The translations under genes and the position numbers were made by a program. This document shows, one piece after another, positions 1-32,000 of a stretch of 32,000 bases of DNA. Below the pieces are notes generated by a model. It did not search any database. It was given only the letters and a program-made list of their open reading frames with translations, and was not told the DNA's origin. The stretch is from Candidatus Jordarchaeales archaeon (GTDB lineage: Archaea; Asgardarchaeota; Jordiarchaeia; Jordiarchaeales; Freyrarchaeaceae): assembly GCA_038858525.1 (NCBI GenBank), contig JAWCFL010000006.1:1-32000 (forward strand). The letters are read 5' to 3'. Within the stretch, counting starts at the first letter, position 1. Every line of letters starts with the position of its first letter.

Positions 1-492
1 ACCGTTAACGACTTCGATTTTTACGTTGTGAGGGGCGAAGTAGCGCTCTAGGTATTTGAAGCCGAACCTCGTAAGCCTATCCTTAAAGGCTACTATGACA
101 GCTCCTACCTCCCCTTTCTCAACCATATCAAAAACTCTGTCCAGGGACTCTCTGTTCTCGTTGAGCCCGCTTGCCGCATCCTCTAAGATCGCGACAACCT
201 CATATCCTTTAGATTTGGCGTAACTCAGTAAACTTTGCTTCTGCCCCTCCAAATCCCCCTTCTGTTTCTGGTCATGAGGGGAAACTCTAGCATAAATCAC
301 GGCTTTTTTGGACATGTCTGTTTTAACAATACCCATCAAACGCTCAACTTCACTTTCAGGTATCCTCCTCCTACCACCAACAGTCCTAACAACTCTAATT
401 TTACCTTGTTTATCCCATTTCCTAAGCGTATTTGGATGAATGCCTAATCTCTCGCAGGCTTCGCTGAGCGTCAGCAACCTCTCAATCATCAT
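1..492 (-). CDS. tnpA: IS607-family transposase TnpA (MerR-like HTH + serine recombinase), 3' end runs off the window
   Basis: Manual translation of the minus strand (absent from the ORF track): MMIERLLTLSEACERLGIHPNTLRKWDKQGKIRVVRTVGGRRRIPESEVERL...AVIYARVSPHDQKQKGDLEGQ...DAASGLNENR...VAFKDRLTRFGFKYLE. N-terminal HTH, YARVS catalytic Ser motif and DRLxRFGF motif are typical of IS607 TnpA. Confidence 0.93.
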   Translation of the reverse strand, partial: MMIERLLTLSEACERLGIHPNTLRKWDKQGKIRVVRTVGGRRRIPESEVERLMGIVKTDMSKKAVIYARVSPHDQKQKGDLEGQKQSLLSYAKSKGYEVVAILEDAASGLNENRESLDRVFDMVEKGEVGAVIVAFKDRLTRFGFKYLERYFAPHNVKIEVVNG

Positions 493-514
493 ACAAATAA
501 ATGTTAAGAAGTGT

Positions 515-522
515 TATATAAA
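515..522 (-). promoter_or_regulatory. Putative TATA box for tnpA (leaderless transcript)
   Basis: Minus strand TTTATATA centred about 26 nt upstream of the ATG at 492. Confidence 0.5.
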
Positions 523-570
523 GTTATCTATTCAGGAACTGATGCAAACCCATAAAGTTCAATTACAAAC

Positions 571-596
571 AAATTGTTGTAATATTACAACAATTT
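571..596. repeat. Perfect 26-bp palindrome AAATTGTTGTAATATTACAACAATTT
   Basis: Sequence equals its own reverse complement. Lies between divergent tnpA and the longin-like gene. Confidence 0.9.
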
Positions 597-645
597 AGGA
601 TGCACTAAAAAATTTAGATTAACGATATTATTAATTCTTTCTAAA

Positions 646-669
646 CACTATAATATTTTTATTGTAGTG
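646..669. repeat. Imperfect inverted repeat CACTATAAT-N6-ATTGTAGTG
   Basis: 9-bp arms with one mismatch, in the same AT-rich spacer. Confidence 0.6.
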
Positions 670-814
670 GCGTATATTATGAAATAATTCGAATTTTTAC
701 CTCCATTTTTTTGAAGATAATTCATTCAAACTAAAGAAAAGCATATATTTTTGTTTTACGTTTCCTGATCTTCGGATATCAATGTAGCAGTTCTCGCTAG
801 CGGGGGTGCTCACG

Positions 815-1324
815 ATGATACTAGATGTATATATAATGAATAAAAGCGGCGTCTGCCTATGTAAACGTACATATGGCGAAATGACGGGGCGTGAAACAGA
901 CTCTGACGGTCTTCTTCTAACAGGTTTTATGAGTGCGTTAATGACTTTTACAGAGCATATTGGTGAAGCTAAACTCGAAGTGATAAGAACAGACAAGTAT
1001 GTTCTCATTTGCAATACAAGTGACCCTATCGCAGTAATAATTATAGCTACAGGGGAAAGAGAAGAGACGGTAAAAGAAATCGCTGAAGATATTCTGAAAA
1101 GCTTCAAATCTCTTCATTCTCACGAGCTTGAACAATGGGACGGCAACATAGAACAGTTCCAAGCATTCTCAAAAGAAATAGATGAGATAATAAACTCTAA
1201 ACTGAAAAAACAAAAAATGAAAGAACTCATACTAACTAGCAACGCAGACGCGAAAAAGATTGCAGAACTCATACTCGCCGAGATCGACCAACAACTTCAA
1301 AAAATAATAACGAAAAGCGTTTAA
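815..1324 (+). CDS. Longin-like domain protein with C-terminal helical extension
   Basis: MILDVYIMNKSGVCL...LLTGFMSALMTF..HIG..KLEVI...WDGNIEQF..F..EIDEII matches the pattern I recognise for Asgard longin/AP-sigma-like domains. ATG 815 follows GGGGGTG; the track starts at GTG 806. Confidence 0.7.
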   Translation: MILDVYIMNKSGVCLCKRTYGEMTGRETDSDGLLLTGFMSALMTFTEHIGEAKLEVIRTDKYVLICNTSDPIAVIIIATGEREETVKEIAEDILKSFKSLHSHELEQWDGNIEQFQAFSKEIDEIINSKLKKQKMKELILTSNADAKKIAELILAEIDQQLQKIITKSV

Positions 1325-1572
1325 CTCACTTCTTTCAAGGAAATCCTCATATTGGGGAACTCCTTTCTGATTACGCCGACCACTTCGCTTAAATAGCCTT
1401 TCCCCTCGCTCCGAAGAAGAACAAACATATAGTTCCATGCAGGAAAAAGAGATATGACGCACACGAACCTTCCACCATACCTAACGTAATATTCGTAATA
1501 ATGCCTTCTAACTTTATACCCTCGCTTCTCAAGTTCCAGTGCAATTCTACTAAGCTTATTTGCCTCCTTCAT
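1321..1572 (-). CDS. Hypothetical protein, 83 aa (alpha/beta)
   Basis: Fills the gap exactly, same strand as V4R and roadblock genes, stop codon overlaps the longin stop (TTAA 1321-1324). No family recognised. Confidence 0.7.
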   Translation of the reverse strand: MKEANKLSRIALELEKRGYKVRRHYYEYYVRYGGRFVCVISLFPAWNYMFVLLRSEGKGYLSEVVGVIRKEFPNMRISLKEVS

Positions 1573-1591
1573 TGTTACTTCTCTTCTCTTT

Positions 1592-2059
1592 TTATTGTAT
1601 TTTTCTTATCGTGAAAACGCATTTATCTGCTCCCTCGCTTCTCAATTTTTCTGCTTTAACCTCGACGTCACCGAGAGCCTTACGGGCTGCCTCTTCTATT
1701 ACGCCATGAGTATAAGTGCAGTAGAACTTGCTTGTAATGTCGAAGTTCAATTTTTCAAATGGGCAGACAGTGAACGTTACTTTCATTTCTCCACCACTAC
1801 TCTCAAACGAGACGTTATCTGTTCCAACTGCGGGAGCTATAATATCCATTGCTAAAAGCTCTACAAACTTTTCAGGAGTCCAAGAATCCACACCATACTT
1901 TTTCCTTAGCCTCGCCTCGACTCGTTCACCCACAGACTCTCCAACCAACCTGAAAACAGTTCTGACAGTTTCCCTTCCCGCTATGGCGTCAAGCCTACTC
2001 ATCAGAAGCGCAAACACGCGAGTAATAAACCTGTGAAGCCTCTCTAAGTCCTCAGACAA
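1592..2059 (-). CDS. V4R / MetOD1 / Bet3-like fold protein
   Basis: C-terminal VCPF...FYCTYTHGVIE...GADKCVFTI signature with three Cys. TTG start after GGGGTGA. Confidence 0.75.
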   Translation of the reverse strand: MSEDLERLHRFITRVFALLMSRLDAIAGRETVRTVFRLVGESVGERVEARLRKKYGVDSWTPEKFVELLAMDIIAPAVGTDNVSFESSGGEMKVTFTVCPFEKLNFDITSKFYCTYTHGVIEEAARKALGDVEVKAEKLRSEGADKCVFTIRKIQ

Positions 2060-2077
2060 ATCTTCACCCCCTTTTAC

Positions 2078-2455
2078 CTAATAAAGTAACTTTTTGATCT
2101 CCTCTACTGCTTTACTCATCTCCCAAAAAACAAGACCCAAATTCGCATCGCTTCTAACCAAGACGGTTAAAAGGTGAGCGTCGCCTATGCTCATGACCAC
2201 GGTCTGCCCTTCATTACCTGTTATCAAAACCCGTTGGAGCACACCCTGATCAAGCTCAGCTACAGTTCTTTTACCTATACCCAAAGCAGCCACAGCCATA
2301 GCTGCCACAAGCCGCGGGTCAGCAACGTCTGAAGGTAGATCAGAAGCCATAAGCATGCCCTCATTAGTTACCACGGCACTACCCAGAACATCAGATGCCC
2401 GCCGCCCTAGATCCTTCAAAACACCAACAAGCTTCTTTCTAACATCGTCAGCCAC
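2078..2455 (-). CDS. Roadblock/LC7 (MglB-like) domain protein
   Basis: SAVVTNEGMLMASDLP...LVAAMAVAALGIGKRTVAEL.QG.LQRVLITGNEG...LLTVLVRSDANLGLV is a classic roadblock pattern. Likely GTG start at 2455 after GGAGGTG; the track starts at 2473. Confidence 0.92.
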   Translation of the reverse strand: MADDVRKKLVGVLKDLGRRASDVLGSAVVTNEGMLMASDLPSDVADPRLVAAMAVAALGIGKRTVAELDQGVLQRVLITGNEGQTVVMSIGDAHLLTVLVRSDANLGLVFWEMSKAVEEIKKLLY

Positions 2456-2655
2456 CAAAAACACCTCCAGCAAAATCAGCCCGCAAAAACATTCTCAAAT
2501 ACAAAATTAAACTTTACGCACAAAAACAAAGAATTAACCAAAAATGCCACTTGCTGCAAAAAATCGTTTAGTTTATAATAAAAATTTTTCAAAATAATTT
2601 AAAAAATAAGCACTTTTCCAACAAAGTTATTATAATATGATTAAATGAATCTTAA

Positions 2656-2815
2656 TGGTGGGCCCGGCGAGAGACCCGGCGAGAAACTTTCGGACTCGCT
2701 GGATAGCCTTCACAGCCAACCACTCGCGACCTCCCGGTTTCAAACCCGCTACAAAGCGAGTTATCAGCCGGGCGCTTTAGCCGCTAAGGCTCTAACCAGG
2801 CTGAGCTACGGGCCC
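2656..2815 (-). tRNA. tRNA-Ile(GAU) with four predicted introns and encoded CCA
   Basis: Exons 2815-2792, 2776-2762, 2738-2723, 2694-2689 and 2672-2656 join to GGGCCCG TA GCTC AGCCTGGTTA GAGC G CCCGG CTGATAA CCGGG AGGTC GCGAG TCCGAAT CTCGC CGGGCCC A CCA (78 nt), with all four stems perfectly paired. Anticodon GAT at 2765-2763, discriminator A73. Confidence 0.9.
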
Positions 2816-3020
2816 ACTCAGTTTGAGCATTTCCCATCGGTTCTTTTATGGTTTTCGGTTTCACCCCCTATTAAAAAGGGGACAAATCCTACGCTTTCCT
2901 TAAACCAAACTAATAAAGCATTCCTCTACATCCCCCCTATCTGGTGAGGAAGAGTAAATTTTATAACAAGTTCTACTCGTTGTAGCTTCGAAGCCAAAAA
3001 GGAAAAGGAAGGGATATTTT

Positions 3021-4553
3021 ATGGTTGACGCGTTTCCCTGGTGGACTGATGCACAGAAGTCGTTTCAAAAGGAGCTGAGCGAGTACGTCAGTAAAGTTCT
3101 ACCTAGAGCTGAGGAAGCATACTGGGAACGACGTTTCCCGTGGGATCTCATAAAAGAGATAGGAAAGAAAGGCTACTTTGGTGCTGGGGTCCCTAAGGAA
3201 TACGGGGGACTCGGCCTCGGAATCACAGGATGCTGCATAGCAGCAGAACAACTTGGCAGACTTTACTGTATAGGACATATGTTCGTGACGAGCCACATAG
3301 GTGGTTACCATCAAATACTCTTCCACGGAACTGAGGAGCAGAAGAAAAAGTGGCTTTCTGGTTTAGCTAAAGGAGTTCTCGGCGCTGTCTGTATAACTGA
3401 GCCATACTACGGTTCAGACGCTGCGGGAATCGAAACAGTAGCTGTTCGTGAAGGAGACGAGTACGTTATAACTGGTAAGAAGAGGTTCATCACGGCAGGT
3501 GGCGTCGCCGACAGGTATCTCCTCTACGCAAGGACTAGTGATGACCCTGAAGATAGGCGGCGGTATAGGCACCTTTCAGCCTTCGTCCTTGAAAAAGGCA
3601 TGCCTGGCTTCTCTCTCGAAAAAATAAATGAGCTGATAGGCTTCGAAAATGTTCCTAACGCGTATCTCCATCTCGATCACGTTCGTGTACCCGTAGAAAA
3701 CAGAATAGGAAACGAGGGAGACGGCTGGAACATAATGATGGGCGGACTAAACTTCGAGAGGACTCTCTGCGCCGCCGTCACGTTGGGAGGAATGCTCGAG
3801 GCACTAAGGTGTATCTATAACTACCTTCAGAGGAGAGTGCAGTTCGGCATGAGAACAATTGATTTCGTCAACAACCAGTTCGCAATAGCGGATATGATTG
3901 CAGATTACAGGATCGCTCGGCTTGTAACGTACTACTCTGCTTACACGATGGATATAGGTCTTAACATGCCAGTAGAAGCGGCTGCATCAAAAATGTTCAC
4001 GTCGGACGCTTCCCTGAGAATGGGGATTAATGGAGTCCAAATAATGGGTGGAGACGGTTTGACCAAATTCTACCCGGTCGAGAGGCTCGTAAGGGAATCA
4101 AAGATAGGCCAGATCATAGCTGGAACAAACGAGATAATGAAAGTTATCATTTACAGAATGGGCCCGCTCGCCATGTACGAGGACCTCATATACCCGTGGA
4201 GGTTCACGCTACACCCACGCCTCCAAGTCCCAATGCCAACGTTCGAAAAATCACCCTTCGCAGGACAGGAAGTCAACGAGGCAAACATGCTCAAGCTCTT
4301 CGCACTAAACTACCGAATAAACCCAGGACTCTACATGACAATAGAAGACATAGCAAAAGAGTTCGAAGCGCCACAAGAAAAAATCATAGAAGTCCTCCAA
4401 GCCATGGAAGCAAAAGGACTAGCATCGCTCTACAAGGACCGCAGAGGAAGAATACTAATGGCAAGACCAACATACAAAGCTCTCATGCAGGCGGCACCAC
4501 CAGAGTACTACCGCTGGTTCCCCGAGTGGTACAGGGACGAAGACAAGTTCTAA
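3021..4553 (+). CDS. Acyl-CoA dehydrogenase (IVD/LCAD-type catalytic Glu placement) with C-terminal extension
   Basis: ITEPYYGSDAAG, GKKRFIT, GNEGDGW, LNFER, RVQFG, QIMGGDG and IIAGTNEI motifs. About 120 aa beyond the normal ACAD end. Confidence 0.93.
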   Translation: MVDAFPWWTDAQKSFQKELSEYVSKVLPRAEEAYWERRFPWDLIKEIGKKGYFGAGVPKEYGGLGLGITGCCIAAEQLGRLYCIGHMFVTSHIGGYHQILFHGTEEQKKKWLSGLAKGVLGAVCITEPYYGSDAAGIETVAVREGDEYVITGKKRFITAGGVADRYLLYARTSDDPEDRRRYRHLSAFVLEKGMPGFSLEKINELIGFENVPNAYLHLDHVRVPVENRIGNEGDGWNIMMGGLNFERTLCAAVTLGGMLEALRCIYNYLQRRVQFGMRTIDFVNNQFAIADMIADYRIARLVTYYSAYTMDIGLNMPVEAAASKMFTSDASLRMGINGVQIMGGDGLTKFYPVERLVRESKIGQIIAGTNEIMKVIIYRMGPLAMYEDLIYPWRFTLHPRLQVPMPTFEKSPFAGQEVNEANMLKLFALNYRINPGLYMTIEDIAKEFEAPQEKIIEVLQAMEAKGLASLYKDRRGRILMARPTYKALMQAAPPEYYRWFPEWYRDEDKF

Positions 4554-4614
4554 ACTCTCCTTTCTTACCCTCCTCTTTTGTTTTTACTGCTCCCTAATGT
4601 TGAGAGGGTGAACA

Positions 4615-5475
4615 TTGAGAGTTATAGATGCTCATATCCACCTTATTCCTGAAAAAATCGTTAGCACTAGTGTTCTGAGTTTGATGCAGCGTTTCTTTCA
4701 AGTTGATCCAGAATTCTACCTTCAAATTGCCCGGAACCCTAACAACCTTGTCAGTTATCTTGACAGGTATAACATTGATGCCGTTGCTGTAATGTCTTAT
4801 CCTGCCCCGGACGTCATGGGGTGGGGCGACGAACTTGTAGAAGCTGTAGGCGAGTACACAAGTAGCCACCCTGACCGGCTGTTTTTCTTCTGCTCGGTTC
4901 ATCCCCGGTTTGAGGACAAACCTACGAAAAAACTAGAACACCTTTATAGCAAGTATGAAGTAAGAGGAATAAAGCTTCACCCGGTCCATCAACTCTTCAA
5001 GCCGAATGCTTACTTGCCTGAAGAGGGCGGAATGCATACACTAGAAGAAATTTATCAGTTTGCAATTGACCATGATGTCCCCGTTCTTTTCCATACAGGA
5101 ACAAGCGTATTCCCGAGGGCTCGGAACAAATACGGCGACCCGATATTTCTAGACGACGTAGCCACTGATTATCCCAAACTAGAAATAATAATGAGTCATG
5201 GCGGTCGCCCAATATGGATGAAGACTTCAGTCTTCTTGCTACGGAGGCACCCAAATATAACGCTTGACATTTCAGGCATACCACCAAAGAAGTTGACAGA
5301 ATATTTCCCAGACATAGAGAAATTCGCTGACAGAAGCATGTTCGGCTCCGACTGGCCAAGCCCCGGAGTACCGACAATACACGGCAACATAGAACAATTT
5401 TTAAACACAGAGCTTTCCACTCAAGCAAAAGAAAAAATACTTTTTGAGACAGCATCCAAAAAACTTAAACTATAA
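4615..5475 (+). CDS. Amidohydrolase family protein (Amidohydro_2, TIM-barrel metallohydrolase)
   Basis: VIDAHIH, GIKLHP, VLFHTG, SHGG and FGSDWP motifs. Confidence 0.9.
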   Translation: MRVIDAHIHLIPEKIVSTSVLSLMQRFFQVDPEFYLQIARNPNNLVSYLDRYNIDAVAVMSYPAPDVMGWGDELVEAVGEYTSSHPDRLFFFCSVHPRFEDKPTKKLEHLYSKYEVRGIKLHPVHQLFKPNAYLPEEGGMHTLEEIYQFAIDHDVPVLFHTGTSVFPRARNKYGDPIFLDDVATDYPKLEIIMSHGGRPIWMKTSVFLLRRHPNITLDISGIPPKKLTEYFPDIEKFADRSMFGSDWPSPGVPTIHGNIEQFLNTELSTQAKEKILFETASKKLKL

Positions 5476-6090
5476 CTTTACTTTTCCTCCAAGGAAAACG
5501 CTTTTTCAAGAACATCAAAACTAGAAGGACTCTAAAAGTAGAAAAGAGATTTTTCTATTGCCCTTTTTTGCATAGTCTTGTCGAGGACGCCAGGACTTCG
5601 AGTGCTAAGTGCTAAGAAAGTGTTATAATTAGCGATACAAGGGACGCGTCTCTACTAATAGTGTCGATACAAGAGAACCCCAAATGTGAGATATAGTGCA
5701 AACCCCCAGCGACCTGCTGCTCTTGTTTGACCATGCCAAATAATAAAAGATTATCGTCGAGATTCCAATTGTGCTTTCGTATATGAAGAAGCTGTAATTA
5801 TTCATCTATTTAGTAAGAAAGGAAATTTGCTGTTATGCACGGTGTATTCTATGTGATGCCTCCTCAGAGGAAAACTCTAATAATAATACTCGGAGCTCAG
5901 CGGTTCCCCTTTTCTGCCTCAAACCTTATCTTGTTGTTAATGTTCACTATCGCAATCGCTAAAGGCTTTCATCTTCATCTTCCTATGTATTTACTTTCAA
6001 TAAGCGAAAGCAGTTTATCTACGTAGATCTCCCTGATCACTCGGGAAACCCCCATCATGAAAAATATTTGATCAAATTTTGAGTTATTCG

Positions 6091-6104
6091 GAAAAACTTT
6101 AAAA
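6091..6104 (+). promoter_or_regulatory. Putative BRE+TATA promoter of valS
   Basis: GAAAAA-CTTTAAAA about 50-65 nt upstream of ATG 6156. Confidence 0.45.
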
Positions 6105-6155
6105 CATATGACTCTTCTTATCTTTGATAAACTGTTTTCAGAGTTGGGGGCCATT

Positions 6156-8615
6156 ATGTCTGGCGGCAAGATTAAGGAGCCTCGCTGGGACGTTTCTAAG
6201 GAGTCTGAAATTTGGGAGCTTTGGCAGAAAGAAAAAACTTACCGCTTCAACGAGAACAGTGGGAAACCTTTTTTCACCATAGATAATCCTCCACCATATG
6301 TAAGCGGTAGGTGGCATATGGGTGGCGCCGTTCACTATGCGTCGATCGACTTCATAGCTCGTTTCATGCGCATGAAAGGTTTTGAGGTTCTCTATAAATT
6401 TGGACTTGATAGGAACGGGCTCCCCGTAGAGGTTAGCGTCGAGAAGGAATACAAGATAAAGATGACTGAGACCCCTAGGGAAGTGTTTATCGCTAAGTGT
6501 AAGGAGTACCTTGACAGAGTTGGAAATGATATTTTGAACATCTGCAAGCTTATGGGGTTCTCTAATAACTCTTTTGAGTGGGATGAAATATACAAAACGG
6601 ATCAAGATGAATATAGAGCTCTAACTCAAGCGACCTTTATTGAACTGTGGAGGAAGGGGTATATTTACGAAGATGAGCGTCCAGTGAGCTGGTGTAGCGA
6701 CTGCCAGACAGTAATCGCCGAGGCTGAAATTGAAAGGCAGGAGGAAGAAACCAGCCTCTACTACATTAAGTTCAAAGTTAAAGAGACCGGGGAAGACTTA
6801 GTCATAGCCACGACTAGACCTGAGCTGATATGCGCGTGCGGCGCGGTGATAGTCAACCCCGACGACGACCGGTATACTCGTCTTCATGGCTTAACTGCAG
6901 TGACTCCCATTTACGGTAAGGAGGTTCCCATAATACCTCACCCAGCAGCTAAACCTGAATACGGTACGGGCGTGGTCATGGTTTGCTCTTACGGAGACAT
7001 GGTTGACCTTAGGCTCTTCAGGGAACTTTCCCTTACACCAACATTCGCCATAAACAAGGATGGTTTAATGACCAAAGTTGCTGGAAAATACGCTGGCCTA
7101 AGCGTGAAAAATGCTAGGAGCGCGATAGTTGAGGACTTAAAGCGAATGGGTTTGCTAGTTAAGTCTGAGAAGATAGTTCACAGCCAGCCAATCTGCTGGA
7201 GAAGCAAAACCCCCATAGAGTATGTCGCAATGAAGGAGTATTATCTAAAAATGCTGGACTTCGTGCCCCAACTCAGAGAGATCGCCGAGAAAGTCGAGTG
7301 GCATCCTCCATCGGCTAAGTATCTTTGGCTCAACTGGATTAACTCTCTCACCATGGACTGGCCTATTTCAAGAAGGCGCTACTATGGGACGGAAATACCC
7401 ATATGGTACTGTAAAAAGTGCGGCGCCCCAAATCTTCCTGAACCAGGCAAATACTATAAACCTTGGATGGAACAACCTCCCTTCAACAAGTGTGCCAAGT
7501 GTGGCGGCTCAGATGGCTTTATCGGGGAGACGCGAACATTTGACACTTGGGTCGACTCCTCCATATCCCCATTGTTCATTTCTCTATATCCCGGGAATGT
7601 TAAAGAAAGCAATGAGTCCTTCTTCAAGAAGCTATCCTCCCGGCCATACCTCTGCGACCTGCGTCCTCAAGGAAAAGACATAGTGGGCACATGGCTAAAC
7701 TATACCATGCTGAGGATCCTGCAGATTCTAGATAAGCCCGCCTTCAAGCATGTTTGGATAAGCGGGCACGTCGTCGATAAGGATGGACGAAAAATGTCCA
7801 AGAGCCTCGGAAACATAGTTTACCCCGAACCTGTCGTCGCAAAGTATGGAGCCGACGCTGTTCGTCTCTATGCCAGCATGATTGCGTCACTCGGTGACGA
7901 TGTGCGTTTCGATGAGTCCAAGGTTGCTGGGGTAGCGCGTTTCCTGCAAAAATTATGGAACATAGCTAGGTTTATTTCGAATTTCCCAGAGCCAACAGAG
8001 GTTTTCAGCTTAACCGAGACTGATAAATGGATCCTCTCAGAACTCAACAAGCTAATCCGGAAAGTCGATGAAAGCTACTCCTCGTTCGACTTTCACCCCG
8101 GGACTGTTGCACTTTACAACTTCACGTGGAACGTCTTTGCAAGCCACTACGTTGAAATGGTGAAGGCTCGCGCTTACAACAGAAACGGCACATTTAGTGA
8201 GAGCGAACAGAAAGCTGCACACTGGACGCTTCACTTCTGCCTAAAGACAATACTAAAGCTCTTAGCCCCAGTAACGCCCTTCATAACTGACGCCATCTGG
8301 AGACAACTGTATAGCAGGGAGAGCATACATAAAGAAAAATTCCCTGAAGCAGACCCATCAATGATACTCGAAGAAGACTACACGCCGCTAATCCTAGAAA
8401 CAAACTCTGTTCTTTGGAAAGTTAAGAAGAATGCTGGCCTATCACTTAAAGTTCCACTTAAAGCAGTGATCCTTCCTAAAAAGCTGGAAGCGTTCGCCAT
8501 GGATCTGCGCGAAATGCATAACATCGAGGAACTACAATTCTCGGATGAGCCTAAAGGAAACGGATTCGAAGAATTTCAAGCGGACGGAAAAAGGATTCTT
8601 GTAGCGGTAAACTAG
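6156..8615 (+). CDS. valS: Valine--tRNA ligase (archaeal type)
   Basis: TIDNPPPYVSG, TTRPEL editing-domain motif, YGTGVVMVCSYGD, DWPISRRRYYGT, GKDIV, KMSKSLGN. HIGH motif reads HMGG. Likely start ATG 6156; the track starts at 6108. Confidence 0.93.
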   Translation: MSGGKIKEPRWDVSKESEIWELWQKEKTYRFNENSGKPFFTIDNPPPYVSGRWHMGGAVHYASIDFIARFMRMKGFEVLYKFGLDRNGLPVEVSVEKEYKIKMTETPREVFIAKCKEYLDRVGNDILNICKLMGFSNNSFEWDEIYKTDQDEYRALTQATFIELWRKGYIYEDERPVSWCSDCQTVIAEAEIERQEEETSLYYIKFKVKETGEDLVIATTRPELICACGAVIVNPDDDRYTRLHGLTAVTPIYGKEVPIIPHPAAKPEYGTGVVMVCSYGDMVDLRLFRELSLTPTFAINKDGLMTKVAGKYAGLSVKNARSAIVEDLKRMGLLVKSEKIVHSQPICWRSKTPIEYVAMKEYYLKMLDFVPQLREIAEKVEWHPPSAKYLWLNWINSLTMDWPISRRRYYGTEIPIWYCKKCGAPNLPEPGKYYKPWMEQPPFNKCAKCGGSDGFIGETRTFDTWVDSSISPLFISLYPGNVKESNESFFKKLSSRPYLCDLRPQGKDIVGTWLNYTMLRILQILDKPAFKHVWISGHVVDKDGRKMSKSLGNIVYPEPVVAKYGADAVRLYASMIASLGDDVRFDESKVAGVARFLQKLWNIARFISNFPEPTEVFSLTETDKWILSELNKLIRKVDESYSSFDFHPGTVALYNFTWNVFASHYVEMVKARAYNRNGTFSESEQKAAHWTLHFCLKTILKLLAPVTPFITDAIWRQLYSRESIHKEKFPEADPSMILEEDYTPLILETNSVLWKVKKNAGLSLKVPLKAVILPKKLEAFAMDLREMHNIEELQFSDEPKGNGFEEFQADGKRILVAVN

Positions 8616-9886
8616 TACCTTAGAATAGCAGCAACGCCCTTAAACGCTTGCTTTAACTGCTGCCCCTCCTCGGTTTCAGTAGATATTACCTCAACTTTAG
8701 CCCCAGTTTGCTCGCCAAGTTCGCCGAGTTCCTCTATTATCCCTTTAACCTCTTTCACAGCAAGAAGCGAGCTATTACATTTCGGACAGTTTCTCTGCGC
8801 CACCTCACTATGAATCTGTGCTAGCTCCTCCTCCCTAGTCGTCTTCTCTTCCGTATAGCCGCAGTTAGGGCACTGAATGGTCACCCGAACAATATCTAAT
8901 CCCTCCGAGAGCAGGAGGACATCCACCCTCCCTTGCACTAAAGCCTCTCTAACTTCTCTCTCACCGTAGGTGACTTTTTCGTCATCCTTCGCTAAGACCT
9001 CGAGAAACTTCTGGACTAAACGCTTTTCCTCCGTATATCTGAGGTTGGCGAAAAGCATCTCAGCTTTTCCGATGAGGTCCTTTATCCCGGGCTCTCCCGT
9101 GTAGCTCGTATCGACCACGCCTATTATCTTTTGCTTAACTCGGTAATCTAGATAATCCCCTTCAATAAACTTCTCCTTTGAGGGGCCCGGTCCTCCAACC
9201 ACTATTCCTTTCAAGTCGGGGATTGAAAGAAAGACGTTGTTAGCGTGCTCCCCGACTCTCTTGAAAAACTCGTGTCCCGCCTGCTCTATGAGTCTCTCGA
9301 ACCTACGCTGAGACTGTCCTCCAGCAGTGTGTTTGCCCGGAATGCCCGATGTGAGCTTCTTGTATACTTCAAGATGGGTTCCTTTAACTGTGGCGATGTG
9401 AGCTTCGGATTTATCTAAAACTATTATTCCGTAAGTATCTTTTTCCTCCAACATTTCCTTTAGCGGGTCTAGGTAAAACTTACTGTCACAGTGGTACTTG
9501 TATATCTTTATGGGTTCAGGTGGAACCACCATCCAGAACTCGAGCTTCTCGGTTCCCTGAGTACTACCGGTAGGTATTGCTCCGCTAAATATGACGAGCC
9601 CGTTAGGGGGTGGACGCGAGAAGTACTTTAGCTTCGCCATTATGCTCCTAAGCGCTTCCATCACGTTCTTCCTAGTCGCCTTAGACTTGATGTTTGCTGC
9701 TGTGCCATACTCTTCTTTAAGGTAATTCGTCACGTCACTTATACTGCGGTCTGGCGGAATGTAAAGGCTAATAAGCTCTGTGTGGAAGCCCTTTTTATTC
9801 TCCAACTCTTCTATGAGTTTACGTAACTTATACTTCTCGAACGATGTCCTTTCTTTAACCTCAACCTCTTCGCTCAAAGCATACAC
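8612..9886 (-). CDS. prf1: Peptide chain release factor 1 (aRF1)
   Basis: NIKS, YHCDSKF (YxCxxxF) and GGQ motifs, plus a CxxC...CxxC insertion in domain 3. A TTG start at 9877 is also plausible. Confidence 0.97.
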   Translation of the reverse strand: MYALSEEVEVKERTSFEKYKLRKLIEELENKKGFHTELISLYIPPDRSISDVTNYLKEEYGTAANIKSKATRKNVMEALRSIMAKLKYFSRPPPNGLVIFSGAIPTGSTQGTEKLEFWMVVPPEPIKIYKYHCDSKFYLDPLKEMLEEKDTYGIIVLDKSEAHIATVKGTHLEVYKKLTSGIPGKHTAGGQSQRRFERLIEQAGHEFFKRVGEHANNVFLSIPDLKGIVVGGPGPSKEKFIEGDYLDYRVKQKIIGVVDTSYTGEPGIKDLIGKAEMLFANLRYTEEKRLVQKFLEVLAKDDEKVTYGEREVREALVQGRVDVLLLSEGLDIVRVTIQCPNCGYTEEKTTREEELAQIHSEVAQRNCPKCNSSLLAVKEVKGIIEELGELGEQTGAKVEVISTETEEGQQLKQAFKGVAAILRY

Positions 9887-10358
9887 CTCGAAGCGCTCCG
9901 TCTAACCATCTTCTCACCAAACACTTGCAACAACCAACTAATCCCTTTTCTACTTTTACCATGGCTTCCCACAACTTCTCCTCAAGCGTCTCGGGAGTAT
10001 ACTCCACCTTAATTATTTCAGGGTTTCCCAGAACTAAAGCTGAGACCCTAAGTTTAGCTTCCGACAAGTAAAGGCAAATAACGCGCTTTCCCTTGACGAG
10101 AGCTTGCTGTATTTCGATTCCAACGCCAGTAGAGGGCGTTGAAACTTCAGCCACTAAGATATCACACTCGTTAATAAGCCTCATATCTCTTTCGAATATT
10201 TCCTCGTCGCTCTTCCCTCTTTCAGATTCACCGCTCTCATCCAGTACATGAGGAGTGATCACCTTGAAGCCCTTTCTCTCTAGAACTAAAAATATTCTTT
10301 CATATATCTCGCTTCGCATCCGTTCACCACGAATTGGAGTAGCAAAGTAAACCTTCAC
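9861..10358 (-). CDS. Nucleoside 2-deoxyribosyltransferase / DNPH1-like 2'-deoxynucleoside 5'-phosphate N-hydrolase
   Basis: KVYFATPIRG, IFERDM..I.ECDILVAEVSTPSTGVGIEI, LVLGNP. Confidence 0.85.
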   Translation of the reverse strand: MKVYFATPIRGERMRSEIYERIFLVLERKGFKVITPHVLDESGESERGKSDEEIFERDMRLINECDILVAEVSTPSTGVGIEIQQALVKGKRVICLYLSEAKLRVSALVLGNPEIIKVEYTPETLEEKLWEAMVKVEKGLVGCCKCLVRRWLDGALRGVCFERRG

Positions 10359-10368
10359 CTAATCCACC

Positions 10369-10884
10369 CTAAAGGGAAGTAGTGAATTTCTCCTCTCCCA
10401 GATATAAAAGCACCTCTTTTTTCCTTTCAGCGAAGTCCTCCTCGGCGTAAGCCTCCAAAACTCTTCCTATAAAGACCATGTGGTCTCCAGCCTCAATGGC
10501 CTTCTCGACTTTACACTCAAGGTGAGCAAGACACTCTGCGATTATAGGTGCCCGCACTCTCCTAGCCGAGGCCGCTGTCAACTTTGCCTCCTTAAATTTG
10601 TCGAAGTCCCTGCCCGATATTGTTCCGCAGAGAAGGACCTCGCTAACCAGCTTTGAGGACGGTACGTTAACCACGAATTCTCCGCTCTCCATAATCATCC
10701 TGTAAGACTCTCTCCGAAAGCCGATACTCACCGCCAACATGGGGGGATCGAAGCTAACAGGCATAGACCAGGCAAGCGTAATTATGTTCCTTTTTCCCTT
10801 AGAATCAACACAGCTAACCAGCACGACAGGTCTTGGATATAACAATGAATGTGCTTCATCCACATTAACCTTCAAACCCACCAC
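10369..10884 (-). CDS. Flavin reductase family protein (DIM6/NTAB, flavoredoxin-like)
   Basis: PRPVVLVS, NIITLAW, GEFVVNVP, CGTISGR..DKF, LECKV, GDHMVFIG. Confidence 0.92.
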   Translation of the reverse strand: MVGLKVNVDEAHSLLYPRPVVLVSCVDSKGKRNIITLAWSMPVSFDPPMLAVSIGFRRESYRMIMESGEFVVNVPSSKLVSEVLLCGTISGRDFDKFKEAKLTAASARRVRAPIIAECLAHLECKVEKAIEAGDHMVFIGRVLEAYAEEDFAERKKEVLLYLGEEKFTTSL

Positions 10885-10902
10885 TCCATCATAATGTTAG
10901 TG

Positions 10903-11985
10903 TTACCTTGTTACTTCAGCGCTTCTTACTTTTTCATAAATTTCTCTCGCTCTCTTGTCCTCCTCAAAGTGTCTTCTTATTGGATCTATTATGTCGTCAA
11001 GATATCTTGCTGCCGCCTCCTTAAGGTCTAGAGGGTGTATTTCTCCTTTGACGTATGACTCTTTTAGCTCGCTGTAGGATGTGAAAGTCAGGGCGTCTTT
11101 GCCCTTTCTCTCAACTGTTACTTCCCTGCGTTTTTCAAAGATTATCTTCTCCATTATGTCCATTATTGGGTTTCCTTCCACCACCCTTGGGGGGCAGAAG
11201 GCGTTACGAATTTTCCTCCATATATCTTCCCTTGAATCGTGAATGAAAATAGCTGAGTCAGGCACGCTTTTACTCATCTTAGAGCTTATCATGAAATCTA
11301 TTTTTTCATCCTCATCAAATCCTCCTATTCCTTCTCCTACCTTGAGTCCTAAGAGAAGCGGGTGATGAATGGCTATGGGCTTGCGCCTCCCAAATAGCGG
11401 GGCAACCTCCCTAGCAAGCATGTTAACCTTCCTTTGGTCTATCCCCAGCTGGCATATGTCCACTTCGAGCTGGAAGATGTCGGCACACTGCATTACAGGA
11501 TAGAACAGGAAAGCTGTTGGGTTCGAGGCGCTTTCCTTCCTTCCAGCGATGGTAAGAGCTCTCATAGTTCTGCTCACGGTCACGTTCTTAGCTATCATCA
11601 TAACTTTCTTCCAGTATTCGGGGTCGTCAAAGTGCTCTTTGTGCCACACAACATCCACCTTGCTGAAGTCTACGCCAGCAGCCTTCCAAACTTCTATGAA
11701 GTATTTTCCAGCATCCCTTATTCGCTCTATGTCCCCTCCAAGTTTATTATTAATCCACGCAAAACTATCAGCTAATAATAGTTTAAATCTTATACCCGTC
11801 TTCATTAATTTCTCAAGTATGATAGGCCTATAAACTGCAACAGGAAGATGCGCTAGCCCTGACGGCTCAAAACCATCATAAGCTACAGGCTTCTCATTAA
11901 CTTCAAAAAGCTCTCTCAACTCTTCCTCAGTTACTATCTCTGCGCTACAACTTCTAACCAGCTGTATCTTTTCCTCAATATCCAT
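10903..11985 (-). CDS. tyrS: Tyrosine--tRNA ligase (archaeal type)
   Basis: AYDGFEPSG, YPVMQCADI, GIDQRKVNMLAREV, KMSKS, CPP, IHPLDLK. HIGH motif reads HLPV. Likely start ATG 11985; the track starts at 12006. Confidence 0.95.
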   Translation of the reverse strand: MDIEEKIQLVRSCSAEIVTEEELRELFEVNEKPVAYDGFEPSGLAHLPVAVYRPIILEKLMKTGIRFKLLLADSFAWINNKLGGDIERIRDAGKYFIEVWKAAGVDFSKVDVVWHKEHFDDPEYWKKVMMIAKNVTVSRTMRALTIAGRKESASNPTAFLFYPVMQCADIFQLEVDICQLGIDQRKVNMLAREVAPLFGRRKPIAIHHPLLLGLKVGEGIGGFDEDEKIDFMISSKMSKSVPDSAIFIHDSREDIWRKIRNAFCPPRVVEGNPIMDIMEKIIFEKRREVTVERKGKDALTFTSYSELKESYVKGEIHPLDLKEAAARYLDDIIDPIRRHFEEDKRAREIYEKVRSAEVTR

Positions 11986-12087
11986 ATTGCTCCCTCTTAA
12001 GAGCATACAGGTTTTAAACCATCAAAATAATTTTTCCCCATCCTAACTTTTAAATTGAAGTGGGGGAGAAAGCATTGCGGTGGTCGG

Positions 12088-13164
12088 ATGGACTACTGGT
12101 GGGACTTATCCGTCATACATTGGATTCAAGGATCCTTTTGGACTCCTTGGGGCTTCATGAAAGCACCTTCATTGCTGGACGGCGTAATGTGGGTGGTAAC
12201 GCAGTTCGGGACTGAAACAGTATGGATACTGGTGGTCTCCGCCCTTTTCTGGCTTGGATACCGAAAGGAAAGCCTCCTATTAGGTGCCCTGGTACTCCTC
12301 GAAGCCATGATAAACTTCTGGCTGAAGTACGCCATTTTTAGACTTAGACCAACAAGGTATGAAGCATTTATCTTCTACGAGTCATCGGACCCGTCGATGC
12401 CGAGTGGGCACGCTCAGCTTGCGGCAACAGCCAGTTTTTACACGTCTCGGGTAATCTGTTTAAACTTAGAATCAACCAGTAATGTGGCGAGAGAAAGCGG
12501 CAGAAGCTGGTTTAGCAAAAAGTGTTTCGCCTTATACTCGTTAGCTCTCACGCTGACAGTTCTCGTATCACTAAGCAGAATTTACTTAGGCGTTCACTGG
12601 CCTACTGATGTGATCGCCGGTAGCGCCATTGGCTTCACAATATTCATAGTCTACTCCCTTACGGCTGAGAAGCTGTGGGGTATAGTTGCACCCCGACTCC
12701 CAACGAACACATTATGCAAATGTATTCTAGTAGCGTTGCTTGGAGTTGCGATCGGCGTATTTACGCCTTCTTCTTGGGGAATAGGCTGGTATGCTGGAGG
12801 CTTCTTCACAGGCTTCTTCACAGGTGCAGTGCTCGAAACCGATGCTGTAAAGCTTGAAAAACCCATGGTGCTGAGGAAAGCTCTTGGAAGATTAATTATT
12901 GGTGGCCTAGTTCTCTTCGTTCTTGCGGTGGTAGCTGACAAAGTTTCCTCAGGAGCACATGCCCTACTCGACTTAGCAGAGCTACTGTTGAAGTTTTTCG
13001 TCATTCCAAGCTCACTTTCACCTTGGACAGAAGTAATAACCAGCATCATCCTAGAACCATACATGAACATATTCTTCAGTGTAGTGCAGTTCCCTCTCTA
13101 TATCCTAATTGGGCTATGGATCAGCTTTATAGCACCATACATGTTCAAGGCTTTCCAGCTCTAA
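12088..13164 (+). CDS. PAP2-family integral membrane phosphatase (possible lipid/isoprenyl pyrophosphate phosphatase)
   Basis: K..IFRLRP, PSGH and SRIYLGVHWPTDVIAG motifs with multiple TM segments. Likely start ATG 12088. Confidence 0.9.
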   Translation: MDYWWDLSVIHWIQGSFWTPWGFMKAPSLLDGVMWVVTQFGTETVWILVVSALFWLGYRKESLLLGALVLLEAMINFWLKYAIFRLRPTRYEAFIFYESSDPSMPSGHAQLAATASFYTSRVICLNLESTSNVARESGRSWFSKKCFALYSLALTLTVLVSLSRIYLGVHWPTDVIAGSAIGFTIFIVYSLTAEKLWGIVAPRLPTNTLCKCILVALLGVAIGVFTPSSWGIGWYAGGFFTGFFTGAVLETDAVKLEKPMVLRKALGRLIIGGLVLFVLAVVADKVSSGAHALLDLAELLLKFFVIPSSLSPWTEVITSIILEPYMNIFFSVVQFPLYILIGLWISFIAPYMFKAFQL

Positions 13165-13169
13165 GGCCT

Positions 13170-14633
13170 TCAGAGACGGCCTTCTTCCTTCCTCTTTTTA
13201 TGTTTGGCGTATTGAACCATTTTTGATAGGACGCTTGCCGCTGTTTCTATCGTGGGGTAGACAACTACTCCCTTCTCCGCCGCCTTAGCGACGACCTCCA
13301 TGTCTGTGGTGGCGGTGACTGCGACCAAAGGCTTACCATACTTGCTAATCAGCTTGACTATATATTCCATGCTCTCCTCATCAGCCTTAGCAATCCACTC
13401 TTTAACAATATTTTTACCTTCTTTACTATGAGTTTGTCCTCCGAATGCTCCTGCAAACGCTCCACTACCGACAATAAATCCTAAAGCAGCAACAATGTCG
13501 ACGTTCAGGTCACCCGCTATTATATCCAAGCAGGATGGCTGTATGCTTCTATCAAAGACCCCCACAAGATCAACGGGGTTCCCCTTACTCCAGTATGGAG
13601 GAAGAAGCATGCTAAGCTTCCTTATGGTGTCATCGCTCAGGGAGACAACATCTAATCCTGCTTCTTCGAACACGTCTGAGGCGACGACCCCGTATCCTCC
13701 CCCCCAAGTCAGTATTCCAACTCTTTTCCCTTTAGGGAGCGGGAGGTTTACAAAGCTTTTTGCCAAGTCTAGCATTTCATTAACAGTTGTAGCTTGAATA
13801 ATTCCAGTCTGCTTGAACACCGCCTTCACTATCTCGTTGGGAGAAATCATCGCTCCACTATGAGATTTGGCAGCTCTAACTCCGGCTTGGGTTCTCCCCG
13901 ACTTGTAAGCTATGACAGGCTTCTTCTCGGAAACCTCCTCAGCAACCCTCATAAACTTCCTTCCACTTCTCACTCCCTCAAGATAAAGCAGGATAACCTT
14001 AACATTTGGGTCAGAGCCAAAGTAGGCAAGGTACTCGTAACATTCTATGTCCGCTTCGTTCCCGCTGCTCACAAACTTGTTGAATCCAACCCCGACCGTA
14101 GAGCCAAATCCTAAAAGATTCGTCCCGATGTTACCGCTTTGACTTATCAGAGCCACCTCGCCTTTACGCGGTGAGACTGGCGGCATTAAAGCGCAAAGAT
14201 TAACCGAAGCACTATAAACCCCCATAGTGTTCGGCCCAACTAGAAGTAAGCCGCCCTTCCTCGCCCTTCTCACACTCTCCTTTTCGAGTTCCTCACCCTC
14301 TTTTCCCGTCTCCCTGAAACCACCAGCTATTGCTATTACCGCCTTGACTCCTGCCTCGGCGCACTCCTCAATGTGCTGAGGAACAGCCTCCGCTGGTCTA
14401 GCTATCACAGCTAGGTCAACTTCATCGTTCACGCTCATGACGTTAGGGTACGCTTTGATGCCGAGAATCTTCTCCTCACTTGGGTTCACAGGGTAAATTT
14501 TTCCTCTAAAACCATAAGAGACTATATTCGCGAGAATAATGCATCCCCACTTCGTGGGGTTATTCGAAGCACCTATAACAGCAACGGAACGCGGCTCAAA
14601 AACAGGCTTAAGATCTCTGCTTTCAGAGTCCAC
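13170..14633 (-). CDS. ADP-forming acetate/acyl-CoA ligase, alpha subunit (ACD)
   Basis: PRSVAVIGAS, GKIYPVNP, GPNTMG, SQSG, VSSGNEAD, YLEG, KSG..AAKSHSG (phospho-His), NPVDL. Confidence 0.92.
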   Translation of the reverse strand: MDSESRDLKPVFEPRSVAVIGASNNPTKWGCIILANIVSYGFRGKIYPVNPSEEKILGIKAYPNVMSVNDEVDLAVIARPAEAVPQHIEECAEAGVKAVIAIAGGFRETGKEGEELEKESVRRARKGGLLLVGPNTMGVYSASVNLCALMPPVSPRKGEVALISQSGNIGTNLLGFGSTVGVGFNKFVSSGNEADIECYEYLAYFGSDPNVKVILLYLEGVRSGRKFMRVAEEVSEKKPVIAYKSGRTQAGVRAAKSHSGAMISPNEIVKAVFKQTGIIQATTVNEMLDLAKSFVNLPLPKGKRVGILTWGGGYGVVASDVFEEAGLDVVSLSDDTIRKLSMLLPPYWSKGNPVDLVGVFDRSIQPSCLDIIAGDLNVDIVAALGFIVGSGAFAGAFGGQTHSKEGKNIVKEWIAKADEESMEYIVKLISKYGKPLVAVTATTDMEVVAKAAEKGVVVYPTIETAASVLSKMVQYAKHKKRKEEGRL

Positions 14634-14792
14634 AAAACCACCACCGGCTTTGAATAAACGAAAAAGGGCAATAACTAAAAAAGTTTCTTGTAAACCTTAC
14701 TGCCGCCTCTCAAATCTCCTGCTATTAATGGAGTCGTGCTGTTTGTCAGGTTACAAGATTCATGATCTTTACCTTTAAATAGGTCTTCTTAA

Positions 14793-14806
14793 CAAAGTTA
14801 ACTTTG
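14793..14806. promoter_or_regulatory. Perfect 14-bp palindrome CAAAGTTAACTTTG, candidate operator of the adjacent HTH regulator
   Basis: Lies between a TATA-like TTTAAATA (14774-14781) and ATG 14815, i.e. over the predicted transcription start. Confidence 0.45.
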
Positions 14807-14814
14807 AACTAAAA

Positions 14815-15207
14815 ATGAGCTTTGGGATGCAAATGAGATTTCCATGCGAAATTGTAATCTGGTATCTTCTACCAGCCATAAGGTCTGCTCTTGCTAAGGA
14901 GCTTGCAGGCCTAGGACTCTCACAGAAGGAGATCTCAGAGAAGCTTGGGATCTCCGAAGCCGCCGTATCTCAGTACATGAAAGGTAAGCGAGGTGGAAAA
15001 ATCGATTTCTCCACCGAACTCAACGAAATGGTGCGTGAAGCCGCAAGGCACATAGCGTCAAGCGTCTCCATTATAGACGTCTACCGAAAAACCTGTAATT
15101 TGTGCTTATCTCTTAGAAAAAAGGCTCTCATGTGCGACTTACACAGGAAGATGGACAACGTTCCGGAAGACTGCAATCTCTGCCCCTGCCTATCAGAAGA
15201 CCTGTAA
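14815..15207 (+). CDS. Predicted HTH transcriptional regulator with Cys/His metal-binding motifs
   Basis: FPCE, LSQKEISEKLGISEAAVSQYMKGKRG (XRE-like HTH), CxxC, CDLH, CxxC. Confidence 0.85.
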   Translation: MSFGMQMRFPCEIVIWYLLPAIRSALAKELAGLGLSQKEISEKLGISEAAVSQYMKGKRGGKIDFSTELNEMVREAARHIASSVSIIDVYRKTCNLCLSLRKKALMCDLHRKMDNVPEDCNLCPCLSEDL

Positions 15208-15342
15208 AACTTCTTCCAGCAACTTAACGCGAGAAGATACTTTTTTCTTAGAAAGATGTTCTCTGTTTAGCGAGCCTACCTCACATTTCTGAGCGTTTTA
15301 TGTAAACAAAACCTAAAATTTTTTATTCACTTTCTCTTCTCT

Positions 15343-16098
15343 ATGAGTGTATCTCCTCTGGGGGGTTCGTTGTTGAGAAGTGGCAAGAACAGTCCTCCTA
15401 ACCTTCTCCTAAGATTAGGTGCAAACATATTTTTAGCCGGGGCACTATCCATACCTTTCTCTGTGTTATCCGCCATCCTAGCGTACTACTTTTTAGTTGA
15501 ATTACTCCGGTTACCCTTAGCTGTGGTTATTGGTCTCGCCCCACTATACTACTTGGTTGCAAAGTGGTGTTTCAAACTCTTCTTCTTAGTTTTGGCTAGA
15601 GCCCAACTGAAGCCGGTTGAGGAGGGCCACTTTGAGGCTGACTTCGGAAACAAGAACGTTAGAAACTGGCTGATAAACATTTCACTCGTAGACGCAGTCA
15701 AGTACTTCGTGGGAAACCCACCACTAGGACAAACATTTCTAAGACCACCCCTCTACAGGTTTCTCGGAGCAAAACTTGGTAAAGCCACCTCCCTAGACGA
15801 CGTCACTGATCCATACCTTTTAGAGATGGAGGACGGCGCAGTCGCCGGCGGCCGCTCCTTCATAGTAACGCACATTTCAAGGAACGGCGGGCTTTACCTC
15901 AAAAAAGTGAAGATAGGCCGTAATGCACTTGTTGGGATATGCTCAACGATAATGCCTGGGGTCGAGATTGGTGAGGGAGCTGTGGTGGCGGCAAACTCCC
16001 TTATTCCGATGGATACAAAGATACCGCCGTACACCCTGTGGTCTGGTATTCCCGCAAAACAAGTTAAATCGTTGAAAGGTGAGGTAGAAGACCGATAG
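15343..16098 (+). CDS. Membrane protein (2 TM) with C-terminal left-handed beta-helix (hexapeptide) acyltransferase-like domain
   Basis: Two hydrophobic helices, then YRFLGAKLG, DPYLLE, VKIGRNALVG, IMPGVEIGEGAVVAANS, WSGIPAK. Confidence 0.8.
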   Translation: MSVSPLGGSLLRSGKNSPPNLLLRLGANIFLAGALSIPFSVLSAILAYYFLVELLRLPLAVVIGLAPLYYLVAKWCFKLFFLVLARAQLKPVEEGHFEADFGNKNVRNWLINISLVDAVKYFVGNPPLGQTFLRPPLYRFLGAKLGKATSLDDVTDPYLLEMEDGAVAGGRSFIVTHISRNGGLYLKKVKIGRNALVGICSTIMPGVEIGEGAVVAANSLIPMDTKIPPYTLWSGIPAKQVKSLKGEVEDR

Positions 16099-16110
16099 GC
16101 GGGTGTATGA

Positions 16111-16794
16111 ATGAAGCCCTTGAAAGTTCTTGAAGGTGTTTTCCTAGTTGGAGGTGCGGGGATTTCCCACGAGGCTGACTGCTGCATCTATTTGGTCGAT
16201 ATAGATGGAAGCCTCGTGCTAATAGACTCTGGTGTTGGGGTTGACACTGAGAGAATAGTTGAAAACGTGAAAAAGGCCGGTTACAACCCTGAAGACTTAG
16301 AGTACCTTATAGGTACCCATAAGCACATAGACCATATAGGTGGAAACTGGTTTTTCAGGAACTCATTCGGCTGCAAGGTTGTGATGCATGAGCTGGACGC
16401 CGGTGCCGTGGAGTCGGGGGACCAGTTTACGACAGGAGCGCAACTTTATGGCGTGAAACTCCACCCTTGTGAAGTCGACATGAAAATTAGCCGGACAACA
16501 AGCTTAATCGTTGGGCAATTCAGCCTCAGTCTAATTCATACTCCGGGGCACACACCGGGAAGCATAAGCGTCCTCCTAGAAAAAGAAGGCAAGCGTGTCC
16601 TTTTCGGCCAGGATATTCATGGCCCTATAGAGCCGTCATGGGGCTCCGACGTCGACCAATACTGTGATTCGATGAAGCTTCTACTCTCCCTCAACGCTGA
16701 CATACTGTGCGAAGGACACTTTGGAATATACACTTCCCCTGAAAAAGTCAAGGCGTACATAGAAAGGTACATGAAGATCTATGGATGCAAATAA
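16111..16794 (+). CDS. MBL-fold metallo-hydrolase
   Basis: LIDSG, THKHIDHIGG (HxHxDH), HTPGHTPGS, FGQD, EGH. Confidence 0.92.
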   Translation: MKPLKVLEGVFLVGGAGISHEADCCIYLVDIDGSLVLIDSGVGVDTERIVENVKKAGYNPEDLEYLIGTHKHIDHIGGNWFFRNSFGCKVVMHELDAGAVESGDQFTTGAQLYGVKLHPCEVDMKISRTTSLIVGQFSLSLIHTPGHTPGSISVLLEKEGKRVLFGQDIHGPIEPSWGSDVDQYCDSMKLLLSLNADILCEGHFGIYTSPEKVKAYIERYMKIYGCK

Positions 16795-17323
16795 GTCTTT
16801 AGGCTTAAAGGCCCCTCACCATGCTGCCCAAATCACCTTTTCTCTTTTTCGTTGTCTCTCTGTTGCTTCGGTTTATTTTTACGCTACCCTGTTATTAAGC
16901 AGAGGTGTCGTCGCTATTATGCATATCGATAAACTTCTCTAATAGGTAAACGCGTCCGGCAAAGTGGCACCCTATCTGGTTAAGAATTATTGCTTGTAAC
17001 CACACTACTGAAGTCTTGCCGTCATTACGAGCCATAACCCCCGAAACACGTGATGTCGGACTGCGCACCGTAAGCCTCAGCTAAAACCTTTACCCCTCGA
17101 ATTAGGCTCCTCCCGCAGTAGTTGAATTAATAGTTGAGTCTGCCTCCTTAAGATTCTCTAAATCGTCATTTGACTCGAACTTCAAAAGGTAGCATCTTAA
17201 AACTTAAACTCATTAGTACCTCTCAATTAATTTTCCCTGTTTTTAGGCAACAAAAGTTAATTGCAACATGAAAAATTTATTTTTCTTTTTGTCTTTTTAT
17301 TACTGCGCTGGAGGAGGGTGTAA

Positions 17324-19615
17324 TTGCTGGTTGTTGGAAGCCATGCTTTCACGCGTCTCTCTTCCCTTTTGGGCATTCTCTTCTCCTTCTCTGCGGTTCT
17401 CGGCATGCGCTTTCAAGTCGAGTCGCTGACTCCCCTCGTCCTCTCGTCACTCATTTCACCTCTCTCCCTCCTACTCTTAGTTCTCTCCGTATTCTTTTTT
17501 TCGTTCCCTATAGTGGTCGATGGCCGAAACAACATTAACTATATTATCCCTGCAGGAACACAAGTCCTCTTGTCTTACATGGTAACTTTGTCGGGATGCA
17601 CTGTGCTTCTGAGAATTCAGAGTTTCTCCTTGACAGTTTGGGATGGATACACGAGACAGATTATGTTGATTCTGCCCGCATTCTTCTACTTCGTAAGCTG
17701 GCTTCGCTCCCTTAAAGGGTTCTCCTCTATAAAAGAATATCTTCCATTAGCAGTAGCGGCTTCCTCTCTCTTCTTCTTATCGCTCCATGAACAATCTCCA
17801 ATATTAATTCCGGGCGCTGAATCATACCTTTTTGTTTTTCCAACAGGCACTACCTCCTCCACTATGGTTGCCTCCCTCCTAGTTTTCGCCTGCGGCCTAA
17901 TAGGCATAACCCCCCCAACGAGAAGTTTAACGGGAAAAATCGCTACCGCTTTAACATTCGCCCCAACAATTTCTCTCTCAGTCTCCGAATCGTTGGCCGC
18001 CGAGAAAGCAGCCTCAATTTTAGGAGTTTACGACAACCTAATCCACTCCGCTTTCCCTCTACACTTCAACTTTTTCATCTGCCTTTCGCTCACCGCGCTC
18101 CTAGGAGGAGTAGCCCTCTCTTCAAACAGAAGAACAAAGCAGTGCGCTCTCCTCTCCTGCACAGCCTTCGTACTCCTTTACCCAACATTATACCGGCTAC
18201 TATCCCAACCTCTTAAACCCGTAGCAGTCGAGCCAGCCCCCCTCACGTGGCTCACCGTAATCTTAGCCGCCCTAATACTCCTCCACCCTACCCGACTACC
18301 CAAGGTTCTTCCAGCATTACTCCTTGTCCCCATTCTCCTCTCTTCCTTACCCATATACGCTTCAGCATCTCCATCCCCCTTAATTCCGTTAAACAACACG
18401 ATAAGTGTAGATGACCGAATAGATCCAGCCATACTAGAAATGGAAGGAACACCGGGGCCAATACATGTAATACTACGTTTTTCATCATTAACAGACGACA
18501 CACTAGAAAAGCTGAACAAGACGCCCTACTTTGAAATATCCTATCATGAAAGCAAGCCTGCAGTCTACAGGGGATACGTCAACTTAGTCTACGGTGTACT
18601 TAACGCATCAACAGACAACTGGAAGGATCTAGTTAGAAAACTGGTGAGCAACTTCAATTTAATATACGTCCTCCTTAATAGGAACCCGTCAGAAACACCG
18701 AGCTTCAACTCCGACCCCGCAGTCTATTCTGTTGACGCGGATGTGCTTCACTCTTTAAACATAACTGGGAGAGGGGTGACGGTCGCAGTCATAGACTCAG
18801 GAATCAACGACGCAGACCCAGAAATAACAGGGAAAAACGAAGGACGCATAATATACCAGGTGAACTTCATAACAAGAATGGAAGGCGACCCGGCTTTAGT
18901 TGGCGACTTGACTCCAACAGACGGAAAGTACCATGGAACATTTGTTGCGAGAACTATAGCTGGAGTTAGGGGGATAGCGCCCCACGCCAACCTCATAGAC
19001 CTCAAAGTCCAGCTAGAAATGGGAGAAATGTACTACGATACGAGCCTACGAATAATTGAAGCTATAGAGTGGTGCATCAAAAATAAAGACAGGTTCAATA
19101 TATCTGTAATCAACCTAAGCATGGGTAACAGAGAAGGAACAGGTGGCACGATAGATAAAGCAGTAAACAAGGCAGTCTTAGCCGGAATAACTGTGGTCGC
19201 CGCAGCAGGAACATGGCTTAACCCAACTGAAATCCAAATTAACTCTATATTTACACCCGGAACAGCATCCCTCGCCGTCACTGTTGGGGCAACGCAGAGT
19301 TACGATAATGATGTTTGGGCCTACTTGCCGGCAAGCGCCATAGGGCCAGGATGGACGGCGCCCAAACCAGACCTGGTGGCACCAGGACCATACACTAGCG
19401 GCTCAGCGCCCATCGTCGCAGGAGTATCTGCCCTTTTGCATCAAGCAGCCGCCGAACTCAACATACCTCAAAGCGTCAAAGGTCTTATAGTGAAACAAGC
19501 TTTAATACAAGGCGCAATCCGCCACGATCTTGGAACACCAGGGTTTGACCCCCTCTATGGACACGGTAAAGTTAACGCTCTTTCATCATACTTAACATTA
19601 AAGAATTTTTCATAG
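17324..19615 (+). CDS. S8 (subtilisin-like) serine peptidase with N-terminal polytopic membrane domain, paralog 1
   Basis: About 10-11 predicted TM helices, a prodomain-like segment (IDP.IL...VILRF), then VAVIDSG, YHGTFVA, VINLSMG, KPDLVAPG, TSGSAP, YGHGKVNA. Confidence 0.85.
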   Translation: MLVVGSHAFTRLSSLLGILFSFSAVLGMRFQVESLTPLVLSSLISPLSLLLLVLSVFFFSFPIVVDGRNNINYIIPAGTQVLLSYMVTLSGCTVLLRIQSFSLTVWDGYTRQIMLILPAFFYFVSWLRSLKGFSSIKEYLPLAVAASSLFFLSLHEQSPILIPGAESYLFVFPTGTTSSTMVASLLVFACGLIGITPPTRSLTGKIATALTFAPTISLSVSESLAAEKAASILGVYDNLIHSAFPLHFNFFICLSLTALLGGVALSSNRRTKQCALLSCTAFVLLYPTLYRLLSQPLKPVAVEPAPLTWLTVILAALILLHPTRLPKVLPALLLVPILLSSLPIYASASPSPLIPLNNTISVDDRIDPAILEMEGTPGPIHVILRFSSLTDDTLEKLNKTPYFEISYHESKPAVYRGYVNLVYGVLNASTDNWKDLVRKLVSNFNLIYVLLNRNPSETPSFNSDPAVYSVDADVLHSLNITGRGVTVAVIDSGINDADPEITGKNEGRIIYQVNFITRMEGDPALVGDLTPTDGKYHGTFVARTIAGVRGIAPHANLIDLKVQLEMGEMYYDTSLRIIEAIEWCIKNKDRFNISVINLSMGNREGTGGTIDKAVNKAVLAGITVVAAAGTWLNPTEIQINSIFTPGTASLAVTVGATQSYDNDVWAYLPASAIGPGWTAPKPDLVAPGPYTSGSAPIVAGVSALLHQAAAELNIPQSVKGLIVKQALIQGAIRHDLGTPGFDPLYGHGKVNALSSYLTLKNFS
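18725..19014 (+). repeat. 290-bp direct repeat, copy 1 (identical to 21216-21505)
   Basis: Base-by-base comparison at offset 2491. The ORF track also gives identical antisense ORFs at 18748-19005 and 21239-21496. Confidence 0.95.
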
Positions 19616-19775
19616 ACCACTTATCTCCTTTTATTTAGGTTCCTCCCTTTGAAAGCTTAACTTTGCCTCAGTCAAATCCATTATAAGTTGAAAAGTTATC
19701 AATGAATATTAGTTAATCATCGGTAATCCGCTCCCCTCTATACTAGGATGGGGGGGAGTTGGGGGGGTCTGGAGC

Positions 19776-22109
19776 GTGTATCTGTTACTTATTAAAAGTA
19801 AGCTTAAAAGCGCTCTTCAAAATTCCGCATGCAGGATGTTTTTAATTCTTTCAGGCTGGTCTCTTGCCGTCTTTTCTATGTTGAGCGTAAGCGTTCGCGT
19901 TGAGTGTTTTGCCCCTCCAGTCTTAGTTCTATCTGCTTTGCCGTTTTCCCTCTTTTATCTTGTCGCCTCGGCAGTCTTACTATCTCTCCTTGTGGCTTTT
20001 GGAAATCGATCAAACTTGGATTATGTGCTGTGCTCAGGCACGCAATTGGCTACATTGTACTTTGTGGCTTTTTTCGATGCTACGACGCTGATCCGCATAG
20101 GATCCTTGTCTCTCACCATATACGACGAACACACGCAGCAATTACTCCTCGTTCTTCCTGCACTAATCTATTTTTCTTCTTGGCTTCGAGCTACAAGAAA
20201 ATTTTCTAACCTAAAAGAATGTCTTCCTACTGCTTTATCATCCCTCCTTCTCTTAGCTCTATACCTTTACAGTCCTCAATCCTTAACTTTAATCTGGTCC
20301 GACTTATGTCTAACTAAAATGCCTAGAATTACTCCTCCATCTGTCGCTACTGGGGCACTATTCGTCCTCGCTTCAACCTTCGTCGGCCTAAGACGTTATC
20401 AAAAAGCCTCAAAGGAGAAGCTGTCCGCCGTCTTGACTCTAATGCCTGCGTTCCTCATAGCCCTATCCGGTTCGATTGCCGCTAAAACGACTGCATACAT
20501 TATTGGCTATTACGACCACATTCTTCACTCCCTTTTTCCTCTACATTTCAACCTTTTTGTGTTTCTTTCATTCGTCTCATTCATGGGGGGCTTAGCTGTT
20601 CTTTCCACAAAAAGAGCAGAACTAGCAGCATCGATTTTTTGTATTCTCTTCGCCATTTCATATCCAGTCCTGCATAGAGTGATGACCAAGTTACTTATTC
20701 CGGTCTCTTTTGAGCCCGCCCCCCTTGTATGGCTCCCGGTGGCATTAATCTCCCTAATTCTCTTTCGCCCACATTCCTTCATTAAGAGCTCTTTTTTAGC
20801 AATAGCACTAGTCGCCTTAGTAGCCCAACCTCTAGTAACAACTTATCCGTCAGAAATAGTGAATCCCTTTATGCTGTCTGCTAAGGAGGCTGAAGTCCGC
20901 GATAAAATAGACCCATCTATTATAAATATGGAGCAACCGCCAGAAGCACTGCCGGTAATACTACGCTTTCCTCACCCAGTAAATGAAGATGTGCTCTCTG
21001 AGCTGAATATGCTCCCATACTTCAAAATCTCAAGACACAATGAAACACCTGCAATTTACAGTTCAAACGTCGGCTTCGTTTACGGAGTAATAAACACGTC
21101 GCTCTGTGACTGGCGGGAAGCTTCTAAATTCCTTGTAGAAAAATTCGGTCTCAAATACCTCCTCCTGGACAGAGGAATTGATCCGTCACAAATAATTAGC
21201 CTTCATCCAATAACTTATTCTGTTGACGCGGATGTGCTTCACTCTTTAAACATAACTGGGAGAGGGGTGACGGTCGCAGTCATAGACTCAGGAATCAACG
21301 ACGCAGACCCAGAAATAACAGGGAAAAACGAAGGACGCATAATATACCAGGTGAACTTCATAACAAGAATGGAAGGCGACCCGGCTTTAGTTGGCGACTT
21401 GACTCCAACAGACGGAAAGTACCATGGAACATTTGTTGCGAGAACTATAGCTGGAGTTAGGGGGATAGCGCCCCACGCCAACCTCATAGACCTCAAAGTC
21501 CAGCTTGAGACGGGGGAAATGAGTTACGCAGACAGTTTGCGTGTAGCTGAAGCTATAGAGTGGTGCATAAGAAACAAGGATCGGTTCAATATCTCAGTGA
21601 TAAACTTAAGTATGGGTAATAGAGAAGGGAGAGATGGAGGACTTGTGTGTAAAGCAGTGGAACGAGCTAGCCTAGCAGGAATAATTTTCGTGGCGGCAGC
21701 CGGGTCGTATTCAAACCCATCTGAGAGCTATGCTAACCCCGTTTTTACACCCGGAGTAAGCAAACAAGCGATAGCTGTCGGATCAACGCAAAGCTATGAC
21801 TGCGACCTTTGGGCCTGTTTCCCCGCAAGTGCTATAGGACCGGGATGGATCAAGCTTAAGCCGGATCTGGTGGCGCCGGGACCATACACTAGCGGGTCGA
21901 CGCCTGTAGTTGCAGGCATAGCGGCCCTTCTATGCCAAGCCGCTGAAGAGCTAAACATACCTCAAAACACTAGACCTATCGCTGTAAAATATGCTTTGCT
22001 GCAAGGGGCCGTACAAAACGACTTAGGACTACCCGGGTTTGACCCATTCTATGGTTATGGAAAAGCAAATGCTCTTTCATCATATCTAGCGCTAAAGACT
22101 CTTACATGA
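19776..22109 (+). CDS. S8 (subtilisin-like) serine peptidase with N-terminal polytopic membrane domain, paralog 2
   Basis: Same architecture as paralog 1; VAVIDSG, YHGTFVA, AAAGS, KPDLVAPG, TSGSTP. Confidence 0.85.
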   Translation: MYLLLIKSKLKSALQNSACRMFLILSGWSLAVFSMLSVSVRVECFAPPVLVLSALPFSLFYLVASAVLLSLLVAFGNRSNLDYVLCSGTQLATLYFVAFFDATTLIRIGSLSLTIYDEHTQQLLLVLPALIYFSSWLRATRKFSNLKECLPTALSSLLLLALYLYSPQSLTLIWSDLCLTKMPRITPPSVATGALFVLASTFVGLRRYQKASKEKLSAVLTLMPAFLIALSGSIAAKTTAYIIGYYDHILHSLFPLHFNLFVFLSFVSFMGGLAVLSTKRAELAASIFCILFAISYPVLHRVMTKLLIPVSFEPAPLVWLPVALISLILFRPHSFIKSSFLAIALVALVAQPLVTTYPSEIVNPFMLSAKEAEVRDKIDPSIINMEQPPEALPVILRFPHPVNEDVLSELNMLPYFKISRHNETPAIYSSNVGFVYGVINTSLCDWREASKFLVEKFGLKYLLLDRGIDPSQIISLHPITYSVDADVLHSLNITGRGVTVAVIDSGINDADPEITGKNEGRIIYQVNFITRMEGDPALVGDLTPTDGKYHGTFVARTIAGVRGIAPHANLIDLKVQLETGEMSYADSLRVAEAIEWCIRNKDRFNISVINLSMGNREGRDGGLVCKAVERASLAGIIFVAAAGSYSNPSESYANPVFTPGVSKQAIAVGSTQSYDCDLWACFPASAIGPGWIKLKPDLVAPGPYTSGSTPVVAGIAALLCQAAEELNIPQNTRPIAVKYALLQGAVQNDLGLPGFDPFYGYGKANALSSYLALKTLT
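21216..21505 (+). repeat. 290-bp direct repeat, copy 2 (identical to 18725-19014)
   Basis: See copy 1. Confidence 0.95.
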
Positions 22110-22137
22110 CGCACTAATGGTATGTTTTCAGTGATGA

Positions 22138-22833
22138 TTGGTTAAAGGAGGAAGAATTTTGAGTTATATGAGCGTTATCTTTGGAGGGGGGCGATTTGGA
22201 TGCGTTGCTGCGGAGTACTTGTTACGCCGTTCCGAGCCGTTCATAGTGGTTGATGAATATGAAGGTTGTCTCGCGGCAAAAAACCTTCCACTTAAGAAGA
22301 TCAGCTCGGATGAAGTAGAGCCCATTGATCCCTCGAAAAATTACTTCCTGAAAGGAAGCGTGAGGCTCGCTCTGAACTTGATTGAAAAACTTAAACCGAA
22401 ACTTGTATTTCCTACAGCTCCCATACACGTGGCAGCATCACTGGTGGCGGAAAAGTATGGCATGGTAGAATGGGAAGAAGCCATCGAACCTTTAGCGTTG
22501 CGTATTCCTTCATCTGTTGTGGTATCCGTGAGCAGAGCGACAATAGTAACCTCCTATAACAAAGATGCCATCTGTCAGCCAGCATGTGTGGCACCAGAGG
22601 CCTGCCCGATTACAGGCATGAAGAAGCCTTATCCCATGCATGAACTCCTAAGAGTAGCGGCTCCTAACGGGATAATACTCAGAAGCTACCAGCTGGAGCC
22701 AGGCTTAGGCGCCCTGGACGGCGGCGAGCTACTTGACGCTTTGAAAGCATGCGGGCGAAGCAACAGAGTAATCATTGGAACAGCATGCGAGTGTCATGGC
22801 GTGATCACCGCCCTCAAAAAGCCCGCCTTATAA
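22138..22833 (+). CDS. Rossmann-like dinucleotide-binding protein with Cys-rich C-terminus, function unknown
   Basis: VIFGGGRFG (GxGxxG) with VVDE at the end of beta2; CQPACVAPEACP and GTACECHG motifs. True start may be 22159 or 22168. Confidence 0.7.
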   Translation: MVKGGRILSYMSVIFGGGRFGCVAAEYLLRRSEPFIVVDEYEGCLAAKNLPLKKISSDEVEPIDPSKNYFLKGSVRLALNLIEKLKPKLVFPTAPIHVAASLVAEKYGMVEWEEAIEPLALRIPSSVVVSVSRATIVTSYNKDAICQPACVAPEACPITGMKKPYPMHELLRVAAPNGIILRSYQLEPGLGALDGGELLDALKACGRSNRVIIGTACECHGVITALKKPAL

Positions 22834-22955
22834 CCGACTTTTATCAATGAAATTTTCCTCCTAAGGTCTTTCTCAGCGTAGCCGGTTTTTGATAGGTAAA
22901 TTAAAAAAGGACATTGTTCATCTGAATTAAAGTAGTTGCCTTTGGAGGGTTTTCC

Positions 22956-23192
22956 ATGGGATTTTTATCGCTAACCCTGCTCGCTATACCCATATTGATC
23001 CTTTTTGGATTATACAGGAAGTTCGGGAACCCGTTTAACCCTAAGAACGTGGATCGAAGAATAACCGCCTCCCTGATCCTCATAGCAATAGGCATAATAC
23101 TGCTTGCAGTCTTCGGCCACCCTATAAACCAACCTGAGTGGCTCACCAACCTGCTAGAATCCTACAAGTTATTTAGCAGTCTCCAAATTTAA
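22956..23192 (+). CDS. Small membrane protein, 78 aa (2 TM)
   Basis: GGAGGG RBS upstream of ATG, two hydrophobic helices, stop overlaps the stop of a convergent small ORF. Confidence 0.6.
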   Translation: MGFLSLTLLAIPILILFGLYRKFGNPFNPKNVDRRITASLILIAIGIILLAVFGHPINQPEWLTNLLESYKLFSSLQI

Positions 23193-23302
23193 TAATCAAG
23201 TAACACAGAAGCAACATCTCGTAAATAGACAACTACATCAAAATTCTTAGCGTTCTCCCCAAGAAACCCTGCCGCATCACTGATTTCCCTCTCCGTGCTC
23301 AT
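23189..23302 (-). CDS. Small protein, 37 aa (MSTEREISDAAGFLGENAKNFDVVVYLRDVASVLLDY), below the ORF-track cutoff
   Basis: AGGAGG RBS 11 nt upstream of ATG. TAA overlaps the convergent 78-aa ORF stop at TTAA 23189-23192. Confidence 0.55.
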   Translation of the reverse strand: MSTEREISDAAGFLGENAKNFDVVVYLRDVASVLLDY

Positions 23303-23588
23303 AAAATTAGTATCCTCCTAAAAATCACTTTTAACAAAAGCTTGTCACAATAAAACTAAAACTACTTTGCTAAAGAAATTTCTTCTTCTATCATCAATTT
23401 TTTAATACTCGACAAGTTTCTACATGAATACACTCTTCTCTTAAGCGTGAGTGTTGCGTGTTTAACCTAATTTTTAGGATGCCTTCTCGGAGGTAAACTT
23501 AGTATTGCCGCTTTCCTTCTTAAAAACATGTATGAGAATTCTAATGACTCCTTTGCAAAGTGTCAGGTGTTTCTGAGGAGGTTTTGTC

Positions 23589-24605
23589 TTGACCGAGTTG
23601 AGGCGTGACTATCTGGCTGAAAGATGGGTTGTGATCGCTAGGGAAAGAGCTATGCGCCCCTCAGACCTTAAAGTTGAAGGAATACACCAGTCTCCAAGTA
23701 GTATTTGCCCCTTCTGCCCGGGGAACGAGCACATGACTCTTCCTGCCACACTCCTTTACTTGGAGAGGGACGGTGAGCTGGTTGTTAAGGCTGAAAGTGA
23801 CAGTGAAAGGTTGAAGGGTTGGCTCGTCCGCGTAATTCCCAACATGTACCCTGCCTTAAGGCCCAACGTAAACCCCGCTAGGCATTGTGAGGGATTCATG
23901 GTTCGTGTCGGAGGGATGGGTGCACATGAAGTTATAATTGAAACACCGGAGCATGATACTCAATTTTGCGACTTAAGTGACCGCCAATTGTTTTTAGTTT
24001 TTAAGGCGTATACTGAAAGGTTCAAGGCTCTGGCATCTCTTCCCCACGTAAAATATGTGAGCCTCTTCAGAAATTATGGTAAAGAAGCTGGAGCAAGCCT
24101 CTCGCACCCTCACTCTCAAATAATCGCCACACCTATAATTCCGCCTAGAATATCAGAGGAAACGGCGTCGTTTAAGGAGCGATGGAATGGTTCCTCATGC
24201 ATCCTTGATGAGGTTCTTGAGCAAGAAGCCAGCTCGGAAAGGTTTGTGGACGAGAACGAGTTTGCGGTAGCCTTCTGCCCTTACGCTCCTATCGCTCCAT
24301 TCGAAGTTTGGGTCGTCCCAAAAAGGCACATTAAAAACATACTTGAACTTTCCGAAAAAGAGATGCTCTCCTTTGCACGTCTAACCAGAAAGGTGCTGAA
24401 GGCAATACACATTATCCTTAATGACCCACCGTACAATTACACTTTCCACCAGTCCATCCTTGACGAGGAGTATCACATGCATCTGCGGGTTCTCCCAAGA
24501 CTTTCAATCTTCGCAGGCTTCGAATTTAACACTGGCATAGTAATAAACACAATTCCTCCCGAAGAAGCAGCCTCCCAAATAGGGGGAGTCATGAAAGAAA
24601 TATAG
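23589..24605 (+). CDS. galT: Galactose-1-phosphate uridylyltransferase
   Basis: TELRRDYL..RWV, CPFCPGNE, RVIPNMYPAL, HEVIIETPEH, GASLSHPHSQ (HPH), YHMHLRVLPR. Confidence 0.93.
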   Translation: MTELRRDYLAERWVVIARERAMRPSDLKVEGIHQSPSSICPFCPGNEHMTLPATLLYLERDGELVVKAESDSERLKGWLVRVIPNMYPALRPNVNPARHCEGFMVRVGGMGAHEVIIETPEHDTQFCDLSDRQLFLVFKAYTERFKALASLPHVKYVSLFRNYGKEAGASLSHPHSQIIATPIIPPRISEETASFKERWNGSSCILDEVLEQEASSERFVDENEFAVAFCPYAPIAPFEVWVVPKRHIKNILELSEKEMLSFARLTRKVLKAIHIILNDPPYNYTFHQSILDEEYHMHLRVLPRLSIFAGFEFNTGIVINTIPPEEAASQIGGVMKEI

Positions 24606-24609
24606 CTTT

Positions 24610-26346
24610 TTAATCTTGAAGGAAGTTTCTGTCTGGGTCAAAGTACCGTAGCATCATGAGTTCTTTTATTGTGGGGCTTTCTGTCTCCTTTAAGTCTTCA
24701 GATATTTTAAGGCTCCACCCCGTCTCCGCCCTTATCTTCTCAATTATCTCTTTTCTTCCAAGCCCTTTCTGGGGGAAGTACTCCGTGAGAACAAATTCTT
24801 CATCTACTTTTTCAAAAACCCCTCTGGTCGTTACAAGCGTTGTAACGTTCCTTCCCGGCGCCGTCACATATGGTACTCTTTCGACAAGCCTCAGTGGAGA
24901 ATGCTTCACTAGAACAATCACTTCCTCGGCGGTTGATGCTACGTCATTAGCACCGCCTGAGCCAACCAGATACGTTACCCCCGGTATCAATGTGGAGTTT
25001 ATGTTTCCATACTTGTCAACTTGACCGGCTCCTAAAACCCCCATGCTTTTATTGTTCTCCCTTCCCATAATTGCCCCAAGAACTTGCATGGAGCCTAGCA
25101 GACCCTTACATGTAGGAATATTAGCCATGTTAAACACAAACGGGTTTGCTGGACGAGGCAAGTAACCATAAAAGCCGATCTCCGCCACCAAGTCAACTGG
25201 GTAACCTTTCTCCTTAAGTGCATACGTAGCTATCCAAGCGGCAAGGTTTGCGCCCCCTATACCTGCCAGTATAATTCTGTAACCTTTCTTAGCGCACTTC
25301 TCAGCTATTTTTCTCGCTCCTACAAGTATCATTCTTTCGACGCTTAGGGGCTCCTCGCTCCTAGATATTCGTTCCTCTTTTTCCTTCAACTCGCGCCTCC
25401 AGCCATCCTCCCTGGCTTTCCCGATAAGATAGAAAAGCCTTTCGAATCCAAGCTTCTTCAAGTATCCTTCATGGTCAACGCTCAGGACCCAATCTTCAAC
25501 CCACTCGCTCAGCTTTTCCTCGCTCTCTGTCGCCTTTCTGAAATCAACTATGAAGTCGTAGTCTTCAGCGTAGCCTCCCCCCATATGTTCAGGGACGTAG
25601 AGAGCTGAAGGGTGCGCGCCGAAAGGCGCCTCTACGACGGCCTCTACGAGATATCCCGGAATACGTACAAGGTGGGCATGCCGTCTTATAAAGTCTTTTT
25701 CGACTATTCTCTCAACAGTTACTATCACACCTTTTTTGCTGGCGTAAGCCCCCCAAGGAATCACTCCCTCGCCTGACGGAGGAAACATTATGGTGTTCCC
25801 TTCACTATCAGCGCACCACCCATGATACACGGAGATGTCCGGCTTGATCGCCCTAACAACCCCCGTCTTTTTTCCAGTGAACGGATCCTCGATAAACTTA
25901 AACCCTTCATTTTCCGCCATGCTTGACCCGGCTATGGACCTTGTTGGCATAAAACCTAAATTAAGAGCTCCAGCCATGAGACCTTGACATATAGCCAAAA
26001 GAGACCAGTTCTCATATTTAACGCTACCATCGATATAGCTCCTCTGAACTATAGGCGATGGGGCAGGTGAAGGGTATATGTGGCCAGCATAAGATGTCAC
26101 AACTTCCTTTACTAGTCCCCCACAAACTGGAAGCTCAATGTTTATTCCTCCGCCAGGTGTAACCAGTCTAAACCCTGTTTTTCTCCCCCAGAAAACCCTA
26201 CACAGCTCGTAACAAAAGCAGTAGGACAAAGTGTGCGTGGCTCCGAGGTGAATGAGAAAACCAGGATTAACGAGTTTCTCCACAGCTTCTCTAATAGTCA
26301 TAACTTTATTTACTCCCTCAAATTCCAAGTCAAATAAATTCAGCAA
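24610..26346 (-). CDS. Family I CoA-transferase, fused alpha+beta subunits (glutaconate/3-oxoadipate CoA-transferase-like)
   Basis: Alpha: IKPDISVYHG..AD.EGN, VTVERIV, VVEAPFGAHPS. Beta: LAGIG, AEIG, GAGQVDKYGNINST, GSGGANDV, LVTTRGVF. Start may be 26301. Confidence 0.85.
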   Translation of the reverse strand: MLNLFDLEFEGVNKVMTIREAVEKLVNPGFLIHLGATHTLSYCFCYELCRVFWGRKTGFRLVTPGGGINIELPVCGGLVKEVVTSYAGHIYPSPAPSPIVQRSYIDGSVKYENWSLLAICQGLMAGALNLGFMPTRSIAGSSMAENEGFKFIEDPFTGKKTGVVRAIKPDISVYHGWCADSEGNTIMFPPSGEGVIPWGAYASKKGVIVTVERIVEKDFIRRHAHLVRIPGYLVEAVVEAPFGAHPSALYVPEHMGGGYAEDYDFIVDFRKATESEEKLSEWVEDWVLSVDHEGYLKKLGFERLFYLIGKAREDGWRRELKEKEERISRSEEPLSVERMILVGARKIAEKCAKKGYRIILAGIGGANLAAWIATYALKEKGYPVDLVAEIGFYGYLPRPANPFVFNMANIPTCKGLLGSMQVLGAIMGRENNKSMGVLGAGQVDKYGNINSTLIPGVTYLVGSGGANDVASTAEEVIVLVKHSPLRLVERVPYVTAPGRNVTTLVTTRGVFEKVDEEFVLTEYFPQKGLGRKEIIEKIRAETGWSLKISEDLKETESPTIKELMMLRYFDPDRNFLQD

Positions 26347-26461
26347 TCGTAACGCCTCCCAAAAAGAACATCATTCCCTAAAAAAGTATCAAGTTCCTTC
26401 TCCAGATAAATCTCTATCAGTTTCTTTTGCACCAAAATTTAGAGACCAGCATCATTTCACG

Positions 26462-26776
26462 CTACACTCTGAAAACGCATTTACATGGATTCTGGCCACA
26501 CCTAGGACATTTTCCCGGATACTTCTTCATGGCGGCTTCTTCGATGTCCACGTCCAATACATTAGCTAGCGACGCGAGCCAAGCAAAAACATCAGCGAAC
26601 TCCTCCTCGATCTTGCTTTTATCTCCGCTTCTAATTGCACGCGCCAACTCGCCAACCTCACTGATAAGCCAAGCAAAGTTTCCGAGAACTCCTCTCTTAG
26701 AGTCATTCTCAAAGTACAAGTCATGCATTAGCTTCTGGAATTCTCTAATCTCCAAAACAGAACCCTCCATCAACAC
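26462..26776 (-). CDS. MazG-like nucleotide pyrophosphohydrolase
   Basis: ISEVGELARAI...EEEFADVFAWLASLANV and KYPGKCPRCG..PCKC. Confidence 0.9.
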   Translation of the reverse strand: MLMEGSVLEIREFQKLMHDLYFENDSKRGVLGNFAWLISEVGELARAIRSGDKSKIEEEFADVFAWLASLANVLDVDIEEAAMKKYPGKCPRCGQNPCKCVFRV

Positions 26777-26948
26777 AATACCGATCTTTCCGCCATTTAA
26801 CTCTTCATAGTCCTTTAATCATATTACTCCAGAGCGATTATACCGTTTCCTCTTATCGATAAGATAGCGTCGCCAACAAACCATCTTCGGGAAACAACCC
26901 CCTCAAAAAATAAACTACTAGTTGAAAGACACCATTAAAAATACAGTA

Positions 26949-26965
26949 CCCCCCATTAAGGGGGG
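26949..26965 (-). terminator. Putative terminator hairpin downstream of ppaC
   Basis: Minus strand CCCCCC-TTAAT-GGGGGG followed by TACTGTATTTTT, 24-40 nt after the ppaC stop. Confidence 0.35.
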
Positions 26966-26988
26966 CTTAACGTTATAAAAAGTATTAC

Positions 26989-27909
26989 TTATCCGAAAGC
27001 TTTCTCTAAAGGTGGAATTACCTCTTTTTTCCTTGACATAACTCCTTCTAGGTAAACTGACCCGTCTTTGACTCTTTTTCCGAAGGCCTTCTCCACCACA
27101 TCGATCCTTTCGCCCACTGCTAAAAGCTCCGTTCCCTCCTTTATAATGTCCGTAAGCATCATGAGGATCAAACCGTATTTTCCTTCGCTTCTCTTTCTCT
27201 CCATTTCTTCAAGGATCTCCTTTTTCCGCTCTAGCGCCTCTTGCAAGTCGAAGACTTCAACCTGGCCCACTCCAACCTTGACTCCCTTAAACTCGTAGTC
27301 TTTGAAGTCAGCCATCAAAATTTCTGAGGCAGTTTTACCCCTGAGGCTGGCTTTCGCTTTCTTAATTTCAATCCCGAATCTCTCCGGGTCAACTTTAACC
27401 ATCTCCGCTAGTTTTAGCGCTACTTCCCTATCAACTGGAGTGCACGTAGCCGATTTGAAGACGACAGTGTCGGATAATATCGCGGCAAGCAGTATCCCTG
27501 CCACCTCGTAGGGGACCTTAATTCCCTTCTCAAAGTACTTTTTGGCCACTAGGGTTGCTGTTGAGCCGACTGGCTCAGCGTGGAACAGTATGGGCTCAGG
27601 ATACTTAAAATCTATCTTGTGGTGGTCGAGCACCTCAAGTATTTCGGCGTTCTCAACTCCATTGACAGCCTGTGCAAACTCGTTGTGGTCGACGAGTATA
27701 AGCTTCTTCCCCTTCGCATCCTTCAAGAGAGGCGGAACATTGACCTTAAAGTAGTTCAGAACGTATTCTGTTTCGGGGTTTATCTCATCAGCCCTAGCAG
27801 CCTCAGCGTTCACTCCCTCAACTTCCCTCTTAAACTTGGCATAAGCTATGGCTGAACACACCGAGTCCGTGTCCGGAGCCTTATGCCCTACAACGTATAC
27901 ATCAGCCAC
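26989..27909 (-). CDS. ppaC: Manganese-dependent inorganic pyrophosphatase (DHH family II)
   Basis: GHKAPDTDSVCSA, LVDHNE, DHH, GSTAT, AILSDT, DFKDY, GVMSRKK. Confidence 0.96.
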   Translation of the reverse strand: MADVYVVGHKAPDTDSVCSAIAYAKFKREVEGVNAEAARADEINPETEYVLNYFKVNVPPLLKDAKGKKLILVDHNEFAQAVNGVENAEILEVLDHHKIDFKYPEPILFHAEPVGSTATLVAKKYFEKGIKVPYEVAGILLAAILSDTVVFKSATCTPVDREVALKLAEMVKVDPERFGIEIKKAKASLRGKTASEILMADFKDYEFKGVKVGVGQVEVFDLQEALERKKEILEEMERKRSEGKYGLILMMLTDIIKEGTELLAVGERIDVVEKAFGKRVKDGSVYLEGVMSRKKEVIPPLEKAFG

Positions 27910-27968
27910 CTAAACTCCCCCTTAACAAATCTACCGAAGCAGTCCTTTTCACTACTATAAATCAATTT

Positions 27969-29435
27969 TCATCCGACAGAGGGCAGCCCAGCATAACATA
28001 GTCCTCGATTGATCCTTGTCTCGGCCTCGCCTTTAAGCTTAAGGGCCTTAATCATCTGAACCGCCTCCTCAACGGTGTGGGCGACTGGGACGCCGTTCAG
28101 CTCAAACCCCTCGACGATCATTTGGTATTTTTGAACCCAGGGAACGTAAGCTACAACGGGCTTCTTGTATTTTCTCACTATGTTTGCCGCTCTTCGGCCG
28201 AGCTGCATGCTTATGGTTGGTGGATATGGTAACATTAACAATATGACCGCTTCGACTTTCTCGTTTTTCATCAAGTACTCCGCTACTTTTTCAACATCAT
28301 TGTCCACTAAGCTACCTGTTAAGTCTATGGGGTTTCTCAGGCTTGCTATTGGAGCCGCTGAAGGGTTAAGAAGCCTCCTCATCTCCTCTTGCTCTTCCTC
28401 CGTGAATTCCACGAGGTTCAACCCGTACTTCGCGCATAGATCAGAACATAGTACTCCATGTCCGCCCGATATGGTGAGGATCGCCACATCCCCCCTCCTT
28501 ATTGAAGGAAGCCTGAATGAGAGCACCTTGCTGAACGTTATAATCTCATACTCGTTTTCAGCCTCTATTATGCCCCATTGCTTGAATGCTGCTGATGCAA
28601 TGCTGGAAGCCGTCATTACGGAGCCTGTATGGCTGGCGGTTGCCCGCCTCCCATATTCGCTTTTCCCAGCCTTAAAGACTACGACAGGCTTCTTCTCGAA
28701 GCATTCTGCTGCCTTTCTGAGGAACAGCGCTCCTTCTTTCTCCCTAAACCCTTCAAGGTAAATCGTTATAAGCTTCGTTCTCGGGTCGCTTTTAAAATAC
28801 TCTAAGAGGACGTTCTCATCTATCACCGCCTTGTTTCCAACATTTATGGCGACCGAGACGCCTATTTTCCTCTCGGCATATTTGCTGAAGAACTGGTCTA
28901 CTAGCACTCCTCCAGACTGGCTAATGACAGCAACGTTGCCAGGAGGGGGCGTAACAAGCCTCTCACTTGGAAGGAAGAACGTGTCAACGTAGGGCGGACT
29001 GTAAACTCCCACGCAGTTCGGCCCTATCACCGCCATGTCGTATTTCTTCGCTATCCTAATAAGCTGATCCTGCCTTTTGACGCCTTCATCCCCAATCTCG
29101 GCAAACCCTCCCGAAACCACCACGGCACCCTTAACACCTACCTCACCACACTCCTCCAGTATACCATTAACGGCTTCAGCATGCACACAAATAACCACTA
29201 AATCTATATTCTTCGGGACGTCCGAAACAGACCTGTAAAGCTCCCTGTCATCGAGTATTCCACCCCGAGGGTTAACTCCGAAAACTTCTACCTCCATTTC
29301 ATGGAGGTTCTTTTGATATATCACTGTTCCGGGGCTCAACGGATTTATTTGCGAAACACCCACAACGCATAGGGTTCTAGGCTGAAAGACCGCCTTCAGA
29401 TCCAAGTGTTCACCACCTCGAAGCCTAAGCATCAC
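27969..29435 (-). CDS. Second ADP-forming acyl-CoA ligase alpha subunit (CoA-binding protein)
   Basis: PRTLCVVGVS, SGGFAE, GPNCVG, SQSGG, VGNKA, YLEG, FKAGKS...ASHTG, NPIDL. Probable start is the TTG near 29405 (LDLKAVF). Confidence 0.9.
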   Translation of the reverse strand: MMLRLRGGEHLDLKAVFQPRTLCVVGVSQINPLSPGTVIYQKNLHEMEVEVFGVNPRGGILDDRELYRSVSDVPKNIDLVVICVHAEAVNGILEECGEVGVKGAVVVSGGFAEIGDEGVKRQDQLIRIAKKYDMAVIGPNCVGVYSPPYVDTFFLPSERLVTPPPGNVAVISQSGGVLVDQFFSKYAERKIGVSVAINVGNKAVIDENVLLEYFKSDPRTKLITIYLEGFREKEGALFLRKAAECFEKKPVVVFKAGKSEYGRRATASHTGSVMTASSIASAAFKQWGIIEAENEYEIITFSKVLSFRLPSIRRGDVAILTISGGHGVLCSDLCAKYGLNLVEFTEEEQEEMRRLLNPSAAPIASLRNPIDLTGSLVDNDVEKVAEYLMKNEKVEAVILLMLPYPPTISMQLGRRAANIVRKYKKPVVAYVPWVQKYQMIVEGFELNGVPVAHTVEEAVQMIKALKLKGEAETRINRGLCYAGLPSVG

Positions 29436-29493
29436 TCAGCGGAGCAGAAAATTAATTTTCCGTATTGAAACCATATTTAACGGTGTACCCCTC

Positions 29494-30228
29494 TTGCCCG
29501 CCGCGATCCTTGTCGGATGTTGTGGCTTCCCGACGGGAATGAAACGCTACGTGAAGGAATTCAAGGTGGCTGAAGTCCAAAAAACGTTCTATAAGCCCCC
29601 CTCACCTGAAACACTCAAAAAGTGGCGTGCCTCAGCTCCGGAGGAATTCGAATTTACAGTTAAAGCTTGGCAGATAATAACGCACCCACCCACTTCTCCA
29701 ACCTATAGAAAGGCAGGACTAAAAATTAATTCATCATCCGAGACCGGCTTTTTTAGACCGACACGCGAAGTTTTTGATGCTTGGGAAAAGGTACGAGAGG
29801 TCTGCAGCATTCTTAAGGCGAAGGTATGCGTTTTTCAGACCCCACCCAGCTTTAAAGAGACCCAAGAAAATAGGAAAAACATGAAGGAGTTTTTCTCGTC
29901 GATCGACTCAGGCGGCGTCACACTCGCGTGGGAGCCTAGAGGATGGAGCTTGGAAACTGTTAGAAGCATCTGCGAAGAACTTAACTTAGTTCACGTCACA
30001 GACCCGTTCGCCTCGCCACCCGCCTTGGAGCGCGAAATAATCTACTTCAGGCTTCACGGCTCTCCTCCAGGTGAAAGGCTCTATCGCTACCGCTACACCG
30101 AGAATGACCTTCGCCAGCTTGCTAGTAAAATAAAAGGGCTGAAAGGGAGAATCTATGTTCTCTTCAACAACATATGGATGCGTGACGACGCATTAGCCTT
30201 CACGCATGTTTTAGAGAAGCATGTCTAG
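29494..30228 (+). CDS. DUF72 domain protein
   Basis: VGCCGF, EVQKTFYKPP, FEFTVKAWQIITH, FQTPPSF, WEPRG, YFRLHG, YVLFNN. Confidence 0.92.
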   Translation: MPAAILVGCCGFPTGMKRYVKEFKVAEVQKTFYKPPSPETLKKWRASAPEEFEFTVKAWQIITHPPTSPTYRKAGLKINSSSETGFFRPTREVFDAWEKVREVCSILKAKVCVFQTPPSFKETQENRKNMKEFFSSIDSGGVTLAWEPRGWSLETVRSICEELNLVHVTDPFASPPALEREIIYFRLHGSPPGERLYRYRYTENDLRQLASKIKGLKGRIYVLFNNIWMRDDALAFTHVLEKHV

Positions 30229-30467
30229 TGGCCCAGCACATGCCTCCTTAACACCTTCTCGCCTGGACGATACTTTTCAGCGATTTCGACAAGCTTCTTG
30301 CAAATCTCGTTATGCTCAGGAGCGCACCTCTCTAACACTGATTCTCCCTTAATCGCCACCGCAGTGTTCTCAACGACTCTGATTAGCTCCGTCGCCATCA
30401 CACTGCAAACCCACACCAGGTCTCTTAAAATCTCTAAAACAGCTGTTTTAAATTCCTCGTCGCTCAT
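30225..30467 (-). CDS. Hypothetical helical protein, 80 aa
   Basis: ATG overlaps the radical SAM stop (ATGA 30467-30464) and the stop overlaps the DUF72 stop; protein-like composition. Confidence 0.7.
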   Translation of the reverse strand: MSDEEFKTAVLEILRDLVWVCSVMATELIRVVENTAVAIKGESVLERCAPEHNEICKKLVEIAEKYRPGEKVLRRHVLGH

Positions 30468-31636
30468 TCTTCACCACTCCAACTCAACTTAACTTGCTTT
30501 GGAGTGCAAGGCGTCGCACAAACCTTGCACTCTCCCCCACAACTTTCAACAGGTATAAAATTTCCGTCTCTCTTCTTCACGGGGGGAAAACGAAACCCTT
30601 CACACTTGTCCCCTATCCAGAGATCCCTCATCCCCTCCATGCAGAGGCCATAAGTGGTCTTTGTACCCGACCTACTGATCAGGTCTCTTATCTGCTTGAG
30701 TTTTTCAAACCTGTATTTCCACTCTACAACATGGTATCCTGAAATAACACTTCCCCTAGCAAACAGCTTCTCGTACTTCTTGATGAGCCAATCTAACCCA
30801 TTTTCCCTAAACCAGAAATACAAATACTCCTTATGGCTTAACGAAGAGGCCCTTATCCCCACGAAGCTCCCTACTATGTGATCCACCTCCAGATCTAAGG
30901 CTAAACAAGTTAACTCCTTTATCTGCTCTGATCCATCAGTAAGGAAGGGCATGTGCGGGTCCTCCCTAAGAACAGTGAAAACCCCATGGTCCTTCGCTCT
31001 CATGATGCTTTTAATTCTCAAGTGTGGTGGAGGCGCGTTTGGCTCAAGAAGACGGGAAACCTCTTCATCCAATGTGTTAAGAGAAACCTGTAGGGCGAAA
31101 AACGGGAAACCCTCAACTACCCTAAGCATTCTAAGCGGCACCTCTCCTTTCGTCACAAGGTAAAAGGGAACCCCTTCATCAACGAAAAACTCAGCCAGTT
31201 TAACTGTTAACTCGGCCAATTCACGTGTAGCCAGCGGGTCACTTACCGGTGACATGTAGACTGGCTTCACGATACGGGCATTCTGCACAAACCGCCTGAC
31301 TCTCTCAAAAATGCCCCTCCTTAGGAAGAAAACTCCATGAGGAGGAGAAGACGGCATAGCTCTCGCGTAACAGTAAACACATTCATGAGCACATCCATCC
31401 GTAATGTTGAGAGAATACCTGCTTCGCAAACACTCCATACCCGCAGTTTTAAGGGGCACTCCTCCAAATTTCCTCTCCACCTTCAAAACGGGCACCTGTT
31501 TCTTTCTCCTCCAATAACCTAGAAAGCACTCCGGGTGCCCCCCCAAACTAATGTTCCCGATTTTAACCGGCTTCTTCTCTATCCTTCCACCACAAACATA
31601 GCACTCATCAGGGACAAGCTTCCAAACCCAATTCAC
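30464..31636 (-). CDS. Radical SAM protein, spore-photoproduct-lyase-like family, with extra N- and C-terminal Cys motifs
   Basis: LNITDGCAHECVYCYA (CxxxCxxC), YMSPVSDP, LVTKG, LEPNAPPPHLR, DPHMPFLTD. Confidence 0.85.
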   Translation of the reverse strand: MNWVWKLVPDECYVCGGRIEKKPVKIGNISLGGHPECFLGYWRRKKQVPVLKVERKFGGVPLKTAGMECLRSRYSLNITDGCAHECVYCYARAMPSSPPHGVFFLRRGIFERVRRFVQNARIVKPVYMSPVSDPLATRELAELTVKLAEFFVDEGVPFYLVTKGEVPLRMLRVVEGFPFFALQVSLNTLDEEVSRLLEPNAPPPHLRIKSIMRAKDHGVFTVLREDPHMPFLTDGSEQIKELTCLALDLEVDHIVGSFVGIRASSLSHKEYLYFWFRENGLDWLIKKYEKLFARGSVISGYHVVEWKYRFEKLKQIRDLISRSGTKTTYGLCMEGMRDLWIGDKCEGFRFPPVKKRDGNFIPVESCGGECKVCATPCTPKQVKLSWSGEE

Positions 31637-31773
31637 TCAACACACCACCAATCAACTCTTAATAAATAATCAAAGGCTTCTTTTAAACCGTCGCCTACAC
31701 ATCTAACATCGACAAAAATCAGCATCCTGCAAGTGAGAATTTAAAACTCAAGAAAGGGGGGAAGGGAAGATGG

Positions 31774-32000
31774 CTAGTATATGTATGACTGAAACTCGAT
31801 CTCGCTTCCTCTGCTTTCTTCTTTCGTTTCTTCAGCTTCTTCTCTGATTCCGTCATTTTCTATGGGCAAGTTAAGATATTTTTTAATGGTCTTCAAAAGC
31901 AACTTAGCTGCTTCCATATCGGTTTTTCCGGTTACGGCAACTTTGCTATCAACTTTTGAGAGGAGGATCACTCCCTCGATTCCGTACTTTTCCTTTGCTA
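31774..32000 (-). CDS. PAC2-family proteasome assembly chaperone-like protein, C-terminal part (5' end outside window)
   Basis: Frame open to the edge: AKEKYGIEGVILLSKV...DMEAAKLLLKTIKKYLNLPIE..GIREEAEE...SYIY, resembling archaeal PAC2 C-termini. Confidence 0.6.
   Translation of the reverse strand, partial: AKEKYGIEGVILLSKVDSKVAVTGKTDMEAAKLLLKTIKKYLNLPIENDGIREEAEETKEESRGSEIEFQSYIY

Follow-up and report, generated by a model that had tools for sequence, protein, structure and literature searches.

The window analysed here, a stretch of 32,000 nt that forms positions 1 to 32,000 of contig JAWCFL010000006.1, comes from a Candidatus Jordarchaeum genome of the Asgard archaea (assembly GCA_038858525.1, hereafter G000; 2.09 Mb, metagenome-assembled in 63 contigs, 92.7% complete, 47% GC). 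On its minus strand, at 2815–2656, lies a 160-nt stretch that has an acceptor pairing of 7 bp and an encoded ACCA tail at its borders, and whose interior reads as the five exons and four introns of a tRNA-Ile(GAU) gene. When four segments of 15, 23, 28 and 16 nt are taken out, 78 nt including CCA remain, which ARAGORN calls as tRNA-Ile(gat), with an acceptor stem of 7 bp, a D stem of 4 bp, an anticodon stem of 5 bp and a T stem of 5 bp. The spliced tRNA has U8, A14, G18 G19, U33, U54, C56 and A58; position 55 is a C. The initial annotation had placed these four segments within a tRNA-Ile(GAU) and had their coordinates right, and it had also foreseen that standard annotation would miss or mis-call the gene: left unspliced, the locus receives no call from ARAGORN with or without intron search, and no match to the tRNA model of Rfam, either at the gathering threshold or at E-values up to 10.

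The gene was BLASTed against 40 related genomes, and the same locus was recovered in four members of the family (G001–G004), with which each part of the gene can be compared. Exon 1 (2790–2815, minus strand like all that follow; mature nt 1–24 in the 24/25 register) supplies the 5' strands of the acceptor and D stems, the D loop and most of the 3' strand of the D stem; it is the same as in G003 and differs at one position (A9G) from G002 and G004. Intron 1 (2775–2789, 15 nt) lies in the D arm, with 24/25 as its best register, and has an HBh' motif in which H is UUAG/CUAA, both bulges are AG^C and the inner helix is 2 bp long; it is not present in G001, G002 or G004, and it differs from its counterpart in G003 at three positions, none of them in H or the bulges. 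Exon 2 (2762–2774, nt 25–37) holds the 5' strand of the anticodon stem, the anticodon GAU and A37, and is followed at the canonical 37/38 site by intron 2 (2739–2761, 23 nt), an hBHBh' motif in which h is the 5-bp anticodon stem, H is CUGA/UUUG (3 of 4 pairs, with a U33.U mismatch) and h' is 6 bp; in G003 this intron is altered once in its loop and once in its stem, where U-A has become U.G.

The 3' half of the gene is more finely divided. Exon 3 (2723–2738, nt 38–53) comprises the 3' strand of the anticodon stem, the variable loop AGGUC and the 5' strand of the T stem. Intron 3 (2695–2722, 28 nt), at 53/54, has an HBh' motif with CGCG/AGCG as H, in which 3 of 4 positions pair, and an inner hairpin of 6 bp that contains one U.U mismatch; at this same site, G004 carries another, unrelated-looking intron of 17 nt. 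Exon 4 (2689–2694) consists of six nucleotides, UCCGAA, which are T-loop nt 54–59 with the C at position 55, and its counterpart in the orthologues is TTCGAA or TTCAAA. Intron 4 (2673–2688, 16 nt), at 59/60, has a full hBHBh' motif in which h is the 5-bp T stem, H is UCCG/CGGG and the bulges are AA^A and UC^U, and exon 5 (2656–2672, nt 60–76) completes the tRNA with U60, the 3' strands of the T and acceptor stems, A73 and CCA. Upstream of the gene, the 17-nt block CCGAAAACCATAAAAGA (2842–2858, minus strand; -43 to -27) is conserved across G000–G004, and in these five family members no other part of the intergenic region upstream is well conserved; it is likely a BRE/TATA promoter element.

The same locus in related genomes

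In all five genomes the gene order is the same, a Roadblock/LC7 gene, the tRNA and an acyl-CoA dehydrogenase gene (protein identities from Pfam). What lies inside the tRNA gene varies. In G003, a second species of the same genus, the gene is 157 nt long and has the same four introns; a search for four-intron genes in relatives, which the initial annotation had proposed, thus found one close at hand. G001 and G002, also of the same genus, have genes of 97 and 98 nt, each with one intron at 30/31 and without any of the four inserts of G000, and G004, from a sister genus, has a gene of 115 nt with an intron at 30/31 in addition to the 17-nt intron at 53/54. At 30/31, the intron forms a full hBHBh' motif in each of G001, G002 and G004. 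Once spliced, the G000 and G002 sequences are identical at 76 of 78 positions, the differences being A9G and position 55, and the spliced G000 and G001 sequences differ at two positions plus one extra base. These comparisons fix the partition into exons and introns independently of any splicing motif, and they rule out chance and assembly error as its source. In metagenomes, the 16-mer that runs from intron 3 through exon 4 into intron 4 matched 119 loci, none of them in a tRNA context, and we take these to be chance matches.

Between G000 and G003 the exons differ at 0 of 78 positions, and the inserts at 12 of 83 aligned columns (Fisher P = 3e-4). The changes in the G003 inserts spare the central helices and bulges, and the hairpin of intron 3 has a compensatory change from U-A to C-G. 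Identical exons in two species whose inserts and flanks have diverged indicate purifying selection. Could the inserts nevertheless be an artefact of assembly or binning? Nothing specific speaks for this beyond the bare fact that the genome is a 63-contig metagenome assembly, whereas the same architecture, with substitutions of its own, recurs in G003, another species that was assembled independently, and the inserts lie exactly at bulge-helix-bulge (BHB) registers; an artefact of this kind is scarcely conceivable.

A decaying pseudogene is a second reading to be weighed; according to this, the locus would have taken up four insertions and U55C, and the tRNA-Ile(GAU) that works would be encoded in the 7% of the genome missing from the assembly. 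C55 is indeed unusual and the assembly is indeed incomplete, and a second tRNA-Ile(GAU), whose presence elsewhere the initial annotation had wanted checked, was not found in the 92.7% that is covered. The sister genomes speak against decay. The exons are identical in two species despite diverged inserts and flanks, the promoter-like block and all BHB cores are conserved, and by position the locus is orthologous to the sole tRNA-Ile(GAU) seen in G002, a genome that is 95% complete in 8 contigs. Even the odd T loop has a parallel, as an intronless tRNA-Ile(GAU) of another Asgard genome (G014) has the same TCCGAAT loop. We therefore regard decay as very improbable, and we continue with the locus as a working gene.

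Splicing motifs and splicing enzymes

The Marck–Grosjean geometry of BHB motifs was coded following a preprint of October 2026 (bioRxiv 10.64898/2026.10.13.758758): the four exon bases before a 3-nt bulge pair with the four intron bases before the 3' bulge, and the cut position is after the second bulge base. All registers that yield an identical product were scored, which matters for intron 1, as the 22/23, 23/24 and 24/25 registers give one and the same tRNA. The best BHB is obtained at 24/25 (2789–2775), with four Watson–Crick central pairs, and this register still scores in G003; at 22/23, pairing is attained only through G.U pairs, and in G003 this register is rejected by the classifier. 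In other words, the product that the initial annotation had derived by placing this intron at 22/23 or 23/24 stands, and its choice of register gives way to 24/25.

The annotation's broader statement, that each junction fits a strict or relaxed BHB, is borne out, with 4 of 4 central pairs in introns 1 (at 24/25) and 4, and 3 of 4, the relaxed class, in introns 2 and 3. The flanking helices differ among the four: h' of 2 bp in intron 1; h of 5 bp and h' of 6 bp in intron 2; h' of 2+4 bp and no outer helix in intron 3; h of 5 bp and h' of 2 bp in intron 4. The helices that had been named beforehand are all present, namely CTCGCT/AGCGGG; GGTTGGC/GCTATCC, which has a single U.U mismatch; CGCG/AGCG, in which 3 of 4 positions pair; and TCCG/CGGG, stacked on the T stem. 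How demanding is such a motif? Against shuffled introns, the observed BHB class has P = 0.022 for intron 1, 0.072 for intron 2, 0.13 for intron 3 and 0.0018 for intron 4, so that the 3-of-4-pair class of introns 2 and 3 is one that the shuffle null attains in 7% and 13% of trials; when windows are placed arbitrarily within the gene, only 1.6% of them reach the three best BHB classes.

Other kinds of interruption were considered and rejected. Group I and group II introns are of ribozyme size (>200 nt), compared with 15–28 nt for these inserts, and no Rfam intron family matched; a split or permuted tRNA is incompatible with exons that are collinear within 160 nt.

Folding of the precursor adds a detail about introns 3 and 4. 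Intron 3 ends in five bases, GCGAG (2695–2699), that duplicate the 5' strand of the T stem (2723–2727, both on the minus strand), and this copy can therefore either enter the central helix of its own intron or supply an outer helix for the BHB of intron 4, never both together. In constrained folds of the primary transcript, the energies are -71.1 kcal/mol with none forced (the minimum-energy fold), -69.7 with intron 4 only, -66.7 with intron 3 only and -47.8 with all four; the fold that has the intron-4 BHB with the intron-3 GCGAG as its outer helix is thus within 1.4 kcal/mol of the minimum. Given these energies and the dual pairing of intron 3, stepwise processing with refolding is to be expected, and in this model introns 3 and 4 are probably removed one after the other. 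The minimum-energy folds that unconstrained RNAfold gives for the spliced and precursor sequences show neither a cloverleaf nor the full set of four BHBs; this failure carries no weight because the spliced sequences of the orthologues fail likewise.

The genome also encodes enzymes appropriate to such introns, namely two paralogues of the splicing endonuclease EndA and an RtcB ligase. The EndA on contig C3 (191 aa; 81,8xx–82,3xx) has as its best match the catalytic subunit of Aeropyrum pernix, to which it aligns end to end; it keeps the catalytic His, is gap-free over the crenarchaeal-specific loop and has a Lys aligned to A. pernix Lys44 (counted from the alignment). The EndA on contig C43 (198 aa; 5,6xx–6,2xx) has an Ala at the position of the catalytic His125 of M. 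jannaschii, which fits what would be expected of a structural beta subunit. Judged by these residues, the pair suggests an endonuclease of the broad-specificity (alpha-beta)2 type. In the available part of PMC3241643, the crenarchaeal-specific loop of (alpha-beta)2 EndA is tied to broad specificity, and the 2026 preprint reports that, of 60 Asgard genomes, 44 carry two EndA paralogues. The initial annotation had argued that these introns imply a broad-specificity endonuclease, and the two paralogues, one of them with the catalytic His, do look like such a two-subunit enzyme.

With motifs and enzymes in hand, we can ask whether all four inserts are indeed removed. It is conceivable that one or more of them is left unspliced, so that the mature tRNA would have an enlarged D loop or an expanded T arm, the candidates being the 15-nt insert in the D arm and the insert at 53/54, whose central helix is imperfect. 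According to the available text of the preprint, tRNAscan-SE leaves many Asgard D-arm insertions inside the "mature" tRNA, and splicing in its census is predicted; moreover, intron 3 has 3 of 4 central pairs and is without an outer helix. Against retention, intron 1 at 24/25 has a helix of four Watson–Crick pairs between 3-nt bulges, which is conserved in G003 while the interior varies; with 15–28 nt more inside the D stem, or at the border of T stem and T loop, the cloverleaf would be lost; and in the congeners the same tRNA comes from genes that lack these inserts. Retention is accordingly quite improbable. The exon and intron boundaries are established by homology, and BHB-compatible geometry and the enzyme genes are also shown; on this evidence, we assign a probability of roughly 0.88 to the reading of 2815–2656 as a functional tRNA-Ile(GAU) gene, present in a single copy, whose four short introns, at 24/25, 37/38, 53/54 and 59/60, are of the BHB type.

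How this gene is transcribed and its precursor cleaved, in which order the introns leave, and which base the mature tRNA has at position 55 are matters of inference, and we put them as a proposal. Transcription from the BRE/TATA-like upstream block would yield a single precursor of ~160 nt, and at each junction the RNA would form a 4-bp helix between two 3-nt bulges. Introns 3 and 4 would probably leave stepwise, given their shared use of the 3' end of intron 3, and the five exons would be ligated by RtcB into a tRNA that would have C at position 55.

Interrupted tRNA genes in this and other archaea

The tRNA-Ile(GAU) gene is not an exception in its genome; tRNA gene interruption in G000 is genome-wide. 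ARAGORN detected 11 tRNAs and Rfam 5 above threshold. A screen for GC islands with acceptor stems gave 7,468 candidates, a number that reflects the 47% GC of the genome, and filters for D-arm and T-loop words reduced these to a rough list, which is not a census, of tRNA-like loci of 73–199 nt, the 18 strictest of which have a median length of ~133 nt. One case is a tRNA-Arg(GCG) gene of 169 nt (contig C4, 38169–38337, plus strand) with five BHB introns of 14, 17, 16, 28 and 19 nt: spliced, it becomes a 75-nt cloverleaf that ARAGORN calls as tRNA-Arg(gcg), and all five junctions have 4 of 4 central pairs. G000 itself thus has a tRNA gene with more than four introns. Compared with the tRNA-Ile(GAU), this gene shares genome and intron type and has five introns, not four; furthermore, G003 and G002 retain its long form, at 174 and 172 nt, with a shorter match in G004 (148 nt, 70% identity), whereas the intron set of the isoleucine gene varies among congeners.

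Three tRNA-Ala genes (CGC, TGC and GGC), all on minus strands, have three introns each; they lie on C4 (42,1xx–42,354), C3 (49,4xx–49,582) and C1 (25,8xx–26,022). T-arm introns at 53/54 and 58/59 are common to all three and a D-arm intron to two of them; these sites (D arm, 53/54, 58/59) are the same as, or adjoin, three of the sites in tRNA-Ile(GAU). Compared by eye, the introns of tRNA-Ile and tRNA-Ala at the same or adjacent sites show no similarity beyond what the BHB imposes. Finally, a 199-nt tRNA-Trp(CCA) gene (contig C5, 47059–47257, plus strand) gives, after removal of 23, 82 and 20 nt, a 74-nt sequence that ARAGORN calls as tRNA-Trp.

How does this compare with what has been described before? 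In the Thermoproteales, no tRNA gene is known to have more than three introns. The initial annotation had taken three as the general maximum, and a four-intron Asgard tRNA as perhaps unreported; the first figure reflects the older literature on Thermoproteales and is exceeded by published Asgard genes with four and five introns as well as by the tRNA-Arg(GCG) of G000, and the claim of novelty does not survive either, as genes with four introns were tabulated in 2024 and up to five are given in the preprint. Specifically, Valentin-Alvarado et al. 2024 (PMC11291895) found 92–95% of tRNA genes interrupted in Atabeyarchaeia and Freyarchaeia, noted that some introns were missed by tRNAscan-SE and that non-canonical positions were common, and included an "intron 4" column in Supplementary Data 4. 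Counted on the structure drawings of that paper, four introns are present in Freyarchaeia Arg-TCT, Ile2-CAT and Leu-GAG and in Atabeyarchaeia-2 Trp-CCA, and Atabeyarchaeia-2 Lys-TTT has four by tRNAscan-SE and three on the drawings. The Freyarchaeia tRNA-Ile(GAT) itself has two introns in 136 nt, as against four in 160 nt in G000; these lineages and G000 are alike in being Asgard archaea with multi-intron tRNAs and differ in family and species.

The October 2026 preprint (10.64898/2026.10.13.758758) comes closer still. Its available text describes a census in Jordiarchaeaceae, Freyrarchaeaceae and Atabeyarchaeaceae, with ~2.0–2.4 intervening sequences per tRNA gene and a maximum of five in one gene, an enrichment at BHB boundaries, many recent gains, D-arm inserts that tRNAscan-SE systematically misses, and two EndA paralogues in most genomes. 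G000 belongs to one of the families covered, and the available portion of the text makes no mention of the intron-set swap or of C55. The multi-intron tRNAs of Thermoproteales (Sugahara et al. 2008, as referred to in the accessible part of PMC11291895) resemble those of G000 in having BHB introns at non-canonical positions and, according to the available part of PMC3241643, an EndA of the (alpha-beta)2 type in which the crenarchaeal-specific loop is present; they belong to another phylum and have a lower intron burden than G000, for example 1.54 introns per gene in Pyrobaculum calidifontis as given in the available text of the preprint. The four-intron tRNA-Ile(GAU) is thus a clean example of a published phenomenon and no discovery. 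The remaining value of the locus is comparative, and the specifics that remain of interest are the swap of intron sets within one genus and C55.

Intron turnover and position 55

For the intron sets, a local tree of three flanking proteins (725 aa) gives the order (G004,(G002,(G001,(G000,G003)))), with supports of 0.87–0.90. Read on this tree, the 30/31 intron is ancestral and was lost on the short stem leading to G000 and G003, where three or four introns arose. As reconstructed from these sequences, the turnover appears as either a burst at one locus or a replacement of the allele; the flanks of the tRNA gene give no indication of a replaced block.

In most tRNAs, position 55 of the T loop is U, modified to pseudouridine, and this is nearly universal. 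The spliced T loop of G000 reads UCCGAAU, and its C55 pairs with a G within the central helix of the 59/60 intron; put differently, U55C turns what would be a U.G in that helix into a C-G. The congeners without the 59/60 intron have U55, and the other recognisable tRNA genes of G000 read TTC at this place. It is tempting to join the two observations in a single event, be it a replaced allele or insertions made in concert, in which the 30/31 intron was lost, those at 24/25, 37/38 and 59/60 came in (with the one at 53/54 gained or regained), and C55 was selected for spliceability. We consider this combined account doubtful; C55 may simply be tolerated, because the intronless tRNA-Ile of G014 has the same loop.

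If the combined account were true, the intron load would have reshaped a near-invariant tRNA nucleotide, and the locus would be a datable natural experiment on the arrival of archaeal tRNA introns, a question left open by the 2026 preprint. Four syntenic orthologues, three intron sets in one family and U55C together make a compact test of BHB intron turnover and exon adaptation.

There is a practical side as well. Jordarchaeum genomes defeat standard finders such as ARAGORN and the tRNA model of Rfam, which recover 5–11 tRNAs here and leave the essential tRNA-Ile(GAU) invisible, and annotation pipelines will as a result report false tRNA gaps. The opposite strand offers a small illustration: a 100-codon open reading frame on the plus strand of the window, at 2645–2947, runs antisense over the tRNA gene and the promoter block; it is probably spurious, and gene finders could call it because the tRNA is unannotated.
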